Positions 1-64,000 of a DNA stretch of 64,000 nt are shown piece after piece. Each line of letters opens with the position of its first letter. Position 1 is the first letter of the stretch. This stretch comes from a virus. The translations under genes and the position numbers were made by a program. The notes under the pieces are model-generated. The model was not told the DNA's origin. It made no database searches and was given only the letters and a program-made list of their open reading frames with translations. The stretch spans positions 1-64,000 of the IMG/VR virus record IMGVR_UViG_3300018053_000002. The stretch is one strand, 5' to 3'.

Positions 1-297
1 CCCCCACCCGCCCAGCAGCAGTACCAGCCCGCACAGCCCTACCAGCCGCCTTACAATCCGGCTGCGTCGGGGCCACCAATGGGTACGTATGGGCCTCCCC
101 AGACCTACCCGACGGTAACCCAGCCGCCTCCGGTCGTGACATCGTTCCAGTCCGGTCCAGCTCCGGTGGCTCCACCCGTCCCCCAGTCCGCACCGGCCGG
201 CACCCAGTACGACATGAGTGCGTACAACTCGCTGTCCGCTGAGCAGAAAGCAGCCCTGGCGGCGCTCGGGGCCGTGCCCGTGGAGGGCCAGAGATAG
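1..297 (+). CDS. C-terminal part of a Pro/Gln-rich protein (5' truncated by window; possibly ssDNA-binding protein tail)
   Basis: Frame open from base 1 to TAG 295-297; low-complexity P/Q/Y/A tail; next gene starts at 298. Confidence 0.6.
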   Translation, partial: PPPAQQQYQPAQPYQPPYNPAASGPPMGTYGPPQTYPTVTQPPPVVTSFQSGPAPVAPPVPQSAPAGTQYDMSAYNSLSAEQKAALAALGAVPVEGQR

Positions 298-510
298 ATG
301 ACACGTAGGCCGCATTCGTGGGGCGCACATCCGAGCATCAACTGTTACAAGAACCACGGATGTCGCTGTGTCGAATGTCGTGCCCTCAACGCGGAATATC
401 GCCGGAGGGAACGGAAGCCGCCTAGACAATATGAACGTAAGAACGCACCACGACTCAGTGACGAGGAAGTTGCCCGGCTACGAAGACTCGTCGGGTTGGA
501 GACGAAGTGA
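298..510 (+). CDS. Small Cys-rich putative Zn-binding protein (Y-x3-GCRC-x2-C)
   Basis: YKNHGCRCVECR motif; abuts upstream stop. Confidence 0.7.
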   Translation: MTRRPHSWGAHPSINCYKNHGCRCVECRALNAEYRRRERKPPRQYERKNAPRLSDEEVARLRRLVGLETK

Positions 511-767
511 TGAACACAAACGATCTGAAACGGAACATGCGACTCGTCGACACCAGGGGGCGGTACCCCGTCTATCTGGAGGTGATCCGGACTGCCGTGG
601 ATCGGAGCTGGGTCGACATGAGGTGCTTCACGTGGGCGGTCGCCTGGACGAGTCGGTTGCGACTGCCGAAATCCGGGGTGCTCGACCTCAAGACCTATCA
701 ATGGGGCCAGGACGACTTGGACAGCGATGCGAAGCGGTACACGGCCGGCGGGTTCCTCGCATCATGA
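507..767 (+). CDS. Hypothetical protein
   Basis: GTGA/ATGA coupling to both neighbours. Confidence 0.65.
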   Translation: MMNTNDLKRNMRLVDTRGRYPVYLEVIRTAVDRSWVDMRCFTWAVAWTSRLRLPKSGVLDLKTYQWGQDDLDSDAKRYTAGGFLAS

Positions 768-1021
768 CCTACCAACACGGCGCGTCCGCGTACCGGAACC
801 AACAAATTGCTTGTCGCTGTGAGATCTGTCGCAACGCCAACACGGCTTACTGCAAGGTCGAGCAGGCTCACCGGGCAGCCCGTCTACGGGACGACCCTTC
901 ATTGACTGAGCACGGCAGCCTGAGCACGTATAGAAATTGGGGATGTCGCTGTCGACCATGCATCGATGCGAACGCACGGAAGTCAGCAAGTTATAGAGAA
1001 ACAACCAAGAAAGGAAAGTAA
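764..1021 (+). CDS. Protein with two HG-xn-Y-xn-CRC-x2-C repeats (putative Zn-binding)
   Basis: ATG at 764 overlaps upstream stop; HGASAYRNQQIACRCEIC and HGSLSTYRNWGCRCRPC. Confidence 0.7.
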   Translation: MTYQHGASAYRNQQIACRCEICRNANTAYCKVEQAHRAARLRDDPSLTEHGSLSTYRNWGCRCRPCIDANARKSASYRETTKKGK

Positions 1022-1024
1022 ACC

Positions 1025-1249
1025 ATGAGCTTCGCAATGACCAAGGCGGGCAAGACCGACGACGTGAAGACCGCGGTCGACGAGGAGGAGAACATCACCC
1101 AGTACGGTGGCGCGCTCGGTGCACTCACCAAGCAGTTCGTCATAGACGTGCTGGCGCTTCAGGGAACCCCCGGTGTCATCGTCGAGGCGTCTGGCCACTC
1201 GGATGCACGGACCACCAGCGTCACTGTGACCATCCGCCCGGTGTACTGA
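1025..1249 (+). CDS. Hypothetical protein
   Basis: AAGGAAAG RBS; coupled downstream. Confidence 0.65.
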   Translation: MSFAMTKAGKTDDVKTAVDEEENITQYGGALGALTKQFVIDVLALQGTPGVIVEASGHSDARTTSVTVTIRPVY

Positions 1250-1341
1250 TGACCTTTGTCTGTGACCCCTGCCGGGACGGTCGCCATGATGAATGTCCTA
1301 GCGGCTCCTGGTGTGACTGCGCGCATAGGAAGAAGAACTGA
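1249..1341 (+). CDS. 30-aa Cys/His micro-protein (MTFVCDPCRDGRHDECPSGSWCDCAHRKKN)
   Basis: TGATG coupling at both ends; CxxC...H...C...CxCxH pattern; below ORF-track cutoff. Confidence 0.65.
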   Translation: MTFVCDPCRDGRHDECPSGSWCDCAHRKKN

Positions 1342-1486
1342 TGAAACGCCGGGTCGATGAGTACGACGTGGATGGCGGCGATTCCTGAGCTACATGCAAC
1401 GGGCTGGCGTCACGTCCGCCATTAAGAGACGACTCCGGCGTCGGGAACGCCACGACGCCAAGCACGAGATGGAGAAGGAGGACTGA
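1341..1486 (+). pseudogene. Frameshifted small basic gene (MKRRVDEYDV / GWRRFLSYMQRAGVTSAIKRRLRRRERHDAKHEMEKED)
   Basis: Start coupled at 1341 and stop coupled at 1486, but in different frames; needs a -1 shift near 1370. Confidence 0.55.
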
Positions 1487-1830
1487 TGGCCTGGGGACCG
1501 GAACCACATGAGGTTAAGCACCTCGACTTCAGCCAGTTCCACGCGCTCGACCATTGGCCTTTCACTGCCTATTGCCGCGACCAATACGGCGGTGGTCGTC
1601 ATCACCTGCATCTCGCGTGGGAGTACCGCCGTCGTGACCAATTGCTCGGCTGGTGGTTCATGCTGACCGGTTGCTGGCTGCGCGGCAAACACCGGGAGCA
1701 GGTCTGGCGCAGTGGTGACAAGGCGGGCGTTCGGTGCTCCTACTGCTCCTGGACCCGTACGCCGTCGGAGGCAGAGCTGGAGAGGTTCCCTCGGCACGTA
1801 TTCAACCCCGGGGATGGGGAGGGGCCATGA
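1486..1830 (+). CDS. Hypothetical protein with CxxC
   Basis: GGAGGA RBS, coupled at both ends. Confidence 0.65.
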   Translation: MAWGPEPHEVKHLDFSQFHALDHWPFTAYCRDQYGGGRHHLHLAWEYRRRDQLLGWWFMLTGCWLRGKHREQVWRSGDKAGVRCSYCSWTRTPSEAELERFPRHVFNPGDGEGP

Positions 1831-2540
1831 AGACCATCGACGATACGGTCCAGCTCGACGCGCGGGAGTTTGGAGTGCTTCTACGCACAGGTTGGCGGAT
1901 AGGGCTCCTCGTTGCTCGGAATGTTGAACGAGGAATCGGTCAAGGTGCTCGCCAACCTCGTAACGCACATTACGAAGTGGTGAAGGTCTCAGCGCAGGAG
2001 TTCGGACGTCTTGCTGGCACGTCTGCACCACGTGTTCTACGCCACCTTGATGCCTGGGAGCTGGCGGCCGACGCGGGTCACGTTCCACATGCGACCGACC
2101 TCGTACCCGGTCAAGATGTCGAGCTGGACGATCTGCCTGACTGGGACGAGTTCTATGGTCCCATCCTCGCCCAACTCGCAACCAACCGGGCGGCAGCGAA
2201 GTCGGGTCCGGGTCGAGGGTCAGGGGTCCCGTTATCGGCCGAGGAGACGTCGGCGGCCTATGAGCTGTTCGAGCAAGGCGCCTCGGAGAAGGAGGTGGCC
2301 GAGGCACTTGACATCTCTGGCTCAACGGCACACGGCCTCAGGGGTCGGATCCAGGGCCTATCTGACTCAACCATCAATGGGCCGAGCGTGGCATGTCGCA
2401 TCGAGCCCGCTACCGAGCTGATCCAACGCATTGAGCTGGACGTCAAGAGACTGCTCAGCCCGATGTACTCACTAGGGAATCGAGATCGCAGGAAGCTGCG
2501 GAGCGTTCTAGAAACTGGACTTAGAGAGTTGGAGCCATGA
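1827..2540 (+). CDS. HTH-containing DNA-binding protein
   Basis: ATG 1827 with GGAGG; LSAEETSAAYELFEQGASEKEVAEALDISGSTAHGLR helix-turn-helix. Confidence 0.65.
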   Translation: MKTIDDTVQLDAREFGVLLRTGWRIGLLVARNVERGIGQGARQPRNAHYEVVKVSAQEFGRLAGTSAPRVLRHLDAWELAADAGHVPHATDLVPGQDVELDDLPDWDEFYGPILAQLATNRAAAKSGPGRGSGVPLSAEETSAAYELFEQGASEKEVAEALDISGSTAHGLRGRIQGLSDSTINGPSVACRIEPATELIQRIELDVKRLLSPMYSLGNRDRRKLRSVLETGLRELEP

Positions 2541-3040
2541 GCGACGTTCTCCTCCGGGTCAAGGTGGAAACCGATGTCTACACCGAGCCCGAGAACCGTT
2601 TTCACTGTGCAATCGCACACGCCATCAGGCGTGGGGACCGTGACACCGTCTGGGTCATGGTGGACCGCAACCGGATCAAATTCAGTCGGCGCAGTACGGG
2701 ACAACGCTATATCTTCCAGACCCCGGTGAAGGCACAACGCTTTATAGACGCCCTTGATAATGACGAGGACGTCAAGCCCTTCATTCTTTTACTGAGAGAC
2801 GATGACCTTCTATCAGCGGACCAGCGGAAGTACCACAACCCGGACTCGGTGATACATGACCAGGCCATTCGGCGAGGACTACCTGTCCCCCAGAGGACAA
2901 TGGCGGTTTCCTCAGCAGCCGGACCCGTACCGACGACGACCGTGGCCACTGTGCAGCGTCAACCGGCCACGCAACGACAACCGGTCAAGAGGGCCTCAAG
3001 AGCCAAACGAGAAGTAGTTTCGCGCCTACCGATTGACTAG
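2537..3040 (+). CDS. Hypothetical protein
   Basis: ATGA coupling; 167 aa. Confidence 0.65.
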   Translation: MSDVLLRVKVETDVYTEPENRFHCAIAHAIRRGDRDTVWVMVDRNRIKFSRRSTGQRYIFQTPVKAQRFIDALDNDEDVKPFILLLRDDDLLSADQRKYHNPDSVIHDQAIRRGLPVPQRTMAVSSAAGPVPTTTVATVQRQPATQRQPVKRASRAKREVVSRLPID

Positions 3041-3061
3041 GGGGGGGGGAGGGGAGGACTG

Positions 3062-3193
3062 ATGGAGTTTCCACGGCACCAGGGCGGCGGGAAGGTCGAC
3101 ATCAACAACGAGATGGTCGCTGACGCGAAAAACAGATTTACTGCTCGATACCCGGATCAGTATGAGGGCCACCTCAAGGACGGTCCGTGGTGA
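3062..3193 (+). CDS. 43-aa hypothetical protein
   Basis: GGAGGA RBS after a G10 tract; fills the gap between genes. Confidence 0.5.
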   Translation: MEFPRHQGGGKVDINNEMVADAKNRFTARYPDQYEGHLKDGPW

Positions 3194-3199
3194 TGCGCC

Positions 3200-3469
3200 G
3201 TGATTGACGTCCCCCTGTTTGAGCTGCCTGAAGGCCATGTGTTGCCCCGGGCGAAGACACTGCGCGAGCTGGACCGGGAAACTCGTCCACGGTGGACCCG
3301 GTTCCACTCAACAAACCGGACTCCCTGCGATGAGTGCATCACGTTGCTCCATGAGGCGGGCGGGGTCGGACCATATGCACGAGCGGCCAGATGGCGTCGG
3401 GTCGCACCGACCGGGACCTTGCTCCTGTGTACGGCCCACGCTGACGCCTGGCGAGCGGAGGAGAAATGA
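3200..3469 (+). CDS. Hypothetical protein, putative Zn finger (CDEC...CTAH)
   Basis: CxxC/CxxH; coupled downstream. Confidence 0.65.
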   Translation: MIDVPLFELPEGHVLPRAKTLRELDRETRPRWTRFHSTNRTPCDECITLLHEAGGVGPYARAARWRRVAPTGTLLLCTAHADAWRAEEK

Positions 3470-3804
3470 CACACGAGCAGGCGAAGAAGGACCTCGCTCA
3501 AGGCATCCCGGCAGAGCTTATCTGTGCTACCTGCCCGTGGGACCGGCTGTGTGTTGAACCGCCGTCGATGTCGAGCGCCGAGATCGAACGTCAGCTCGAA
3601 GAAGCCAAGCTCATAGACCAGCAGAACGATCCGGACGGCAAGAGGATGCCCGTCGGCACGTTGATGACCACACTGGCCTTTGTTGGCAGGGACTCCAGTG
3701 GACGGCTCTGCCCCGTGTTCGCATTGCGCCTGCGTGGTTCTGATGGCCGACAAATCGCTGACTCACTCAAGTCGACCATGCAGACATGGGAGGAAGGGAA
3801 ATGA
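3466..3804 (+). CDS. Hypothetical Cys-containing protein (CATCPWDRLC...CPVF)
   Basis: GGAGGAG RBS, ATGA coupling. Confidence 0.7.
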   Translation: MTHEQAKKDLAQGIPAELICATCPWDRLCVEPPSMSSAEIERQLEEAKLIDQQNDPDGKRMPVGTLMTTLAFVGRDSSGRLCPVFALRLRGSDGRQIADSLKSTMQTWEEGK

Positions 3805-4133
3805 CCGACGTCTACCTACGACTGACCTACCGCGAATACAAGTGGCTGGAGGCGCAGCTCCGAGACTGGGAGCAGGTCGAGACCACCCACGTGTCCGTGG
3901 ACGGGTTCTACCACAAGGCGCTCCGGCTGGACATCGGTGACCTCGCGCTGGAGATCCAGGGGCCCGCGGTGAAGGCGCCGTACCGCGAGGATGAGCCCCA
4001 CCAGGTTGGTGACACCGTAATGGTTGGTGGGGTCAAGTTCACAAAGATTGCCGAGGATCCATTCGGTGCTGAGTCACCACCCAGCCCCTTCGTCGCACCA
4101 GCCGAGCCTGGCGATGTACCCATTGCTGCCTAA
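3801..4133 (+). CDS. Hypothetical protein
   Basis: ATGA coupling at 3801. Confidence 0.65.
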   Translation: MTDVYLRLTYREYKWLEAQLRDWEQVETTHVSVDGFYHKALRLDIGDLALEIQGPAVKAPYREDEPHQVGDTVMVGGVKFTKIAEDPFGAESPPSPFVAPAEPGDVPIAA

Positions 4134-4434
4134 ATGGCCGATTGTCGTCAACGTCGCCGGGGTGCTCACCTATCTCGTCGTGTCGATCGTCATGTTCGTC
4201 CAGGGCGAGGTCATCGCGGGGGCGATCTGGGTGGCCGGTGTCCTGGTATGGAGTGCGACCACGGTGCTCCAGCTACGGATGTACCGACGACACCGAAGTC
4301 ACTCGACATACTCGTTCACCGTGACATTCGGGGGCAGCGCCGTCGTCAGAGCTGCTAAGGCTGCCGCCGCACTGGTCCCCGAGCCGGAAGACCGGGTTTA
4401 TCCCTACTTGAAAAGGATCATTATCAATGACTAA
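4114..4434 (+). CDS. Membrane protein (2 TM)
   Basis: Two hydrophobic segments. Confidence 0.55.
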   Translation: MYPLLPKWPIVVNVAGVLTYLVVSIVMFVQGEVIAGAIWVAGVLVWSATTVLQLRMYRRHRSHSTYSFTVTFGGSAVVRAAKAAAALVPEPEDRVYPYLKRIIIND

Positions 4435-5059
4435 GCCAATCACTCACGTGCTCCTCGTCGTCGACATGAGCGGGAGCATGGGCCATCTCGCCTCCGACGT
4501 CCGGGCTGGGCTGAACACCTACGTGAAGGATCTGTCGACGTCCAAGAACCGGTTCCGGGCGAGCCTCACGATATTCAACACCTCGTTCACCCACCTCTGC
4601 GTGGAAGCCAAGCTCGCCGATGTGCCCACCATCGACCACACCAATTACACGCCCACCGGGTTCACGGCATTGCTTGACGCGATCGGCAAGACGGTCACCG
4701 AGTTCGAGGCGGCCGGCACGCTCGCTGAGGACGACCGGGTACTCCTCGTGGTGCAGACCGACGGGCTGGAGAACGCCTCGCGTGAGTTCACCTGGAAGCA
4801 GATTCGGGACATGCTCGACGAGCGCGAGAAGACCGGCAAGTGGGCGATCGTCTACCTCGGCCAGGGCGCCGACTCGTGGGCTCAGGGCTACAACCTCGGC
4901 CAGGGCACCCAACGCGTCCACACCTTTGCCGGGGCTCAGGCAACCAGCTCCACGTATCGCGGCCTGTCGGTAGCCACGATGGATTATGCCGACACGGGAG
5001 ACACCAGCAAGGTCGGCGAGACCATCGCCGCGACACCAGGCGTGCAGGAAGACAAGTGA
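4427..5059 (+). CDS. von Willebrand factor A (vWA) domain protein
   Basis: MIDAS DMSGSM, T-ALLDAIG, TDGxENAS motifs. Confidence 0.9.
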   Translation: MTKPITHVLLVVDMSGSMGHLASDVRAGLNTYVKDLSTSKNRFRASLTIFNTSFTHLCVEAKLADVPTIDHTNYTPTGFTALLDAIGKTVTEFEAAGTLAEDDRVLLVVQTDGLENASREFTWKQIRDMLDEREKTGKWAIVYLGQGADSWAQGYNLGQGTQRVHTFAGAQATSSTYRGLSVATMDYADTGDTSKVGETIAATPGVQEDK

Positions 5060-5205
5060 TGAAAGACGTCGACCCGCACGTGTATGCACGCGACATCCAT
5101 TCCGGCGCTGGCAACTGCGTCTGTGGTCGAGCGCTCGGTGACACAAAGCATGTGCAGGCTGCTCCCGGCATTCCCGTCCCGGATCGGATGAGGTCGTGGT
5201 CGTGA
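5059..5205 (+). CDS. Small His/Cys protein
   Basis: TGATG coupling; H...CxC...H. Confidence 0.6.
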   Translation: MKDVDPHVYARDIHSGAGNCVCGRALGDTKHVQAAPGIPVPDRMRSWS

Positions 5206-5633
5206 TGAAAACCTTCCAACTCGTCCGTGACAAGGATGTGACCGGGGTCTCTGGCACCGGCCATGTCGCCGACGGTGTCGAGTTCGATGACGGCGTCGTG
5301 GCCATCCGGTGGCTCGGCGAGCACCCGTCCACAGTGGTCTGGGACACCATCGAGGACGCCTGGACCATTCATGGCCACGGTGGGCTCACCCAGATCGTCT
5401 ATGACGGGGAGAGGCCAACCGATCTGACCAATGAGGTACTGCTCGACCTGATCGGGTCGGCCTGGACCGTCATGATCGATGGCTGGGACCTACAGTCCGA
5501 AGGGTTCAAAGACGCCGCCAAACACTGGCACACCCGATGGCACAACGTGCTCGGGGTCATGGACCTCAACGATGACGACGAGGTGTCCGTCCCTGCCTAT
5601 GACTATGAGACTGAGGGGCTGGGTGGCACATGA
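5205..5633 (+). CDS. Conserved-looking actinobacterial/phage hypothetical protein (GVSGTG...RW...HGH.G.T)
   Basis: Recognisable motif string; coupled start. Confidence 0.7.
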   Translation: MKTFQLVRDKDVTGVSGTGHVADGVEFDDGVVAIRWLGEHPSTVVWDTIEDAWTIHGHGGLTQIVYDGERPTDLTNEVLLDLIGSAWTVMIDGWDLQSEGFKDAAKHWHTRWHNVLGVMDLNDDDEVSVPAYDYETEGLGGT

Positions 5634-5736
5634 CTTTCCACGGGTATGCAGGGCCCGTCAGTGACGCAACGGCTATCGGCGTGCGGAGGAAAAGGATAGC
5701 CATCCTCAATCACTAACGAACAGAAGGGTCAGCCAC

Positions 5737-5850
5737 ATGAACACTGGCGAAGAGCAGGAAGAAGACTACGAGTTCGAGCCAGCGACACCGGCCGAGGCTC
5801 CTGTAATCGAGCCCGCCTCGGAACCGATCCTGGAACCGGTGCCAGCATGA
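5737..5850 (+). CDS. 37-aa acidic Pro/Glu peptide (MNTGEEQEEDYEFEP...EPVPA)
   Basis: GAAGGG RBS, ATGA coupling to next gene. Confidence 0.6.
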   Translation: MNTGEEQEEDYEFEPATPAEAPVIEPASEPILEPVPA

Positions 5851-6716
5851 GCACGAGCAACTACGACGGAGAGGGGGCCGTGCTGGTACCCGGAGCCCTT
5901 CAAGGTTACCGGGCCTGGACGGTCGGTGTTGACTCCAAACTCCACGCGGTCTCGCAGCGGACTCTCTGGCCCGGATCGGAGCTGACCGCGGTATGTATGG
6001 CAGCGGGTGGCTCTAGTCTCGGAAACCTGGTGCACCGACCATCCTCGGACCAGCGGCCACCGATGAAAGATTGCCAGTGCGGGATCTACGCTAACCATCG
6101 ACCGGACATCAACGACTACTGGCGGAACGCCTCACACAACCCGTGGAGCATGGTGCTCACCGAAAACGCACAGCTACCGGGTGTCATCGAGGCGTGGGGG
6201 AAGGTGCGTCTGGGTAGCTTGGGGTTCCGGACCGAGCACGCGCGCATCGTCGCCATCGCATACCGTCCTCTCGGCCCGGTCCGGGTCCTGCAAGCAACAA
6301 CCAATCGAGGCACGGTGCACAACACGGACCTGGAAACTTACCACTGGCGGCGGGGGGTGTATAGGTGGGACGACTGGAACCTGAGACGGCAATTGCCAGA
6401 GCTTCGATTGGACGGTGTGGGAGAGTCTCTGGCTCCAGTTCTGGTCGCCGTTGTCCTTCTCGACGGCCTTGAATCACCGGTCCAACTGCGCATTGAGCTG
6501 GAGAGGGAACCGACCGCGCCGCCAACTATGGACTGGGCCACCACCACCGTCCATCAGGCCATCGCGAACCAGGAACAACAACTGGCCAAGAACTATCCGG
6601 GCGTGGAGATCTTCCACGACATCAACAAGATGGCCGCGGCGTTCCCGCCGGTCAGCATCGAGGATCTTGTCGACCAGGACACCGGCCACCTCCGTGCTGT
6701 GGGGGACCCTCCATGA
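5847..6716 (+). CDS. Hypothetical protein with GYRxW / CxCGIYA / WG.V...G.R motifs (possible ART-like fold)
   Basis: Motifs seen in translation; fold assignment is inference. Confidence 0.65.
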   Translation: MSTSNYDGEGAVLVPGALQGYRAWTVGVDSKLHAVSQRTLWPGSELTAVCMAAGGSSLGNLVHRPSSDQRPPMKDCQCGIYANHRPDINDYWRNASHNPWSMVLTENAQLPGVIEAWGKVRLGSLGFRTEHARIVAIAYRPLGPVRVLQATTNRGTVHNTDLETYHWRRGVYRWDDWNLRRQLPELRLDGVGESLAPVLVAVVLLDGLESPVQLRIELEREPTAPPTMDWATTTVHQAIANQEQQLAKNYPGVEIFHDINKMAAAFPPVSIEDLVDQDTGHLRAVGDPP

Positions 6717-7261
6717 ATTATCACGACGAACAGTACCGTGACTTCTCCTCTTCGTCTGATGTCTGCTTCATTCCTCAGGACGTGGCGGCCAAGGCGTACC
6801 GGGCCAAGCAACGGGGCCGGGCTCGGGCCAACCTGGAGGCGTTCTGCCTGGAGTGGCACGGGTGTGACCCCGACGGCAACGGGGGCGACCGTGAGGCCGC
6901 TCAGGAGGAGTTCGACGAGCTGGCCAATGCTCTCGGTCTGCTCCACGACGCCTCCTACGCGTACTGCCAGCAATGTAAGCAGCAGATGCCACTTCACGTC
7001 CTGATGCACACACGCTCGTACAGCCGGGCCGGCTACTGCTCAATGCGGTGCCAACGACTGGGTAACCTCGTCGCCGGCCCGGCAGCACGGGGAAAGGTGC
7101 TCAGTCATCCGGAGCAGTTCGCGGCCGAGGTGGTACGCCTCTACGTCGAGGTTGGTCTGTCCACGCGTCAGATCGCCGTCGAGCTGGGCTGGTCGCCACA
7201 GTTCATCCGGAAGACCCTCGCCACCGCGGGGATACCACTGAGGGGGGTGATCACACCATGA
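6713..7261 (+). CDS. Zn-finger plus C-terminal HTH (HTH_58-like) protein
   Basis: CQQC...CSMRC; LYVEVGLSTRQIAVELGWSPQFIRKTL...LRG. Confidence 0.7.
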   Translation: MNYHDEQYRDFSSSSDVCFIPQDVAAKAYRAKQRGRARANLEAFCLEWHGCDPDGNGGDREAAQEEFDELANALGLLHDASYAYCQQCKQQMPLHVLMHTRSYSRAGYCSMRCQRLGNLVAGPAARGKVLSHPEQFAAEVVRLYVEVGLSTRQIAVELGWSPQFIRKTLATAGIPLRGVITP

Positions 7262-7551
7262 TCGTCTACGTCTCGATCGGCAACAGTGACGATGGTCTGT
7301 CCCAGAGCGAGTGGGCTGAGTTCGTCGCCGATGTCCAGTCATTGCTCGGCGGGGTGAGGATCCATGGCGAGTGGTTCTCCCTGCCGCACGTGAAGTGGCA
7401 GAACGCCTGCTGGTGCATCGAAGTTCACGACCATGAATATAAGGAGGGGCTCCGTCTCCTGGCAATCAAATACCGGCAACGGTCAATCGCCTGGGCGGTA
7501 GCGCCGATACCGCAGTTCATCGGAAAGGAGGACACCCATGGGCCGGGGTAG
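7258..7551 (+). CDS. Hypothetical protein (SIGNSDD...G.W...Y.Q.SIAW)
   Basis: Coupled ORF with a motif-rich pattern. Confidence 0.7.
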   Translation: MIVYVSIGNSDDGLSQSEWAEFVADVQSLLGGVRIHGEWFSLPHVKWQNACWCIEVHDHEYKEGLRLLAIKYRQRSIAWAVAPIPQFIGKEDTHGPG

Positions 7552-7735
7552 AGGGCTGGAAGCTCGTGGCTGGACCGAGTCCAAGTTCACGGCCGAGGTG
7601 GTTCGCCGCTACGTCGAGGGTCAGACCATCAGGCAGATCGGGGACGAGATGGGTTGGTCCTACGGTTTTATCCACAAGACGCTACGAGCCTCTCACGCGG
7701 TTATCCGGAGTCGGGGACATCGGGTGAAGTCGTGA
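7538..7735 (+). CDS. Small HTH DNA-binding protein (HTH_58-like)
   Basis: YVEGQTIRQIGDEMGWSYGFIHKTL...RSRG; strong AAGGAGGA RBS. Confidence 0.8.
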   Translation: MGRGRGLEARGWTESKFTAEVVRRYVEGQTIRQIGDEMGWSYGFIHKTLRASHAVIRSRGHRVKS

Positions 7736-7959
7736 CCGAGGAACGATGCACCGTGACCGAGCTGCTCGTGGACCAGTGCGCGCATTGCCGACATCCTCGG
7801 GCGGGCCCGACTCGTGAACAGGTCCGACGAGGGCCATGGTTCCAGGCGTACTACGACGGTGTCTGCTCGGGCTGCGGGAACGGTATCCAACAGGGCGACA
7901 TGATCAGGGCCGATGGCGAGGGCGGTTGGCTGAACGAGTGCTGCGGAGGGGAGCCATGA
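7732..7959 (+). CDS. Cys-rich Zn-binding protein
   Basis: CAHC, CSGC, CC; GTGA coupling. Confidence 0.65.
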   Translation: MTEERCTVTELLVDQCAHCRHPRAGPTREQVRRGPWFQAYYDGVCSGCGNGIQQGDMIRADGEGGWLNECCGGEP

Positions 7960-8153
7960 AGATCTACGTGTGTATGCCGGTGAACGCCGAGGGGGTCGAG
8001 ATCGAATACACCGCCTCTGGATTATCGTATCGCCAGGTCGTCACTTACCGGTCTTCCCCACGCTGTGAACTCGTCGAACTGTGCGAGGCGACCCGTTACG
8101 GCGGGCTACCTCAGTGCTGTGGGGGGAGGTATCGTGATCCGACCAACCCCTGA
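7956..8153 (+). CDS. Hypothetical protein
   Basis: ATGA coupling, GGAGG RBS. Confidence 0.55.
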   Translation: MKIYVCMPVNAEGVEIEYTASGLSYRQVVTYRSSPRCELVELCEATRYGGLPQCCGGRYRDPTNP

Positions 8154-8415
8154 GACTCACCACACTTTCGCCGATGGCTACTTCCTGGTCAGCGTCAAGG
8201 ACGGGGAGGCATTCCCGATACCCGCCGACCCCGAAGCACATCGTACGGGTTGGCCCCGATTGGTGATCTCGTTCCCGCCGGGTGTGCTGGACCGGGAGAG
8301 TTACGACAGATTTCGAGCATCACTGCCCGAGGAACTCCGGAGTCATTGTGGTGGTCTCCGGCGCGGAATCGTTAGCCGTCATGGAAGGGGAGGGAAATGG
8401 GTAAGGCAATTGTGA
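8134..8415 (+). CDS. Hypothetical protein
   Basis: GGAGGT RBS before GTG. Confidence 0.5.
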   Translation: MIRPTPETHHTFADGYFLVSVKDGEAFPIPADPEAHRTGWPRLVISFPPGVLDRESYDRFRASLPEELRSHCGGLRRGIVSRHGRGGKWVRQL

Positions 8416-8672
8416 TCGGTTCGGTACTTATCGTCGTGCTGCTCATCCTGGGTGGGTTCTACGTGTGGACCCTCAAGCATGACAACGAGGGGGACCTGAC
8501 CCGGGCCGAGGAGGAGAAGCTCAAGCAGCTCGCCCGGGATGCCTCTCTGGTCATGGGCAGTCTCGGTGCCGGGCCTACGCTCGATGACATGGATGTGCTG
8601 CGTCCCGTCACGCGCACCGCGGTCGACAAATGGCTGAGCCGCTACCGCGACTTCCGGAAAGAGATCTCATGA
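8397..8672 (+). CDS. Membrane-anchored protein
   Basis: N-terminal TM helix. Confidence 0.7.
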   Translation: MGKAIVIGSVLIVVLLILGGFYVWTLKHDNEGDLTRAEEEKLKQLARDASLVMGSLGAGPTLDDMDVLRPVTRTAVDKWLSRYRDFRKEIS

Positions 8673-8800
8673 CCGGCGAGCTTTGGTGGGCGTTCGGGTT
8701 GGGCGCGTGGGCGATGTTCCTCGTACTCTGGGCCGCCAGCCTGATCAAAAGGGGCATACGACTCTTCCGTGAGAAAGGTAAAACCGATGGCCAAGTTTGA
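8669..8800 (+). CDS. 43-aa membrane peptide
   Basis: ATGA coupling; hydrophobic Trp-rich helix. Confidence 0.5.
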   Translation: MTGELWWAFGLGAWAMFLVLWAASLIKRGIRLFREKGKTDGQV

Positions 8801-8981
8801 GATCGGCGACAAGGTGATAATGCCCGGAACTCCGATCATCGTCGAGGTGCTGGAGATCGGCGTCTGCGTGGATGACGACGGTTGTGGGGACGAGATATTC
8901 CGGTTTAATGACCCGAGCGGTCTGGGTGAGGACTGGATGCATTCTAACGAGTTCGAGCTGGTAGGGGGACCTGATGCGTAA
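8787..8981 (+). CDS. Small acidic SH3-like protein
   Basis: KFEIGDKV start typical of small beta-barrels. Confidence 0.6.
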   Translation: MAKFEIGDKVIMPGTPIIVEVLEIGVCVDDDGCGDEIFRFNDPSGLGEDWMHSNEFELVGGPDA

Positions 8982-9885
8982 AACCATTCCACTGGCGGTG
9001 TTGGCCGCGGCTCTGATCCTGACGGGCTGCTCTGAGATCGCGCCACCGGACAAGATCGGTCTGTATTACATGGAGGGGCAGAGCGACGGCTACAAGTTCG
9101 GTCACTGTGTCGACCCGGGCACTTCCGATGACTGGCTGGCCAACAACTCCATCGTCTGGCTGCCCGACAACCTACGCACCTGGAACATCGCCGCTTCCGG
9201 CGGGGACACCAACGTGCCCATCACAGTGGCCAGCAAGCCCGAGCCGAACCAGCCATCCGGTGTCCAGGTCAACGTCTGGTCGCAGACCAACCTGAAGCTC
9301 AACACCACCTGCCACGACGGCAACTCGGTGGTCGTGAAGTTCTGGGAGACCATCGGTCGGCGGTATCAAGCTGACACCGACGATGGCTGGAAGACCATGC
9401 TGCTCAACACGGTGGTACCGGCACTGGAGAAGGCTAAGCGCACCGTGGTCCGTAACTATTCAGCCGACTCTCTCGTGGCCGGTACGGTCCTGGCCGAGGT
9501 GCAGAACGAGGTCTCGGCCCAGTTCGGTACCGAGCTGAAGCGGTTGACCGGTGGGGACTTCTTCTGTGGGCCCACCTTCCAGCGGGGCAGCGACACCTGC
9601 CCGTCGGTTGAGGTACTCATCAAGGACGTCGACTATGCCGACCCGGGCATCCAGGAAGCTCGCAACAACAAGCAGAAGGCCATCGAGGCTGCCGCCGCTC
9701 AGGTGGCCGAGGCTGAGGGAAAGGTCCGCGCCGCGGCGGCTCAGGAACAGCTCTACCGCAATGCGGCCTGGATGGAACTGGAGAAGGCCAAGCTGCAACT
9801 GGAGGCCATCAAGGCGTGTGCGGCTAATCCCAACTGCACGGTCATTCTTGGCGCGGGCGGAAACGTTCTGGTCGGTACGAAATGA
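8974..9885 (+). CDS. SPFH/band-7 domain lipoprotein
   Basis: Lipobox LTGC; SPFH-like core; C-terminal Ala/Glu coiled coil. Confidence 0.8.
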   Translation: MRKTIPLAVLAAALILTGCSEIAPPDKIGLYYMEGQSDGYKFGHCVDPGTSDDWLANNSIVWLPDNLRTWNIAASGGDTNVPITVASKPEPNQPSGVQVNVWSQTNLKLNTTCHDGNSVVVKFWETIGRRYQADTDDGWKTMLLNTVVPALEKAKRTVVRNYSADSLVAGTVLAEVQNEVSAQFGTELKRLTGGDFFCGPTFQRGSDTCPSVEVLIKDVDYADPGIQEARNNKQKAIEAAAAQVAEAEGKVRAAAAQEQLYRNAAWMELEKAKLQLEAIKACAANPNCTVILGAGGNVLVGTK

Positions 9886-10061
9886 CCACACGGTTGCCAC
9901 CGATCGGGCGCATCGAGCGTCTAACCCGACATGTCACTGAACGACGGTGGCCCAACCTGCCCGAGTTCTATCTGGTCAACAGACACAACGGGCTCAAGCC
10001 ATGGGCAGCGTTCAAGGACGCGCGCTTGATATCTCTGCGCATACGGGGGAGATCAACATAG

Positions 10062-10244
10062 ATGGACGATTACCGTCTACTCACTCCGGCCGAGGTCGCC
10101 GACCTGTTCCGGGTCGACGCCAAGACGGTCACGAGGTGGGCGAAGCAAGGGCGCCTCCGGAGCCTCCGCACACCGGGCGGGCATCGCCGGTTCTACGAGC
10201 GGGACATCCTTGCTCTTCTCACCCGGCGGGAGGTGAGGCGATGA
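10062..10244 (+). CDS. bldC: BldC-like MerR-family DNA-binding protein
   Basis: LLTPAEVADLFRVDAKTVTRWAKQGRLRSLRTPGGHRRF closely matches the Streptomyces BldC sequence as recalled (LLTPAEVATMFRVDPKTVTRWAKAGKLTSIRTLGGHRRY). Confidence 0.85.
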   Translation: MDDYRLLTPAEVADLFRVDAKTVTRWAKQGRLRSLRTPGGHRRFYERDILALLTRREVRR

Positions 10245-10387
10245 CGCGCGAACCGCAGGCGGTATTGATCGAGTACACCGTCCATCGTGTATTGGCCCAA
10301 CACCGGCCGTACGAGATGTGTGACGAGTGCCGGGCGCTAAGGGCGATGCTCGTTCTCATCATTGACGATGGGGTGGTGAGCCCGTGA
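10241..10387 (+). CDS. Small hypothetical protein (H...CDEC)
   Basis: GGAGGTG RBS, ATGA coupling. Confidence 0.6.
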   Translation: MTREPQAVLIEYTVHRVLAQHRPYEMCDECRALRAMLVLIIDDGVVSP

Positions 10388-10524
10388 GACGTCGTCTCTC
10401 GCTCTACCTTGAGCCTCGCGATGCCTGGATAGGTGTCTATGTCGCGCCATCAGCTATCTACGTGTGCCCGGTCCCGTTCGTGGTCATGAAATGGAACCGG
10501 AGGGGCTATCGTGTCGATGGATGA
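10384..10524 (+). CDS. 46-aa hypothetical protein (EPRDAWIGVY...YVCPVP)
   Basis: GTGA coupling; fills gap. Confidence 0.6.
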   Translation: MRRRLSLYLEPRDAWIGVYVAPSAIYVCPVPFVVMKWNRRGYRVDG

Positions 10525-10771
10525 ACCGACCTGGCGATATCTTCTTGGTGGCCGAGTTCTTCATGCCCTGGAATGGGCCGGGGCGCGGTACGCCATCTGT
10601 GGCCGAGGTAACCCATTGACGGTGCAACGCTATGTTTCCCGGCTCGACGTGAGGCGCAGCCTCGATAACTGGCGCGGCACCGGCAACCAGGATGAATACG
10701 AGCGGGCGGCCGTTCTGCCCCGATGCAAAGACTGTGTACGGATGCTCAGGGGGGCAGGCGATGCGGATTGA
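10517..10771 (+). CDS. Putative Zn-binding protein (H...CG...CKDC)
   Basis: GGAGG RBS; His/Cys pattern. Confidence 0.65.
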   Translation: MDEPTWRYLLGGRVLHALEWAGARYAICGRGNPLTVQRYVSRLDVRRSLDNWRGTGNQDEYERAAVLPRCKDCVRMLRGAGDAD

Positions 10772-11267
10772 CAACCCTCCAACTGAATCTCGCCGGCTAC
10801 CTCGGCTCGTCCCCCCGTGTGAACGGCACTGTGGCTGTCCGACCTGTCACGTGAAGCCGGGCCAACGGTGCATCACGACCCGGCCCATCCACATGCAACC
10901 GTGGTCCGCGGCCGACCTGCGTTACGTTGGCAGCCCCACCTCGCCGCACCAGGCCCGGGTACGACTGTGGGCCCATCTCTTGGCGGGTGAAATTATGACC
11001 TTCCTAACCCATTCTCCCAGTCACGAGGAACGGTGCGTTGAGACACTGGCCATCCGCCAGATATGGGCCGCACTGCCCGAGTGGGCCCGTGAGGTCATTA
11101 TGGTTACCGCGGACGCGGAATCTGGAGTTGACCAGGGCCCACCCCTAGCCCACGTCCGGGCCTCATCCTGGTTGCGCTGGGCTCGACAGCTCTGGCTAAC
11201 GCTATGGCTTGAGGGCGAGACGCCACTGTCCGGTGAGACGCATGGAGGGGCCGTTGATGACCTCTGA
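10761..11267 (+). CDS. Zn-finger protein (CPTC.xKPG.RC...H)
   Basis: Cys/His motif; overlaps both neighbours. Confidence 0.6.
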   Translation: MRIDNPPTESRRLPRLVPPCERHCGCPTCHVKPGQRCITTRPIHMQPWSAADLRYVGSPTSPHQARVRLWAHLLAGEIMTFLTHSPSHEERCVETLAIRQIWAALPEWAREVIMVTADAESGVDQGPPLAHVRASSWLRWARQLWLTLWLEGETPLSGETHGGAVDDL

Positions 11268-13080
11268 CCCCGTGACGCGTGTGCTCGATGCCCTCCGGGA
11301 CTACGGGTCGGAGATCCGCGCCATCGCCGATGGTCACATGGCCCAGTGCCCGGCCCACAATGATCGCAACCCCTCTCTTCACGTGAGCGAGGGAGCTGAC
11401 GGGCGCGCGCTGGTCGACTGCAAGGCGGGGTGTCGGCTGGATGACGTGCTCTCCCCGCTGGGCCTGACCGAGCGGGACCTTTTCGTGGAATCGTTGGGGG
11501 GTAGCGGCTCGACTGGCACATATAAGGGGATGGCCGGTGTGCTCGCGCCGCGGTTGGATCCGGTGACCGACTACGTCTACACCGACGCGGCCGGCGTGCC
11601 CGTGATGAAGGTGACCCGGTTCAACCAGGTGGACCACTCGGGTGGCCTCATCGGCAAGACATTCCGCCAGTATGGACCGGACGGTGCCGGCGGCTGGCAG
11701 GCCGGACTGAACGGGAAGGTTCCCCCGCTCTACCGGCTACCCGAGGTGCTCGCCGCGGTGGCCACCGGTGGGACCGTGCTCGTGGTCGAGGGCGAGAAGG
11801 ATGCCGACCGGGCCACCTCGCTGGGGTTGGTCGCTACCACCTCGCCGATGGGTGCCGGGAAGTGGCGCGACGAGCACACGGCCAGTCTCACCGGCGGGGT
11901 CGTGGTGGTGGTGGTCGACGACGACGGGCCGGGCCGGGCTCATGCGCTGGCCGTCCACGAGGCTCTCAGTGCGGTGGCGCGCTCGGTCGTGATGGTGCTA
12001 CCCGCATCGGGCTGCAAGGACCTCAGCGAGCATCTGGACGCCGGCTACACCCTCTCTGCGCTGCGACCGGTCCTGCCCGAGCATCTGACCCAGGCGCCCG
12101 AGCAGCTCCCCCAGGACGAACTCCACGTGAGGCTGGCCATCCATCAGGGAAGGGTCGTCATGGCCGACGGGCTCGACACCATTCCGGTACCGACCATGCT
12201 CGTACACGACCTGCTCCAGACGGACTCACTGGCCTGGCTCCAGGGCAAGCCGGGCTCGTGCAAAACCTTCCTCGCGCTCGATCTGGCCGGCGCCGTGGGG
12301 ACCGGGCTCACCTGGCATGAGGGCCGTAAGGTACGCCAGGGATCGGTACTCTACGTAATCGCTGAGGGGGCCGGTGGGCTGCGGGCTCGGGTCCGGGCCT
12401 GGGAGTCGAGTGCCGGTCGACCGATGGGTCCGGTGGCGTTCCTGCCGATGGCGGTGCACCTGCTCGACCGTGTTGATCTCGGTGCGTTCTGTCTCCTGGT
12501 CTCGGAGATGACACCGTCGTTGATCGTGATCGACACCCAGGCGCGGGCCACGGTCGGAGCAGAGGAGAACTCAGCGAAGGACATGGGGCTCCTCGTCGAG
12601 GCGTTGGAACAGATCCGGGCGGCGTCCGGGGCGACCGTCCTTGTCGTGCATCACGAGGGTCGTAGTGGTGATCACCTCCGGGGCTCGACGGCGCTGGAGG
12701 GTGCCGCCACCACAGTGATGAAGGTCGATCGTGACGGGCCGGAACTCACGCTGTCGTGCCTCAAGCAGAAGGATGGCACCGAGTTCGAGCCAATCCGGTT
12801 TGCCCTGGTTCCCATGGGCGAGTCTGCTATCTGCGTGATGGCCGGTACGTCCGGTTCGGCGAGCCTTCTTAACCAGAGCGAACAGACGATCCTCAATTTC
12901 TTCCGGGACGGAAGTGAGACGGTCGGAGTGCCGTGGACAGTGATCCGGGACACCTCGGGACTGACTCGGACGACCGCGTACCGGGCCATGCAAGCCCTGG
13001 TCAGCCGTGGTGAGCTGCGCAATGTCGGGACTGCTGCCCGGATCATCCTGGTGGCCACTCGGAGAGGCAGCGTCCCATGA
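11257..13080 (+). CDS. DNA primase-helicase (Zn-binding + TOPRIM + RecA-like AAA_25 helicase + winged helix)
   Basis: CPAHND...C..GC; VEGEKD and DDD.PG TOPRIM; GKPGSCKT Walker A; LIVIDT Walker B; VVHH...RGS. Confidence 0.92.
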   Translation: MTSDPVTRVLDALRDYGSEIRAIADGHMAQCPAHNDRNPSLHVSEGADGRALVDCKAGCRLDDVLSPLGLTERDLFVESLGGSGSTGTYKGMAGVLAPRLDPVTDYVYTDAAGVPVMKVTRFNQVDHSGGLIGKTFRQYGPDGAGGWQAGLNGKVPPLYRLPEVLAAVATGGTVLVVEGEKDADRATSLGLVATTSPMGAGKWRDEHTASLTGGVVVVVVDDDGPGRAHALAVHEALSAVARSVVMVLPASGCKDLSEHLDAGYTLSALRPVLPEHLTQAPEQLPQDELHVRLAIHQGRVVMADGLDTIPVPTMLVHDLLQTDSLAWLQGKPGSCKTFLALDLAGAVGTGLTWHEGRKVRQGSVLYVIAEGAGGLRARVRAWESSAGRPMGPVAFLPMAVHLLDRVDLGAFCLLVSEMTPSLIVIDTQARATVGAEENSAKDMGLLVEALEQIRAASGATVLVVHHEGRSGDHLRGSTALEGAATTVMKVDRDGPELTLSCLKQKDGTEFEPIRFALVPMGESAICVMAGTSGSASLLNQSEQTILNFFRDGSETVGVPWTVIRDTSGLTRTTAYRAMQALVSRGELRNVGTAARIILVATRRGSVP

Positions 13081-13280
13081 CGTCCCACCTCGTCCCACGG
13101 CCAAATGGGACATCGAAATATCGGCGTCCCACTATATCGACGGACTTGAGAGACGCAGTGGGACGCAGTGTTGATCAAGGCTGTGACCTGCGGTTTCCCA
13201 AGATCCACAGCGGGCCAGAACCCCCCCCCCCCTATAAACCCCGTAGGGGTTTTAGACGGGGGGACTGTCCCGGGACGGTG
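13071..13280. repeat. Iteron-like CGTCCCA/TGGGAC repeats with C12 tract; putative replication origin
   Basis: CGTCCCA at 13071, 13081, 13091 and 13125; inverted TGGGAC at 13106 and 13159; C12 at 13221-13232; GGGACTGTCCCGGGAC near 13261. Confidence 0.6.
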
Positions 13281-13340
13281 AGACGGACATTTACCTTCCA
13301 ATACCAATACACAAGGAATACCAGGAGAAGGCGTATATCG

Positions 13341-13652
13341 ATGAGTCGACATCTCGTCACGACGACCGTGGCCGACCGGGTGTGTCCACGGTGCCAGGAG
13401 ATGATCTTCGTCGGGGTGAGTCAGGGGATCACCGCTCGGGTGGACGTCTACCCACTCACGACCGAGGTGGAGATCATGGCGCTGCTCCAGGGTCGATGGG
13501 TCTACGCCATGATCGATCATCGGCTGCATCGGAAGGTCGGCAGCCCGCGGGTCGGTGTCGTCCTCGCCGAGCATCGATGCGGTCAACCCCTACCGCGTAC
13601 AGCCGTCACGTCGAGCGAGCCGGCGCCGGTGTCGGACCAACCCCCGTTCTGA
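13341..13652 (+). CDS. Zn-binding hypothetical protein (CPRC...EHRC)
   Basis: AGGAGAAGG upstream; CxxC/HxC. Confidence 0.7.
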   Translation: MSRHLVTTTVADRVCPRCQEMIFVGVSQGITARVDVYPLTTEVEIMALLQGRWVYAMIDHRLHRKVGSPRVGVVLAEHRCGQPLPRTAVTSSEPAPVSDQPPF

Positions 13653-13666
13653 GGAGGACCGTGATC

Positions 13667-14020
13667 ATGACCACCCAACATCGGCGGGCTCGGGGTCGAG
13701 AGACCGAACGCTGCGTGACGGACTACCTCGCCAGCCGGATCTTCCCGGGTGCCTACCAGGTCGGCTCTGGTGCCGGTGGCGCCGACGTTCGCAATACCCC
13801 GGGCGCCTCAATCGAGGTGAAGGCGAGGCGGGACTTCGACCCGATGGCCTGGATCCGTGAGGCGTCACGTAGACCGGGGCTCCCGCTCGTGGTCTGGCGG
13901 CCGGACGGGATGGGTCCGCTCTCGGTGGCCGACTGGCCGAGCATGCTCCCGTTCGGGCGTCAGGTGGATCTCATGCTCGCGGCCGGTACGGGCTCGGCGT
14001 CGTCAAGTCTGGACCTTTGA
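13667..14020 (+). CDS. Holliday junction resolvase (Hjc-like PD-(D/E)xK)
   Basis: RGRETER.V..YL, GAD, IEVK motifs; GAGGAGG RBS. Confidence 0.8.
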   Translation: MTTQHRRARGRETERCVTDYLASRIFPGAYQVGSGAGGADVRNTPGASIEVKARRDFDPMAWIREASRRPGLPLVVWRPDGMGPLSVADWPSMLPFGRQVDLMLAAGTGSASSSLDL

Positions 14021-14045
14021 TCATTCCTGAGGAGATGGTTCGGAG

Positions 14046-14861
14046 ATGACTCAGGAAGGGCTCACGCGCCCGAAGGGAACGGCCTACAACGGCCGAACAG
14101 CCTCCGGTGGTAGTTGGGTGCACCCCCGGGTGTCTGAGGCCGCTGTAGGCCGCTGCCGGACCGGTGACCGGTGTCGGTGGCGGGATCGTACTGGTCCGGC
14201 CCTTGTGGACGGTTTGGTCGTCTGTGACGGTTGTCTGGCCACGATGGACCGTAGCGTCGGCGGGCTGCTCTGGGATTATGTTGACCTTGAGCAGCTCATC
14301 CCGATGGCGACCTCACGGGGCCAGCTCGTCTCGGGTACGCGGGAACCGGCCAGCCTGCTTTCGCTTCACGTCGAGGCGTTGCAACGGGCGATTTGGCACA
14401 CCGTCACGACGTGGGAGGAGATTATCCGCGAGCGAGCCGCGCTGTCCGAACCGACGGTAGGAGTTCGACCGGGTTGGGCGGTTCAGCGGGCCATCGAGGT
14501 GATTCGGCCGCGGATGCGGTTGCTCATCAACGTCGAGCCGGTCGCGGTCTGGCCGGACGGGTTCACCGGTGTGCCGGCAGACCGTAGCGGTGTGGATGCC
14601 GGGCTGGCGTTCGTGAGCCTGCATAACCGGGCTCGGGTCGTACTCGGGTTGACCCGGCAGACGGACGAGCTGTACGGCTTGTGTTGGATGTACTCGATGC
14701 GGCATCCGACCGGGTGTGGTTGGCCGACGCTGCGCCGTGATGCCGGATCGGAGACGGTCTATTGTGCCAACTGCTCGGCGCGGTGCTCCTGGGACAACTA
14801 CCGTTCGTATCTCGGATTGATGGTGCCCTATGCCAAACGCGAGCTGGCCGTATCCGGCTGA
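14046..14861 (+). CDS. Conserved actinophage protein preceding the packaging module (N- and C-terminal Cys clusters)
   Basis: CDGC; C...C...CANC...W; typical position upstream of HTH-HNH-terminase. Confidence 0.7.
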   Translation: MTQEGLTRPKGTAYNGRTASGGSWVHPRVSEAAVGRCRTGDRCRWRDRTGPALVDGLVVCDGCLATMDRSVGGLLWDYVDLEQLIPMATSRGQLVSGTREPASLLSLHVEALQRAIWHTVTTWEEIIRERAALSEPTVGVRPGWAVQRAIEVIRPRMRLLINVEPVAVWPDGFTGVPADRSGVDAGLAFVSLHNRARVVLGLTRQTDELYGLCWMYSMRHPTGCGWPTLRRDAGSETVYCANCSARCSWDNYRSYLGLMVPYAKRELAVSG

Positions 14862-15180
14862 GTCCGCGGTGGCGCGTGCACGACGGATAGCTCAGGCGTA
14901 CCGGGCCCATCTGCACGCCGTGGCGCCCGACATCTGTGACCAGCTCGACGAGACGTGTGCCGGCTGGGGCGAGACGTGGATCGTGCCACGGGTGGTGACC
15001 TATGATCTCGACGACCTGCTGACCGCGCGGGAGGCGGCCGATCTCGCGAACGTGACGGTGTCGGCTGTCCGGCAATGGCGACACCGGGGCCGAATCATGG
15101 GCACATGGGTTGATGGGCAATGGCGGTACCGGGCCCGTGACGTGATCTTCCTCACAGGGGTTGTGGAGCCTGTCGCGTAA
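14830..15180 (+). CDS. HTH DNA-binding protein (possible late regulator)
   Basis: LLTAREAADLANVTVSAVRQWRHRG...YR..DV MerR/Xis-type HTH. Confidence 0.75.
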   Translation: MPNASWPYPAESAVARARRIAQAYRAHLHAVAPDICDQLDETCAGWGETWIVPRVVTYDLDDLLTAREAADLANVTVSAVRQWRHRGRIMGTWVDGQWRYRARDVIFLTGVVEPVA

Positions 15181-15333
15181 CGGGTTACGGTGCGCGCAAC
15201 AGGTGGACTCTGTCCACTGCCCGGGGGGAACTGACCCTGACCCCCGTACCGCGGCCGGGTGCACGGCGAGGTGGAGCGTGGCTCACCAGCGGGAGTCGAG
15301 CGCATAAGAGCCGATGACACCGTGCACCCGGCT

Positions 15334-15389
15334 GCGTCTGTGCCACTTTGGAAGTCGGAAAACCCTTGGCGTCTGTGCCACTTTGGAAG
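15334..15389 (+). repeat. 21-bp direct repeat GCGTCTGTGCCACTTTGGAAG x2
   Basis: Exact copies at 15334-15354 and 15369-15389. Confidence 0.9.
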
Positions 15390-15399
15390 GGCTGTTGCC

Positions 15400-15801
15400 A
15401 TGCGAAAGTTTCTTGTCCTCACCGTTGCCGTGTTCGCGTCGCTGATCTTGGCCACACCCGCATATGCCGGTTCACCCCACTTCGTGGGCGCGGTTACTGC
15501 TACCGTCTCGGGCGACAGTCTTACCGTCTCCGGCAAGGAGGCCGGGCTGGGCAATGAAGCGCAGGTACACATTGTGGTTACCGCTACGGCGGCGTGCCTT
15601 AACCCGGGTAACAACAAGCCGCAAGCGGGCAACAAGCAGAGCGTCTCGGCTGAGGGTGACTTCCCCGTACAGAACGGGCGGGCTGAGTTTTCGCTGACGT
15701 TAACAGCCATATTCCAACCATCGTGTACGCCACCCATGACAGTCGTATGGTCGGACATCACGGTGATCGATGAGACTAGCGGTATCATGGCCACGCCATA
15801 G
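15400..15801 (+). CDS. Secreted beta-rich protein
   Basis: Sec signal MRKFLVLTVAVFASLILATPAYA; two Cys. Confidence 0.8.
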   Translation: MRKFLVLTVAVFASLILATPAYAGSPHFVGAVTATVSGDSLTVSGKEAGLGNEAQVHIVVTATAACLNPGNNKPQAGNKQSVSAEGDFPVQNGRAEFSLTLTAIFQPSCTPPMTVVWSDITVIDETSGIMATP

Positions 15802-15917
15802 TGAAGTCATTCCTTGTGGTAGCGCTCACCGCTTATCTTGTCGTGCTGATTGGCCTGGCCTGGTACGTGATCTGGTTGCAGTGGAGGCGACCGTAAAACA
15901 AGGGGGGGGTGCTTTCC

Positions 15918-16262
15918 ATGCCCCTCCGGATCTGTCTTGAGGGGGGCCATCTCTTCCAGGGGGAGGGGCCTCGATGTCCGGGGCACACCCGGGCCAAAGA
16001 CCGGGCCACCCTCCGACTCAAGCGAAAGCTGCGTCCCCACACCTACGCTGAGGATGTACGTCGAGCTGAAGTGGTCTTCTCATGGCGCGCCCTGTATGGA
16101 GACCTCTGCCCTGGGTGGCGTAGGGATGCCCACCCTGCCACACCCACCAATCCACTGACTGCTGATCACCCTCATGCTGTGGCTCGTGGTGGCGATGAAC
16201 ATCAGTCATTGTCTGTGCTGTGTAGACAATGCAACTCACGCAAACGTGATCACATCATGTGA
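15918..16262 (+). CDS. HNH endonuclease (terminase-associated)
   Basis: ADH...GG...LCRQCNSRK; directly upstream of terS. Confidence 0.88.
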   Translation: MPLRICLEGGHLFQGEGPRCPGHTRAKDRATLRLKRKLRPHTYAEDVRRAEVVFSWRALYGDLCPGWRRDAHPATPTNPLTADHPHAVARGGDEHQSLSVLCRQCNSRKRDHIM

Positions 16263-16469
16263 TGTATGAGCGATAGGGGTGGGGGGGTACGGTTCGGACG
16301 TAATGTCCGTTTTGTCCCAGGACCCCGTCCCTCCAAAAGTCTTCGCGTGTTGAAATGAGGGTCAGTGTGCCCCTTGTGTCCTTTTTTTTGCCACCTGCTG
16401 TTTTCGCAGGTCAGGGGCCTCGTGGAGTCCATATAGGACATAACCTCCCCTTGTGAATGGAGGGTGAGG
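16263..16469. other. Probable cos/packaging-initiation region
   Basis: Non-coding gap between HNH and terS with G- and T-runs; position typical of HNH-dependent cos phages (inference). Confidence 0.4.
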
Positions 16470-16985
16470 ATGCCGCGGACCAAGAAGCCGGCCGGTACGG
16501 CTGTCAATCCACGCAATGGTCGTCGCGCGGATCTGGTCCCGATCGCCGGGGCACGATTCGATCCGCCCGAGGGTCTTTGCGAAGAAGCGACGACGGCCTG
16601 GGACTCCTACTGGGAAGACACTGTCGCCTGCGTGATGACGCCGGTTGACCGGGCCGTGCTCGTGCGCTGGGTTCGAGAGATGGATCGTTATCTACGTCTG
16701 TCGACGGAGGCGGATCTCAACCCCTCGGTGCGCGGTTCGCAGGGTCAGCCGGTCGAGAATCCGCTCTACGCGACGGCCTACAAGGCGCTCTCGGCAGTGC
16801 AGGCGTGCGAGAAGCAGATGGGGATGGGCGCACTGAACCGCTCGGCTCTGGGCATTGCGGTGATCACTGAACGCAAGAGCCTCGCCGAGATGAATGCCCG
16901 GTACGGGGGTGGCGACGATGCTGATCGCGACCGCCCTGCCATCGTCGCCGAGATCGTCGACCCGCGGAGAATCATCGAAGGCTGA
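16470..16985 (+). CDS. terS: Terminase small subunit (P27-like)
   Basis: W...W; GSQGQPVENPL; G...R..LG motifs; position. Confidence 0.85.
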   Translation: MPRTKKPAGTAVNPRNGRRADLVPIAGARFDPPEGLCEEATTAWDSYWEDTVACVMTPVDRAVLVRWVREMDRYLRLSTEADLNPSVRGSQGQPVENPLYATAYKALSAVQACEKQMGMGALNRSALGIAVITERKSLAEMNARYGGGDDADRDRPAIVAEIVDPRRIIEG

Positions 16986-18540
16986 CGGCTGTCCGGCGTG
17001 TGGCTGGAATCCGGCCGACGAGCTGTGGCCCAGTCACGGTGACATCGCGGTGCAGTGGATCAGCGACAATTGCATCTGTGGCGATGGCGACTGGTTCGGC
17101 CAGCCCATCAGGTTGCGCCTCGACCAGCAACGCTTTCTCTGGCGCTGGTACGAGTATTGCCCCGAGTGCAACCAGTGGCGCTATGACGAGGCACTGCGCG
17201 GTGCGGCCACCGGCGACGGCAAAACCCAGTTCATCGCGTCGATCGTGGTGCTGGAGTTCGCCGGCCCGCCACAGATCGCGCCATCCTCACCGATCATCCC
17301 GATTGCCGCCGCGAGCTTCGACCAGGCCAATCTCCTGTTTAGTGCCGTGGCTACGATCTGTGGTGGCCGAGATCAGAGCGTGCGTGAGTCGCCGTTGCGT
17401 GAGTTCTTCGAGGTCTACGACACGGTGATCAAGTTCGCCGACGGTCGGCCAGGTCTCATCGAGCGCGTCGCCGCGGTCGCGGGAACCAACGAGGGTGGTC
17501 TGCCGACGCTTTTCGTGCGTGATGAGTTGCATGAGTGGGGCGACGTCGGAGACCGCCGGGCCCGTGTCGCCACCGTCATCGGGAAGTCCACCAACAAGCG
17601 GCGTACGCCTCACGGCTCGGGCCGGATCATCAGCCTGTCCACGGCCGGGTTCGACATCGACCATTCTTTGCTCGGCGCCAAGTGCAAGCTCGGTGAGCGC
17701 GTGGTGCGGAATCCCTCGTTGTCGCCGCGGTTCCTCTACGACTGGCGCCAGGCGCCCGACGGGCTCGACTATCGGCTGCCGGCTGACCGTGAGATCGCGG
17801 TACGCGCTGCCTCCCAGGCGGCCGACGTGCTCTGGAACGTGCGAGACCGGGTCGACGACTGGGGAAAGCCCGAGTGGCCCGCGCATGAGTGGATCCGCTA
17901 TTACGCCAACCGGTGGGTCGACGTAGCCGAGGAGAGCTGGCTCAAGGACCACCCCGCCGCGTGGGTGCAGTGTGAGGGGACCTGGACGTCTAGTCCGTCG
18001 AACCCGTTTGTGGTCTCGGTGGACATGGCGTTGCGCCGGGACTCGGTAGCGGTCTCCCGGATCGAGCAACTGCCGGATGAACGCTTCGCCATCACGTCGC
18101 GAATCTGGGTTCCGACCGGTGCGCCGATCGACCACCTGGACGTGTTCAACCACGTACGCACGCTGGCCTACGGTGTCGGTTTCCGCGGTGTTGTGTACGA
18201 CCCCCGATTCTTTGAGTTGCCGGGTCGGATGCTGGAGGACGAGGGCATCCTCGTGGTCTCCTTTGACCAGTCGCCGCAGCGGATGGCGCCGGCGTGTGGG
18301 CTCGCCTTCGATCTCATCGTCAATCAGCGGATCGTGCATGACGGTGACCCCGAGCTGGGCGCGCACATCAAGGCGGCCGTGAAGCGTGAGCAGGAGCGCG
18401 GGTTCACGCTGAGCAAGGGCAAGAGCAAGCGGTCCATCGACGCAGCGATCACCCTGTGCATGGGTGTCTGGGTCCTCCACGAGCCGGCCGAACCGGTACA
18501 GCCGTTCTTCGGGACCTGGCGCGCGAGAGGTGGGGCCTGA
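16918..18540 (+). CDS. terL: Terminase large subunit
   Basis: Walker A GDGKT, Walker B RDELHE, STAG, nuclease VDMA..RD, YDP, IDAA. Confidence 0.95.
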   Translation: MLIATALPSSPRSSTRGESSKADGCPACGWNPADELWPSHGDIAVQWISDNCICGDGDWFGQPIRLRLDQQRFLWRWYEYCPECNQWRYDEALRGAATGDGKTQFIASIVVLEFAGPPQIAPSSPIIPIAAASFDQANLLFSAVATICGGRDQSVRESPLREFFEVYDTVIKFADGRPGLIERVAAVAGTNEGGLPTLFVRDELHEWGDVGDRRARVATVIGKSTNKRRTPHGSGRIISLSTAGFDIDHSLLGAKCKLGERVVRNPSLSPRFLYDWRQAPDGLDYRLPADREIAVRAASQAADVLWNVRDRVDDWGKPEWPAHEWIRYYANRWVDVAEESWLKDHPAAWVQCEGTWTSSPSNPFVVSVDMALRRDSVAVSRIEQLPDERFAITSRIWVPTGAPIDHLDVFNHVRTLAYGVGFRGVVYDPRFFELPGRMLEDEGILVVSFDQSPQRMAPACGLAFDLIVNQRIVHDGDPELGAHIKAAVKREQERGFTLSKGKSKRSIDAAITLCMGVWVLHEPAEPVQPFFGTWRARGGA

Positions 18541-18728
18541 TGGTTGCACTCACGACGCGTGCCCGCGGTCTTGGGCCCATTGTGCTGACGTCGATTGGTG
18601 CCCTCGTCATCGGGGCTGGTTGGCTGACTCACCGGATCGTTGCCGGGTCCTGGTTCGCTATGACCTGGATCGCCGCAGCGTTCATGGAGGGCTGGGCCTC
18701 GGCTCAGCGGCCACGTGTCGTTTCTTGA
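18540..18728 (+). CDS. Small membrane protein between terL and portal
   Basis: Two hydrophobic segments; TGATG coupling. Confidence 0.6.
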   Translation: MVALTTRARGLGPIVLTSIGALVIGAGWLTHRIVAGSWFAMTWIAAAFMEGWASAQRPRVVS

Positions 18729-21444
18729 CCGCATCAACGCTCGGCACCGTGGCGAGACGCGCAACTCGATCGACGGGTGGGTCAGCGACTATCTGTTTCC
18801 GGCCTCTGGCATGTTCGGGTTCGGTGGCAACCAGTACCCGTACGGGCTGAACACGACCTACTCCCGGCTGGCCGTCCAGGAGATCTCCTCGACCTTGCCG
18901 GGGCATATGGCCGCGGTACGGGGCTGCCCGCCAGCATTCGCAGCGGAGATGGTGCGGGCGCTGGTGCTCTCTCAGACGCGCTTCACGTTCCGGAACCCGC
19001 CCAGTCATCCCAAGACGCCGCGGCGGACGTTTGGCACGGGGGCGCTCTCGTTGCTGGAGCACCCGTGGCCGAACGCGACTACCGGCGAGCTGGTTGCCCG
19101 GATGGAATGGCACGCCGGTCTTGCTGGCAACGCCTTCGTCACCAACCGGACCGCGGGTCGGTTGCGGGTGCTGCGTCCGGACTGGGTAGCCATCCTGTAC
19201 GGCAGCGACCAGGAACCGGAGATGGCCGCGCACGCGCTCGACGGCGAGCTGCTCGGCTATGTCTATTGCCCTGGTGGGTTGGTGTCGACGGGACTTTCCT
19301 TGGCGCCGGCTGGCGGTGGAGAGCTTTACACCTTGCTGCCTCACGAGGTCGCGCACTGGTCGCCGCTGCCTGATCCTGAGGGTGCCGGTATCGGGATGTC
19401 CTGGATTACGCCGGCCATCCGGGAGATTCAGGGTGACACCATTGCTGCGCAGCACAAGGTTCTGTTCTTCCAGAATGCGGCGACCCCGAATCTTGTGGTC
19501 AAGGGCATTCCGGCGCTGACGAAAGATCAATTTGATGAGATCGTCGGTGCGATGGAGGAGCAGCACGCCGGTATTAGGAACGCTTACAAGACCCTTTACC
19601 TGACTGCCGGCGCCGATGCCACCGTGGTGGGCGCCAATATGCAGGAGGTCGACTTCAAATCCACGGTGGGTAGCGGTGAAACGCGGATCTCGTTCCTGTC
19701 GCGGGTGCCGGCACCGGTGCTGGGAATCTCAGAAGGACTCGCCGGGTCGAGCTTGAACGCCGGCAACTTTGGACAGGCCCGTCGCAACTTTAGTGACACC
19801 TGGGTGTACCCGACGCTGCAAGATCTCTGCGCTGCGCTCGTGTCGATGGTCCGGGTTCCCTCGGATGCCGAGCTGTGGTACGACGTCACGGACATGCCGT
19901 TGCTTCGTGAGGACGCGAAGGATGCGGCCGAGATCATCAATATTCAGGTTGAGGGTGTCACTAAGGCCGTTCGAGAGGGCTTTACCGCCGTTTCCTCGAT
20001 CGCTGCGATTGCTGGTCAGAACGTCAATCTGCTGGTGCACACTGGTCTGACCTCCGTCCAGCTCCAGAAGCCGGGGGAGGATCCGAATGACCCGTCCGCC
20101 GGTGACACTGGGCCCGACGGTGAGCCCACCGATGATAAGACTCAAGCTCTGTCTGATGCGTTGGACGAGGTTTCTGCTAGTCGGAACGTTGAAGAGCGCG
20201 TGAAGGTGCCGAGGAAACGGCTGCCTAGTTCGCGTCACCGAGGGGGTGCGTGGGCGATGTCTATGGACCCCCAGCTTCGGCATCGGACGTTGCAATTGAT
20301 CGGGCTTGCGGATCGCAATGCTGTTCCTGACGATTCAGACGACCTTGACGAGGATGCGGCGGCGCTCCTCTGGGCTCTTCAGGAGATCGAAGACCTGGAC
20401 GATGAGATCGAGGAGGCCCCTTCGGCTCGGAATCGAGCGCTTCGTCTGGCCGGTGTGGAGCGTGCATGGACCGCTGCCCAAGCCGCTAAGCATCCTCGCA
20501 ATTTGAAGGGCCCGGGTGGCGGGCGGTTCCGGTCGTTGTCACAGAGGCTCATTGACTGGATGTCAAGCATGGGCAATCGTGAGGACAGTCCGTTTGATGG
20601 CTTTGACCGAAAGCAACTGGCAAAGGTTGCTAGAGCGCGTGGTCTGAAGGTCGATCGTAAGGACGATCGGGATGCGATCATCGACAAGCTGGTTGATAAC
20701 CTTGAGTTCAAGGATCCTGGGAAGAAGGAAAGCCTGAAGAAGGCGATAGCCGGGAAGAAGAGCCGGGCACTGCACAAGTCGGTGGCGGTAGAGAAGGACC
20801 AGTTTGGCCAGGAGATAGCCCCGAAGGCGGTCCCGAAGGCGGTCCCGAAGGCGAAGCCTGGCCCTGATGATGTCGCGATCAGCAAGGCGCTACGGTCGCT
20901 GTCCTCGGGAGAGTTTGCCAGTATCGATGGAAGCCAGATCGATGCGTTCATGGCGGCCATGAGGGGCCAGGATCCTCCGGTCAATCTCTCATACCTCAAG
21001 GTGAACGGTCCTGGTAATGGGAACCTCTATGACCGGCATCTGCGGGACATTCCCCGATCGGAGATGCCGCAACTACCGACGACCGTTGAGGACTTGCAGG
21101 CGTTCCGTCTCAAGCTCGCCGACATGAACGTCAAGACAACTTATGAGCAGGTTGACCCGCGAACTCTCGTCGCGACACAGAGCGAGCTGAACGGTCCGAA
21201 GGTTGCGAAGCTGTTTGGTTTCATGCGCGAGGGCGGATGGCAAGAGGGTGGCGCGCTCATCATCTCACGCGAGGGGGCCGTGCTGGACGGGCATCACCGT
21301 TGGGCTGGTGCTGCTGCTGCCCGTGCGGCCGGCAAGGACATCAACGTCACGGCACTCCGAGTTGACATGGGTATTGACGAGCTTCTGGACGTGGCGCAGA
21401 CGGTGTCGCTTCCCCGTAAGTCGCTCGACGAGGCTCCGAAGTAG
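18715..21444 (+). CDS. HK97-type portal protein fused in frame to a tagged extension carrying a ParB/Srx-like domain
   Basis: Portal motifs (LL..P.PN.T, GNAF, LRPD.V, FF.N.ATP, VP..LG) in the first ~450 aa; C-terminal LDGHHRW ParB-like domain; internal RBS+ATG at 20257. Confidence 0.85.
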   Translation: MSFLDRINARHRGETRNSIDGWVSDYLFPASGMFGFGGNQYPYGLNTTYSRLAVQEISSTLPGHMAAVRGCPPAFAAEMVRALVLSQTRFTFRNPPSHPKTPRRTFGTGALSLLEHPWPNATTGELVARMEWHAGLAGNAFVTNRTAGRLRVLRPDWVAILYGSDQEPEMAAHALDGELLGYVYCPGGLVSTGLSLAPAGGGELYTLLPHEVAHWSPLPDPEGAGIGMSWITPAIREIQGDTIAAQHKVLFFQNAATPNLVVKGIPALTKDQFDEIVGAMEEQHAGIRNAYKTLYLTAGADATVVGANMQEVDFKSTVGSGETRISFLSRVPAPVLGISEGLAGSSLNAGNFGQARRNFSDTWVYPTLQDLCAALVSMVRVPSDAELWYDVTDMPLLREDAKDAAEIINIQVEGVTKAVREGFTAVSSIAAIAGQNVNLLVHTGLTSVQLQKPGEDPNDPSAGDTGPDGEPTDDKTQALSDALDEVSASRNVEERVKVPRKRLPSSRHRGGAWAMSMDPQLRHRTLQLIGLADRNAVPDDSDDLDEDAAALLWALQEIEDLDDEIEEAPSARNRALRLAGVERAWTAAQAAKHPRNLKGPGGGRFRSLSQRLIDWMSSMGNREDSPFDGFDRKQLAKVARARGLKVDRKDDRDAIIDKLVDNLEFKDPGKKESLKKAIAGKKSRALHKSVAVEKDQFGQEIAPKAVPKAVPKAKPGPDDVAISKALRSLSSGEFASIDGSQIDAFMAAMRGQDPPVNLSYLKVNGPGNGNLYDRHLRDIPRSEMPQLPTTVEDLQAFRLKLADMNVKTTYEQVDPRTLVATQSELNGPKVAKLFGFMREGGWQEGGALIISREGAVLDGHHRWAGAAAARAAGKDINVTALRVDMGIDELLDVAQTVSLPRKSLDEAPK
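20248..20276 (+). repeat. 29-bp direct repeat, copy 1 (copy 2 at 25405-25433)
   Basis: GCGTGGGCGATGTCTATGGACCCCCAGCT identical at both sites. Confidence 0.9.
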
Positions 21445-21486
21445 ACTTGAGCCGTGCGGTGCTACCGACGATGAGAGGGGAGGTAG

Positions 21487-21660
21487 ATGATGGCAGAAGG
21501 TAGAGAACTGAAGCTCGGTGGTGAGCCCACCACGCCGCCACCGGATCCTGACCAGCCGTGGCTATGGACCGGTGACGAGTCGATCGGGAAGAAGGGCTGG
21601 ATCCTGGTGATCACTGACACCGGAGACGGTGTCCCCGAGTCACTTGATGACCTTGACTAG
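21487..21660 (+). CDS. Small acidic protein
   Basis: GGGGAGGT RBS; 57 aa. Confidence 0.6.
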   Translation: MMAEGRELKLGGEPTTPPPDPDQPWLWTGDESIGKKGWILVITDTGDGVPESLDDLD

Positions 21661-21877
21661 TCCCCTGTACGAGCGGTTGGTCGAGGTTCTTGGTACCCGT
21701 GATGTGCACCCTGACGTCCGTAGCAAGATCCAGGATGCGTACATAGAAGTTGGTGATACGGGCACCTGGGACGACCTGCCCGTGGACGTGAGGCAGATGA
21801 TCGAGGAGTCCGAGAGGCTTCCGCGTCAGGCTTGGGACGACCCAGCCGACGTACCTCAGGATCTCGACAAGCTCTAA
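21647..21877 (+). CDS. Small acidic protein
   Basis: Overlaps previous stop; 76 aa, D/E-rich. Confidence 0.6.
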   Translation: MTLTSPLYERLVEVLGTRDVHPDVRSKIQDAYIEVGDTGTWDDLPVDVRQMIEESERLPRQAWDDPADVPQDLDKL

Positions 21878-21906
21878 AGGTCTGTTTCCTGGGCCAGGGG
21901 GTGGTT

Positions 21907-24900
21907 ATGCCGCACCCTGGCCTCCGTATATCCGCAGCCGAACGGCACCGGGCCATGCAGCTTGCTGGGCTGCTTGATGTGCGGCGAGTGTATAACCCGG
22001 CGCTACATCCCCGTATCTTGAGGGGCCCGGGTGGCGGTCAATTCCTGAGCAAGAAACTGGTGGCCGGTCAGCATCCGCACAAGGAGCCTCAGAGTACGGA
22101 TCTTCTTCATGACCCTGCCAAGATCGAGGCGCTTCGTCAGACGGTTCGGCGTGCTCGGTCCCGATACGCGGGTCGGACCGCTGACGACCGGTTGGCTGCG
22201 ATCAGTGCCTTGCAGGGATTTGACGGTGCTCCGACCGTTGTGCCAAGCGCTGAGATGGACCGATTGCTGGCAACCGGGGACTTCATCGAGGTTTGGCGTG
22301 GCGTAAAAGGGTTCGGGGCAGCGCCTAGTCAAAAGACTGGTGGTAGCCCGGTCTCAACGACCAAGACCGCGGCTGCCATTAATGACGAGTTCCGTACCGG
22401 GCCGGCGTACTTCGGAACGGGCATCTACGGGAACGGGTTCTACTTTTCGACTGCCAGGGAAACTGCGCAGGGATACGCTGATGACACAGAGGGCAGTCTT
22501 GTACGGGCGTTGATTCCTAAGGATGCCAGGATCGGACGGTGGCGTGCATTGCGTGAAGAGGCTCGCCGCATCAATGACCACCCGGGCGAGGATGGCACGC
22601 TTTATGACGAGGGTCGCTATGCCGCCGCCAGGGGTATTGACGTCATGGAGATTGACGATGATTACCTTGCGACCCAGTTTGGCGTCAGGCCGGATACCCA
22701 GGGTGGCACTAAGTCGGCGTTCAATGTCCTTAATAGGTCCGTTCTGGTTGTCGAGGACAGTCCTTCGGCGGATGTGTTAGCCGAGAAAAAGAGGCGCCAG
22801 TTCCTTATGGAGGTGTCTACCTTCCCGCTCACGTCGATGGACTTCTCGGGCAAGGTCAGGCATCGGGCGCTTCAGCTTGCCGGCATCGTCGGGGCCGATG
22901 AGGATGTCGAGGCGCTCCTGGTGGCTCTGGACGAGTTCCGGGCGTGGGATCCGGCTAAGCATCCTCGTAACTTGAAGGATACTCCGGGCGGGGGCCGGTT
23001 CCGGTCACTTGTGGCTTGGATTAAGGCTGCGCTAAAGATCTGGGACGATAAGCTCCAAAGTAGTGGCGATACGGTGGGAGACAGTCCGCTGGCGGGGTTC
23101 AGTCATGAACAGCTACAGAGGGCGGTAAAGAAGCTAGGGCTCTCGGTGCGACCTGACGCGAGTCGCGCGGAGATTGAAGAGCTGTTTAACGCTGATCTTC
23201 GGGCCCGTATGACCCACGACGCCCTGATTGCCGGCAGGGCTGCTCATGCTCCACCTCCCCCGATCGATGTGCTGATGCGCCGTCTGGCTCAGGAATCGTC
23301 GGCTAACCTCGCTGGGCTGGAGGTCCGGGGGTACGGGAACGAGCATCTGTATGCGAAGCATTTACGTGAGATCCCCCGGGACCAGATGCCGCAGTTGCCG
23401 GAGAACGTGGCTGGACTAACGCCGTTCCTTAAGGCGCTGAACGAGCGGGGCGTCAAGTCAGAGCTGGTGGACATGGATCCCCGGCAGTTGACCATGACCC
23501 AGAACCAGCTCGACAGCAAGAAGGTCGGTTACCTTTACGACGCGATCCGTGACAAGGGGTGGAGAGAAGAGACCGTCATGGTCGCCTCGCGGGAGGGTGC
23601 GATCCTGGACGGTCACCATCGATGGGCTGCTGCCTCCGCTGTTCGTGCGGCCGGTGTTGAGTTTGATCTTCACGTGCTTAAGGTCGATATGGGCATCGAC
23701 GAGCTGTTGACGTTCGCTGATGGCTTTTCGGGTGTCAAGAAGTCGATGGAACAGGCGATGGTGCGTGACCGTACTCTCTGGCTCGCTGGCATCGTCGAGG
23801 AACGGAAATATAACCCGAGCCAAGCCCGGGTCCCGAAGGGTAGTCGGTACGGCGGTCGCTGGGGATCTGTCTCGGTCATGCACAAGCTCTGGGACCGTGC
23901 CAAGGAGGGTGGCTTCACCTATAACACCGTGAGCGGTGATCAGCCCACAACCGGGTTTGCGCTCTCCGTGTATCCGGACCGGTCCCGGGTCATCGCGACG
24001 CGCGATTTCACGCCGGCTTCCATCCAGGAGTACCGTGACGCCAACCGTGAGGTTCTGTCCAAGCCGAACCACTATCTCGGGGCATGGCGCGAGCGTGACG
24101 AGGACGAGGGCGTCGACCGGGTCTGGCTCGACGTGTCTATCGTCCAGAGTGACCGGGCTGAGGCTGAGCGGGTCGGTCAAGAGTTTGATCAGATCGCCAT
24201 GTTCGACCTCGGTGAGGGTACAGAGATTAGTCTCGGTGGTAAGGGTGGAGAGGTCGGGCTACTCGCGGACGTTGCACCCGAGAAGCCGGGGCCGAGAAAG
24301 AGGGCTAAGAGCAGGGCACCTCCTGCGCTCCCTGCTTCGACGACGGCGCAGTCTGACTCTGATTACCAGCCTGGCAAGTGGAAAAAGGCTGACAACAACG
24401 TTGTCAAAGAAGAGTTTCTCGGGATGCTCCGGGACTACTTGCATCGGGCGGGCCTGTCCACCGAAGACGTTAAGCGCATGGTTGAGGACGAGCGGGACGA
24501 CCTTCCTGACCCCCGAGCGGTCTACGAGAACGGTCCGCACTATCTTACTGTGTGGAGCGACAGGCCCATTGGCCAACTCCGGATGGGCGAATTGTTTGAC
24601 GCCATCGACCGGTTGCAGACCACTAATCCCAGCAGTGATCCGCTCAGAATCTCCATTCGGCCTCAGCACGAGATGCCGGGACCGCCAGGTGTGGCAGTAG
24701 GCAAAGCGGCTGGAGCGACGATTCGGGGTACTGGCTCGATAATACTGAGTGATCGGATGATCGATGATTGGAACGACCCCGATCTGTTCGGCAACTTTAT
24801 GCCGGTCCGCACCTCTGTTCCTCTGGGTGAATATGTTGTCACTCACGAGTGGGGCCACGTGGTTGATCACTCTGATGAGGACCCATTGGCTGAGTCCTGG

Positions 24901-25068
24901 CAGAACATAGTCTGGCAGCGAAACGCGAAATACTTGTCGATCTACGGGAACACTGAGTACTCCGAGGGTTACGCGGAGGCGTTCGCTGAGTGGTTCTTGA
25001 CCAAGGGCCAGACAACCAATGTGGCGGCGCAGGCGTATGCTAAGGAATATGGATGGAAGCATGGCTAA
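21907..25068 (+). CDS. Polyvalent virion-associated protein: ART-like + ParB-like + unknown (SAM-lyase-like?) + zincin metallopeptidase
   Basis: WRGV...G.GIYGNGFYF...A..YA...LNRS (ART-like); LDGHHRW (ParB-like); THEWGH...S.Y...E.YAEAF (HExxH); three repeated tags. Confidence 0.75.
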   Translation: MPHPGLRISAAERHRAMQLAGLLDVRRVYNPALHPRILRGPGGGQFLSKKLVAGQHPHKEPQSTDLLHDPAKIEALRQTVRRARSRYAGRTADDRLAAISALQGFDGAPTVVPSAEMDRLLATGDFIEVWRGVKGFGAAPSQKTGGSPVSTTKTAAAINDEFRTGPAYFGTGIYGNGFYFSTARETAQGYADDTEGSLVRALIPKDARIGRWRALREEARRINDHPGEDGTLYDEGRYAAARGIDVMEIDDDYLATQFGVRPDTQGGTKSAFNVLNRSVLVVEDSPSADVLAEKKRRQFLMEVSTFPLTSMDFSGKVRHRALQLAGIVGADEDVEALLVALDEFRAWDPAKHPRNLKDTPGGGRFRSLVAWIKAALKIWDDKLQSSGDTVGDSPLAGFSHEQLQRAVKKLGLSVRPDASRAEIEELFNADLRARMTHDALIAGRAAHAPPPPIDVLMRRLAQESSANLAGLEVRGYGNEHLYAKHLREIPRDQMPQLPENVAGLTPFLKALNERGVKSELVDMDPRQLTMTQNQLDSKKVGYLYDAIRDKGWREETVMVASREGAILDGHHRWAAASAVRAAGVEFDLHVLKVDMGIDELLTFADGFSGVKKSMEQAMVRDRTLWLAGIVEERKYNPSQARVPKGSRYGGRWGSVSVMHKLWDRAKEGGFTYNTVSGDQPTTGFALSVYPDRSRVIATRDFTPASIQEYRDANREVLSKPNHYLGAWRERDEDEGVDRVWLDVSIVQSDRAEAERVGQEFDQIAMFDLGEGTEISLGGKGGEVGLLADVAPEKPGPRKRAKSRAPPALPASTTAQSDSDYQPGKWKKADNNVVKEEFLGMLRDYLHRAGLSTEDVKRMVEDERDDLPDPRAVYENGPHYLTVWSDRPIGQLRMGELFDAIDRLQTTNPSSDPLRISIRPQHEMPGPPGVAVGKAAGATIRGTGSIILSDRMIDDWNDPDLFGNFMPVRTSVPLGEYVVTHEWGHVVDHSDEDPLAESWQNIVWQRNAKYLSIYGNTEYSEGYAEAFAEWFLTKGQTTNVAAQAYAKEYGWKHG

Positions 25069-25222
25069 GCGGGTGATCACCGACACCTCGGAGGGTCCGG
25101 TCTATACGGATCTTTGGGAGTTGTCTGATGAGCAGATCCGGCTCTTGGCCGTGTCTGGTAGCAAGGACGCGACGGAGGAGTTGGCTCGCCGTATCGCGGA
25201 GAGGATGCAGGCGGATGGCTGA
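25061..25222 (+). CDS. Small acidic protein
   Basis: Overlaps polyprotein stop. Confidence 0.6.
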   Translation: MAKRVITDTSEGPVYTDLWELSDEQIRLLAVSGSKDATEELARRIAERMQADG

Positions 25223-25352
25223 GCTGCGTGTTGCCATGATCCCTGGCGATGCCTCTGACGAAGAGATCGACCGTATCCACGCGGCCCTGGTCACGGACCC
25301 GCCACCGGATGAGCCAGATGATGAGCCAGACGATGAGCCGGACGAGGATTGA
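25215..25352 (+). CDS. Small very acidic protein (DEPD repeats)
   Basis: Overlap coupling; GATGAGCC repeats. Confidence 0.55.
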   Translation: MAELRVAMIPGDASDEEIDRIHAALVTDPPPDEPDDEPDDEPDED

Positions 25353-25413
25353 TCCATAACTGAAGGCTTGGGCTCTCTCGCCCACGTGATCCCTGAGGGG
25401 GGTGGCGTGGGCG

Positions 25414-25701
25414 ATGTCTATGGACCCCCAGCTCCGGGATCGAGCGCTCCGGTTGGCTGGCGTTCGTGTGGCCGGCAAGGATGTCACCCCGGGCCACGAT
25501 CAGCTCCACCACTACTGGACCCGTGGTCCCGGTCTCGCTAAATGGGCTAAGAGCCCTCACCCGTGGACGGCGCTTTACAACCATCTTGTCAAGTACGTAG
25601 GCCCCGAGCGCGCAAAGCGTATGGCTGCGCAGTGGCACAAAGAGGTCTTCGGCATCTGGCCAGGGGAAAAGAAAGGCAAGAATCCAGTCGGTCCCGGCTG
25701 A
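25414..25701 (+). CDS. Small head-module protein (L..YW..G.G...L.KY...H...G.WPG) with N-terminal RxRALxLAG tag
   Basis: Motif pattern recalled from actinophage head modules; carries the tag. Confidence 0.7.
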   Translation: MSMDPQLRDRALRLAGVRVAGKDVTPGHDQLHHYWTRGPGLAKWAKSPHPWTALYNHLVKYVGPERAKRMAAQWHKEVFGIWPGEKKGKNPVGPG

Positions 25702-25777
25702 GCGGGGTGCTTGTAACGGTAACTGGCCGGGCTCATATCCCGAGCGACTAAGGGTTCGATTCCCTTCCCCGCCACCA
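25701..25777 (+). tRNA. tRNA-Met(CAT), initiator-like (fMet)
   Basis: Acceptor GCGGGG/CCCCGC with A1:C72 mismatch; GGG-CTCATAT-CCC anticodon arm; AAGGG-TTCGATT-CCCTT T arm; encoded CCA; weak D arm. Confidence 0.8.
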
Positions 25778-25812
25778 ACCCGCATCACACGACATCGAGA
25801 GGTGGTGCGGCG

Positions 25813-27399
25813 ATGACGTCTGTCCCGACGATGACTGTGCCTGTCCGGACCTGGGACCACCGGGCGGACTCGAAAGAGCCCTACGGTCCTGCGTCGAAAG
25901 CCCACTATGCCGACCCCGGCTACCAGAAGGACGGTCAGAAGCGCTACCCGCTCGACTCCGAGGACCATTGTCGAGCTGCCTGGTCGTACATCAATCAAGC
26001 GGCCAACGCAGCCAAGTACACGCCCGACGAGCTGGCCCGGATCAAGGGCCGGATCAAGGCTGCCGGGAAGAAATATGGCATCGAGTTCTCCGACCAGCGG
26101 TCACGGTCGCTGCGGTTCTTTGATGAGAGCAAGTACGAACGTGACCCCAAGAATCAGCCAACCGGCGGCCAGTTCAAGACCAAGGCTGCGGAGAAGGCAC
26201 CGGCCAAAAAGACTACCAAGAAGGCGCCCGCCAAGAAGGCGACGACGCGTCGGCCCGCAGCCAAGAAGGCTGAGTCATCTAAGGGTGATATGGCCTATGA
26301 CCCGGACACCGGGCGTGGTCCTGGCTACGGCACAGCCGGTGGCGATGCGCGGGTCAAGCAGCTTCAGACCGCTCTGAACCGGCTGGGTCTTACCGATTCA
26401 CGTGGCCAGAAGCTCAAGGTCGACGGGAAGTTGGGTCCCAAGACCACCCAAGCCATCAAAGCAGCACAACGACGCCTCGGCATGAAGGCGGATGGACGGG
26501 TGACTCCTGCCATGCTAGCTCAATTCTCCGGCGCCAAGTCGCTGTCTAAGAGAGCGAAACCCAAGAACTGCACCTGTGGGTCCGTGGAATGCATCGCCGA
26601 CGAATGTGGGGATGACACGGAGTACCGCCGGACTGTGCCAGACGTCTGCGTGCGCGCGTTCGACTTCGAGTCACGTTCTCGCGGTGGCGATGGGCGCACG
26701 CTGGAGGGCTACGTGGCGGTGTTCGGTGCTGTTGCGCGGATCGCTTCCAGTCAGGGCGGTGACTTCGACGAGGAGATCCATCGCGGCGCATTCGACGACT
26801 CGCTGGGACGCTCTTTCCCGGTAATGCAGTTCGACCATGGTCGTGACACCCGTGTCGGGTCAGTGCCGATCGGGGTCTATGAGGTGTTCGAGCCCGACAG
26901 TCGTGGCTACTTCGTCCGCGGCAAGCTGCTCGACAACCCCGTCGTGGAGCCGGTCCGGCAGGCCATTACCGCGGGCGCCATCCGTGGCATGAGCTGGCGG
27001 ATGATGGTCGACCCCGCCAAGGGGTCCCGATGGACCCGTCGCAGTGGCCAGGTCGACAAGCGCGATGTGATCCGGGCCGATGTTCCGGAAGCCGGGCCCG
27101 TCGTTTTCCCGGCCTATGACGCCACTACTGTTTCTGTCCGCTCGATCCTCGCGGCAATGCCAGAAGAGGAACGAGCGGCACTCGTCCGTGAGCTTGCAGC
27201 CGAGGTTCGGCTCGCCGTGGACCTTAATGACTTCACCGGGCGATCGAGTGCATGGAGCACAGATGGCGGTGAACTCGGCCCCGAACGGCAGGAGCCAGAG
27301 GAGCCAACCAGCACAGACATAACCGCCCGCTTCCATGACCCTGATCCGGCTCAAGCCGGTAGGGAACGGTTGCTACGCCTACAAGGAGTTCTTAAGTGA
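25813..27399 (+). CDS. Prohead protease (HK97 gp4-like) with N-terminal DUF6582-like and peptidoglycan-binding domains
   Basis: LEGY.AVF, FDHG...PIG, GMSW, E.GPV.FPAY..T; YADPG..KRYPLD; VKQLQTALN...DG..GPKT..AI...Q PGBD. Confidence 0.88.
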   Translation: MTSVPTMTVPVRTWDHRADSKEPYGPASKAHYADPGYQKDGQKRYPLDSEDHCRAAWSYINQAANAAKYTPDELARIKGRIKAAGKKYGIEFSDQRSRSLRFFDESKYERDPKNQPTGGQFKTKAAEKAPAKKTTKKAPAKKATTRRPAAKKAESSKGDMAYDPDTGRGPGYGTAGGDARVKQLQTALNRLGLTDSRGQKLKVDGKLGPKTTQAIKAAQRRLGMKADGRVTPAMLAQFSGAKSLSKRAKPKNCTCGSVECIADECGDDTEYRRTVPDVCVRAFDFESRSRGGDGRTLEGYVAVFGAVARIASSQGGDFDEEIHRGAFDDSLGRSFPVMQFDHGRDTRVGSVPIGVYEVFEPDSRGYFVRGKLLDNPVVEPVRQAITAGAIRGMSWRMMVDPAKGSRWTRRSGQVDKRDVIRADVPEAGPVVFPAYDATTVSVRSILAAMPEEERAALVRELAAEVRLAVDLNDFTGRSSAWSTDGGELGPERQEPEEPTSTDITARFHDPDPAQAGRERLLRLQGVLK

Positions 27400-28883
27400 G
27401 CACCGCCACTCGCACCGCCGTTCGTGATGACGACGGCAACCGCGGGTTCGACCTGACCATGGAGGACCTGCAAAACAAGACACCGGAGGATCTGCGCGAC
27501 ATCATCAGCATCACGGAGGCTCACCTTCGCGAGCTGCACCAGGACGAGCGTGGTTCCCTGCGCATCCTGGACGAGGCCGAGCAGGCTGCATTCGACATTG
27601 CCATGGAGATCCGCAACGCGGCCATGGACATGCTCGACAAGCACAACGAGATCCGGTCCGTGCTCCAGCGCCGGCCAAAGTCGGTTGAGCGTGCGCTGTC
27701 CAGCATGGGCCACCGTGATGACGACCCGTACTCGAACGTGCGGCGTATGACCCATGCCGAGGCTCGTGACAAGGCACTTCGGGTGCTGGACACGCGCGAG
27801 GCTAAGTCGTCGCTCAGCGCTCCGCAGATGGACCAGGTTGAGAAGCAGGTCCGTCGGGACTCTGACATCGCCAAGCGGTTGCTGGTCACCGAGACCGAGC
27901 ACTACCGCAGCGCATGGATGAAGGTTGTCACCGATCCCAACGGGATGGGTCTGCTCGACGACGAGGAGCGTAACGCCCTTCGCGCCTACCAGGAATACCG
28001 GGCAATGTCCGAAGGTGTCACCACCGCAGGTGGATTCGGAATCCCCGTATTCATCGACCCATCTATTATCCTCACTGCCCAGGAATCGGGCAACCCGTTC
28101 CTCACCCTGGCCCGTCAGGTCACCGTCAACACGAACGCCTGGAAAGGTGTCTCGTCCGCCGGTGTCACCTGGCAGTTCCAGGCCGAGGCGGCCACGGCCA
28201 CGGACGCAAGCCCGGTGCTCGCTCAGCCGTCTGTCACAGTGTTCATGGCTCGTGGTCTGATCCCCTTCTCCATCGAGGTTGGCCAGGACTACCCGTCCTT
28301 CGCCGACGAGATGGCGACTCTGCTCGCGGCCGGTTACGACGAGCTGCTCGTGGACAAGTTCACGCGCGGCTCTGGCTCCAACGAGCCGAGGGGCATCCTC
28401 ACGGCCCTGTCCGCCAACACAAACGTCCGCATCACGCTGACGACTTCTGGCTCCATCGGTTCGCCTGACCCGTACAAGGTGTGGGCGGCCCTTCCCCAGA
28501 AATTCCGTCGTCGCGCCAACTGGCTTATGTCGGTTGACGTCAACAACAAGTTCCGCCAGCTCGGTACTGCGAACGTGTTCCATGCGTACACGCAGAACCT
28601 TCCGGCGGAATGGGCGGACATTCTGTTCGGTAAGGGTGTCTACGAGAGCCCGTACATGCCGGACTCGACCACCTCGACCTCTGCGACGACTGGTCTGGCC
28701 GTCGTTGGGGACTGGCAGAACTACGTCCTGGCCCGGCGCGGCGGCATGACCGTCGAGCTGATCCAGAACTTGGTTGACGTGACCACCAACATGCCGACCG
28801 GCCAGCGCGCCTGGTTCGGGTACGCACGTATCGGTGGCAACTCGGTCAACGACCTCGGCTTCCGGCTGTTGGTCAACACCTGA
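27396..28883 (+). CDS. Major capsid protein (HK97 fold, N-terminal delta domain)
   Basis: RAMS...GGF.IP, G.G..EP.GI, LFG..V, GDW..Y...R, R.GG motifs; follows protease. Confidence 0.95.
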   Translation: MSTATRTAVRDDDGNRGFDLTMEDLQNKTPEDLRDIISITEAHLRELHQDERGSLRILDEAEQAAFDIAMEIRNAAMDMLDKHNEIRSVLQRRPKSVERALSSMGHRDDDPYSNVRRMTHAEARDKALRVLDTREAKSSLSAPQMDQVEKQVRRDSDIAKRLLVTETEHYRSAWMKVVTDPNGMGLLDDEERNALRAYQEYRAMSEGVTTAGGFGIPVFIDPSIILTAQESGNPFLTLARQVTVNTNAWKGVSSAGVTWQFQAEAATATDASPVLAQPSVTVFMARGLIPFSIEVGQDYPSFADEMATLLAAGYDELLVDKFTRGSGSNEPRGILTALSANTNVRITLTTSGSIGSPDPYKVWAALPQKFRRRANWLMSVDVNNKFRQLGTANVFHAYTQNLPAEWADILFGKGVYESPYMPDSTTSTSATTGLAVVGDWQNYVLARRGGMTVELIQNLVDVTTNMPTGQRAWFGYARIGGNSVNDLGFRLLVNT

Positions 28884-28901
28884 TCCTTCTCCCCCTTCCC
28901 C

Positions 28902-28951
28902 GTCGAGGAGTCCCGAGCTATTTCCCCCTCTGTGGCTCGGGACTCCTCGAC
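28902..28951 (+). terminator. 17-bp stem-loop after the capsid gene (terminator/stabiliser)
   Basis: GTCGAGGAGTCCCGAGC / GCTCGGGACTCCTCGAC. Confidence 0.7.
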
Positions 28952-28969
28952 ACCCTTAAAGGAGCACTC

Positions 28970-29275
28970 ATGTCCGACGCGACCACCAAGGCTGAAGAAA
29001 AGGCCGAGGCTAAGGCTGAAGCCAAGGCCGAGGCTGCCGAGATCAAGAAGGCCGAGGTTGAGGCTAAGGCTGAAGCCAAGGCGGCTGCCGAGCTGGCTCC
29101 GGCGTCGGACTCCGGCGACCCGGACGTACATCACCTGCTCGCGCAGCGCCAGGCCCACGAGATGAACGTGGCCACCCTCATGACGCCGGTCGACGAGGCT
29201 GCGGTCAAGGCGTCTAAGGACGCGATCGAGGCCATTGACGACCAGCTTGCCAAGCTCGGAGTCAGTGCGAAATGA
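28970..29275 (+). CDS. Ala/Glu/Lys-rich head-associated protein
   Basis: AAGGAG RBS; AEAK repeats. Confidence 0.75.
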   Translation: MSDATTKAEEKAEAKAEAKAEAAEIKKAEVEAKAEAKAAAELAPASDSGDPDVHHLLAQRQAHEMNVATLMTPVDEAAVKASKDAIEAIDDQLAKLGVSAK

Positions 29276-29508
29276 AGGTTGTATACGCACGGGCGCGGTT
29301 CATTCCGGGTGGTTACGGCGGCGTGGTGGAGTTCGGTACCCACTGGCCGGCAGACGATCCGATAGTCGCGGCGCACCCAGATATGTTCTCGGCCGACCCG
29401 GGCTTTGGGTTGGCGTACTCCGTCCCGCCAGCAGAGTTGCTGGACCCACCCGTCGAGATGGCCAGTGCGGCGCCAGGTGAGAGGCGCGCGGCGGTCAGAC
29501 GTTCGTAA
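29272..29508 (+). CDS. Small head-associated protein (DP.V..HP..F...A.A.PGERR)
   Basis: Motif typical of genes after the MCP; ATGA coupling. Confidence 0.7.
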   Translation: MKVVYARARFIPGGYGGVVEFGTHWPADDPIVAAHPDMFSADPGFGLAYSVPPAELLDPPVEMASAAPGERRAAVRRS

Positions 29509-29600
29509 TCGCCTCCGGCCCCGGCTGCTTGGAATGGTCGGCTGGGGCCGGAGGTCAACCATTCCGGAGGATCAGCTTGAACGCGTTATCGCTTGCGTCG

Positions 29601-30440
29601 ATGGGAATCGACGAGTCAGTAGAGATTCAGCCCGAACCACAACCACAACCCGCACAACCACAACCACAACCTGAGCTTGACGACCTACCGGACCGGTCTG
29701 AGTCCGTCGCGCTCGCGTATGTCTGCGGCAACCAGGTGGCCTACTCGTGGCACGTGAGCATGTGGCAGCTCGACCGGTACGACATCGCCAACCATGGTCG
29801 GATTGTGCGCGGTGGGCTCATCCCGATGCGGCACGGCAGTGATGGCCTGGTGGAGGCCCGCAACAGGGTGATCCAGGAGTTCCTTGGAGATGATCGGGCG
29901 GACTGGTTGTTCTGGGTCGATACCGACATGGCCTTCGAGCCGGACACAGTAGATCGGCTGTTCCAGGCTGCCGACCCGATCGAGCGGCCCATGGTAGGGG
30001 CATTGTGCTTCTCCCAGCGTGAGGTCGAGACGGACGGAATAGGTGGCTGGCGCACCCTGGCCACGCCGACTGTCTTCTACTGGGCTCACGACGGTGACCA
30101 GCAGGGCTTTGCTGTCCGTTGGGACTATCCCTCGAACACGGTCGTTCGTTGTGGCGGGACCGGCGCCGCGTGCGTGCTGATACACCGGTCGGTGTTCGAG
30201 CGGGTGGCCGATAAGTACGGGCCTATCTGGTACGACCGAGTACCCAACACGACCACCGGACAACTGGTTGGGGAGGACCTCTCGTTCTGCTTGAGGGTGG
30301 GTGCGCTCGACATCCCGATTCACGTGCACACCGGTGTTCGGACGACGCACCTTAAACCGGTCTGGCTCTCTGAAGAGACCTATTGGCGCGAGCGGGCTCT
30401 GGAACCCCCACCGGCGAAGCTCGGTGAGGTCGATGGCTGA
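29601..30440 (+). CDS. GT-A fold glycosyltransferase
   Basis: RN...WLFWVDTD (DxD); G.G.ACVLIHRSVF; GEDLSFC; H.K; start uncertain. Confidence 0.82.
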   Translation: MGIDESVEIQPEPQPQPAQPQPQPELDDLPDRSESVALAYVCGNQVAYSWHVSMWQLDRYDIANHGRIVRGGLIPMRHGSDGLVEARNRVIQEFLGDDRADWLFWVDTDMAFEPDTVDRLFQAADPIERPMVGALCFSQREVETDGIGGWRTLATPTVFYWAHDGDQQGFAVRWDYPSNTVVRCGGTGAACVLIHRSVFERVADKYGPIWYDRVPNTTTGQLVGEDLSFCLRVGALDIPIHVHTGVRTTHLKPVWLSEETYWRERALEPPPAKLGEVDG

Positions 30441-31104
30441 GCTACTGATGCTCGTACCTTCACGTGGCCGTCCGGACAATATCGTTGCCCTGCTGGAGTC
30501 CTGGCAGGTCACCTCGGGTGGAGCGGCGGAACTGCTCGTTGCGGTCGACGACGATGACCCCGAGCTGGACCGGTACCGCGCGCTCGACGTCAGCCTGGAG
30601 GTCGGACCGCGGCTGCGGCTGGGGCCCACGCTCAACAAGCTCGCCGTCGAGCGGGCGCGCGACCACTTCGCGATCGGGTTCCTTGGAGACGACCACCGGC
30701 TGCGTACGAAGGGCTGGGACCAGTTCATCGTCAAGGAGCTGCACGATCTCGGTACCGGCATCGTCTACGGTGACGACCTCCTGCAACGGGAGCGGCTCCC
30801 CACCGCGGTGGCGATGACCTCGGACATCATCACGACGCTGGGCTACATGGTTCCGCCGGGGCTGATCCATATGTACGCGGACAACGCCTGGCTGGTGCTC
30901 GGTAAGGAACTGGGGCGTATCCGCTACCTGCCTGACGTCGTGATCGAGCATATGCATCCTATCGCCGGCAAGGCGCCCGTGGACGTCGGGTATGCCGAGG
31001 TGAACTCGCCTGGAATGTACGCGCGGGATGGGGCTGTCTTCCAGCGGTGGCTACGGGAGCGTATGTCGACCGACGTGGCGCGGCTCAAGGAGATCCTCCA
31101 GTGA
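30433..31104 (+). CDS. GT2-family glycosyltransferase
   Basis: VPSRGRP, VDDDD, LGDDH, Y.DN, EH.HP. Confidence 0.85.
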   Translation: MAELLMLVPSRGRPDNIVALLESWQVTSGGAAELLVAVDDDDPELDRYRALDVSLEVGPRLRLGPTLNKLAVERARDHFAIGFLGDDHRLRTKGWDQFIVKELHDLGTGIVYGDDLLQRERLPTAVAMTSDIITTLGYMVPPGLIHMYADNAWLVLGKELGRIRYLPDVVIEHMHPIAGKAPVDVGYAEVNSPGMYARDGAVFQRWLRERMSTDVARLKEILQ

Positions 31105-31670
31105 TGCGCCAGCGTTTGCGGCCGATGCCGACCGCGGAAGACCTGGCCGTCCTCTACGCTCAACCCCACCAGCACGAGCGGTGGATCGATCACAAGATCC
31201 GTGTCGACGTGACGACCACCCTGGCCGGGCGAATGCTGCGTGATCGCGGTGTTGTGGCCGATCTCTCGTGCGGGGACGCCGCCATCGCCCGACGGCTGGC
31301 CCGTACTCACGGCGCCCGGCTGATCCTCGGTGACCTCGCGCCCGGCTACGAGCGCACCGGCCCGATTGAGACCACTATCCATACCTTGTCGCGCCGGCAG
31401 GCTGATCTGTTCATCTGCTCTGAGACGATCGAGCACCTTGACGACCCGGACGCGGTATTGACGGTGATCCGTGAGAAGACCGATTACCTGATCCTGTCCA
31501 CACCCGACGGCGAAACCGATGACCGGAATCCCGAGCATATCTGGGGCTGGGATGCCGAGGCCGTCGAGAAGATACTCCGGGACGCCGGGTTCACGCCACT
31601 GATCCACAACACACTGGACTTTCGTCCGGCTGGCTACCAGTACGCCTATCAGATCTGGACATGCCGATGA
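31104..31670 (+). CDS. Class I SAM-dependent methyltransferase
   Basis: DLSCGD; SETIEHL.DP; STP; EH.W. Confidence 0.85.
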   Translation: MRQRLRPMPTAEDLAVLYAQPHQHERWIDHKIRVDVTTTLAGRMLRDRGVVADLSCGDAAIARRLARTHGARLILGDLAPGYERTGPIETTIHTLSRRQADLFICSETIEHLDDPDAVLTVIREKTDYLILSTPDGETDDRNPEHIWGWDAEAVEKILRDAGFTPLIHNTLDFRPAGYQYAYQIWTCR

Positions 31671-32239
31671 CCGAGTGGAAGCTCTACCAGGGTGACGTGG
31701 CGCACGTGTCGACATCCGAGTTCCACGAGCACCGTGAACGTGCCACGCATCTGGAGCAGGAAGTTCATCGACCTCGGCTGGAGCACGCGGCACAGCTCGT
31801 GCGCATGGTCGGACAATCGGTTTCCGACCTTGGATGTGGCGACGGCGGGCTACTGTCCTTGATCCCGGATCTGGACGCCTGGGGCTACGACTTCGCGCCA
31901 GCCAATGTGGCCGGGTGGGACGAGCGCGGCGTTCGGGCGGAATTCCTGGACGTGTTCGGTGCCGACCGGGACAAGGTTGTATTCGGTGTGACCACCGTGG
32001 TCACCGAGGTGCTCGAACATCTCACCGACCCGCACGCTGAGCTGCGTTGGATCGTCCGGCACTCCCCGTTCATCGTCGCGTCCTCACCGTGGACCGAGAA
32101 CGACCAGCACCACGACGAGTGCCACGCTTGGGCCTGGGATCAGAACGGCTACCGGGATCTGGTCGAACAGGCGGGTTACCGGGTGCTGCGTCATGACCTC
32201 GTCAACCAGTTCCAGATCATCCTGGGGATGCAGGCATGA
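31667..32239 (+). CDS. Class I SAM-dependent methyltransferase
   Basis: DLGCGDGG; EVLEHL.DP; SSP; H.W. Confidence 0.88.
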   Translation: MTEWKLYQGDVAHVSTSEFHEHRERATHLEQEVHRPRLEHAAQLVRMVGQSVSDLGCGDGGLLSLIPDLDAWGYDFAPANVAGWDERGVRAEFLDVFGADRDKVVFGVTTVVTEVLEHLTDPHAELRWIVRHSPFIVASSPWTENDQHHDECHAWAWDQNGYRDLVEQAGYRVLRHDLVNQFQIILGMQA

Positions 32240-33099
32240 AGGCCCTGGTAACCGGCAGTGCCGGGTTCATCGGTCGGCACTTCGCCACCGAGCTTGCCTC
32301 CCGTGGCTACCGGGTGACCTCGTGTGATGTGGACTCGGTCCAGGACGCGTTCACCCGGTTCCGGCGCAATGACACCCAGTTTGATCTGGTGGTACACGCT
32401 GCCGCCCGTGAGCCGCACCGTGCCGCTATCGAGGGGCAACCGGCTACGTTCCCTTACAACGTCGCGCTGGATGCGTCCATGTTCGACTGGGCGGTCCGGA
32501 CGGGGCAGGGCCGGGTGCTCTACCTCTCCTCGTCGGCGGTCTACCCGGTGGACACGCAGACCGGCAACCCCGCCATGTCTCTGCTTGAAGACCTCGTGGT
32601 GCTCGACTCCGCTGAGGAGCCCGACGCGCGCTACGGCTGGGCGAAGCTGACCGGGGAACGGATGGCGGTCGCGGCGAGTGAAGCCGGACTGGCCGTGCAC
32701 GTCGTAAGGCCCTTCAGCGGTTATGGAGAGGACCAGGACGAGCGTTGGCCGTTCGGTGCACTCATGGGCCGGGCCCGGCGCCGGGAGGACCCGTACGTTA
32801 TCTGGGGGCCCGGTATCCAGGTACGGGACTGGGTTCACGTCGATGATGTCGTCGCGGCGTCGCTGGCCGTGATCGAGGCCGACGTCCTGGGGCCGGTCAA
32901 CATCTGTACGGGTATCGGCACGTCGATGTTGGACCTGGCGGCCATGGCCTGCGAGCGGGTCGGCTATAGCCCGCGCTTCGAGCTGCATCGGGAAGCACCT
33001 ACCGGCGTCATGTACCGGGTCGGTGACCCCACGCGGATGCAGGAGCACTACGTGCCGAAGATCGGCCTGGACGAAGGTGTCTCGCGCGCTCTCGCCTGA
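32236..33099 (+). CDS. NAD-dependent nucleotide-sugar epimerase/dehydratase
   Basis: TGSAGFIG, SSSAVY, YGWAK, RPFSGYG, RDWVHVDD. Confidence 0.93.
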   Translation: MKALVTGSAGFIGRHFATELASRGYRVTSCDVDSVQDAFTRFRRNDTQFDLVVHAAAREPHRAAIEGQPATFPYNVALDASMFDWAVRTGQGRVLYLSSSAVYPVDTQTGNPAMSLLEDLVVLDSAEEPDARYGWAKLTGERMAVAASEAGLAVHVVRPFSGYGEDQDERWPFGALMGRARRREDPYVIWGPGIQVRDWVHVDDVVAASLAVIEADVLGPVNICTGIGTSMLDLAAMACERVGYSPRFELHREAPTGVMYRVGDPTRMQEHYVPKIGLDEGVSRALA

Positions 33100-33616
33100 C
33101 ATCACGGTCATCACGCCGACCGTGCCGGGCCGGGAAACTCTGCTCAATGAATGTGTCGCCAGTGTTGAGGCTGTCGGTCTGAAGCACCTGGTCCAGCTCG
33201 ACGTCGAGCATAAGGGCCCCGTTGCGGTACGCAACCGACTGATTCAGCAGGTGGCTACTAAGTGGACTCTTTTCCTCGACGACGACGACCTGCTTTACCC
33301 CGGTTATCTCACGACCGTGCGCGCGCACCTGGCAACGGCCGACGTCGTCTACACGGCCTGGGACCTGTCCGGTGCCGATGAGCCCCAACCACACCCCTGG
33401 TTCGATGCCGAGCTGCTACTGGTGCGCAACTTCATCCCCGTGACTGCGTGCGTGAGAACGGTGGCGCTGCGCGCGGTGGGCGGTTTCCCGGATGCGCGGT
33501 TCGAGGACCACGAGCTGTGGAAGCTGCTCCTGGCTCGCGGATACCGCTTTACGTATGTCCCGGTCGTCGCCTGGTGCTACCGGAGATTTCCTGGCTCACG
33601 ATCGGAGATGCGATGA
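33077..33616 (+). CDS. GT2-family glycosyltransferase
   Basis: ITVITPT, RN, FLDDDD, GGF...ED..LW. Confidence 0.85.
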   Translation: MSRALSPDITVITPTVPGRETLLNECVASVEAVGLKHLVQLDVEHKGPVAVRNRLIQQVATKWTLFLDDDDLLYPGYLTTVRAHLATADVVYTAWDLSGADEPQPHPWFDAELLLVRNFIPVTACVRTVALRAVGGFPDARFEDHELWKLLLARGYRFTYVPVVAWCYRRFPGSRSEMR

Positions 33617-34248
33617 CTGCCGTCATTACCGACCTCTGCAAGAATGCGCTGCTTGACAGTGCGGTGGCGGCTGGGCTTAACACCACCCCGCATATGTCGT
33701 TGCATACCGGCTTCCCACCAGCGGGTGGCAACGAGCTGACCGGTGGCTCCCCGGCGTACGCGCGGCAACCGTTCACCTGGAATGCCGCTGGCTCTGGTGC
33801 GAGATCGATTGCCGCGAGCGAGACGTTTGATGTCGCGGCCGGTACCACCGTCCGGTCCGTGGCCGTCTACGACGCGCTCACCTCCGGCACGCAGAAGTGC
33901 TGGAGTCCGGCCGGTGCGTCGGCGAGACGAGCATTTGCCGTTATTGCCGCCGACCTGGCCGGTAACACGATCCAAAGCCCAGCGCATGGCCTGACCACCA
34001 ATGACCGGGTTTTGTTTTGGCCGACTATCGGTGCCGCGCTGCCGACCGGATTGTCGGAGGATACCGAATACTTCGTCATCGCTGCGGGCCTGACCACTGA
34101 CGTGTTTGAGGTGTCTACCACTCAGGGCGGCTCGGCCGTGGATATTACCGCCATTGGTGACGGTGACGTTCAGAAATACGTGGCGGAAGTGTTCGCCGGC
34201 CAGGGCACCTATCAGGTTTCAACCTTCACTGTTTCGCTGCCGGGCTAA
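33613..34248 (+). CDS. Virion structural protein (fibre/decoration-like)
   Basis: LHT..P...E..GG..YAR pattern plus HGL...D.V...LP.GL...YFV beta domain. Confidence 0.6.
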   Translation: MTAVITDLCKNALLDSAVAAGLNTTPHMSLHTGFPPAGGNELTGGSPAYARQPFTWNAAGSGARSIAASETFDVAAGTTVRSVAVYDALTSGTQKCWSPAGASARRAFAVIAADLAGNTIQSPAHGLTTNDRVLFWPTIGAALPTGLSEDTEYFVIAAGLTTDVFEVSTTQGGSAVDITAIGDGDVQKYVAEVFAGQGTYQVSTFTVSLPG

Positions 34249-34259
34249 GAGGAGCTGAC

Positions 34260-34796
34260 ATGCCACGCCAGTATTGGGGTGCTCCGCTCCCACCGTTGCA
34301 CATCCTCGACGGGGCGGCGTACAACACATCGGTCACGCTCACCGACGTGTCCCGGGCGCCACAGAAACAGTTCGCGGCGATGCAACTCGAAGAGGGCACC
34401 GAACTTGAGTTGAGTGCCCATGGTCTGTTCTCTAACACGGGCACACCCACGTTGTTGTTGGGTTTCTACTACGGCGGTGTTGCGGGTGTGGCGCTGGCCG
34501 CGACCTCGGCAATCACGACGACCACTGGCGCGGCGTCCTGGCCATGGCGGCTCTACTACCGGGGCCGCGTCCGGGCGACTGGCACATCCGGGTCAATCAA
34601 CGGTGACGGGTACATCATGCTCGGCACCTCCTTGCTCGCGTTTACAGTGCGGCCGATCCCGGAAACCTTAGCGGCGCGGACGGTGACAATCGACACCACG
34701 ATCGTCAAAACACTCACCGTGGGCGCTCAGTGGGGTACCAGCTCAGCGAGCAACACACTTACCTGTAACGACCTTTCCGTCGTCCTGATCAGCTAG
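34260..34796 (+). CDS. Virion structural protein (beta-rich)
   Basis: T/G/A-rich beta pattern; GAGGAG RBS; location. Confidence 0.6.
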   Translation: MPRQYWGAPLPPLHILDGAAYNTSVTLTDVSRAPQKQFAAMQLEEGTELELSAHGLFSNTGTPTLLLGFYYGGVAGVALAATSAITTTTGAASWPWRLYYRGRVRATGTSGSINGDGYIMLGTSLLAFTVRPIPETLAARTVTIDTTIVKTLTVGAQWGTSSASNTLTCNDLSVVLIS

Positions 34797-34802
34797 GAGG
34801 AG

Positions 34803-35111
34803 TTGGCTGTGGCCATCGGTTACCCGATCACCAAGATCGGACTTGACAATACCATGGGCGGTCTGGTCGTGGGGCTCCGCGACGCCCTTAACGCCTGTGT
34901 GGCATTTAAGGCGAACCTGGACGACACGGCCATTCTGCCTGACGCGGTTCTTACCTCGCTGGGCTATGGCAGCGGTGAGATCACCACGATTCGAGCGTCG
35001 TTTACCGACCTGAAGAAGCTCTCCGACATTGCTCGGGCGGCAGCGACCCAGTCACCGGCCTCGGACTTCTGGTTCAACGCCAAGCTGCTCGCCGGCACGA
35101 ACCTTCACTAG
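34803..35111 (+). CDS. Hypothetical structural-region protein
   Basis: AGGAGGAG RBS, TTG start. Confidence 0.65.
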   Translation: MAVAIGYPITKIGLDNTMGGLVVGLRDALNACVAFKANLDDTAILPDAVLTSLGYGSGEITTIRASFTDLKKLSDIARAAATQSPASDFWFNAKLLAGTNLH

Positions 35112-35131
35112 CCCGCCCGGGGGGCTGAGCC

Positions 35132-37609
35132 GTGGGCCTGCTCATTGACATCTCGTCCCCGGCCATCGCGACAGGCAACCCGACCGCCACCACCGCCTCG
35201 TTCACTCCGCCCGACGACTCACTGTTGGTTGTCGCTTTCAGCGGCAACGACTCGGTTGCCTTCATGGCTGCCCCGAGTATCACCGACAGCCTCGGTACGC
35301 ATCTCACCTACACCCGTACCGACTGGATTAACCGCAACGACACCGGCATCAACGGTCAAGCCGCGATCTGGACAGCCCCGGTCGTAACCGGCGCGGCGAT
35401 GACGGTCTCCGTGACCAACGGCGACGGCGCCACCGCGCGACACTGCGCTATCCGGGTGTGGGTACTGACCGGCGCTGAGCCGACCACTCCGGTTGGCGCC
35501 CACGGTGGCGCCGCGTCAGCGTCCGCGGCGGCGATTGCCCAGTCCTACACGGCGCAGGGCGATGGTGGGCAAGGGTTCCTGGTCTCCTGCGACTGGGACG
35601 CTCTCGGCGCCGACACCGCCGGGACCGGTTGCACACTGGACGGGTCGGCGACCATCCCCACCAACCAGATCTCCTACGCGTTTGAACACCGCACCTTCGC
35701 CGACGACTCCATCGGCGGTTTGAACACTCTGAACCTGACCCTGCCCGGAACCTCAACCAACCTCTCCTGGGCCTATATCGAGATCCTCCCGATGGTCGGC
35801 GACGATCCCGAGAAGGACCCACCGCCGTTCGTCATGTGGCGTCCGCCCGGTGAGGGTTTGGCCCCTAACGGGGTGTGGAGTCCATGGCTGGGAACAGCCA
35901 ACGAAGGGCCACCCGACACAGGGTTGCGCATTGACGGCAGCGGCCCCGGCGCGGTCACCCAAACCGACGGCACCGTCATCGCGCTTACCACCGCTTCATT
36001 CACCCCACCGGCCGGGTCGCTGCTGCTCATCTTGTGGGCGGGCAACTCCGTCAACGGGGTCAACCCGTCTCAGCCGACGATCACTGACAGTCTCGGCACA
36101 CCGCTGACCTACACCCGCTCAGACTGGCAGTCGCGCGCTGACGCACCCACCGTCGATGGGCAGGCCGCGGCCTGGACCGCTCCGGTGATTACCGCGGCAC
36201 CGATGACGGTAACGGTCAGCAACAACGCGGCCAGCGGGTCCCGGCAAGCCGCGTTTCAGGTGCTGGTACTGACCAACGAGGCGGCCTCACCGGTCGGCGC
36301 CCACGGCAAGGCTGGTTCCGTCTCAGGCGCGATCATCACCCAGACGTACACCGCCCAGGCCACCCTCGGCCAAGGTTTCATCGCCGTCAGTGACTGGTCC
36401 GCAACCGGCACACCCAAGGCCGGCACCGACTGCTATCTAGCCAACGTCAATGCCGCGGGTACCATCCCAACCAACCAACTGTCGTATGGGTTCTTCAAAC
36501 GGACCATCCCCGACGATGTCAACACCGTCAACAACCGCCTGAACGTCTCCCTGGCCGGCACCTCCACCGCACTGGCCTGGGTTTACATCGAAATTCTGCC
36601 GCTAGTTGTTAGTGGGCCGAGTGGGGCCGGAGTCACCCCGCAGCACACCGAAATTGTCAACACCATCCGCAAGCAGGCCAACGCCGATACGGCAGTCACC
36701 CAACGTGCCGCAGTCGTTGCCACCGGCGTCAAGAACGCCAGCACCGGAACCATCACCAGTCAGCACACCACCACCCAACCAACCGGGCTGAAACAAGCCC
36801 AAGCCGCCGGGGCCACGGTTGGGCACACCACCACCCAACCAACCGGGCTGAAACAAGCTCAAGCCGCCGGGGCCACGGTTGGGCACAACGTCACCCAGTC
36901 CACCGGCACCTCTGCTGCTCCGGTCATCGGTTCTGGCAGCACTGTTCAGCGCAACACCACGGCTGTTACCAGCTTCAAGGTCGGCGTCGGTACGGGTCGT
37001 TCATCGGCTCGGGCCACCACTGTGGCAACCGGCCGGAAGCAAGCCGTTGCAACCGGCGCGACTGTCCAGCGCAGCACCGGTACCGGCACTGTCCGGAAGC
37101 AGGCCATCGCAACCGGCGCGACTGTTCAGCGCAGCACGGACACCAACACCGTTCGCAAGCAGGGCATCAGCACCAACACGACCTCGGTCCATCCGCTGAC
37201 CTTGGCCACTGCTCCTACCCCCGTGGTCGGTGCCGGCCTGACGGTCGTGCACCAGGTCACCACCGCGACCGGCAAGCGTAGTGCAGTCGCCACCTCGGTT
37301 ACCCACCCTCACGTAGCAACCACGTGCACCGGGAAACGGTCAGCTATCGGGGTCGGACGGACCTCGGTTTATCCGGTCACGAGAGCAACCGGTGTCCATC
37401 AGGGTGTCGGGGTAGGGCGCGTCCCGGTCGCTGTGGCTACGCGCGTGCTGTCCAGTTCGACACCCATTCCGGCGGATCTGCTCTACGCCACCGAGGTGGA
37501 CCGCGAGCTTGTCCCGTCGGCGACCGGTGCGGCTCTTCATGGCACCGACTCTCATCCGACCTATCGATCCACCGGATCTGGAGCCCAGCTCGTGGCGAGG
37601 GAGGACTGA
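35132..37609 (+). CDS. Large virion protein: two tandem homologous beta-sandwich domains plus Thr-rich 20-aa repeats
   Basis: TTASFTPP...ITDSLGT.LTYTR.DW...AW.YIEILP occurs twice; Thr/Ala/Gly repeats in the C-terminal third. Confidence 0.75.
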   Translation: MGLLIDISSPAIATGNPTATTASFTPPDDSLLVVAFSGNDSVAFMAAPSITDSLGTHLTYTRTDWINRNDTGINGQAAIWTAPVVTGAAMTVSVTNGDGATARHCAIRVWVLTGAEPTTPVGAHGGAASASAAAIAQSYTAQGDGGQGFLVSCDWDALGADTAGTGCTLDGSATIPTNQISYAFEHRTFADDSIGGLNTLNLTLPGTSTNLSWAYIEILPMVGDDPEKDPPPFVMWRPPGEGLAPNGVWSPWLGTANEGPPDTGLRIDGSGPGAVTQTDGTVIALTTASFTPPAGSLLLILWAGNSVNGVNPSQPTITDSLGTPLTYTRSDWQSRADAPTVDGQAAAWTAPVITAAPMTVTVSNNAASGSRQAAFQVLVLTNEAASPVGAHGKAGSVSGAIITQTYTAQATLGQGFIAVSDWSATGTPKAGTDCYLANVNAAGTIPTNQLSYGFFKRTIPDDVNTVNNRLNVSLAGTSTALAWVYIEILPLVVSGPSGAGVTPQHTEIVNTIRKQANADTAVTQRAAVVATGVKNASTGTITSQHTTTQPTGLKQAQAAGATVGHTTTQPTGLKQAQAAGATVGHNVTQSTGTSAAPVIGSGSTVQRNTTAVTSFKVGVGTGRSSARATTVATGRKQAVATGATVQRSTGTGTVRKQAIATGATVQRSTDTNTVRKQGISTNTTSVHPLTLATAPTPVVGAGLTVVHQVTTATGKRSAVATSVTHPHVATTCTGKRSAIGVGRTSVYPVTRATGVHQGVGVGRVPVAVATRVLSSSTPIPADLLYATEVDRELVPSATGAALHGTDSHPTYRSTGSGAQLVARED
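36763..36887 (+). repeat. 60-bp tandem repeat (2 copies, 1 mismatch)
   Basis: Encodes HTTTQPTGLKQAQAAGATVG twice. Confidence 0.9.
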
Positions 37610-38458
37610 ATGCCCGATGTCGGTGACTGGACCACTCCGGTCCTGGAGGTAACCCCGTTCGATGGCACGACGACCGCGACCTTGGTTGTCACCAAACCTG
37701 ATGGCACTACGGCCAACCCGGGCGTGACCCCCTCCGCTGGTGGACACATCCAGACCGGCGTGGCCTACCAGTACACGATGGCCGGGCTCTGGCTGGAGAC
37801 GTGGACGGTCAGCAACACCGGCGCTGGAGTGCAGTACCGGGACACCATCGTTACCGGTGTTCCGTCTGACCGGTATGCAACGGAAGCGGAGTTGCGCTCA
37901 CGGCTGAACATCACGACCACGGCCGAGGATTCGAGGGTGCTCGACGCATTGTCTGCGGCGTCCCGTGGCATCGACGTTGTATGTGAGCGTCGGTTCACGA
38001 GAGCCAACACCGCGACGGCGAGGGTGTTTTACCCGGGTCGATGGTCGGCCGAGGTGGACGACTTCTGGACCACGAGCGGCTTGATCGTGGCCACCGACGA
38101 GGGTGGCTCCGGGACCTTTGATTCGACCTGGACGTCGGCGGACTATGAGCTGTTTCCCCTCAATGGTCTGGTCCGTGGCGAGGCACAACCGTTCTGTCGG
38201 ATCAAGGCGGTCAACCGGTACTTTCCGCTCCAGCGGATCCGGGCCGGGCTTCAGGTCACCGCCATATGGGGCTGGGCCTCGATCCCGTCCCCGGTGCATG
38301 AAGCAGCGCTCGCGGTCGCGGAAGAGATTTACAAGCTTAAGGACTCCCCGTTCGGGGTCGCCGGCACCACAGAGTGGGGAACGATCCGTGTGCGACAGAA
38401 CCCGTACGCGATGCAGATGCTCCGGCCCTACTCGCGCTACCCGTTCATGATGGCCTGA
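37610..38458 (+). CDS. Head-tail adaptor with N-terminal Ig-like domain
   Basis: YAT..EL...L..ASR.ID..C.R.F; WGW..IP..V..A. Confidence 0.8.
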   Translation: MPDVGDWTTPVLEVTPFDGTTTATLVVTKPDGTTANPGVTPSAGGHIQTGVAYQYTMAGLWLETWTVSNTGAGVQYRDTIVTGVPSDRYATEAELRSRLNITTTAEDSRVLDALSAASRGIDVVCERRFTRANTATARVFYPGRWSAEVDDFWTTSGLIVATDEGGSGTFDSTWTSADYELFPLNGLVRGEAQPFCRIKAVNRYFPLQRIRAGLQVTAIWGWASIPSPVHEAALAVAEEIYKLKDSPFGVAGTTEWGTIRVRQNPYAMQMLRPYSRYPFMMA

Positions 38459-38459
38459 C

Positions 38460-38870
38460 ATGATCTCCCAGGTTCGCGTCGGTCTGGCAGCCGGCATCGC
38501 CACCATCAACGGACTCAACGTCGATCCGAACGGGCTGGTGCAGGGTGCCATCACCCCACCCACCGCGGTGATCCTGCCGGGTGAGCCGTATCTTGAATAC
38601 AGCGTAACTATGGGCGACGAGGTCTACGACCTCCGATTCACCGTGCTGCTCATTGTCGGTGCGGCGTACAGCCCGGAGAACCAGCAGGCTCTCGACAACT
38701 ACCTGGAACCGACCGGGGCGATGAGCATCCGCGCGGCCGTGCACTCTCACGTGACCACGGCCTATGACTACGCCATTGTGCGTCGGGCCTTCAGCATCGG
38801 GATGTTCGAGTACGCCGGTCAGCAGTATTACGGAGCGCAGCTCACCGTGGAGGTGGCGTGCAGTGTCTAG
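38460..38870 (+). CDS. Tail terminator-like protein
   Basis: Size, position and PP.A.I / F.V...V pattern. Confidence 0.65.
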   Translation: MISQVRVGLAAGIATINGLNVDPNGLVQGAITPPTAVILPGEPYLEYSVTMGDEVYDLRFTVLLIVGAAYSPENQQALDNYLEPTGAMSIRAAVHSHVTTAYDYAIVRRAFSIGMFEYAGQQYYGAQLTVEVACSV

Positions 38871-39117
38871 TGACGTTAAGGATCTCGACGAGACGCGCCG
38901 GTTGCTCTATGGTGCCTTGGCTGCTTCACGCACCGATCGGTGGGAGTTGGTCGGCACCCTCGTCAACGCGCTGGCGCATCATTCTGGGCTGAGCGAAGAC
39001 CCGATGACCGACATGGACTACCTGGTCGGACTCGTGGAAATTGGTGGTACCGAGAACTCCGCTCGGGCGTTGGCCTGGATCGACCAGCTCACGGCCCGCC
39101 AGTGCGTTTCCTCGTAG
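38863..39117 (+). CDS. Hypothetical protein
   Basis: GGAGGTG RBS, overlap coupling. Confidence 0.5.
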   Translation: MSSDVKDLDETRRLLYGALAASRTDRWELVGTLVNALAHHSGLSEDPMTDMDYLVGLVEIGGTENSARALAWIDQLTARQCVSS

Positions 39118-40124
39118 CGCACCCGGGGCCTCACTTCTCGGTCGCGGACGTGCACGTCGGTTGGTGCGAGGCGTTGCGGGAGTTGGGTTGTCAGGTCATC
39201 GAATACAACCTCGCGGAACGCCTCACGTTCTATGGCTCGGTGTTCTTCGAGGCGGGCGAGGGTGCCTTCCGGCGGGCGTTGACCTCGGAGCAGGCGACCG
39301 ACCTCGCGACGAACGGAATCTATTCCACCCTCTACAAGACCCAGCCTGACGTTCTCCTGGTCATCAGCGGGTTCTTCTACCCGCCCGAGGTCTATGATCG
39401 GGCCCGCGCCGCGGGAACCAAGGTTGTCATCGTTCACACCGAGAGCCCGTACGAGGACAAGCGCCAACTGGAGATCGCACCCCACGCTGACCTGAACCTG
39501 ATTAACGATCCCGCTAATGTCGAGGCGTTCAAGGTGTTGGCACCGACCAGATGGCTACCACACGCTTACCGGCCATCGGTTCACTGTCCGGGTGAACCCA
39601 AGCCGGATCTCGTCTGCGACCTTGCCTTCATCGGTACGGGCTACCCGAGCCGGGTCAAGTTCTTCGAGGCCATGGACCTCGACGGTCTGGACGTCCTGCT
39701 CGGTGGCAACTGGAAGGACCTCGACGAGGATTCACCATTGCGACCGTACGTTGGTCACGACCCGGAGGAATGCCTCGACAACGCTGACGCGGTCGACATC
39801 TACCGCTCGGCTCAGGTCGGCATTAACGTCTACCGCCGGGAATCCGAGATCGGCTACATCGGTCAGGGTGGCGCGTGTGGGCCACGTGAGATCGAGATGG
39901 CGGCGTGCGGCCTGTTCTTTCTCCGGGATCCCAGGCCCGAGAGTAATGATCTCTTCCCGATGCTGCCGACCTTCACCGGACCTCAACACGCCAGTGAGCT
40001 GCTACATGACTGGCTCGGGCGTCCCGCACTACGACAAACGTTGGCAGCCAAGGCGCGGGAGGCGGTCGTCGATCGCACGTTCACGAGCCATGCCCGGCAT
40101 CTGCTGAGGCTGCTCGGCTACTAG
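39102..40124 (+). CDS. GT-B fold glycosyltransferase (CgeB/YkvP-like)
   Basis: ESPYED, D..FIGT...R, Y....IN, PR..E.AACG, HT-like C-terminus. Confidence 0.82.
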   Translation: MRFLVAHPGPHFSVADVHVGWCEALRELGCQVIEYNLAERLTFYGSVFFEAGEGAFRRALTSEQATDLATNGIYSTLYKTQPDVLLVISGFFYPPEVYDRARAAGTKVVIVHTESPYEDKRQLEIAPHADLNLINDPANVEAFKVLAPTRWLPHAYRPSVHCPGEPKPDLVCDLAFIGTGYPSRVKFFEAMDLDGLDVLLGGNWKDLDEDSPLRPYVGHDPEECLDNADAVDIYRSAQVGINVYRRESEIGYIGQGGACGPREIEMAACGLFFLRDPRPESNDLFPMLPTFTGPQHASELLHDWLGRPALRQTLAAKAREAVVDRTFTSHARHLLRLLGY

Positions 40125-40139
40125 CCCGGGGGTGGGGCA

Positions 40140-41285
40140 ATGGCGTTCGGTCGCAAGGCTCTGTTCATTATCACTGGTCTGTTGCTCGCCATGGCGGGTG
40201 TCGCTTGGGCGGTTACTCCTCCTGCCACATCGGATGACGCGGCCGTGTTCCGGCAGGTGTGCGAGGCCGCGTTGCGTGGCCAGTTGTCGACGGCGGATCG
40301 GACGTGGGCGCAACGCTGTGCGCGGGTAGGCGCGGTCGCCGGTGGAGTCCTGGATAGCCCGAGCCCGTCACCGTCCTCCAGCCCCAGCCCGTCCCCCAGC
40401 CCGTCAGGAAGCCCTACACCGACCCCCAGCCCGTCCCCGACCGTTTCCCCGTCCCCGACCCCCAGCCCGTCACCGTCGCCTACAGCGGGCCCCAGCCCGA
40501 CGTCACCGGTGTTCGGCTGTCCCGTCTTCCCGGCTATCCCTGACCAGGACTGCACCGGCTGGCGGCATACCGGTGTTACCCTCCACGACTGCCCGCTCAC
40601 CTTGACCGCAGCTAGTTACGACTCGTGTCGATTCAACGGCAGTATCGTCGTCGCTTCAAGCAACGTCCAAGTATCGCGGTCGCTGGTCCTCGGTCACGTC
40701 GAGGGCGCCGGCTATGACCTACGTGGCCTGATCCTCACCGACGTGGAGGTCTCCGGCTCGGCGGACAACATGGCTGCCATCGGCAACTCGAACTGGACCT
40801 GCCTCCGGTGTGATGTGCATGACGGTCAGCGTGGCTTTGCGCTCGGCAACAACGTGCGGGTCGAGGACTCCTACGCCCATGACTTCGCGATTATCCCTGG
40901 CGCCCACCAGACCGCGGCCAGTACGCACGGTAGTAGCAACGTGACCGTGTTGCACTCGAATCTGCAATGCAATAGCGACGCCTATGCCTGCTCGTCGGCG
41001 ATGAGCTTCTATTCGGAGGACGCTCCCGGCATCAGCGGCTTCACGGTGCGCCACAACCTGTTCAACACCGATGCTGGTTACTGCGTCTTCTTTGCTTCAC
41101 TGACGGCCGGTAAGCCGTACGGAATTACCAATGTCATGTTCATCGACAATCTATTCGGCAAGCTGTTCCGCAGCGGTACGAGGTGTGGCGAGTATGGGCC
41201 TCTCGCGAACTGGCCAGAGTCGCAGGCCGGGAATACGTGGTCTGGAAATGTATATCAGGATGGTTCGGGGCCGGTGCTGCCATGA
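40140..41285 (+). CDS. Secreted protein with (SP/TP)n linker and right-handed beta-helix (pectin-lyase-like) domain
   Basis: Signal peptide; SPSPSP linker; parallel beta-helix periodicity (V.DSY.HD, N.F, W.GN.Y.DG). Confidence 0.75.
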   Translation: MAFGRKALFIITGLLLAMAGVAWAVTPPATSDDAAVFRQVCEAALRGQLSTADRTWAQRCARVGAVAGGVLDSPSPSPSSSPSPSPSPSGSPTPTPSPSPTVSPSPTPSPSPSPTAGPSPTSPVFGCPVFPAIPDQDCTGWRHTGVTLHDCPLTLTAASYDSCRFNGSIVVASSNVQVSRSLVLGHVEGAGYDLRGLILTDVEVSGSADNMAAIGNSNWTCLRCDVHDGQRGFALGNNVRVEDSYAHDFAIIPGAHQTAASTHGSSNVTVLHSNLQCNSDAYACSSAMSFYSEDAPGISGFTVRHNLFNTDAGYCVFFASLTAGKPYGITNVMFIDNLFGKLFRSGTRCGEYGPLANWPESQAGNTWSGNVYQDGSGPVLP

Positions 41286-41328
41286 GGGCCAGGTCAGTGA
41301 ACTCGCAATTTAGTGGAGGTTGACCCTA

Positions 41329-41727
41329 ATGGCTCGTATTGCTGGTAGGAACGGTCGTGTCTACATCGCCATCACGTCCGTTGGTACTGCTGCGCCGTTG
41401 CCGTTCCAGGCGTCGTGGTCGCTCTCTGCGGCCGTTGACAAAATCGATGTCACTGCGATGGGTGACACTAACAAGGTCTACGTGTCCGGGCTTCCCGACG
41501 CCAGCGGTGAGTTCTCTGGCTTCTACGACGACGCCACGGCGCAGACCTACACCGCTGCGACCGACGGATTGCCTCGTAAGTTCTACCTCTACCCGAACCT
41601 GTTGCTGGTGACTCAGTACTGGTTCGGTGAGGTGCTGCCGGACTTCTCGGTCAACGCCACTGTAGACGGCGCTGTCCAGGTGTCGGCGAGCTGGAACGCG
41701 TCGAGCACCATCATCAAGGTCGGCTAA
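41329..41727 (+). CDS. Major tail (tube) protein
   Basis: W.L....D.T.MGD...Y..GL.D.SG...G.YD pattern. Confidence 0.85.
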   Translation: MARIAGRNGRVYIAITSVGTAAPLPFQASWSLSAAVDKIDVTAMGDTNKVYVSGLPDASGEFSGFYDDATAQTYTAATDGLPRKFYLYPNLLLVTQYWFGEVLPDFSVNATVDGAVQVSASWNASSTIIKVG

Positions 41728-42192
41728 GTGCCGGTCACCGTCGAGGTCCGTGGTCAGGCCGAACTACGTGACGCCGCCAGGGATCTGCGGAAGGAAAGAG
41801 CACAGCTACGCCAGCGATTGGTCGACGCGACCCTTCATGCGGTCAGACCGTTGGAGGGGCTCATTAAGGTGGGCGCTCCGGCGTTCCTGCCCTCGGGCTA
41901 TGCGCCCGTCATGGTGAGGACCCTGAAGGTGACCCCGTCGGTCCGGCTTTCTCGTGGTCGGCGGGGTGTGAGCTTGCGCGTGCACGCGAAGGGCCAGAAG
42001 GAACAGCGGGACGTTGAAGCCGTTGATCTCGGTATGTTGCGACACCCGGTGTTCGGCAACCGTAGGCGCTGGGTCGAGCAAGGCATCACGCCGGAGTTCG
42101 TGACCCGGCCGTTCGCGGCGATGAAACCCCGCATCATCAGTGAGCTGGACGATGTGCTCGACGGTATGCGCGTGAGGATTGAGAGGGGCTAG
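41728..42192 (+). CDS. Neck/tail-completion protein (HK97 gp10-like)
   Basis: VEVRG..EL; RHPVFGN...W..Q..P.F...F; basic. Confidence 0.65.
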   Translation: MPVTVEVRGQAELRDAARDLRKERAQLRQRLVDATLHAVRPLEGLIKVGAPAFLPSGYAPVMVRTLKVTPSVRLSRGRRGVSLRVHAKGQKEQRDVEAVDLGMLRHPVFGNRRRWVEQGITPEFVTRPFAAMKPRIISELDDVLDGMRVRIERG

Positions 42193-42585
42193 ATGCGAAT
42201 CACCTTGGCTGAGAAGGACCGCGAACGTTTCAGTGTGCCCGAGGTCATCGAATACGAAGAGATGGACCTGACCCTTGGCGAGGTCGTGGCCCTGGAGGAG
42301 CAGGCTGGCATCACGTTCGATGTCTGGGCGGACATGCTACGCGGTGACCCCGTACCGGTGGAGGAGGGCAGAGAGCCACGCTATCGCCGGTCCTACCGCA
42401 CTCAGCACGTCATCCTCTGGCTGGCGGTCCGTAAAGCAGGAGTGAATGTCAAGTACAAGGACTTTGACGTGTCGCTGAGCGGGCTGAAGGTTCTTCAAGA
42501 TGAGGTTGCCGTGGAGGAGCCGGGAAAAGAGCCGGGCCCGGACGGGTCCGAATTGCCAGACTCCCCAGCGACGACCCCGAGCTGA
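42193..42585 (+). CDS. Tail assembly chaperone (G)
   Basis: Between tube and TMP; in-frame G GGA AAA slippery site. Confidence 0.82.
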   Translation: MRITLAEKDRERFSVPEVIEYEEMDLTLGEVVALEEQAGITFDVWADMLRGDPVPVEEGREPRYRRSYRTQHVILWLAVRKAGVNVKYKDFDVSLSGLKVLQDEVAVEEPGKEPGPDGSELPDSPATTPS

Positions 42586-42740
42586 GCACGCTACGCCACT
42601 GGTATGACCTCGCATTTGAGCATCTCTTCTCGTTGACGATTGAGCAGATCAATGCCATGCCCTATAGCGAGTGGTGTGACCGGCGACGGTTCTCTGATCT
42701 GATGATCCCGGTGCGATGGGGGGTGCCAGATGGCTCGTGA
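42522..42740 (+). other. Programmed -1 frameshift (GGGAAAA at 42522-42528) giving the chaperone GT extension
   Basis: -1 frame open to TGA 42738-42740 (…LFSLTIEQINAMPYSEW…), overlapping the TMP start. Confidence 0.8.
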
Positions 42741-44742
42741 CCTGAACATCGACATCTATACCCAGGCGCATCTTGACGGGCTGGATAACGCGGCCCTGGG
42801 GTTGGACCAGACAGCCAGGAGTGCCGACAAGACTGGCAGCTCTTTCCGCAACATGAAGCAGGACGCTGAAACACTCAACAAGACGATCGCGGTCACGAAG
42901 ACAAAGGTCCAAGAACTCAACGCAGAGTTCGCGAAGAGTGGTGGCAGCGACAAGTCGATCTTTGGTGATCTGAAGAAAGAGCGTTCGTTCCTTGCTGAGC
43001 TGGAGCGGATCAAGAGGGAGTTGTCCAAGGACCAGGGCTGGGCTCTTGCTTTGGGGTCCAACGCCGGTGCCGGTTTCGGTGACGGTTTTCTCTCGGCGCT
43101 CTCTGCGACACCACTGCGTACCAAGGCTATCGCTGCTCTGGTTGCTGTCGGTGTTGCTGCGTCTCCAGCCCTGGGTGCCGCGGTTGCTGGAGCGGTAACC
43201 GGTGCAGTCGGGCTCGGTGGGATTGCAGGTGGAATTGCGGCGGCGTCAAAGGACCCACAGATCCGGATGGCAGCTAAGCACTTCAGCACCACAATCTCCA
43301 AGGAGTTCTTCAGCTCCGGATCGGCGTTCGTTGAACCGACCGTTGCGGCGCTAGACATCCTGGAGAAAGCTTTCCAGGATCTTGATCTGGGTAGTTCGTT
43401 TGCCCGAGCCGCACCCTTCGTCGAGGACGTTGCTCGTGGCATTGCTGGGCTAGCTACGAAGTTCATGCCGGGCTTCAATAAGGCTCTCGATGACGCGGGC
43501 CCAATATTGGAAGCCCTCGGCCGTGAACTGCCCGAGATCGGCGACGCGCTCGGTGACATGCTCGCCGACATGGCCGGTAGTGACGGGACCCTTGAGGGCT
43601 TCATCTTCCTGATGGATGTCATCGAGGGTAGCCTCCGGGCCGTCGGCGCCACTTTGCACTTCCTGGGCGAGGTGTTCGAGAACGCCATTCAGGCTATGCG
43701 GCTTCATACCGATGTCCTGCTTATTCAGTTCGGTAAGATACCGATCTTGGGTGACAAGCTCCGAGAGTTTAAGGGCCATCTCGATGACCTTTCTGTCGGT
43801 CAGCGTAACGTCGTCGTTGCCACTGATGATATGACCAAGGCCGTCCGGTTCTTCACGCCGGAGGCCCGCGAGAGCACCAAGATTCTGGTCGAGCAGGCCT
43901 ACACCTCCATGATTGCCGCCGCTGAGTTTGAACACCTCCGATACATGACCGAGCAGGCCAAGCTGGAGCTGGCCCGCTTCAACCAGGAGGTTGAGGACGC
44001 GTTCAACGTAGAGATGACCCTTGACGAGGCAACTCTGCGTGTGCAACAGGGGATGTTGAGGTTAAAGGACACGCTGAAGGAGAACGGTAAGCACTGGGAG
44101 ACCAACACCGAGAAGGGCCTGGCCAACCGGGAAGCGTTGCTGTCTCAGGTCAAGGCCCTTGACGGGGCGCGACAGGCCATGGTGACGAAGGCCGGCTCAG
44201 ACACCAAGGCGATCGATGCCATCAACGCGAAGTTCAACGCCCAGATTCTAGTCATCATGAGCATGGCAAGGACGGCTGGCGCCGGGAAGGACGTGCTCAA
44301 CGACCTCGCCGGGTCATATCTCATCGATGTCAAGGCGCCGACCGTGGTAACGGCCAAGGACAAAGTCAACGACCTGCACACCGCGTTGAACAACCTGCCC
44401 AGCCTGAAGACGCTCTACGTCAGGACGATCTACCAGGAGTTCCGCCAGGGGGAGAGGTCCTCTACCGGCCGGCAACACGGTGGCGACGTGCTGCCGCACC
44501 ACACCTACCAGTGGCAGGAGAAACGGCCCGAGGTGCTGGTGATGGGCGCACAAAAGGGTCACGTCTTCCCGTCGGTGGACGCCTACAAGAAGGCGATGGG
44601 TAACGGGGGCGGGGGTGGGCCCACGTACAACCTCACCATCAATGCCGGCATGGGGTCAGATCCACGTGAGATCCAGCGCGAGATCATGCGCGCCATTCAG
44701 GGCTATGAGAGCAGCAATGGCCGTCGCTGGCGGACACCGTGA
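42730..44742 (+). CDS. Tape measure protein
   Basis: 670 aa, Ala/Gly-rich, helical; C-terminal GG.V...PE...G.V.P motif; position. Confidence 0.9.
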   Translation: MARDLNIDIYTQAHLDGLDNAALGLDQTARSADKTGSSFRNMKQDAETLNKTIAVTKTKVQELNAEFAKSGGSDKSIFGDLKKERSFLAELERIKRELSKDQGWALALGSNAGAGFGDGFLSALSATPLRTKAIAALVAVGVAASPALGAAVAGAVTGAVGLGGIAGGIAAASKDPQIRMAAKHFSTTISKEFFSSGSAFVEPTVAALDILEKAFQDLDLGSSFARAAPFVEDVARGIAGLATKFMPGFNKALDDAGPILEALGRELPEIGDALGDMLADMAGSDGTLEGFIFLMDVIEGSLRAVGATLHFLGEVFENAIQAMRLHTDVLLIQFGKIPILGDKLREFKGHLDDLSVGQRNVVVATDDMTKAVRFFTPEARESTKILVEQAYTSMIAAAEFEHLRYMTEQAKLELARFNQEVEDAFNVEMTLDEATLRVQQGMLRLKDTLKENGKHWETNTEKGLANREALLSQVKALDGARQAMVTKAGSDTKAIDAINAKFNAQILVIMSMARTAGAGKDVLNDLAGSYLIDVKAPTVVTAKDKVNDLHTALNNLPSLKTLYVRTIYQEFRQGERSSTGRQHGGDVLPHHTYQWQEKRPEVLVMGAQKGHVFPSVDAYKKAMGNGGGGGPTYNLTINAGMGSDPREIQREIMRAIQGYESSNGRRWRTP

Positions 44743-46556
44743 GCCTGCCGACGGTCATCGTCGAGGCGGCGTTCTCGGGTGGCGCATCCACCGGCTCGTA
44801 CCTACAGCTCGACGACCTCACGCGAGGAAAGCTGGACACGGCCACGCTCGGGCCCGACACGGTGTGGACCGACATCAGTGCCTATGTGCATCGGCTGGCC
44901 ATCGACCGCGGAGCCAATCGGGTCGAGTCGTCGATCCTCCGCAGTGAGGCCGGTACGTGCACCATTGACCTGAACAATAGCGATAGGCGATTCGATCCGA
45001 CCAACCTCTCCGGGCCCTACGTCTCGGCCGGGGTTACCCAGGTCACCCCGATGCGCGCAATCCGGGTACGCGCCACCTGGAACGGCGTCACGTATGACCT
45101 GTTCCGGGGTTTCGCCGATGAGTGGCACATTGACTATGACCCGCCGCGGTACTCGCTCTGCACACTGCGTTGCACCGACGCGACCAAGGTGCTGGCCAAC
45201 TACGACCGGGTTGCGGTGGGGGCAGTCGGGGGCGGGGAGGCTGCCGGCGCCAGGGTTACCCGCATTCTTGATTCGGGCTCGTGGTCGGCCTCGGACCGGT
45301 CCATCGCCACGGGCGATACCACCATGCAGGCGACCACGCTGGAGGGTCCGGTCTGGGACGAGCTGCTCCTCACTCAGGCGACCGATGTGGGCGAGATCTA
45401 TATCGATGGTGCTGGTCGGGTTGTCTACCGCAACCGCCAGGCGGCGATGGAGGACCCGCGATCGACCGGCGTGCAGGCGAGGTTTGGTGACAGTCCGGTG
45501 CCGGGCGTGCAGACGACCATCAACCTGGTCCGTAACCCGTCGGCCGAGATTGACATTGTCGGCTGGGGTGCCGGTGGCTCCGCTCCACCAGTGCCAACCC
45601 AGTCCAGTGTACGGGCCATGTTCGGCACCAAGTCAGTCCTGTATACGTGGGCCACCAACGGTCTTCTACCTTTGGCCAGCTATATAGTGACTGGGCTTGA
45701 GTTCGGTAAGACGTACACGATCAGTGTCTATGTCTATGTTCCCACCGGCTCCCCCGGCGTGTTCCTCTTCTTGCAGACCGGCCTGTCCTTTGAGGAGGGC
45801 ATAGGCACTGGAACCAACCTGAAAGATCAGTGGGTGCGGCTGACCAAGACCCATACCATTTCACCGGCCACCGGCTCGACCTGGGACATTCAGCTTTGGC
45901 CTCTCCAGACTCCGACATCTGGTGATCAGCTCTTTGTAGATGGGCTCCAGGTAGAGCTAGGTGGCAGTGCCAACATCTATTGTGACGGTGACCAGGCGTC
46001 CTCGGAGTGGGATGGTGTGGCTCACGCCTCCACGTCGCGACGTTTACCCGAGCTGCCCTATCAGGATGTTGAGATCGAGTACGACGATACGACTATCGCC
46101 AACTATGTACGGATTACCGCGGTAGGTGGTACTGAGCAGGTGGTCCAGGATGTTACGAGCCAGCAACTCTATTTGATTCACACTCACTCGCGCAGTGACC
46201 TGATCATGGAGACAGATGCGGCGGCGCTCGACTACGCCAACCTCATTCTCTACCAGTCCAAGGACCCCGAGCTGAGGTTCTCCACGCTGGATGTCATTCC
46301 CCATCGTGATGAGACGGCGTTGTACCCGCAAGTGCTCGGGCGCGAGTTCGGTGATCGCATTCGTATTGTCAGACGACCCCCCGGTGGCGGAACCATTGCG
46401 CGCGACGTGTTCATCCGTGGAGTTCGTCATGAGGTTGACAAGAGGTCCAATGCGTGGGGGACCCGCTGGACATTGCAGTCGGCCACTAAGTACGCGTTCC
46501 TCACCCTTGACCATGGGACGCTCGGGAAGCTCGATGAGAATGCGTTGGCGTACTAG
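44739..46556 (+). CDS. Minor tail/baseplate protein with inserted carbohydrate-binding-like module
   Basis: W.DIS..V...RG, L.N.D.RF.P; inserted NL..NPS.E...DG.Q.E.G domain. Confidence 0.78.
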   Translation: MSLPTVIVEAAFSGGASTGSYLQLDDLTRGKLDTATLGPDTVWTDISAYVHRLAIDRGANRVESSILRSEAGTCTIDLNNSDRRFDPTNLSGPYVSAGVTQVTPMRAIRVRATWNGVTYDLFRGFADEWHIDYDPPRYSLCTLRCTDATKVLANYDRVAVGAVGGGEAAGARVTRILDSGSWSASDRSIATGDTTMQATTLEGPVWDELLLTQATDVGEIYIDGAGRVVYRNRQAAMEDPRSTGVQARFGDSPVPGVQTTINLVRNPSAEIDIVGWGAGGSAPPVPTQSSVRAMFGTKSVLYTWATNGLLPLASYIVTGLEFGKTYTISVYVYVPTGSPGVFLFLQTGLSFEEGIGTGTNLKDQWVRLTKTHTISPATGSTWDIQLWPLQTPTSGDQLFVDGLQVELGGSANIYCDGDQASSEWDGVAHASTSRRLPELPYQDVEIEYDDTTIANYVRITAVGGTEQVVQDVTSQQLYLIHTHSRSDLIMETDAAALDYANLILYQSKDPELRFSTLDVIPHRDETALYPQVLGREFGDRIRIVRRPPGGGTIARDVFIRGVRHEVDKRSNAWGTRWTLQSATKYAFLTLDHGTLGKLDENALAY

Positions 46557-46909
46557 TGGGCCATAAGTGCTCACCGTCTGGCGACCATCCGAAGGTTCCC
46601 AGAGTTGGTGACGCGGTTCTGTTTGTTCCTGAGTGTTACGGCGTTCCTCGGCTGGTTGTCGTGGTCATGGTCCACATGCAGGACATGGAAGACCTGAATG
46701 TGTGGCGATGGCGAACCGACCCGTCGACCGGTCAACCGACCCTTGTTGTTGACCAGAATGGTCAGCCGGTACCGGTCGAGTGGCCTAATCCAAATCTTGA
46801 GCTACTTGACGATGACGGCAATACCCACATGACGCGGCAAATTCGATACCGAGGCTCGCCGGGCTGGACCTGGCCCCTCTCTCTGGGAGGAGTAACAGGT
46901 GGCCTTTAA
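46556..46909 (+). CDS. Hypothetical protein
   Basis: Fills gap, overlap-coupled. Confidence 0.5.
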   Translation: MGHKCSPSGDHPKVPRVGDAVLFVPECYGVPRLVVVVMVHMQDMEDLNVWRWRTDPSTGQPTLVVDQNGQPVPVEWPNPNLELLDDDGNTHMTRQIRYRGSPGWTWPLSLGGVTGGL

Positions 46910-47486
46910 AACATTCACTGTCGGTGAGGTTCTGACTGCCAGCGATGTCAATACCCACTTGATGAAGCAGGCCGTCATCGTCTGCACATCGGGCACCCGG
47001 CCAGGCTCACCGGTCGAGGGCATGACGATCTATGAGACTGACACCAACGAGTTGCTCATTTACGACGGAGCCGCGTGGGTCCTAGTGACGCCCATTGACG
47101 CCTGGACCACCTATGTGCCGGTATGGTCATCGAACGGAACTCAGCCCGCAATCGGCAACGGAACGATCACCGGTGCTTCTATCCAGCATGGTAAGACGGT
47201 GCATGTCCGGGGCCAGATCACGATGGGTTCGACGACCACGTTCGGCACCGGCTCCTATCTTGTGACAGTCCCGATTGCATGCACCGCTGGTTCCCAAGCC
47301 CAGACCGTGGCCGTGACTTTCTACTTCGATACGGGGACGGCTAACCGGGGCGGTATGGCGGTCTTCACTAACTCGACGACGCTCCAACTGGTCACCGCGG
47401 CTGGGGGCGATGTCACCAATCTCGTGCCTCAGACGTGGGCCAACGGCGACAACATCCGGTGGTCTATTATCTACGAGATCGCGTAA
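46899..47486 (+). CDS. Minor tail/fibre protein
   Basis: F..GEVLTA.D.N; RP..P.EGM..YETDT; W..Y.P.W; G..V. Confidence 0.78.
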   Translation: MAFKTFTVGEVLTASDVNTHLMKQAVIVCTSGTRPGSPVEGMTIYETDTNELLIYDGAAWVLVTPIDAWTTYVPVWSSNGTQPAIGNGTITGASIQHGKTVHVRGQITMGSTTTFGTGSYLVTVPIACTAGSQAQTVAVTFYFDTGTANRGGMAVFTNSTTLQLVTAAGGDVTNLVPQTWANGDNIRWSIIYEIA

Positions 47487-48334
47487 TGGCCCTACCGGTT
47501 CACTCGATCACGTGGCCAGTGGTGGTGGTTGGGCGAAGCAATGGTGAGCTGCCAGCCAGCATCCTCGTTGACACCCCTGGTCAGGCGGGTGGGCCGATCG
47601 TTCGGCTGGTGGCACCGGCGGCGCGGGCGTGGCGGGCCCTGAGCGGTACTGCGCTCGCCGCTGGTCATGTCCTCAAGGCTACGAGTTTGTCGGACTCCTA
47701 CCGCACGCTCAGCGTCCAGGAAGTCATCTTCTGCCAGCGGTACACGACCACGTTCCTGCCTGACCGGCCGTACCGGACCTGGGAGGGCCAGCGCTGGTAC
47801 CAGAAGCCGGGTACGGCCGTGGCCGCAGTGCCCGGAATGAGTAATCACGGGTGGGGTGTCGCGGTCGATGTGGGTGAGGAACGCGACGGTGACGTCGGTA
47901 CCGAGTCGATCGACGCTGCCACGTTGGCCTGGCTGGTCGCGAATGAGAGCCGGTTCGGCTGGTCTCACGAGGTTCAGTCCGAACCCTGGCATATCCGCTA
48001 CTGGAGCGGTGACACCACCCCACCCGCAGTCCTGGCCTTTGAGAAGGAGCCTGACGTGCTATTGACCGACAAGCTTGCTAGCGGCATGACGGTGGGCGGC
48101 GCGCTCGACACGTTACTGGTCCGCACCAATTACCTGACCAACGTGCTTGGGCTGGCCGGGCGCCTCGATGCCATTCTCGCTGCGGCTCAGGACGACGGGA
48201 ACGTGACGGTTGTTGCGGACCCGACTGTTGTAACCGAGTTGCAGGCCATTCGTGATGCGCTCGCCGCGGTACCCACTGCCGAGGAAACCGCTCAGGCGGT
48301 AGTCGATGAAGAGGCCACTCGGTTAGTCGACTGA
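47486..48334 (+). CDS. Endolysin, M15 (VanY-like) peptidase
   Basis: SYR...Q; A.PG.SNHGWG.A.D; E.WH. Confidence 0.88.
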   Translation: MALPVHSITWPVVVVGRSNGELPASILVDTPGQAGGPIVRLVAPAARAWRALSGTALAAGHVLKATSLSDSYRTLSVQEVIFCQRYTTTFLPDRPYRTWEGQRWYQKPGTAVAAVPGMSNHGWGVAVDVGEERDGDVGTESIDAATLAWLVANESRFGWSHEVQSEPWHIRYWSGDTTPPAVLAFEKEPDVLLTDKLASGMTVGGALDTLLVRTNYLTNVLGLAGRLDAILAAAQDDGNVTVVADPTVVTELQAIRDALAAVPTAEETAQAVVDEEATRLVD

Positions 48335-48387
48335 AAGGCACGCCGCCGACGCGGCTGAATAGCTACCCGAGAATGGGGGGGGAGAAC

Positions 48388-48798
48388 GTGGAAACTATCG
48401 TCGTCGCTCTGATCGTTGCCGCCGCCGCAGTCATTGGGCCGCTGCTGGTAGCCCGCCAGCGGGACAAGCGCCTTGATCGGAAGCTGGAGCAGAACAACAA
48501 ACGGCTAGACGCCATCGGGCAGGTTGCATCGACCACCCTCGAAAAGGTCAGGACCGTCGAGAGACATACCGACGGAACCCTCACCGCCGCCTTCCGTGCT
48601 GAACTCGCGGCCGTTGACGCGCAGGCTGCCGCCATGCGCAGACCGGCACCGGACACGTGGGCGGCGATCCAAGCCACCGAAGCCCGAGCTGAGGTGTTGC
48701 GCCGCAACCTCGCCGAGCGGGAGAGGGCAACTGCTGCGGCCCAGAAGCTTATTGCCAATGGTGCGCAGGACGTCGAGGGTCCCGGTGAGCCGGGCTGA
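48388..48798 (+). CDS. Membrane protein of the lysis cassette
   Basis: N-terminal TM helix plus coiled coil. Confidence 0.7.
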   Translation: METIVVALIVAAAAVIGPLLVARQRDKRLDRKLEQNNKRLDAIGQVASTTLEKVRTVERHTDGTLTAAFRAELAAVDAQAAAMRRPAPDTWAAIQATEARAEVLRRNLAERERATAAAQKLIANGAQDVEGPGEPG

Positions 48799-49163
48799 TG
48801 TATACCTATGCCGCCACCGTAGTCAGAGTGGTCGATGGCGACTCGATCATTGTTGACCTGGACCTGGGTCGGCGGATCTGGGTACGTGACGCGCCACATC
48901 GGTTGGCTGGTATAGCCGCACGTGAGCTGAAGATGCCCGGCGGCGTCGAGGCCCGGAACAACCTGTCCACCCTGTTGCCGGTCGGTGCTCTGGTGACGCT
49001 GCGGTCGCTGAGACCCTACAAGTACGGCGACTCCTACATGGCACAGATCACCCTGTCCGACGGGACCGACCTGTGTAACCGGCTCATCGCTGACGGCTGG
49101 GCTCTGCCATGGGACGGGCGTGGTTCACAACCCGTTCCGTCATGGCCGCTGGCGCCTGTCTAG
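48798..49163 (+). CDS. Thermonuclease (SNase-like) family protein
   Basis: RVVDGD, RL.GI.A.E, KYG; some catalytic positions deviate. Confidence 0.8.
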   Translation: MYTYAATVVRVVDGDSIIVDLDLGRRIWVRDAPHRLAGIAARELKMPGGVEARNNLSTLLPVGALVTLRSLRPYKYGDSYMAQITLSDGTDLCNRLIADGWALPWDGRGSQPVPSWPLAPV

Positions 49164-49210
49164 TTCTCCGGCGCATCGCATTGGTGGTCGGACTCAGATA
49201 AGGAGAAATC

Positions 49211-49360
49211 ATGTTAGCGATCCTGGCTCTGTTGGCGTTCGTGTTGGCACTTTTCCATGCCCACTTTGCCAGCATCGACTTCGTTGTCCTCGGCCTTTGT
49301 TTCGTGGCCGCGCACCTGGCCTTTAGCATCGGCTTGACACCGTGGCGACGCGGCGGCTAA
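49211..49360 (+). CDS. 49-aa two-TM membrane protein
   Basis: AGGAG RBS; MLAILALLAFVLALFH...LGLCFVAAHLAF. Confidence 0.7.
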   Translation: MLAILALLAFVLALFHAHFASIDFVVLGLCFVAAHLAFSIGLTPWRRGG

Positions 49361-49899
49361 ACCGCAGGGCTGTCATCACCGGCGCGTTTCTGACCGTCAC
49401 CGTCACGGCCGTCGGCATGGAGGTGTGGTTCGCCACTGATAGCGACCCGGACACCCTCCCATGGACCACGCTCCTAGTTGACAACGTGCCCGGTCCGATC
49501 ATCCTTGCCGCCGTCGCGGTACTGACGTCGTGGATCGGGCCGCACTTCATCGAGGCCATCGCCAAACGAAAGGCCCGAACCATGAGCGCAGAAACCGTCA
49601 CCGTCCCGGCAACCCCGGAGGCTGGGGCCCCGCGCGAGCCCCTGTTCGGCGTGGGATGGATCACTGCCGTGGCAGCCGCCGCGCTCAGTTTGGCCGTGGC
49701 GTTCGGCATGGAGTTGACCGAGAAGCAGACTGGGGCCGTGCTCACGTTGGTCGCGCTTGTCGGGCCGGGGATCGTGGTGCTGGTGGGGCGGCGCAAGGTG
49801 TATGCCCCGGCGACCGTGCGGACGATGGTGGTCGACGCGGCCAACAATTTGCAGCCCGGCCAGACCCGCCCTGAGACGGTGGACGTGCCGGCGCCGTGA
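49342..49899 (+). CDS. Holin-like multi-TM protein
   Basis: 4 TM; REP...LAVAFG..LT..Q holin-type C-terminal half. Confidence 0.65.
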   Translation: MATRRLNRRAVITGAFLTVTVTAVGMEVWFATDSDPDTLPWTTLLVDNVPGPIILAAVAVLTSWIGPHFIEAIAKRKARTMSAETVTVPATPEAGAPREPLFGVGWITAVAAAALSLAVAFGMELTEKQTGAVLTLVALVGPGIVVLVGRRKVYAPATVRTMVVDAANNLQPGQTRPETVDVPAP

Positions 49900-50110
49900 T
49901 CGTCCCCTTTTGATACCCTCACGTGGAGGGGTAGTCGACGCCGCTCTGGCACGGGTGGATCCGTGACCTCTGGCCCCAGGGCCTCACCCTCCAGGCAAGA
50001 GGTCCCGGGCGCGTCGACTACCTCTCCTCGTTTGGGCTCGTACTTCCCGCATCGAGCTGGGACAGCCCAACTGCCCGGGATGGGCAGCTCTCCGAGATGG
50101 AGATGGCGTG

Positions 50111-50356
50111 ATGCCAAAAGAGATCATCTACGACAGTGCCGGGATGTATGACGCGGTTGTGGGCTGGAGCCCTGACCAGTACGTGCAGGTCGGCATCCAG
50201 ACTCACAGTGGCCGAACGTTGGCCGAGACACTCGGGGCCGGTGACAACCCGGCTCAGTTCACCGGACTGTGGGGCACCTTCGATCGGGACGGCCTCAACC
50301 GACTGATCAAAATGCTCCGTCATGCACGTGAGGCCGCGTACGGCAAGGACGAATAG
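50111..50356 (+). CDS. Hypothetical protein (VGW...VQVG...NRLI..LR.AR...G.DE)
   Basis: Last gene before the terminator; motif-like. Confidence 0.7.
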   Translation: MPKEIIYDSAGMYDAVVGWSPDQYVQVGIQTHSGRTLAETLGAGDNPAQFTGLWGTFDRDGLNRLIKMLRHAREAAYGKDE

Positions 50357-50437
50357 ACCGTGCGGACGGCGCTGTAAACCGGATGGTCCGTACCCCACGG
50401 TCGGCAGACATCACCGGGTCATGGTCGATACAACGAA

Positions 50438-50484
50438 AAGGGCCCCGTTTCCGCCATCGCTGGTGGAAACGGGGCCCTTCTTTT
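50438..50484. terminator. Bidirectional intrinsic terminator
   Basis: 19-bp stem AAGGGCCCCGTTTCCGCCA/TGGTGGAAACGGGGCCCTT with T-tail; convergent genes. Confidence 0.85.
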
Positions 50485-50490
50485 GTGCGC

Positions 50491-50703
50491 CTACTCGACG
50501 GTCTCGAATCTGAACGAGCCAACCGTGTTGCCGTTGGCGTCTTGCAGTGTGAGTTCCGCTGGGTCCACCGTCCACTTGGCGTACTTCGGGTCCGCGACCT
50601 TCTTGGCAGCTTCCCGCAGTATCCGTGCGACTTCCTTCTCCAGGTCCGGCTCAAATGCTGCGTTGTCACAGGCAATCTCCAGCCAGAACTTCATGGTCCT
50701 CAT
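50491..50703 (-). CDS. Hypothetical protein (NAAF...E.ARIL...D.NGN.VG)
   Basis: Strong RBS; phage early-gene motif. Confidence 0.75.
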   Translation of the reverse strand: MRTMKFWLEIACDNAAFEPDLEKEVARILREAAKKVADPKYAKWTVDPAELTLQDANGNTVGSFRFETVE

Positions 50704-50791
50704 CCCTCTCCTAAGTGCTCCCGGTACAGTTGCCGGGCCCGTGGCCGGGGCGGGACTCGAACCCGCCCTGTGTGCCTCCTCGGCCAACCTC

Positions 50792-50986
50792 TTACAGGTT
50801 GAGGTGAACCTTGACGTCTTTAACCTCAGCGAGGCCACCCCACTTCGGCTGCCGTAGGTACTGCTCGTGGTCCCTCAGATCACTGAGTGCCTGTTCCAGA
50901 GACCTGGCGGCGCTGGTGGTGCCGTATTCCTTGGTCCATTCGTCGAGGTCCAGCTCCACGTCGAGTGTCACCGTGAACCGTGCCAT
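50792..50986 (-). CDS. Hypothetical protein
   Basis: AGGAAGAAGGA RBS. Confidence 0.7.
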   Translation of the reverse strand: MARFTVTLDVELDLDEWTKEYGTTSAARSLEQALSDLRDHEQYLRQPKWGGLAEVKDVKVHLNL

Positions 50987-51078
50987 GGTGATCCTTCTTC
51001 CTCTCTTGGGCCCCTAACCGGGGGCGGCCGGACGGGACTCGAACCCGCCTGTGTGCCGCTCGGCCGACCTTGCGCGTC

Positions 51079-51708
51079 CTACTCCACGGAGATCAGTTCT
51101 GCTCCGTCCAGCTTTCGCAGCTCACCAACCAGGTTGGCGGTGTAGCCCTCGCTCGCGTTGGCGGTCTTCGCGATCTGCTTGATCGTCCAGTCCGGGTGCT
51201 TGCTGAGAAGCTGGGCAACCAGTTCCTTCTTCTTCAGGATCGTGGCGGGTTTCGGCTCCGACTTCGGCAGCCGGATGGCGAGACCTGTAGCTGCTGCTTC
51301 CAGCTCAGCGATCCGGTCGTTCAACTCGAAGACCGAGACCGAGGCAATGATCATCAGGCCGTCGATCAGGCCCGGCAGGATCGTTGCCGCCTGCCAGTCT
51401 TCGGTGTAACGGAGAACTGCTGAACGCTGGTGCCTGTAGCTCAGGTACGCCGCTCCGGCAGCGAGTCCGAACGTCACGATGGGACGGACCCACCGTCGAT
51501 ACCAGGGCCGGTCCTTGAGAATCGGGATCCGACTGACCAGTTCCCACGCACCGATGACGATGAGCGGGGGCGCTGCGGCGAAGAGGACGGGAACAGTACC
51601 CGGCTTCGCGTGTAGGACGTTGGCCCAGATCGAGAACCCCGCGGCGGCCAGAACGACCGCTCGACAGGCCCACAACAACCAGACCAACTTGTTGCGCTCT
51701 TTGTTCAT
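51079..51708 (-). CDS. DUF2637/SpdA-like membrane protein with C-terminal HTH
   Basis: 4 TM, S..NV.HA, PP...EL, LSY.H, P..IDGL; basic HTH tail. Confidence 0.75.
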   Translation of the reverse strand: MNKERNKLVWLLWACRAVVLAAAGFSIWANVLHAKPGTVPVLFAAAPPLIVIGAWELVSRIPILKDRPWYRRWVRPIVTFGLAAGAAYLSYRHQRSAVLRYTEDWQAATILPGLIDGLMIIASVSVFELNDRIAELEAAATGLAIRLPKSEPKPATILKKKELVAQLLSKHPDWTIKQIAKTANASEGYTANLVGELRKLDGAELISVE

Positions 51709-52155
51709 GGCCCCTCCTCGGGGAACGAACGGGTTGCGCTTTTGCGCGTGGCTCCGGGAGGGGTCGAACCTCCTCCGGGCGTTCCCGCCTCAGGCGCGAC
51801 TCGTGATGGTCGCAGCGCTGATTGATTACGTGCCTGACGCACGATTGACGTTCACGCCAGATGCAGCCGGCGTAACGAAGCCATGGGCCCATCTCAACTC
51901 CGGTCGCGCTCGGGCGCGGTGTCGGGAGGAGTCGGGCTGTAATTCTGTGTGAGGGGGTGCAGGGCTTGTATCCTGCTAGCTCGGTCCTATCGCCGCAACA
52001 CGTGGATCTGGTTCTGTGCGGCTTCCGTCTCCCCTTCGCTGCACCGACGGGTCTCGAACCACGTCGACACGCCTGCCGGCGCGCCATGCCGGGCTTCCAG
52101 CTTCACCAAACGCTGGCGGTGCAATGGTAACCGGTGGCCTCCCCAGGATGACCGG

Positions 52156-52458
52156 TCATAGCCCGCAGGCGGGGCAGTCGTACAAGGTACCTGCTTCGTG
52201 TGGGTAGTCCGCGTGGACTCTATCCAGTGAGATCCAGCCGAGGCCGTAATGCCACTGCATCAGGTATGGACCCTCGCGGACGTGGTCGGCGGCGGGCTCG
52301 GTCTCGTGAGCCTCAGTCGGTTCGCCATAGTCCCACTGCGCTAAATGCGCCATGGTCTTGGCCACGCTCTCGGCCGTGGTCCAGCCGTCAACGTAGAGCA
52401 TGTCGAGAGCCTCGTTCGCGTCATCGCCCTGCATGAAGATGATCGTTTCCGTGAGCAT
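52156..52458 (-). CDS. Hypothetical protein (F.QGD.A.E.L...L.QWDYG)
   Basis: GAAGGGAG RBS; C-terminal H..CPAC. Confidence 0.7.
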   Translation of the reverse strand: MLTETIIFMQGDDANEALDMLYVDGWTTAESVAKTMAHLAQWDYGEPTEAHETEPAADHVREGPYLMQWHYGLGWISLDRVHADYPHEAGTLYDCPACGL

Positions 52459-52541
52459 CTCCGTGCTCCCTTCTTCCCCTCGGATGAGGGTAGTGGGTGC
52501 CGGGGCCTTGAATCCCGGTGGCTGCCAGTCACCCTCCTTGC

Positions 52542-52730
52542 TCAGACGTACGGTCGGAATTTGGCGGGTAGTCCTGCACGTTTCCGGGCTTCGCTCACCT
52601 GCGCCACAGTCCATGAGGACTGACACGTGCATTCGTCAACCGCTCCACATCCCTTGCGGGTGTGCCGTTCCAACAGGTGCCCGCACTCGCTACATTCCAC
52701 GTAACCGTCGGACAACGCGGTGTCGTTCAT
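52542..52730 (-). CDS. Small Cys/His Zn-binding protein
   Basis: CSECGH...H...C...CTC; GGAGGGAG RBS. Confidence 0.7.
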   Translation of the reverse strand: MNDTALSDGYVECSECGHLLERHTRKGCGAVDECTCQSSWTVAQVSEARKRAGLPAKFRPYV

Positions 52731-52759
52731 GTGTCGGTCTCCCTCCGACGTGCCCGGTC

Positions 52760-53247
52760 TGGCCGGGGTAGTGCTGTGTACGGGGGTCGAACCCGCCTAC
52801 TCGAATCGACTGACCTGCGGTGGTCGTACCCGCCCGCGACCCGGTGCTACCGGCGACAGCATTGGTGGTCCGAGAGAGGCTCAGCTTGTACGGATCGCCC
52901 GGACTCACACCGGGGGCTGTGATCTCTACCCTTTCGACCGGCGCGGACTCACACCGCTTCCGTGGCGGCCGGTGGCCGCTCTACGTCACAAATCAGGCCC
53001 CGGACTCTCACCGGCTTTGGATCGTTTCTGCCCGTCTTGGGTCTGGCCTCTCTCGGACTCGTGGGGGCGGGCTGACCTGCACAGCCTGTAGGACTGCGGC
53101 CGGCAGCGTGTAAATGCCGAACCTGCTAGCGCCCCTCAGTCTTTGCTATTCGGTGCTCCAGTCGGGCTGTTTCACTTCCCGGGTCCGCGCCTGCCACAAT
53201 GGGTAAAGGTCTCGCTCGCCCTTGGTGTCCCGCTATCCACTTGTCCT
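52760..53247 (-). ncRNA. Candidate large structured ncRNA / 5' leader
   Basis: No convincing ORF; nested stems 52829-52835/53065-53071 and 52868-52880/53046-53058 enclosing three GGTG[TA]GAGTCC hairpins; downstream of a TATACT -10. Confidence 0.55.
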
Positions 53248-53253
53248 GCACCT

Positions 53254-53274
53254 AGTATAGCATCCATGGATGCT
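53254..53274 (-). promoter_or_regulatory. Leftward promoter -10 (TATACT) with adjacent perfect palindrome AGCATCCATGGATGCT (operator)
   Basis: AGTATA at 53254-53259; palindrome at 53259-53274. Confidence 0.65.
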
Positions 53275-53318
53275 GGATTATTCCCGGGCACGCCAAGGTG
53301 CTGTCAGATCAAGGACAG

Positions 53319-53510
53319 TTAGCGGCGGGGAAGCTGCGGGCGTTCGGCCAGCCAGGTCTTCGCGGTGGACGGCCACCAGTAGGGGCGGACGTACTGGCCA
53401 TCAATGTCACGACCGTCGGGCTCGGGCAGGTGCGCATGGCTGAGCGAGGTTATCTTGATCCCTGCCAGCTCGGCCATGTCTGCTCGGTAGAGCTTCCGAC
53501 GAGGTGCCAT
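53319..53510 (-). CDS. Small HTH regulator (AlpA/MerR-like; LPEPDG...P.W...T...W...RP)
   Basis: Motif typical of actinophage regulators; probably leaderless (TAAGCT -10, 7 nt upstream of ATG). Confidence 0.72.
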   Translation of the reverse strand: MAPRRKLYRADMAELAGIKITSLSHAHLPEPDGRDIDGQYVRPYWWPSTAKTWLAERPQLPRR

Positions 53511-53512
53511 GG

Positions 53513-53542
53513 TTGTCAGCTTAGCATCCATGGGTGCATACT
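53513..53542 (+). promoter_or_regulatory. Divergent promoter TTGTCA-N18-CATACT overlapping second operator AGCATCCATGGGTGCA
   Basis: -35 at 53513, -10 at 53537, ATG at 53549 (leaderless spacing); operator at 53523-53538. Confidence 0.6.
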
Positions 53543-53548
53543 GCGAGC

Positions 53549-54085
53549 ATGACACAGAATCCGCACCAAACACCGCCGGTTATCCCCGGCACTCATACTG
53601 CACCGTCGTCGGTGGCGCCCGTAACACCCAAGCGCCGCGTTCACCCGCTATCGATCATTCTTACCGCCATTGGCGTGGCAACGTTTCTTGTCGGCATGAT
53701 CCTTGTTGCCGTGTCGGTCGCAGGTCCTTCCGTCACGGCAGCCAGCTCACCCAGCCCCAGCCCGGTAGTCGTCTACGTGACCCAGCCCGGCGTTGCCCCG
53801 GTTGCCTCAGTGGCCGTGCCGGTCACCACAACCAAACCCCCACCACCCCCGGCGCCGACTATTGACGATGGCACATGGACGGTTGGCGTGGATCTGCCGG
53901 CCGGCAAGTACCGGGTTACAGCCAACGTGGGTTCAGGCTGCTATTGGAAGATCACCAAATCGGGGACGAATGGCGAGGATATTATCGCCAACGACATTCC
54001 CGGCGGCGGCCGTCCGACGGTCACCGTGAAGGCTGGCCAGGACTTCAGCACGACGGAGTGTGGCACCTGGACAAAGATTGGCTGA
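53549..54085 (+). CDS. Membrane-anchored protein with Pro linker and extracellular DG.W.VG.D..G.Y...C.W...CGTW domain
   Basis: TM helix, Pro-rich linker, two-Cys beta domain. Confidence 0.75.
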   Translation: MTQNPHQTPPVIPGTHTAPSSVAPVTPKRRVHPLSIILTAIGVATFLVGMILVAVSVAGPSVTAASSPSPSPVVVYVTQPGVAPVASVAVPVTTTKPPPPPAPTIDDGTWTVGVDLPAGKYRVTANVGSGCYWKITKSGTNGEDIIANDIPGGGRPTVTVKAGQDFSTTECGTWTKIG

Positions 54086-54563
54086 GCAAGGGGGGCGGCC
54101 GTCACGCCCACGCTGGGCGATACCGTTCATCGCCGGCTTGGCCGTCCTATTCCTTGTCGCGGCCGGAGCCACGTGGGCACTAACCCGGGCAGTCCCGGCC
54201 GCACCTACTCCGACGCAGTCCGCGACCGGGGCTGCGACAACCATCATCAACGGTGACCTCACCCTCACCAGCGCCCGCGGTGTGAGGAACACGGTGGGCA
54301 GCATCTGCACCGGTACGGGCGGCTACGACGACATCCAGGCGGGCGCCTCAGTCACCGTTACCGACGCCAACGGGACCACGATCGCGCTCGGGTCACTCTT
54401 GCTCGGCGAGACGTCCGAGTTGATATTCAGGTGCGTCTTTCCGATCCGGGTCCTCGACGTGCCGATGGGCAAGGGCTTCTACGGGATCGAGGTGGCCCAC
54501 CGGGGGAAAGTGCAGATCGCTGAGGCGGACCTTGCGGCGGGAGTGCACCTGACTCTGGGCTAG
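54078..54563 (+). CDS. Membrane-anchored protein (C.G.GGY.DI..GA.VTV.D..G)
   Basis: TM helix plus two-Cys extracellular domain. Confidence 0.72.
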   Translation: MAEQGGRPSRPRWAIPFIAGLAVLFLVAAGATWALTRAVPAAPTPTQSATGAATTIINGDLTLTSARGVRNTVGSICTGTGGYDDIQAGASVTVTDANGTTIALGSLLLGETSELIFRCVFPIRVLDVPMGKGFYGIEVAHRGKVQIAEADLAAGVHLTLG

Positions 54564-54591
54564 AACTCCCTGAAGCGCGCTCCCCGTCAAG

Positions 54592-54633
54592 GAAGGGCCC
54601 CGGTCTCCACGTCATTGGAGATCGGGGCTCTTC
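54592..54633. terminator. Bidirectional stem-loop terminator
   Basis: GAAGGGCCCCGGTCTCCA/TGGAGATCGGGGCTCTTC between convergent genes. Confidence 0.75.
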
Positions 54634-54643
54634 TCGTTTGTCC

Positions 54644-55075
54644 TCAGCCGTTCGTTGCCTTACGTGGTCGGCCACCCTTCTTGGCCGTCTCCGGGAGATT
54701 CTGACCACCCGCCTCCTCGTACGCCTCGGTGACCCGGGCTGGCAGTCGACCACGTGACCGCGGCATGGGGAGCTGGGGCTCCGTGCGGTTCCAGTTCGTC
54801 GTCCACCAGCGCCTCTGCGTGTCACGTTGGCCCTTATCGACCTGCGCTGTTGCCGTACTGGCCGGTGTCCGGACGGCGGGACCAGCCCGGAACGATCGTT
54901 CGGCCTTGTCGAGGAATGGCTGGATCGCCTGGACGTACGCGGTGTAGGAGTCGGGCCCAAGATCAAGACGGTAGAACCACCCCTCGTGAAGGATGGACGT
55001 CGTGCGGACCAGGCCCTCTGGGACGCTCTCCCCAGTCATGTCGTCCGTGTAGACCTCGACGATCTTCTTTGCCAT
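54644..55075 (-). CDS. lsr2: Lsr2-like nucleoid-associated protein
   Basis: MAKK.V....DD..G...Y.LDL dimerisation domain; R.W...N...RGR.P..V..AY AT-hook-like domain. Confidence 0.85.
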   Translation of the reverse strand: MAKKIVEVYTDDMTGESVPEGLVRTTSILHEGWFYRLDLGPDSYTAYVQAIQPFLDKAERSFRAGPAVRTPASTATAQVDKGQRDTQRRWWTTNWNRTEPQLPMPRSRGRLPARVTEAYEEAGGQNLPETAKKGGRPRKATNG

Positions 55076-55093
55076 AGATTGACCTCGTTTCGC

Positions 55094-55702
55094 TCAGCTT
55101 GAGGCGGCAGCCTCCTTGTTCTTCTTACGGATGGTAGTGAGCCAGTTCTGAGCGGTTTTCGGGGGGACCTTGAAGTGGTCCGCCAGCCCTACCGTCGACC
55201 CGGCCTGCTCGTGAACGGCCATCACCTCGTCTGCCGGGGGCATCTTGTGGTAGGTGCGCCGGGGCGTCGCCTCGGGGTCGGCCTTGACGCGCTTACGGGG
55301 CTTGCCTGCCTCGGCTTCCTGCTCATCGGCCTTCGCGATCCACTCACGGATCGACTGGAGAGTGGTGCCGAACTCGGCCGCTACGGCGCTGCGGAGCTTG
55401 CCGGACCTGACCTCGGCCACGGCCCTGGCCTTGTCCTCGGGGAGGAAACGTCTCTGCGACGGGGTCTTGGTCGGAACCTCGAACGACTGGGCCGGGATCG
55501 CGTCCAGGCGGTCGGCTGTGTTGGCCAGAGTGGAGGCCAGGGCGATGTACTCTGCCACGGACCCGCTGACTCCCCCGCCGTTCTCAGTGCTGACCGACAG
55601 TGCCTTCACGATCGGGGTTGAACCGGACACATCCACTGTTGCGGTCACCCGTGGGCCTCTACTCACGTCCATGCTGACGGTGACCAATGACTCTGCTGTC
55701 AT
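55094..55702 (-). CDS. Double-HTH DNA-binding protein
   Basis: RRF.PE.K..AV...VA.EFG.....I..W and LADHF.VP..TA..W. Confidence 0.7.
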   Translation of the reverse strand: MTAESLVTVSMDVSRGPRVTATVDVSGSTPIVKALSVSTENGGGVSGSVAEYIALASTLANTADRLDAIPAQSFEVPTKTPSQRRFLPEDKARAVAEVRSGKLRSAVAAEFGTTLQSIREWIAKADEQEAEAGKPRKRVKADPEATPRRTYHKMPPADEVMAVHEQAGSTVGLADHFKVPPKTAQNWLTTIRKKNKEAAASS

Positions 55703-55793
55703 TGCCTCAGTTCTCCTTTGTGGGGGCAATGGGGGGGGGTGGTGGCATGAGCCCACCAATTAACAGACGACTGTACGCGACGAATTGCGTCCG

Positions 55794-56024
55794 TCAACAC
55801 GCATAGAGCTTTCGCGTGTCGATCTCACCGGTTCGGACGTCGGACCGCCCGCGGCGCCACTCGCCGGTCAGGTAGTCGCGGAGGATGTCGTCATCGACGT
55901 CGAACTGAGAGAGGAAGGACCACCAGGCGGCCATGGTGATGGCGGCGGCACGTAGTGATCGAACGCTCTGGTACTCGACGAGGGCGCCATATCGGTACGC
56001 CTGGAGTCGGGCCCATCTCACCAT
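55794..56024 (-). CDS. Hypothetical protein
   Basis: TAATG coupling. Confidence 0.55.
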   Translation of the reverse strand: MVRWARLQAYRYGALVEYQSVRSLRAAAITMAAWWSFLSQFDVDDDILRDYLTGEWRRGRSDVRTGEIDTRKLYAC

Positions 56025-56422
56025 TATGGATCTCCACGGTTGAGGACGATGATGCCGGCCTCAGTCGCGAGCTTCATACAGCCGCGGGTTCCGCGCGACT
56101 CCCCGAGTGGGTAGGCGAGCACGAGATCGGCGCCAAGCTCCACCATATGTCGGTTACGGAGGGGACCACACGCCGGCCAGGGTCCGAATAACGCAGCTGG
56201 ATAGCGCTCGACCTTCACGTTGAGACCGGCCTTGATCGCAAGAGCGCACCAGCCATCGGCCCACCTGTCAGCGCCTCGTAGTCGTCCCCGGCGGTCACAA
56301 CAGGCTCCGTGAACGACGGTCAGGTCGTGATGGGATGCTTCGTACTGCCAGTTCAGGTCCAGCCAGATGAGGAAGGGCTCGGCCCAGTAGCGGGACCCGG
56401 TGACGATGGTGCGGGCCATCAA
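56024..56422 (-). CDS. SLOG-superfamily protein (YspA/DUF2493-like)
   Basis: VTGSR.W, VHGA, GAD, GP.RN..M, SRGT..C...A. Confidence 0.85.
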   Translation of the reverse strand: MMARTIVTGSRYWAEPFLIWLDLNWQYEASHHDLTVVHGACCDRRGRLRGADRWADGWCALAIKAGLNVKVERYPAALFGPWPACGPLRNRHMVELGADLVLAYPLGESRGTRGCMKLATEAGIIVLNRGDP

Positions 56423-56616
56423 TCCCTCAGGACAATATAGACGTAGGCCCCGAGCTGCTGTGGGTACCAGTGCACGCCATGCACACGGTAGGTCCGTTCG
56501 TTTTCGCCGAGCGAGACAGTGTCGCCGACGCGAGGAGCGGCCTCCATGGTGAGGTCTAGACTGAAGCCTTCACCTGCCGGGCCGACGCCGCGTGGTGCAT
56601 GAAATCGGATCTTCAT
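56419..56616 (-). CDS. Hypothetical protein (PRVGD.V)
   Basis: Coupled at both ends. Confidence 0.65.
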   Translation of the reverse strand: MKIRFHAPRGVGPAGEGFSLDLTMEAAPRVGDTVSLGENERTYRVHGVHWYPQQLGAYVYIVLRD

Positions 56617-57107
56617 AGGTCCTCAGCGTTGGCGATGGCGAGGAACGCCGGCTCGTCGAATCTCAGCATGAGTAGCTGGGCGATCATCGCATCCTCGGTG
56701 GGTAGGCGCTGGTTGGCACCCTGCCACATGTCCGGATGGGCGCACAGACGTTGCCGGCGGCCGTTCAGTCGCTCGATGTTCTGGGAGACGCCGTGCCGGA
56801 TCAGGTAGTGACCACCAGCCGACCCGATGACCCGGAACGACCTATCTCTGTTGTAGCGGCCCCGTTCGGTTGGACTGAGCAGGGATCGGAGGGTGGCCTG
56901 AGCCCGCTCTTCAGCCGCATTCTCGCGCGCACGCTGCTCTTCACGTTCCCGGTCCCGCTCAGCTCGTTGTACCTCGCGCTCTCGGGCTAGCTCAGCTCGT
57001 CGTTCCAAGGTGACGGTGTAGCTCGTGGTCAGTGGGGCGTAGTACATGGTGCCCAACGTGATCCAGGTCCCCGTCGTGCTCGCGGTCGTGGTCAGGTAGA
57101 CGGGCAC
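56613..57107 (-). CDS. Hypothetical protein with LCAHP and P..D...AQ.L.L..DE..FL..AN motifs
   Basis: Motif-rich C-terminal domain; start uncertain. Confidence 0.7.
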   Translation of the reverse strand: MPVYLTTTASTTGTWITLGTMYYAPLTTSYTVTLERRAELAREREVQRAERDREREEQRARENAAEERAQATLRSLLSPTERGRYNRDRSFRVIGSAGGHYLIRHGVSQNIERLNGRRQRLCAHPDMWQGANQRLPTEDAMIAQLLMLRFDEPAFLAIANAEDL

Positions 57108-57108
57108 C

Positions 57109-57234
57109 TCAGGGACGCCAGCCTGACAACCAAGCAGTGATCAATACGCCGCCGAGACCCATGCAAAAGCTGAAGATGAAGACGGGGCGCCAGTAGGTCC
57201 ACCAGGTCTGGCGTACGTGTGACCGTATGGGCAC
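57109..57234 (-). CDS. 41-aa membrane peptide
   Basis: GTG right after upstream stop; single TM. Confidence 0.5.
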   Translation of the reverse strand: MPIRSHVRQTWWTYWRPVFIFSFCMGLGGVLITAWLSGWRP

Positions 57235-57235
57235 C

Positions 57236-57463
57236 TCAGCCACCAGCCAACGGCGGGGTCAGCATGATGCGCTCGTGCTCGGGGTTGAACTCACGGATCA
57301 CCTCGCCACGGTTGCCGTCACGATCCAGGCGGTAGGCCAGGTAGCCCTTCTTCCTCATGGCGGTGAAGTGGGCTCGGGCGGGCTCGACCTCATCCGGGAG
57401 GGAGGCGTCCCAGTTCATCGTGGTGTCGCCGGACGGGTCGAGGGTGCTCATCTGGTGCGTCAT
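57236..57463 (-). CDS. 75-aa protein ending PPLAGG (candidate ubiquitin-like/sulfur-carrier-like)
   Basis: C-terminus RIMLTPPLAGG resembles MoaD/CysO-type ends. Confidence 0.7.
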   Translation of the reverse strand: MTHQMSTLDPSGDTTMNWDASLPDEVEPARAHFTAMRKKGYLAYRLDRDGNRGEVIREFNPEHERIMLTPPLAGG

Positions 57464-57490
57464 TGGAATGGCTCCATTTCAGCGGTGGAA

Positions 57491-57858
57491 GGGAGGACGC
57501 GAGCGGTGTATGCCCCTAAGATCTCGCGTCCTCCCGGCATGAGCTAACGGGAGGCTCGATGGTCCTACCCACTACCCACGCCTTGTGGCCGACGTTACGT
57601 TCAGCCTTTCGGGTCGTCAAGGCATCCGAGACAGTTGATCTGCGCCGGGTTCCTTGACTCGCTCTCTATCCGGCCTTAGCGTGACCATGCCCCGCACACC
57701 GGGGGGACTTTGGGGCTGGCTTGCGGGCGCGACGTCGGGCCAGCCCCAAAGTGTTGGGACATCCCACTAAAGGGTCGTACGGCTAGGGGTTCCAGGCCAG
57801 AGCTGCGACCCGCTCAGGGGCCGACCCCCGCCTCCACACACCAGGGTCGGCCCCTGAG
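57491..57858. other. Hairpin-dense non-coding region
   Basis: Stems at 57491-57503/57523-57535, 57616-57622/57652-57658, 57708-57720/57739-57751, 57813-57827/57844-57858. Confidence 0.6.
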
Positions 57859-58168
57859 TCTTGTCCCCGACAGTAGGGCTCCGGTGAGTACGACTGTTCG
57901 CAGCCAGCGTAAAGACCGGTAGTGCGATGGCTGTGGCACCGATAAGCGGGCCCCACGTGACCGAATAGCCTAGTGCTGCGAACAGCCCACACCGCTAACG
58001 TCGCCGGCCATGAGCGTGGCCCTTCTGCCCTGCAATGCACACAGCCCGACGGGGTCACGTTCGTGCTGGGAGGTGGACACTCCCACGGTATGCACGACCC
58101 CCGGGCCCACGAGCTGGCCAGGTGAAGGGTCCGGGGGAACGTGCTCGGAGGCGGTCGGAGGTAAGTTG

Positions 58169-58270
58169 ATGGGCTGGTCACTGCGTGTCTGGCTGACCGT
58201 GGGGGTCGTCACGGTTATCGTCGGCATGACTCTGATCGTGATCGGGGTGACGAGGGCGGCGATGCAATGA
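58169..58270 (+). CDS. 33-aa membrane peptide
   Basis: GGAGGT RBS; single TM; ATGA coupling. Confidence 0.55.
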   Translation: MGWSLRVWLTVGVVTVIVGMTLIVIGVTRAAMQ

Positions 58271-58590
58271 ATCTGCTGTACTTCGGGCGCCGTTGGGATG
58301 CGCCGATGCTCGACGACGCGCTGCGGGTCCCCGTCCCGGTCGGCGAGCGTTGCCTCTCCTGCGAAGAGGTCGTCACGGCCAAGGACCGCGGGTTTGTCCG
58401 GTCGACCCTCAAGGCCAACGGCACGGGGCTACTGCAACCGCAGCACTTGGAGTGTGATCTCCGACTGGTGCTCGGGCATGTCTACGGGGTGTGCGGGTGC
58501 ACCGGGTACGGGACCACTCGGGTCGAGGCCCAGCTCGTGCTTATGCTCCTCAATCGGGACCGGTGCGAACAGGGGCGAGATCCTCTGTAA
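58267..58590 (+). CDS. Zn-binding hypothetical protein (CLSC...H.EC...GH...CGC)
   Basis: Cys/His pattern. Confidence 0.7.
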   Translation: MNLLYFGRRWDAPMLDDALRVPVPVGERCLSCEEVVTAKDRGFVRSTLKANGTGLLQPQHLECDLRLVLGHVYGVCGCTGYGTTRVEAQLVLMLLNRDRCEQGRDPL

Positions 58591-58675
58591 GCTCATTGAC
58601 GAACTATGACTGAAGGGTAAGACTGGCCGGGGAAGGGTCCAGATGGTTATCCAGTGCATAGGCAAGTCAGATGCC

Positions 58676-58918
58676 ATGGAGCTGATCCGCTCGTTGCGGG
58701 AGTGGGTCGACAAGGCCGACGCTGGGAGCGCCCAGCAAATGATTGATCTCAGGTGGCAATTGTCCCAAATCCACAACTGGCTGTCGGTGCTGCCGGAGCA
58801 CGTGACGTGTGAGCCGCCAGCGTTCTCCTTGCTCGCCAGTCCGGTGGAATACCTGCCCCGTCGGCGACCGCAGCCCACCACGTATGGCGGTCAGAACAAT
58901 GGCCGGGAGGCGACCTGA
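58676..58918 (+). CDS. Hypothetical protein
   Basis: ORF fills the gap; start uncertain. Confidence 0.4.
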   Translation: MELIRSLREWVDKADAGSAQQMIDLRWQLSQIHNWLSVLPEHVTCEPPAFSLLASPVEYLPRRRPQPTTYGGQNNGREAT

Positions 58919-59011
58919 TGTCTGTCGGCGCCAGGTTGTTTATGATGATCGTTGGTGGGCTCATGCTTGTCTGGGTCTGTGTCTGGGTCCTGCGTAACGG
59001 GAGATGATCTG

Positions 59012-59323
59012 ATGACCATTAGAGATGACCTAGCCGAATACCGGGCCGTCGCCGGCCGTACCCTGCATGAGCGGATCACGTTGGCGATCCATGGCACTGA
59101 CTGCTCCGACGGGGATCAATGCCAGGTGGAGGTCTCACCGAACGGTCGATATGGCCGATATGCCGGCGCGGCGCTCGGGGTGGTCCGGGGCGATGCCACC
59201 GACGCGCTCAAGCACCACCTGTTCGCGGCCTACCTTACCTACGTTCGAGGGGATCGCACACTGGCTCGGGAGCTGACCGAGCTGACGTTGACGACCATGG
59301 GCAACTGGTTCGAGGAGTCATGA
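59012..59323 (+). CDS. Hypothetical protein
   Basis: GGGAG RBS; coupled downstream. Confidence 0.6.
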   Translation: MTIRDDLAEYRAVAGRTLHERITLAIHGTDCSDGDQCQVEVSPNGRYGRYAGAALGVVRGDATDALKHHLFAAYLTYVRGDRTLARELTELTLTTMGNWFEES

Positions 59324-59448
59324 GCGGGACCAACCTCGTGGGCCGCATCCATGTCCGTGTACGTGGGTTCTCCACGCAGAGGGAGAAGGGTGCTCGCTGG
59401 CACGCCCGTCGAAAAGCGAAGATCAAACGAAGGCGGCGGCGGTCATGA
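59320..59448 (+). CDS. Small Arg-rich protein
   Basis: ATGA coupling at both ends. Confidence 0.55.
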   Translation: MSGTNLVGRIHVRVRGFSTQREKGARWHARRKAKIKRRRRRS

Positions 59449-59885
59449 CCAACCCGGCGATGTACGAGGTGGCGAAGCGGGTCGTCGAGGCATGGCTTGA
59501 TCGGCAGGAGGAGATCGAAGACCTCGTCGATGCCCTCTGGCCTGTCGCCATAGCTGAGGGGCGTCGGCAAGCTGCGGAGGCGATCCGGACCGCGGGGCGT
59601 GAGGTGTATGAGGCCACCGGGCTGGAGACGTTCATGTGGCCGGAAGAGGCTGCCCTGATCGCTGAGGGGAGTCATGATGCCCCGGTGGTTGTGCAAGGGG
59701 TCAAGAACGAGCGCAGTTGGAATCGTTTGGCATTCGTCGTGTGGGACATCCCGCATGAATGCTTCAGAGCGGTTTGTTACATCTGCGACTGGCGTGGGAG
59801 CGATGCCGAGACCCACGCGGCGGCTGAACCCGAGCTGGCCGTACACGTGGCTACCACCGACCACCTGGAGCGGATGTCGCCATGA
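59445..59885 (+). CDS. Hypothetical protein with C-terminal CxxC...H...H
   Basis: ATGA coupling. Confidence 0.65.
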   Translation: MTNPAMYEVAKRVVEAWLDRQEEIEDLVDALWPVAIAEGRRQAAEAIRTAGREVYEATGLETFMWPEEAALIAEGSHDAPVVVQGVKNERSWNRLAFVVWDIPHECFRAVCYICDWRGSDAETHAAAEPELAVHVATTDHLERMSP

Positions 59886-60055
59886 ACTGGCAAGTCGTCA
59901 TCCCGATCGTGTTGGCCCTTGTCAGTGTTGGGCTCGGCTGGAGTATTCGGGCGTATATCGAGCTGGGCAATGACCTTCGTGAGCTTGAGGTCCACGTCAA
60001 TCGGCTGGAGAAGATGCTCCGTGAGAGTCCCCTGATTGAGTCCAAGGAGGAGTAG
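59882..60055 (+). CDS. Small membrane protein with coiled coil
   Basis: ATGA coupling; TM helix. Confidence 0.6.
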   Translation: MNWQVVIPIVLALVSVGLGWSIRAYIELGNDLRELEVHVNRLEKMLRESPLIESKEE

Positions 60056-60381
60056 TGACCTCGACCTTTGCCGGTGCATCGGCCAAGGAGATCCGGGCGG
60101 CCATCGACGACATTGCTCGGGCAATCAAGGCGATCCGGGGCCTGGACGAGATGCCGTCACGTGAGGTCGCGATGCGCCATATGATCCAGTTCCTCGACGG
60201 TCTCATGGACCAGCTCGTCGCAGCCGGCGTCTGTCCCGAGCGACCGGAGCTGCGTGGTGATCAGCAACTCGGGCTGTACCCCTGCCCGTTCTGTAGCTGC
60301 ATGGTCCTGGCGGGGGAGCCTCATAGCCCTCACGATCAAGGGTGCGCGCTGGGCCTGGACGGGTTCGGGATATGGCGGTAA
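60055..60381 (+). CDS. Hypothetical protein with CPFC...H...C
   Basis: AAGGAGGAG RBS. Confidence 0.65.
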   Translation: MTSTFAGASAKEIRAAIDDIARAIKAIRGLDEMPSREVAMRHMIQFLDGLMDQLVAAGVCPERPELRGDQQLGLYPCPFCSCMVLAGEPHSPHDQGCALGLDGFGIWR

Positions 60382-60682
60382 GACTGAGCCTGATCCTCAT
60401 CCTCGCCACGCTCCTCTTCCTGGTGATCTGGCGATGGTTCGAGTGGTTGGCCCGCAAGGATAAGGACCCACGATGACGATGGGGTTCTCATGAGGGTGTA
60501 TGAGATCTTGTTAGCCTTGTTCCTGAGGTGAAATGAGAGGTGACGATCTATGCTTACTGACCCTAAAGCTGTCGAAATTATCAGCAAAGCACGCCAGGTG
60601 GGCGTCGCCCAGCCCGCTCGTGTACTGATGCGTTGCAAGCCGAGCGCCACTGACACGCGCTTCCGGTGGAGGCGAGCCTGAC

Positions 60683-61072
60683 GTGACGTACCGGCTAATT
60701 GGTGAACAAGGGGTGACCATGCTGCCTGATCCTGAGGGTGAGTTCGCCTGGATCGATGAGTTGGCCAGTGGTCCCGAGGCCGTGGCCATCCGGACGCAGG
60801 TTGATGTCTTGCGCCGGTCTATGCGCTCGATGATGGATGAGATTGCTCGGCTACGTAATGAGCGGGACTATGCGCGGGAGCAGTATCAGGAGGCTGCCAA
60901 CGCGGCCGGAGACTATGCGGTGAAGCTCAAGGCTGCGGAAGAGGTCATCGCGCGGGCGCGGGAGATCCATGGACCGGTGATCGTGTTAGGTGGTGGCGTC
61001 GTCCCTTGCCGCGCCGGTTGTGGTGGGTGGCCTTGTAAAACCATCCGTGCTCTCGACGGGGAGCTGGCATGA
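60683..61072 (+). CDS. Coiled-coil protein with C-terminal H...C..C..WPC.T..AL motif
   Basis: Common actinophage C-terminal motif. Confidence 0.7.
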   Translation: MTYRLIGEQGVTMLPDPEGEFAWIDELASGPEAVAIRTQVDVLRRSMRSMMDEIARLRNERDYAREQYQEAANAAGDYAVKLKAAEEVIARAREIHGPVIVLGGGVVPCRAGCGGWPCKTIRALDGELA

Positions 61073-61266
61073 CTAACATGCGACCACCGGAACGGGACCC
61101 GACCCGGAAGGTGATGCACTCGTCCTTCGCCATCCTGGCCATGGTCCTTGCGGTGGTTGTGGTGCTCATCATTATCTGTTGCTGCTTGTACCTCTTCTAC
61201 TTCAGCGCGGAGTACAACAAGCAGCAGGGGGGCTCTATCACCGATGTGATCGAGGTGGGGACGTGA
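61069..61266 (+). CDS. Small membrane protein
   Basis: TM helix; coupled. Confidence 0.6.
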   Translation: MTNMRPPERDPTRKVMHSSFAILAMVLAVVVVLIIICCCLYLFYFSAEYNKQQGGSITDVIEVGT

Positions 61267-61487
61267 CCAATACCTACGACCGACGGCTTGATCGATTGGT
61301 TGGTCATGACTACCCCGGTGTTCATACTCGTGGGTTCGTTCAGTACGAGCTGGACGAGTTGGAGCTGGGTGCCCGTGCGGCCATGGCGATCGACGATCCG
61401 GAGCAGGCGTGGTGGGAGGTCGTGGGCTATCCCGGTCTACGTGAGCTGGAAGCGTTGGAGGCGGCTGATGGGCCGGCGGCGCGGTAA
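61263..61487 (+). CDS. Hypothetical protein
   Basis: GAGGTG RBS, GTGA coupling. Confidence 0.6.
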   Translation: MTNTYDRRLDRLVGHDYPGVHTRGFVQYELDELELGARAAMAIDDPEQAWWEVVGYPGLRELEALEAADGPAAR

Positions 61488-61714
61488 GCCTGGTCGAGGG
61501 CGTACCAAAGGAAGTTCGCGACATTGAGCGGGCAGTGATCCAGGCTGGTGGCACGGTGGAGCGCACGGGTAATGGTCACCTGAAGATCACGGGACCAGCC
61601 GGCGTCGCCATAGTTGCGTCGGAGCCAGGGTCTAATTCGATGCGCACGACACTGCGAACGATCAAGTTCTATGCTGGCCTGGATCTGGAGCTGTGAGGAT
61701 GAGAGAATGCGGGT

Positions 61715-61936
61715 GTGATGAAGACCTGCGGGGCACCCGTCATTTACCCACCCGACTTGGAGATCGTTCATCCGTGTTCACGCCCGGCTGGCCACGCACA
61801 TCCTCGTATCCACTGGTGCAATGCACAGATCGACGCTTGGGCGGCCAGCCTGCCCCGACTGGTGGACATGTCAGAGGAGAGGCGGGCCAGGCTTTCATTG
61901 CTGTTCGCGCCAGCTCGTCCGAAGAAACGTATGTGA
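61715..61936 (+). CDS. Small Cys/His protein
   Basis: C...C.R..GH...H pattern. Confidence 0.55.
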   Translation: MMKTCGAPVIYPPDLEIVHPCSRPAGHAHPRIHWCNAQIDAWAASLPRLVDMSEERRARLSLLFAPARPKKRM

Positions 61937-62076
61937 TCAATCTTACATCTAGTTTAGCTTCTATCTTCCCAGGTCAAGCCCTTGATCTCGTGTACCGATA
62001 CCCGAAGTTCGGCAAGACGAGGTTCGGAATTTAGTACATCGGTGGTACGTTACCCCTAGTGAAGGGGTGAGGCCCG

Positions 62077-62316
62077 ATGAGTACAGCCAAGGACTATGGC
62101 TACCAGGGTCACCAGGGAGTGGCCGAGGTCGAGGCGGAATCAGTCGCCTACATCGTCTCGGCTGCGCTCGGGCTTGACCGGAGCGACTATTCCACCGACT
62201 ATCTGGTGGGGTGGGCGAGCGGCGACATCGAGGTTGTCCGGAACACGGCGGCCAAGGTGACGACGGTAGCCCGAGAGATCCTCGACGCGCTCGGCGTCAA
62301 GGGCGAGGAAAACTGA
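62077..62316 (+). CDS. Stand-alone C-terminal fragment of an ArdC/ImmA-type zincin domain
   Basis: E.EAESVAY.V...LG.D...YS..YL.GW; no HExxH. Confidence 0.65.
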   Translation: MSTAKDYGYQGHQGVAEVEAESVAYIVSAALGLDRSDYSTDYLVGWASGDIEVVRNTAAKVTTVAREILDALGVKGEEN

Positions 62317-62375
62317 CATGGACGGGACCGTACTCAGTGATGGGTACGGTCCCGTTCGCAATGGAGGGTGAGGAC

Positions 62376-63140
62376 ATGAGTGATCGTGTGAGGGTGCCCA
62401 GTCTTCCCGAATGTGACATCCACAAATACGAGCTGAACACGACAGGGGTCACAGCTCACTACGACGGCAAGACTGTGAAGGGCCCGTGGGCCTATATGTG
62501 TGAGGGGTGCTTCACGTCTCATGGCATCGGGCTCGGGACGGGCAGAGGACAACGACTGTACGTGGAGGGTGAGGACATGAACGACAAGACCGTGCGGGTG
62601 CTGATCGTGTACCCGGACCTACCGGCCGAGACTAAGGACATCACGGCCAAGCTGAAGACGTTCCAAGAGATCGTCGGTGGCTACATCGAGGGCGTCTCTC
62701 CGGTACGTGGGACAGTGCGTTGGCACGCCTACTGCAATGAGGAAGGCAAGCTCCAGGGGCTACCGATCAACCGGATTGCCACCAACATCGCGGTCGCGGC
62801 CGGCTGGACAACGACCGATCTCCTGGTGGGTCCCGTGGTGTTCCTCGGTGACGTGGAGAGTGACGACGAGGAGGACGAGGGCGGCGAGGCCGACGTGCCA
62901 CAAGAGCTGGTCGACCTGCTCGACGTCGAGCACGTGCAGTATCGGGTCGAAATCCTGGCAACCAACGAGATCAACTGGGCCACTAACCAGCGCCGATTCG
63001 ACACTATCGCGGAGGCCGAGACGCACGCCCGTGACCTCTACTCGCGATGGATGCTGGTGGAGAAGGCCAGTGTGGTCCCCGAGTCCACGCCATATCGTCA
63101 GCCCTATGTGGCCGGTGAGCGCGAGGAGGTCAAGCTGTGA
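62376..63140 (+). CDS. Three-module fusion protein with central DUF3846-like domain
   Basis: YDGKT..GPWA.MC..CF; Q.IVGGYIE...NEEGK..GLP.N..AT; W..N..RF.T..EAE. Confidence 0.7.
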   Translation: MSDRVRVPSLPECDIHKYELNTTGVTAHYDGKTVKGPWAYMCEGCFTSHGIGLGTGRGQRLYVEGEDMNDKTVRVLIVYPDLPAETKDITAKLKTFQEIVGGYIEGVSPVRGTVRWHAYCNEEGKLQGLPINRIATNIAVAAGWTTTDLLVGPVVFLGDVESDDEEDEGGEADVPQELVDLLDVEHVQYRVEILATNEINWATNQRRFDTIAEAETHARDLYSRWMLVEKASVVPESTPYRQPYVAGEREEVKL

Positions 63141-63427
63141 GTGACGTCTGGTCAGAGGAGACGCTGCGAGTTGAGGCTGAATCGGATGGGCTCGACACGC
63201 ACGACCTGGAGCTGTTCAGCCGGTGGCTGTCGCGTGGCGATGGCGTCGCGGTCTACGAGAACCATGACCTGGGGCACCCCGAAGTGGGGCACCGGCAGTG
63301 GATGTCCTACGGGGGCACCGCCGCACAACTGGAGGTCGACACGCCACCAACCACGCTCCCGGACATCGGGGGCCGGATCCACTGGCGGTACCAACTGATC
63401 GCCACATGCCGACGTGAGGTGAAGTGA
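63137..63427 (+). CDS. Hypothetical protein
   Basis: GAGGAGG RBS, GTGA coupling. Confidence 0.65.
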   Translation: MSDVWSEETLRVEAESDGLDTHDLELFSRWLSRGDGVAVYENHDLGHPEVGHRQWMSYGGTAAQLEVDTPPTTLPDIGGRIHWRYQLIATCRREVK

Positions 63428-64000
63428 TGACCGTTCCCCACGACCGCGACCCGTCCAATATCAACTATTGCCGGACCTGCCGTACTGCGCTGGAGGTGTT
63501 CTACGGCACCGGGCACCTTCAGTACCGGCACACCCGGCCGGGCCATGACGATCACATGCCTGTACCGACGCCGGTTACCGAGCTGGACCACGTTGAGATG
63601 GTCTGTGACTTCTGTTCCGGCCCAGACGTGACGTGGTGCTACGTGCTCTCCGACATTGAGAAGAAGCAGGGCATCGTCAAGCGGGTCACCGCGGACCTGG
63701 CCGACTACCGGGATCAGCACTACGCCGCTCGTGTTCGCAAGGTTCAGACCGAGGGTACTTTCACCCGTCACATGGGCGAGCGGTGGACTGCCTGCAATGA
63801 CTGTTCTGAGGCCATCGAGGCTGACGACGTTATGGCGCTGGTACGGCACGTTACGTCGACACTGGCAACCAAGCACACCCGGGCCAATCGAATTGCAGAG
63901 ACCCGGGCCAAGCTGGTGGTTGCTTACACCGAGATGTTCTCACTGTCCCGGACCCGTGTGGCTGTCACTAAGGACAACCCGCTCGGACTACCGGGGAGAC
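63427..64000 (+). CDS. Zn-binding protein (CRTC, CDFCS, W.AC..C), 3' truncated by window
   Basis: TGATG coupling; open to window end. Confidence 0.6.
   Translation, partial: MTVPHDRDPSNINYCRTCRTALEVFYGTGHLQYRHTRPGHDDHMPVPTPVTELDHVEMVCDFCSGPDVTWCYVLSDIEKKQGIVKRVTADLADYRDQHYAARVRKVQTEGTFTRHMGERWTACNDCSEAIEADDVMALVRHVTSTLATKHTRANRIAETRAKLVVAYTEMFSLSRTRVAVTKDNPLGLPGR

Follow-up and report, generated by a model that had tools for sequence, protein, structure and literature searches.

Organization of the tagged head genes

The DNA analyzed, a window of 64 kb within a 74-kb virus record, is from an uncultured phage of the actinobacterial type. In its head genes, the same short peptide was found to precede six cargo modules and to end the capsid protease (Table 1). 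This peptide (R-x-R-x-[LM]-x-L-x-G; motif 1 or tag) is carried by four head-module ORFs that together encode 2586 aa. In the first of these, the portal reads in frame, with no stop, into a tagged cargo module. A 57-nt repeat within this ORF contains a G-rich ribosome-binding-like stretch and an ATG (20257) that, judged from the sequence, may act as an internal start from which a cargo protein of 395 aa is made separately; relatives have the cargo gene as an ORF of its own, which starts M-D directly after the portal.

The polyvalent cargo protein opens with a tag and a header peptide (motif 2) that lead into an ART-like module, continues with a tag, acidic helix and header ahead of a ParB-like module, and ends with a tag and degenerate header followed by an unknown module and a zincin-like H-E-W-G-H module. 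Pfam matches in this protein were weak and below the cut-off (ART-PolyVal, E 0.034; ATLF, E 0.055). In the small phrog_6439 protein, a flexible tether follows the N-terminal tag and leads into a small helical domain, which in other actinophages is fused to capsid maturation proteases and cargo polyproteins. The protease is ordered as DUF6582, degenerate motif 2, Lys/Ala linker, PG_binding_1, Peptidase_S78, acidic/Pro-rich linker and tag-like tail, and its nearest cultured counterparts are at most 45% identical, over the catalytic domain only. The first ~202 aa of the major capsid protein form a scaffold (delta) domain. No MuF domain was detected in the virus record by domain search.

Table 1. 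Genes, domains and peptide motifs of the head module, in window coordinates.
Feature	Position	Strand	Remarks
Portal-fusion ORF	18715-21444	+	Phage_portal aa 110-413, PF04860 E 1.4e-23
ParB-like D-G-H-H-R-W domain			C-terminus of 18715-21444 ORF; phrog_2859 aa 731-898, E 6e-18
57-nt repeat	20242-20298	+	82% identical to start region of gene at 25411
Motif 1 copy 1, RHRTLQLIG	20278-20304	+	in portal-fusion ORF
Acidic amphipathic helix	20341-20415	+	between tag copies 1 and 2; counterpart at 22897-22938
Motif 1 copy 2, RNRALRLAG	20428-20454	+	in portal-fusion ORF
Motif 2 copy a	20461-20529	+	
Polyvalent cargo protein	21907-25068	+	1053 aa from ATG 21907; phrog_2859 E 8e-19
Motif 1 copy 3, RHRAMQLAG	21943-21969	+	12 residues past start codon of polyvalent gene
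Motif 2 copy b	21985-22044	+	
Motif 1 copy 4, RHRALQLAG	22858-22884	+	internal module boundary
Motif 2 copy c	22939-23001	+	preceded by D-E-F-R|A-W
Motif 1 copy 5, RDRTLWLAG	23764-23790	+	internal module boundary
Motif 2 copy d	23803-23862	+	degenerate, Q-A-R...Y-G-G-R-W
Small tagged protein (phrog_6439 family)	25411-25701	+	96-99 aa
Motif 1 copy 6, RDRALRLAG	25435-25461	+	8 residues past start codon
Prohead protease	25813-27399	+	Peptidase_S78 aa 285-443, PF04586 E 1.7e-20
Protease, DUF6582			aa 29-94, PF20223 E 7e-19
Protease, PG_binding_1			aa 179-237, PF01471 E 7e-14
Motif 2 copy e	26113-26175	+	degenerate, F-D-E-S-K-Y-E-R-D-P-K-N...G-G-Q-F; protease N-terminal extension
Motif 1 copy 7, RERLLRLQG	27361-27387	+	protease C-terminal tail, then V-L-K and stop
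Major capsid protein (HK97 fold)	27396-28883	+	PF05065 aa 212-492; PDB 9lw6 E 6e-102
Conserved delta-domain helix E-A-R-D-K-A-L-R-V-L-D	27759-27791	+	resembles tag
E200-Y201-R202 of capsid protein	27993-28001	+	R202 invariant, E200/Y201 at least 90% in clade

The two leader motifs

The seven copies of motif 1 reported in the initial annotation were all found, each on the plus strand, compared to 0.013 copies expected from the composition of the four ORFs, and the copy assigned to the protease C-terminus was confirmed as lying three residues before the stop codon. Six-frame translation of the window yielded one further match (60067, minus strand) in an unrelated frame, and a tag matrix run over the whole 74-kb record detected the six cargo copies and nothing else. 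Codons varied between copies (R1, CGG/AGG/CGT; L7, TTG/CTG/CTT/CTC/CTA; G9, GGG/GGT/GGC/GGA) and the DNA of the repeat copies was 63-82% alike; thus, it is the protein sequence of the repeat that is maintained. By AlphaFold2, the tag was modeled as a short helix ending at the Gly and joined to the next domain by a low-confidence tether, with helices predicted for copy 4 (residues 3-12 of the model) and, at low confidence, for copy 6 (residues 6-15). The second acidic helix was predicted to be helical (pLDDT ~77), and copy c of motif 2 to be mostly unstructured, with low confidence.

Five copies of motif 2 ([WFY][DN]P..[HQ]PR.P.G...GG.[FW]) had also been claimed, and all proved real: three are canonical (H-P-R...G-G-G-[RQ]-F at 20491, 22006 and 22960) and two degenerate, with two relatives of the protease (L012 and L013) having a canonical motif 2 at the position of degenerate copy e. 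A profile search with motif 2 retrieved 207 cluster representatives at E <= 1e-3, with up to 13 copies each, and 346 instances were counted in 132 of the best 149 of these 207 representatives. These sites were at module borders and N-termini, beside Acb1, PARP/ART, NUDIX, Fic, GNAT, ParB, MuF and portal domains. Judged from these sequences, motif 2 is an apparently undescribed, generic peptide that serves very widely as a header or junction in phage polyvalent cargo proteins. It does not belong to a local system, since it occurs in many unrelated phages, some with MuF or Mu-type portals. No conserved Arg was found ahead of motif 2 in general among the polyvalent-protein representatives; thus, a cut before motif 2 cannot be the general meaning of this motif. 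An Arg cut between the two motifs, also proposed earlier, is plausible nonetheless, in view of the near-invariant Arg after the tag and the resemblance of E-x-R|A to the capsid sequence E-Y-R|A-M-S.

Co-variation of tags and protease tails in related phages

Motif 1 was found to head the cargo genes of related uncultured phages and is, in the sequences compared, the new part of this leader and specific to this phage clade. In these relatives, motif 1 is found either at the start of a gene product (M-D-x3-R-x-R-x-L-x-L-x-G-[IV]-E-x-R) or at an internal boundary between modules, its full form being D-x3-R-x-R-x-L-x-L-x-G-[IV]-E-x-R. With near-duplicate contigs counted as one, 23 tags with the same extended consensus were detected in 10 genomes having a related protease. 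These tags were located at M-D gene starts right after the portal, at boundaries inside proteins of 1000-1800 aa and in the small phrog_6439 protein ahead of the protease, with many of them 5-15 residues from the start codon of a separate gene. When the tags were aligned, R, R and G were present throughout and conservation was at least 90% for L, L and the R downstream, compared to flanks that were only ~32% identical. Among the 149 polyvalent-protein representatives found via motif 2, motif 1 was present in 12 copies versus 0.32 expected, all at an N-terminus or module boundary. A leader cassette of ~110 aa (tag, acidic helix, motif 2, helix and conserved helical domain) was found to recur before different payloads.

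Related S78 proteases from IMG/VR and metagenomes were also found to end in a tag-like peptide; the initial annotation had named a lack of such conservation as one observation that would refute it. Scored with a matrix of the 9-residue core (R1 to G9), 12 of 20 tails reached p < 0.05 and 6 of 20 p < 0.01 versus random 25-aa windows. The match between cargo tags and protease tail was borne out as well, as both change together between lineages. In the L009-L011 lineage, the tail R-H-R-V-L-V-A-L-G-V accompanies the cargo peptide R-H-R-V-L-S-A-L-G-V, and the same tag variant forms the N-terminus of P0131. Subclade B tails read D-D-G-A-L-R-x-[RK]-G-I-L and the leaders D-[DE]-x-x-L-R-x-R-G-[IV], a pairing present in three distinct genomes (L003, L035 and L036; L036 and L037 probably represent a single phage). 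Arg-type tags, 24 in all, were found in ten genomes (nine with A-type tails, and L016 with a tail too diverged to class) that had 0 B tags, and no genome compared for tail and tags mixed the two types. Permutation tests gave p = 0.009 and, over 21 genomes, p = 0.007, values that overstate independence, as the A/B split amounts in essence to a single evolutionary event, to which the L009 variant is added. Tail-to-tag similarity was modest in several genomes and absent in L017, L020, L021 and L042, and several B-tail genomes had no tag in the sequence available. Taken together, the earlier interpretation is partly supported, by tail conservation, the co-variation and the lack of a MuF domain, but not as to the role of motif 2; motif 1 may have been copied from the protease tail, as proposed, or in the opposite direction.

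Motif 1 as a possible capsid-interior address

Because the peptide co-varies in cargo and protease across related phages, motif 1 is probably a loading address. The fuller reading, to which we give about an even chance, is that motif 1 would be a capsid-interior address common to protease and cargo and would be followed by a protease cut at an E-x-R matching the predicted capsid site E-Y-R|A. In the capsid protein, E200-Y201-R202 lies eight residues ahead of an A-G-G-F-G-I-P-V-F block, and from this spacing R202|A203 is predicted to be the maturation cleavage site, which we take to be equivalent to K103|S104 of HK97 gp5. E-x-R follows the tags (e.g., D-E-F-R|A-W and G-I-E-V-R|A) and is shared with the capsid site, E-x-R alone being too short for significance; no E-x-R was found after B-type tags in the B-type genomes. 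In 13 of 15 capsid proteins, the tag matrix scored highest at the tag-like delta-domain helix, but this result is not significant after length correction and gives only a weak lead. When A-type and B-type capsid proteins were compared, the columns with a charge switch were all within the delta domain (based on three related B sequences) and are likewise only a lead to the tag partner.

An unlikely but substantial alternative is that motif 1 serves for processing only, as an extended site recognized by the S78 protease or by the zincin-like peptidase at the end of the polyvalent protein. At this site, modules would be cut from one another and the tail of the protease itself trimmed; the motif would have no targeting role, and the cargo would enter the head by portal fusion or be carried along by other contacts. 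Copies at internal module boundaries and right behind the portal domain need no address, which counts against one, and the co-variation of tail and tag is expected equally for a mere substrate site of a co-evolving protease. Processing of polyvalent proteins by zincin-like peptidases has been proposed (Iyer et al. 2017, PMC5512222), and the near-invariant Arg after the tag, with an E-x-R like that of the predicted capsid cut site, fits a processing signal. By contrast, the capsid site has no R-x-R-x-L-x-L-x-G core, the conserved part of the tag is a Gly-capped helix-like pattern of 13-17 residues and not an extended substrate site of 4-6 residues, a cut at tags so near to gene starts would free a tiny peptide as in T4-type targeting, and the small phrog_6439 protein is tagged yet has nothing to be cut from.

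It is improbable that the tag is an address read by the portal, the protease body or other cargo tags (self-association, inner body) instead of the scaffold domain. In favor of such a reader, the first of the tagged modules is encoded as a fusion with the portal, and the acidic helix beside some basic tags could pair with the tags of other molecules, but the charge-switch columns, as a lead, point to the delta domain, as does the analogy to HK97. In the 2013 work of Duda, Oh and Hendrix, the HK97 protease tail is said to be the targeting part, and the protease is reportedly recruited through the capsid protein delta domain. About as improbable is the reading of the repeats as mainly recombination joints, i.e., leader cassettes for swapping, duplicating and fusing effector modules (like the VENN/Rhs demarcation motifs of polymorphic toxins) with an incidental likeness to the protease tail: the recurrence of the cassette within and between genomes, the very different module order and content of related phages and the 57-nt repeat, whose start signals show that a cassette was recently duplicated into the portal frame, are in its favor, but the divergence of DNA and codons points to selection on the peptide, joints have no need to match or co-vary with the protease end, and such a role is compatible with an address.

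The T4 proteins IPI-III and Alt and the P1 protein DarB have a short shared N-terminal capsid targeting sequence that is sufficient for loading, and that of T4 is removed by the prohead protease at a type of site shared with the capsid protein (PMC9024508). The present tags are similar in lying 5-15 residues from gene starts ahead of an E-x-R like the predicted capsid site. They differ in that motif 1 has no sequence similarity to the T4/P1 sequences, is also internal and in tandem with a second motif, and ends the protease, which is of the S78 (HK97) type, unlike T4 gp21; a scaffold core separate from the capsid protein is lacking as well. The HK97 protease is co-packaged into Prohead 1 (PMC12749128). 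The present protease is like HK97 gp4 in its Peptidase_S78 domain, flexible linker and short C-terminal tail, and the capsid protein likewise has a delta domain with no separate scaffold gene; however, use of the tail is known in HK97 for the protease only, whereas here the tail is shared and co-varies with a cargo set, and the protease is extended at its N-terminus by ~270 aa (DUF6582, header motif and PG-binding domain).

Phage polyvalent proteins and portal- or MuF-fused effectors were described by Iyer, Burroughs, Anand, de Souza and Aravind in 2017 (PMC5512222), in a text that mentions neither linker motif. The present locus is similar in its ParB-like, ART-like and zincin-like multi-module effectors beside portal and terminase genes, its portal fusion and its predicted proteolytic processing, but differs in the lack of MuF and in an address shared with the protease tail. 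Motif 2 is the header peptide of such proteins ([KW]-[YFW]-[DN]-P-x-[HQ]-P-R...G-x-[FW]), here paired with the clade-specific motif 1 upstream and degenerate in two of five copies. Encapsulin cargo-loading peptides, by which a shared short peptide sends unrelated cargo inside an HK97-fold shell, are an analogy only, as they are C-terminal on the cargo and their shells have no portal, protease or DNA, whereas this is a tailed phage with N-terminal or internal cargo tags.

From where the repeats lie, how they are conserved and how they co-vary with the protease tail, we infer binding, partner, cut and ejection as follows for the address reading. The 7-kb stretch between the portal and capsid genes would encode proteins loaded into the prohead, each cargo unit having a two-part leader of motif 1 and then motif 2. 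During assembly, motif 1 would dock at the site by which the protease tail is recruited, and this site is most likely on the scaffold (delta) domain at the N-terminus of the capsid protein. Once the prohead is assembled, its protease would cleave behind the E-x-R just downstream of the tag; N-terminal tags would thereby be lost, and the polyvalent protein and portal fusion would be split into their modules. The freed modules (ParB-like, ART-like and zincin-bearing) would each have motif 2 at the N-terminus and could exit together with the DNA.

Tagged proteins of the head module

The source record is an uncultivated virus of 74 kb from IMG/VR (completeness estimate 81%), and the window holds its first 64 kb. 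Genes for the large terminase (TerL), portal, polyvalent protein, prohead protease and capsid protein follow one another in this order on a single strand (+).

Features of the head module, with positions in the window
Feature	Position	Strand	Remarks
Large terminase	16894-18540	+	
Portal ORF	18715-21444	+	909 aa; Phage_portal limited to aa 110-413
Two small acidic ORFs	between portal ORF and 21907	+	
Polyvalent protein	21907-25068 (from ATG)	+	1053 aa
Further small ORFs	between 25068 and 25411	+	
Small tagged ORF	25411-25701	+	96-99 aa; phrog_6439
tRNA-Met	25701-25777	+	anticodon CAT; ARAGORN, sole call between small tagged ORF and protease gene
Prohead protease	25813-27399	+	528 aa; DUF6582, PG_binding_1, Peptidase_S78
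Capsid protein	27396-28883	+	495 aa; Phage_capsid from aa 212; N-terminal scaffold (delta) domain of ~200 aa

Small and very acidic ORFs lie on either side of the polyvalent gene (21488-21661, 21629-21877, 25077-25222 and 25230-25350, +), and the first base of the tRNA-Met is the last base of the stop codon of the small tagged ORF. No separate scaffold gene was seen in the head module, the capsid protein having a scaffold domain of its own. A close solved relative of the capsid protein is a 543-aa protein (E 6e-102; PDB 9lw6/9lw7/9lw8, titled 'Phage capsid-like C-terminal domain-containing protein'), and the match starts at a conserved helix of the delta domain; no paper was found for these entries. 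Neither the 10-kb DNA nor the polyvalent protein was matched in the phage collection; matches to the protease were distant and confined to its catalytic domain, and no cultured relative was found. Searches with the protease alignment gave 21 related loci from IMG/VR and 31 from metagenomes (in part duplicates), and zero relatives in genome contigs.

Motif 1 (R-x-R-x-[LM]-x-L-x-G, hereafter the tag) had been reported in the initial annotation at seven sites, six on cargo and one at the end of the protease, and all seven were confirmed to the exact coordinate, in frame with four ORFs of the head module, from whose composition 0.013 matches are expected. Elsewhere in the six-frame translation there was one unrelated match, and a matrix built from the cargo tags detected no additional copy in the whole 74-kb record. 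The conserved residues are encoded by differing codons in the different copies, which are 63-82% alike as DNA; therefore, selection acts on the peptide and not on the DNA. Among the relatives, 23 cargo tags in 10 genomes share the extended consensus D-x3-R-x-R-x-L-x-L-x-G-[IV]-E-x-R. Thirteen aligned leaders have a mean column identity of 32%, yet the two Arg and the Gly of the tag are invariant among them, and the two Leu and the Arg downstream of the tag reach at least 90% conservation.

The tags of the relatives occur at three places: at the start of the large gene after the portal (M-D-x-x-x-R-x-R...), which is a separate ORF in a frame other than that of the portal; at internal borders of proteins of 1000-1800 aa; and at the N-terminal end of the small phrog_6439 protein, which precedes the protease or is fused to it. 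In the window, too, three start codons (20257, 21907, 25411) are followed by a tag at a distance of 8-13 residues, and proteins of relatives open with the tag, as do P0024, P0060 and P0131, three proteins from the motif 2 profile search described below. The first cargo cassette of the window is in frame with the portal, and it retains a G-rich stretch and an ATG, both inside a 57-nt sequence that repeats the start region of the 25411 gene; therefore, a fusion protein and a separate product are both possible. AlphaFold2 modeled the tag, at low confidence, as a short helix up to the Gly, with a disordered tether before the next domain. From this distribution, motif 1 is specific to this phage clade and heads putative cargo.

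The portal gene was matched in two pieces in related loci L009-L011 (580-1581 and 2407-3009 in L009) and in L015 (2321-3094 and 4103-4726). The pieces lie ~0.8-1 kb apart with overlapping query ranges, which suggests an insertion (intein, intron or homing-endonuclease-like). The tagged 96-aa protein has a small helical domain (modeled from 25411-25698) that recurs in cultured actinophages among BFVD matches: it is fused to capsid maturation proteases in Gordonia phages Phendrix and Clown, to proteins of 550-1100 aa annotated 'RNA ligase' in Gordonia phages Lilbeanie, Tardus and MelBins, and to a 'capsid morphogenesis protein' in Microbacterium phage OneinaGillian. Cargo proteins related to those of the window are present in phages of Gordonia, Mycobacterium and Microbacterium.

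The protease tail and its likeness to the cargo tags

In the protease of the window, the S78 domain (PF04586, aa 285-443, E 1.7e-20) is followed by ~70 acidic and proline-rich residues and then by the tail. This layout of Peptidase_S78, linker and short C-terminal tail is that of the HK97 protease, whose tail is reportedly required for incorporation of the protease into proheads; across the clade of the window, conservation of the tail is seen at the level of sequence. Tag-like C-termini, which the initial annotation needed in related phages, were indeed recovered: every related protease has a variable acidic linker and, at its very end, a short peptide of basic and hydrophobic residues. When a 9-residue core matrix made from the cargo tags only was compared to random 25-aa windows, the tags included among them, 12 of 20 tails scored at p < 0.05 and 6 of 20 at p < 0.01. 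Likeness between tail and tag was absent in L017, L020, L021 and L042.

The tails and tags of individual lineages were also compared. The tails of L009-L011 have the unusual order V-L-V-A-L-G, matched within the contig by V-L-S-A-L-G in a cargo gene, and a 398-aa protein from the profile search starts with this same L009-type V-L-S-A-L-G variant. In a second subclade (B-type), the proteases end in R-L-D-[DEQ]-G-A-L-[RQK]-x-[RK]-G-I-L, and the B genomes that have leaders (L003, L035, L036) carry leaders of the form D-[DE]-x-x-L-R-x-R-G-[IV]; for several B genomes no tag was found in the sequence at hand. The ten genomes with Arg-type (A-type) tags, as in the window, hold 24 of these tags and 0 of B-type (3 A-type and 0 B-type matches in the - strand control), and 9 of the ten have A-type tails, the tail of L016 being too diverged to class. 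By permutation, tags were closer to the tail of their own genome than were the tags of other genomes (p = 0.009, 9 genomes), and phrog_6439 leaders paired one-to-one with protease tails gave p = 0.007 (21 genomes), values that ignore shared ancestry and reflect about two or three independent changes, not 21. Taken together, these results point to tail and cargo tags that change in concert between lineages. New here is a single peptide that, as read from these comparisons, is common to, and co-varies between, the protease tail and the putative cargo in an HK97-type phage clade.

The N-terminal extension of the protease (~270 aa; 25813-26620, +) contains DUF6582 (E 7e-19) and PG_binding_1 (E 7e-14) with a degenerate copy of motif 2 between them, and looks like further putative cargo of the same kind; in L012 and L013 canonical headers are found at this part of the protease. 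A cell-wall-binding domain is odd in a prohead protease and may be cargo used at entry.

Motif 2 and the polyvalent proteins

Motif 2 ([WFY][DN]P..[HQ]PR.P.G...GG.[FW]), the header, stands downstream of several tags. The five copies reported in the initial annotation are all present; three proved canonical and two degenerate. A profile of the four tag-plus-header stretches of the window, scored against 1.84 billion cluster representatives, matched 207 proteins at E <= 1e-3, of which 20 reached E <= 1e-10. These are mostly 1000-4000 aa long with 2-10 separate matching stretches each, and nearly all matches run through the motif 2 half of the profile. The best 149 of the 207 include 132 proteins with 346 instances of motif 2, of which 43 lie inside the first 35 residues, with the consensus [A]-[A]-[WKF]-[DYF]-[EPDN]-[PSA]-[KDN]-[HQ]-P-R-x-P-[KA]-G-x3-G-G-[QRE]-[FW]. 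Motif 1 was seen 12 times in the same 149 representatives (0.32 expected), each time at an N-terminus or a module border.

The carriers of motif 2 hold Acb1, PARP/ART, NUDIX, Fic, GNAT, ParB-like and MuF domains as well as HK97-type and Mu-type portal domains, and by this content they are phage-type polyvalent proteins sensu Iyer et al. 2017. The motif carriers of the window belong to the same class: effector domains of several unrelated kinds lie within one polypeptide in a portal-terminase head-gene setting, and the form [WFY]-[DN]-[PE]-x-x-[HQ]-P-R-x-P-x-G-x3-G-G-x-[FW] is present at their borders and N-termini. Motif 2 is, to judge by its spread, a generic and widespread header of polyvalent cargo. 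The text of Iyer et al. 2017 (PMC5512222) has no mention of such a linker, and our literature search found no paper describing motif 1 or motif 2. The initial annotation had merged a clade-specific peptide and a generic header, which are now separated. Its general meaning for motif 2, a cut at the Arg ahead of it, is abandoned because no conserved Arg precedes motif 2 generally. AlphaFold2, applied to one leader, left motif 2 largely unstructured and at low confidence.

Two ParB-like modules of the window match phrog_2859 (E 6e-18 and 8e-19), both with D-G-H-H-R-W. The others are an ART-like module (weak Pfam match, ART-PolyVal E 0.034), a further module, and a candidate zincin-like metallopeptidase module with H-E-W-G-H close to the C-terminus, for which the sole Pfam match (ATLF, E 0.055) is under the cut-off. 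A profile of the ART-like module found nothing among PDB sequences, and its hhalign match to P0021 was set aside as circular because the P0021 sequence is in the profile. Both ParB-like modules contain, downstream of motif 2, a conserved helix (R-S-L-x-x-x-L/I) together with a block reading D-x-P-[FL]-x-G-F-x-x-x-Q-L-x-x-x-x-x-x-x-G-L (20530-20700 and 23002-23230, +), which recur in many relatives (AlphaFold2 pLDDT ~90). A SAP/HeH-like impression of this helical domain is unsupported, because a Foldseek search of PDB with the leader-cassette model gave nothing at E <= 0.001.

Some tags (L016 ~3830-3900, L026 ~3190-3270, L042 ~1240-1310; P0033 and P0148) are followed by G-H-P-H-P-G-Q-x-Y-x-H-G-W-[IKV]-P in place of the header; this peptide may represent another type of header, or motif 2 in a strongly diverged form. 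A distant polyvalent-protein relative (P0007, a JGI metagenome protein of 1293 aa) makes analogous use of a different two-part linker, I-D-P-I-N-x-H-W-x-x-L-x-K-x-L plus N-C-G-T-G-x-G-G-F-x-P-G-N-x-C, three times before modules, with an extra copy of the first part at its extreme C-terminus; a search of viral contigs for P0007 did not find it.

A predicted cut site and the role of the tag

All 15 aligned capsid proteins have R202, and at least 90% of them have E200 and Y201; the triplet lies eight residues ahead of the block A-G-G-F-G-I-P-V-F. The HK97 gp5 maturation cut, between K103 and S104, is one that we take to have the same spacing from the equivalent block; therefore, the cut of the capsid protein is predicted between R202 and A203. 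Tags of the relatives are followed by G-[IV]-E-x-R, as in G-I-E-V-R/A (a slash marks the candidate cut), those of the window, for example, by D-E-F-R/A-W, V-E-R/A-W and E-E-R/K-Y, and T-E-Y-R/R stands ahead of the start of the S78 domain of the protease. These sites fit a single predicted protease specificity, with a cut after E-x-R, on capsid protein, cargo and protease, a pattern too short for statistical weight. E-x-R was not seen after B-type tags.

The reading that we prefer, and to which we give an even chance, is that motif 1 is an address that shares its site with the protease tail and that a predicted cut after E-x-R then frees header-led modules. During prohead assembly, the tag would bring cargo to the site that recruits the protease tail, most likely on the scaffold domain of the capsid protein. 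The protease would then cut after E-x-R, removing N-terminal tags and separating the modules of the portal fusion and of the polyvalent protein, so that each freed module would begin with the generic header.

The co-variation of tail and tag fits equally a motif 1 that is solely a processing signal, and cannot separate processing from address. By contrast, an address better accounts for the number of tags that lie only a few residues behind a start codon and for a conserved stretch of helix-like length; a role in processing alone, the main rival, is considered unlikely. More doubtful still is an address that is read by another partner. Complex prediction with the full capsid protein and a 46-aa tag-plus-header leader scored 0.05 against a mark of 0.32, in a run without controls, and is taken as evidence in neither direction on binding. 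Of 15 capsid proteins, 13 have their highest tag-matrix score at the delta-domain helix E-A-R-D-x-A-L-R-x-L-D-D-R, a likeness kept only as a lead because it is not significant once corrected for protein length. Every charge-switch column between A-type and B-type capsid proteins lies in the delta domain; this was rejected as evidence for a delta-domain partner because only three related B sequences were compared. Least probable, by a small step, are leaders that serve mainly as recombination joints, although such a role is likely to exist alongside an address, in keeping with a leader cassette of ~110 aa that recurs ahead of different payloads.

As an address, the tag was compared with known systems. 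By analogy, the system of the window would work like the capsid targeting sequences of T4 and P1 and the protease tail of HK97. As in T4-type targeting, a short peptide is common to the N-termini of several proteins, here in the window and its relatives; in T4-type systems that peptide suffices for packaging and is removed by the prohead protease, which is paralleled here only in sequence, by E-x-R after the tag and E-Y-R/A in the capsid protein. T4 has a T4-type protease and a scaffold core, whereas the protease of the window is a Peptidase_S78 (HK97 type), and membership of the T4 system is rejected on the grounds of a different protease family, no scaffold core and no sequence likeness. MuF-fused effectors and MuF polymorphic toxins carry PF04233 (Phage_Mu_F); the initial annotation had recognized no MuF domain, and in agreement none was matched in the 74-kb record (estimated 81% complete) at E <= 0.01 nor in the ORFs. 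Encapsulins, to whose cargo-loading peptide the initial annotation likened the tag, have a shell without portal, terminase or protease and a C-terminal cargo peptide, whereas the window has TerL, portal and protease and its cargo tags are N-terminal or internal; the comparison is an analogy only.

To our knowledge, how proteins are chosen to be packed in the head and co-injected with DNA is understood only in a few model phages (T4, P1, P22), and no account of this choice is known to us for polyvalent cargo proteins, a very large class. The locus offers a concrete and testable rule, in the form of a short peptide shared by protease tail and cargo and changing in step between lineages. If true, this rule would explain the loading of MuF-less cargo in a group of actinobacterial-type phages, make cargo predictable from sequence, and provide a small natural tag by which proteins could be loaded into HK97-type capsids. 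In the widest form, to which we give somewhat less than an even chance, one co-evolving peptide of an HK97-type lineage would address both the maturation protease and swappable effector cargo, combined with a near-universal header and reset in step with the scaffold domain as lineages diverge. If the common address is true, it would give a tailed phage a natural code for cargo loading, reading like an encapsulin or T4 targeting peptide; a peptide of ~15 residues would suffice for loading any protein into these capsids, and A-type and B-type tags would be orthogonal pairs of address and shell.

Follow-up and report, generated by a model that had tools for sequence, protein, structure and literature searches.

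Can a phage make use of a ubiquitin-like (Ubl) protein and a cysteine-bearing partner when no enzyme that activates the Ubl tail is encoded beside them? This question is raised by a leftward operon at 57.4 kb of the window, the 64,000-nt stretch of DNA analysed here (positions 1 to 64,000 of the virus record IMGVR_UViG_3300018053_000002). To our knowledge, work on bacterial Ubl conjugation has until now dealt with host defence (Bil, Bub and type II CBASS) or with sulfur transfer, always with an E1, E2-only CBASS excepted. The initial annotation described one protein of the operon as 75 residues long and ending in PPLAGG directly before the stop, and, two genes downstream, a second protein whose only Cys lies within LCAHP. 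Both open reading frames are as described, with ORF B between them (Table 1). The phage is uncultured and actinobacterial, and the pair formed by ORFs A and C looks like a stripped-down protein-tagging or carrier module without an activating enzyme of its own.

Table 1. Position of the A-C pair, its key codons and the neighbouring genes in the window.
Feature	Coordinates	Strand	Description
ORF A	57236..57463 (read 57463->57236)	minus	75-aa protein, predicted beta-grasp (ubiquitin-like), free C-terminal tail ...TPPLAGG
Gly74 codon of ORF A	57244-57242	minus
Gly75 codon of ORF A	57241-57239	minus
TGA stop of ORF A	57238-57236	minus
ORF B	57109..57243	minus	41-44 aa, Trp-rich, hydrophobic, probably membrane-spanning stretch; start candidates 57243 and 57234, the GTG at 57234 likelier
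ORF C	56613..57107 (read 57107->56613)	minus	164-aa partner, single Cys (Cys122) in LCAHP
Cys122 codon (TGC) of ORF C	56744-56742	minus
SLOG/YspA-like gene	56422->56024	minus	PF10686, E 1.2e-4 (under the Pfam cut-off); phrog_16939, E 1.7e-19

The C-terminal residues of ORF A are ERIMLTPPLAGG, and a GGAG lies 8 nt 5' of its ATG. HMMER retrieves 1095 cluster representatives as homologues, and ORF A belongs to a genuine and very large protein family. Among the best 152 of these 1095 relatives, 143 have an exact GG C-terminus, and these GG ends align to residue 75, the query's own end, in a family with an overall identity of only about 40%. Some divergent members carry KG, AG, SG or PG at the C-terminus, and in others further residues are present at or after the GG (GGGFA, GGALGYD, GGA and GGC).

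The AlphaFold model of ORF A (pLDDT 90.9) predicts with high confidence the beta-grasp fold for which the initial annotation had proposed a check. Its elements follow the order beta-beta-alpha-beta-beta-beta (strands 2-9, 12-19, 42-46, 52-56 and 65-69; helix 23-38), with residues 70-75 as a free tail. The fold-match lists consist nearly entirely of beta-grasp proteins, among them SUMO, ubiquitin, SAMP1, MoaD, TtuB, Mth1743, BilA (8tyz_B) and BubA (9eav_C), with Z scores of at most 5.7, in a range (below 8) that may mean no more than a common arrangement. The best-scoring matches are domains of protein L and protein G, which are not modifiers, and Foldseek E values for ORF A are 0.015 or higher. 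When ORF A is compared with E. coli MoaD by hhalign, only the last 22 columns align, to the extreme C-terminus of MoaD (E 0.005, probability 7%), where the tail IMLTPPLAGG of ORF A resembles the MoaD tail VAFFPPVTGG. The nearest named ESM Atlas cluster is of the ThiS family, at a score of only 0.76. The ThiS/MoaD model PF02597 matches neither ORF A at E<=0.1 nor any of 60 relatives, and a six-frame search of the phage record with the same model gives no match at E<=10; ubiquitin sequence models likewise do not match ORF A.

Among the related phage loci, 37 have DNA present downstream of ORF A, and in all 37 an ORF C homologue lies directly downstream, starting mostly -8 to +6 nt from the stop of A. 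The G+C content of loci with the pair ranges from 27 to 71%, and the distances among A proteins and among C proteins co-vary (Mantel r 0.66, a value reached in 0 of 2000 permutations). ORFs A and C are a fixed, strictly linked gene pair with translational coupling. With 143 of the 152 best relatives retaining the terminal GG, and 37 of 37 testable loci the linkage, this observation is well beyond chance. Conservation of the GG in what is a very large family, and co-occurrence with the LCAHP gene, whose Cys proves invariant, had both been named as checks in the initial annotation, and both speak for it.

ORF C opens with a Thr-rich N-terminal stretch (residues 1-34), continues as a long coiled-coil helix (29-76) and closes with an alpha-beta4-alpha head (79-164); the N-termini of its homologues are rich in Thr, Trp and WxxW. 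Cys122, which is the sole cysteine as had been claimed, is unchanged in 38 of 38 sequences, as is Asp139; in the C-x-H-P motif, His124 is kept in 31 and Pro125 in 28 of the 38. There is no HPN motif upstream of Cys122 in ORF C, the His coming after the Cys instead. In the AlphaFold model (pLDDT 88.8; 97-98 in the head), the head runs from a helix at 79-88 through four strands and a loop to a helix at 137-158, with Cys122 at the end of strand 119-122, ahead of that loop and last helix. Judged by the order of secondary-structure elements rather than by superposition, the invariant Cys122 would sit where E2 enzymes hold their catalytic Cys.

The UBC-like fold that had been suggested for this protein is only weakly supported. 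Once rows matching only the coiled-coil helix are left out, the best whole-PDB matches are RWD and Ubc9 structures at Z 4.5-5.0 (RWD 2daw, Z 5.0; Ubc9 4y1l_C, Z 4.6, rmsd 2.9 over 83 residues; GCN2 RWD, Z 4.5 and, in a further match, 4.3), with UEV domains at Z 3.6-3.7, all again in the range that may reflect only a common arrangement. Against this, Foldseek of ORF C against the PDB gives nothing significant, a PDB sequence-profile search gives nothing relevant, and the E2-type Pfam models (UQ_con, Prok-E2 and RWD) match neither ORF C at E<=0.1 nor 26 of its homologues at E<=0.01. The modelled head recalls, weakly, the alpha-beta4-alpha layout of the UBC/RWD/UEV superfold.

The A-C pair is common in environmental phages and absent from the databases and literature searched. 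Pfam, PHROGs, NCBIfam and PADLOC return nothing meaningful for either protein, the sole matches falling on the charged coiled coil of ORF C; neither A nor C is matched by a relevant PADLOC model or by a known anti-defence family. PDB sequence profiles give nothing for A or C, and neither protein is described in the literature searched. Megablast of the region against phage records finds no match, and tblastn of 50,697 phage records, with ORF A and four relatives and with ORF C, finds only Rctr197k (KX853510) and the 595-kb metagenomic phage LR756511, both uncultured; no cultured carrier was found among these records. In BFVD only the two Rctr-type proteins were matched, and plasmids gave no match. 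Across 185,579 species genomes, neither of two pattern scans brought up a relative, but the patterns were narrow, and the scans are therefore weak evidence of absence from cellular genomes. In a word-based protein search ORF A finds only itself, and ORF C a near-identical copy and two relatives, while the only match in a search for longer relatives of ORF C is a 516-aa protein with two C domains.

The initial annotation had recognised no E1/ThiF or JAB gene in the window, and this absence extends to the whole 74-kb record of the phage and to 35 related phage records, 10 of which are at least 90% complete: none contains a ThiF-type E1 (PF00899), and Prok-JAB has no match above cut-off in any of them. 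Nor is an E3, a deconjugating enzyme or a target evident for the A-C pair.

We favour, tentatively and with rather less than even confidence, the reading that the pair is a minimal thioester module of the Ubl/E2 type, for which activation would come from a host MoeB/ThiF-type E1 or proceed with no E1. The analysis shows the fold prediction for A, the conservation of the GG, the gene linkage, the invariant Cys and Asp of C and the lack of E1 and JAB genes; we infer that there is a thioester, and also what activates A and what it is attached to. The carboxylate of the last glycine of A would be activated by a host MoeB/ThiF/MoeZ-type adenylating enzyme, which is conceivable because the tail of A mimics that of MoaD, or alternatively without an E1, as in E2-only CBASS. 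The activated tail would then be handed to Cys122 of ORF C, forming a thioester, and from there A would be attached, at an early stage of infection, to a protein lysine of either the host or the phage. A broader version of this claim seems to us possible but somewhat doubtful: that tailed phages across many bacterial phyla possess a two-protein Ubl tagging device of their own, with the GG loaded on the partner Cys by a hijacked host MoeB/ThiF/MoeZ enzyme or with no E1, and then transferred onto host or phage proteins during infection.

Several points count against such a module. A free carboxylate does not form a thioester without activation, yet the phages encode no activating enzyme. None of the ThiS/MoaD, ubiquitin, UQ_con, Prok-E2 and RWD models matches, and all structural matches are weak (Z of at most 5.7 for A and 5.0 for C). 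ORF C has no HPN, the GG is replaced in some divergent A proteins, and there is no evident machinery for choosing or releasing a target, be it an E3 or a deconjugating enzyme.

The route without an E1 has a precedent in E2-only (type II short) CBASS, which, like the A-C pair, has two components and neither E1 nor JAB (bioRxiv 10.1101/2022.05.25.493364; PMC12948482). In that system a CD-NTase (CdnG/cGAS) inserts its C-terminal Gly into a small partner of the E2 type, where the Gly becomes joined to the catalytic Cys, with a nearby His being needed (bioRxiv 10.1101/2022.05.25.493364; PMC12948482), and the stand-alone bacterial E2 forms this Gly-Cys thioester without an E1 (bioRxiv 10.1101/2022.05.25.493364). 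The likeness has its limits. The donor is a nucleotidyltransferase in E2-only CBASS and a beta-grasp protein in the A-C pair; the E2 of the former is a recognisable E2 homologue, whereas ORF C matches no E2 model; and the former is host defence, whereas A and C are phage genes. Moreover, the thioester of E2-only CBASS is paid for by cutting off the residue after the Gly, and the same route would need such a residue as leaving group in A, whereas about 94% of A proteins (among the best 152 of 1095) end at GG.

The operons of Bil (BilABCD) and Bub resemble the pair in other respects, combining a small beta-grasp Ubl with a C-terminal Gly and an E2-like protein with a conserved Cys and a His C-terminal to that Cys (PMC10557695, PMC11601596, PMC11601603; classes 6c/6d of Iyer et al. 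2006, PMC1779556). A conserved His in this position is described for the bacterial E2-like proteins of class 6d (Iyer et al. 2006, PMC1779556). Bil and Bub operons always have a ThiF-family E1 together with a JAB or other peptidase, however, and neither is found in any of the 36 phage records. They also act in bacterial defence, whereas the A-C pair is phage-encoded and has no PADLOC match.

The lack of an E1, a JAB and an E3 in the phages can also be read the other way, with A and C as a non-covalent decoy or inhibitor pair, an explanation we think rather unlikely. ORF A would then imitate the tail of a host sulfur carrier or of a Ubl used in defence (MoaD/ThiS/CysO; BilA; CD-NTase tails) and occupy host MoeB/ThiF/MoeZ or, in a Bil, Bub or type II CBASS system, the E1 found there. 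ORF C would keep A bound or offer it, or capture the E1-activated tail through its own Cys, so that a host Ubl-based defence or a host pathway would be blocked and proteins would not be tagged. The MoaD-like tail of A is in keeping with this, as are the spread of carrier phages over the G+C range given above, the position of the unit in early or accessory regions with neighbours that vary between phages, as is often the case with counter-defence genes, and the presence among the best fold matches of ORF C of UEV and RWD, which bind Ubls or partners without catalysis. On the other hand, the invariant Cys and invariant Asp of ORF C favour chemistry over mere binding, and neither a PADLOC model nor a known anti-defence family is matched. 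As a free terminal GG is required for E1 recognition under the thioester module and the decoy alike, the GG does not discriminate between them.

The resemblance of A to MoaD suggests a further alternative, in which A would be adenylated and thiocarboxylated by host MoeB/ThiF/MoeZ and a cysteine desulfurase, like MoaD, ThiS, CysO or TtuB, and ORF C would use the thiocarboxylate via a persulfide or acyl-disulfide on Cys122, thereby supplying the phage with a thiolated nucleotide, tRNA, DNA base or small molecule. ThiS, MoaD, CysO, TtuB, SAMP and Urm1 (PF02597) share with A the beta-grasp, a similar size and a free ...PPxxGG tail, which in A aligns with the C-terminus of MoaD; TtuB, MoaD, SAMP1 and Mth1743 are among its fold matches, and a ThiS-family cluster, with its low score, is the nearest named one in the ESM Atlas. 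The tight coupling of a small gene to a partner gene also recalls moaD and moaE, two genes separated by 1 nt in E. coli. TtuB, SAMP and Urm1 are, furthermore, conjugated by an E1 without an E2. Nevertheless, we consider a sulfur-carrier pair improbable: PF02597 matches neither A nor any of the 60 relatives, the phages lack an E1, and ThiG, TtuA, rhodanese and TusA-like proteins are absent from the fold lists of ORF C. A MoaE-like identity of ORF C was rejected (hhalign probability 0.1%), and no sulfur-metabolism, cofactor, thiolation or nucleotide-modification gene was found conserved beside the pair in the related loci. We give similarly little credence to a structural or regulatory heterocomplex without Ubl chemistry, in which GG and Cys would be kept for packing, redox sensing or metal binding and the folds would be convergent: all fold matches do lie in the range flagged as a possibly common arrangement, neither protein has a family model, and the non-modifying protein L and protein G domains top the matches of A, but packing hardly accounts for a GG that occupies the final two positions in about 94% of the best 152 of 1095 relatives within a family only about 40% identical, since the tail is predicted to be free, and one invariant Cys without further conserved metal ligands makes no metal site.

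In the literature searched, one phage-encoded ThiS/MoaD-like beta-grasp protein with a conserved C-terminal Gly was found, the tail assembly protein I (TAPI) of lambda and T1, whose partner is protein K, a JAB+NlpC/P60 protein (Iyer et al. 2006, PMC1779556). TAPI belongs to the tail gene cluster, has a further C-terminal domain and has a JAB partner, whereas A is encoded well away from the tail genes, in an early or accessory operon that runs leftward, ends at GG and is accompanied by a Cys protein, with no JAB found.

A very large phage family of E1-less pairs would mean that a host E1 is borrowed, that a new route of GG activation exists, or that the pair is a decoy against host Ubl machinery, and any of these three options would add a viral side to the origin of ubiquitin-type systems. 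A tagging device, if true, would amount to a viral ubiquitin-like system in prokaryotes, turned on the host or on Ubl-based defences. Since the two proteins are small (75 and 164 aa) and the proposed catalytic residues obvious, the idea is directly testable at the bench.

The surroundings of the pair in the window help to delimit the unit. ORF A is the first gene after an intergenic region of about 800 bp, and hairpins upstream of it belong to no Rfam family; the genes from ORF A down to 55794 overlap or abut, and two more follow, set off by short gaps (34 and 18 nt). The opposite strand carries the terminase, portal and capsid genes at 17-29 kb. The initial annotation listed the SLOG protein together with the pair, but this gene was rejected as a member of the unit and is incidental to it: of 38 related loci, only 2 have a homologue of the gene no more than 6 kb away. 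A 65-aa ORF, a 76-aa ORF, an HTH gene and an Lsr2 gene were likewise rejected, each having 0-2 homologues in the 38 loci. ORF B has no homologue in the 38 loci, and on this basis appears to be specific to this phage and outside the conserved A-C unit. An 11-nt sequence, CTGAGGTGCCC, is present at both the A/B and the B/C junction; a duplication of the 5' end of ORF C at the DNA level as the source of ORF B was rejected, this junction repeat being all that they have in common. At the protein level, the TWWTYW of ORF B resembles the WxxW-rich N-termini of the ORF C homologues.

The window covers the first 64 kb of a 74-kb IMG/VR record, with an estimated completeness of 81%, and its source is a tailed phage. 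The closest terminases belong to Streptomyces and Thermobifida phages (24–28% identity); on account of these relatives and of an Lsr2-like gene, the host is probably an actinobacterium. The gene for protein A, 75 residues long, heads a leftward string of genes, most of which overlap or abut, and which closes with an HTH-protein gene and then the Lsr2-like gene. Protein A and its partner C, whose single Cys (Cys122) lies in LCAHP, are each encoded once in the whole record. The initial annotation took A for a ubiquitin-like candidate and C for a thioester acceptor, and its description of the two reading frames was correct: A ends in ERIMLTPPLAGG followed by a TGA stop, and C has one Cys.

Features of the window and examples from related loci
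Feature	Coordinates	Strand	Length	Remarks
Primase-helicase	11209-13080			
Large terminase	16894-18540			
Portal	18715-21444			
Protease	25813-27399	+	528 aa	
Major capsid protein	27396-28883			
Lsr2-like nucleoid-associated protein	55075-54644	minus	143 aa	phrog_1223, E 1.9e-12
HTH protein	55759-55094	minus	221 aa	Two HTH regions: HTH_28; phrog_151 "transposase"
F	56024-55794	minus	76 aa	No assignment
E	56422-56024	minus	132 aa	SLOG/YspA-like; phrog_16939, E 1.7e-19; PF10686 below cut-off
D	56616-56419	minus	65 aa	No assignment
C	57107-56613	minus	164 aa	One Cys, within LCAHP
B	57243 or 57234-57109	minus	41-44 aa	Trp-rich; hydrophobic, probably membrane-spanning stretch
A	57463-57236	minus	75 aa	C-terminus ...PPLAGG
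Direct repeat, A/B junction	57228-57238		11 nt	
Direct repeat, B/C junction	57101-57111		11 nt	
Hairpins upstream of A	57491-57535; 57707-57752; 57813-57858			
WxxW-rich C N-termini	L025:6216-6545; L014:6233-6505; L020:6233-6505			Related loci

The intergenic region of about 800 bp upstream of A contains three perfect hairpins with stems of 13–15 bp, for which no Rfam family scored above threshold; the first stops 28 nt before the A start codon.

On sequence comparison, A belongs to a very large unnamed family with a Gly-Gly end. Pfam, PHROGs, NCBIfam and PADLOC gave no match and a word-based protein search returned A alone; among 1.84 billion cluster representatives searched exhaustively with HMMER, 1095 relatives reached E<=1e-3, 116 of them E<=1e-10. 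Residue 75 of A aligns with the last residue in nearly all of the best 150 of these 1095. Conservation of the terminal Gly-Gly among homologues, on which the ubiquitin-like proposal depended, was borne out, as GG is the C-terminal end in 143 of the best 152; the other sequences end in AG, SG or PG, are extended (GGG, GGA, GGC, GGGR, GGRWPR) or are spurious. The consensus of the family reads ...GDT..WD...P.EVe.Ar..F..l.kKGYlAY.v...G..GE.i.eFDP.aE.Ii..PP..GG, with a mean column identity of only 40%, yet Gly12, Phe59 and Gly75 never vary and Gly74 hardly does. ESM Atlas clusters of the family are labelled hypothetical, with viruses making up 71–83% of their content of known taxon.

The anticipated beta-grasp fold is also what AlphaFold2 predicts for A (60-sequence alignment; pLDDT 90.9, pTM 0.77). 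Strands 2-9 and 12-19, helix 23-38 and strands 42-46, 52-56 and 65-69 follow the beta-beta-alpha-beta-beta-beta order of ubiquitin-like proteins, with the tail (70-75) modelled at lower confidence. Foldseek matches in the PDB are weak (best E 0.015) and include PB1, SUMO, ubiquitin, FAT10, SAMP1, MoaD and the bacterial Ubl of the E1-E2-Ubl complex 8tyz. An independent structural search (Z<=5.3) listed protein L, PB1, Raf RBD, Mth1743, TtuB, SUMO, BubA, MoaD and SAMP1, and a repeat search (Z<=5.7) was headed by protein L, protein G and Raf RBD. Taken with the model, these lists make the fold class of A clear, while its subfamily cannot be named. When the family profile was aligned with E. coli MoaD by hhalign, only the last 22 columns paired, at the exact C-terminus (EVIREFNP---EHERIMLTPPLAGG with QTLVSFDHPLTDGDEVAFFPPVTGG); with E 0.005 for that single comparison and a probability of 7%, this likeness reads as a resemblance of tails, not as proof of homology.

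Co-occurrence of A with the LCAHP gene, suspected from the window, extends across phages. A scan of IMG/VR with the A family alignment yielded 38 related loci, ranging in G+C from 27 to 71%. A C homologue directly follows A in 26 of the 38 by BLASTP, and in 37 by single-linkage clustering or a C-domain HMM, the remaining locus stopping just past A. C mostly starts between -8 and +6 nt from the A stop, often as TGATG. Judged by this gene order, A and C go together as a fixed pair. Their pairwise distances correlate (Mantel r 0.66, reached by 0 of 2000 permutations), which shows joint inheritance but not necessarily contact. Apart from the pair, every gene family is confined to 9 or fewer of the 38 neighbourhoods. 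Among the genes nearby are those for an AAA ATPase, a family A DNA polymerase and a NADAR protein, so that the setting is early or replication-related, and variable. The SLOG gene (E), which the initial annotation noted after C, falls outside the unit, because just 2 of the 38 loci have a homologue close to the pair.

Among GenBank phage records, we confirmed the pair in the uncultured Rctr197k (KX853510.1) alone, where gene 113 encodes a tandem double beta-grasp protein ending in IPG and gene 112 a C homologue (hmmsearch E 1.3e-17), both annotated as hypothetical; searches of phage records and BFVD found no cultured phage carrying the pair. A-like matches also occur in a 595-kb metagenomic phage. 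BFVD entry A0A1P8DIR1 is a further C-like Rctr197k protein (245 aa, probably gene 110), and the Rctr197k record carries an annotated CRISPR array about 1.2 kb upstream of gene 113. In one related locus (L035), A is followed by a tandem of C-type genes (6310-6744 and 6746-8101), the latter of which is joined to a calcineurin-like phosphoesterase domain (PF00149, E 5.8e-8), and a metagenomic protein of 516 aa (P0156) carries two C domains in one frame.

Among 38 non-identical C domains, Leu73, Cys122 and Asp139 are unchanged, and Pro136 is kept in 37, His124 in 31, Asn160 and Glu152 in 30, Gln144 in 29, and Asn110 and Pro125 in 28. The AlphaFold2 model of C (26 sequences; pLDDT 88.8 overall, 97–98 within the domain) has a long helix 29-76, helix 79-88, four short strands (90-94, 100-104, 111-113 and 119-122, the last ending at Cys122), a loop before the long helix 137-158, and a final strand. 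The suggested UBC-like fold is favoured by whole-PDB matches headed by the RWD domain 2daw (Z 5.0, 103 residues aligned) and Ubc9 (4y1l_C; Z 4.6, rmsd 2.9 over 83 residues), followed by GCN2 RWD domains (Z 4.5 and 4.3), BRISC chain 6h3c_C (Z 3.7), a UEV-containing subunit, and the UEV-like domain of VPS37A (Z 3.6), although any Z<8 may reflect common arrangement only; the remaining matches are coiled coils on the stalk. Against it, Foldseek found nothing significant in the PDB, and neither C nor its relatives match a Pfam model for E2, RWD or UEV. The top, non-significant Foldseek rows are Mad1, Ndc80 and MIND, which are coiled-coil plus RWD proteins. With every Z below 8, the predicted UBC/RWD-like fold is a well-motivated lead rather than a result. 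The motif is C-x-H-P, not HPN...C; in bacterial class 6d E2-like proteins the classical His is absent and a conserved His follows the Cys (Iyer et al. 2006, PMC1779556).

In the window the pair is split by the short ORF B, for which the 38 related loci offered no homologue. An 11-nt direct repeat, CTGAGGTGCCC, is shared by the A/B and B/C junctions, and B and C therefore both start with Met-Pro right after TGA. B carries TWWTYW. The C proteins of relatives begin with a segment rich in Thr and Trp and poor in Lys, in which WxxW(N) motifs recur ahead of the coiled coil (46 in 37 N-termini, against 9.8 expected from shuffles); the C of the window has a short Thr-rich stretch only. These repeats recall, speculatively, short motifs that bind Ubl proteins, such as the Atg8-interacting W-x-x-L motif, and this region of the C homologues might bind the beta-grasp protein.

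The lack of an E1 or JAB gene, first remarked within the window, holds more widely. ThiF (PF00899), found by the same search in 14 of 14 control genomes, is absent from this phage's 74-kb record, as it is from 35 records of related phages, 10 of them at least 90% complete. Prok-JAB gave nothing in the phage's own record and, elsewhere, two sub-cut-off fragments with stop codons. The pair joins a predicted beta-grasp protein with a free, strictly kept Gly-Gly end to a translationally coupled partner with invariant Cys and Asp. Our tentative reading, plausible but short of probable, is a thioester or tagging module: the tail carboxylate of A would be activated and passed to Cys122 of C as a thioester, from which A would move to a target. 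Activation might come from a host MoeB/ThiF/MoeZ-type enzyme; these are nearly universal and recognise PPxxGG tails of this kind, and with TtuB, SAMPs and Urm1 the sulfur-carrier E1s also serve conjugation. It might instead follow an E1-free route, as in E2-only CBASS, where a stand-alone E2 cuts off the residue that follows the C-terminal Gly of cGAS to give a Gly-Cys thioester, in a reaction that needs a nearby His (10.1101/2022.05.25.493364). This second route is disfavoured because about 94% of A proteins (best 152 of 1095) have no leaving group after GG, although a few do extend past it (GGGFA, GGALGYD, GGA, GGC).

That the E1-less pair instead acts on an E1, of the host or of a defence system, as a decoy or inhibitor seems to us rather unlikely. 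A sulfur-carrier pair, with a MoaD-like tail on A, is improbable, and we would give as small a chance to a non-catalytic complex. The closest known systems to the putative thioester module are E2-only CBASS, Bil and Bub operons, ThiS/MoaD-type carriers and lambda TAPI with its JAB partner, of each of which the pair misses at least one defining feature. Neither A nor C had an entry in the libraries searched, and full-text literature searches gave no description; we class the pair with the Ubl plus E2-like type, set apart as phage-borne and E1-less.

Elsewhere in the window, the 528-aa protease ORF directly 5' of the major capsid gene has endolysin-like matches over residues 110-245 and a head maturation protease match over 277-467. 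It is either an unusual fusion or an ORF whose start codon has been placed too far upstream.
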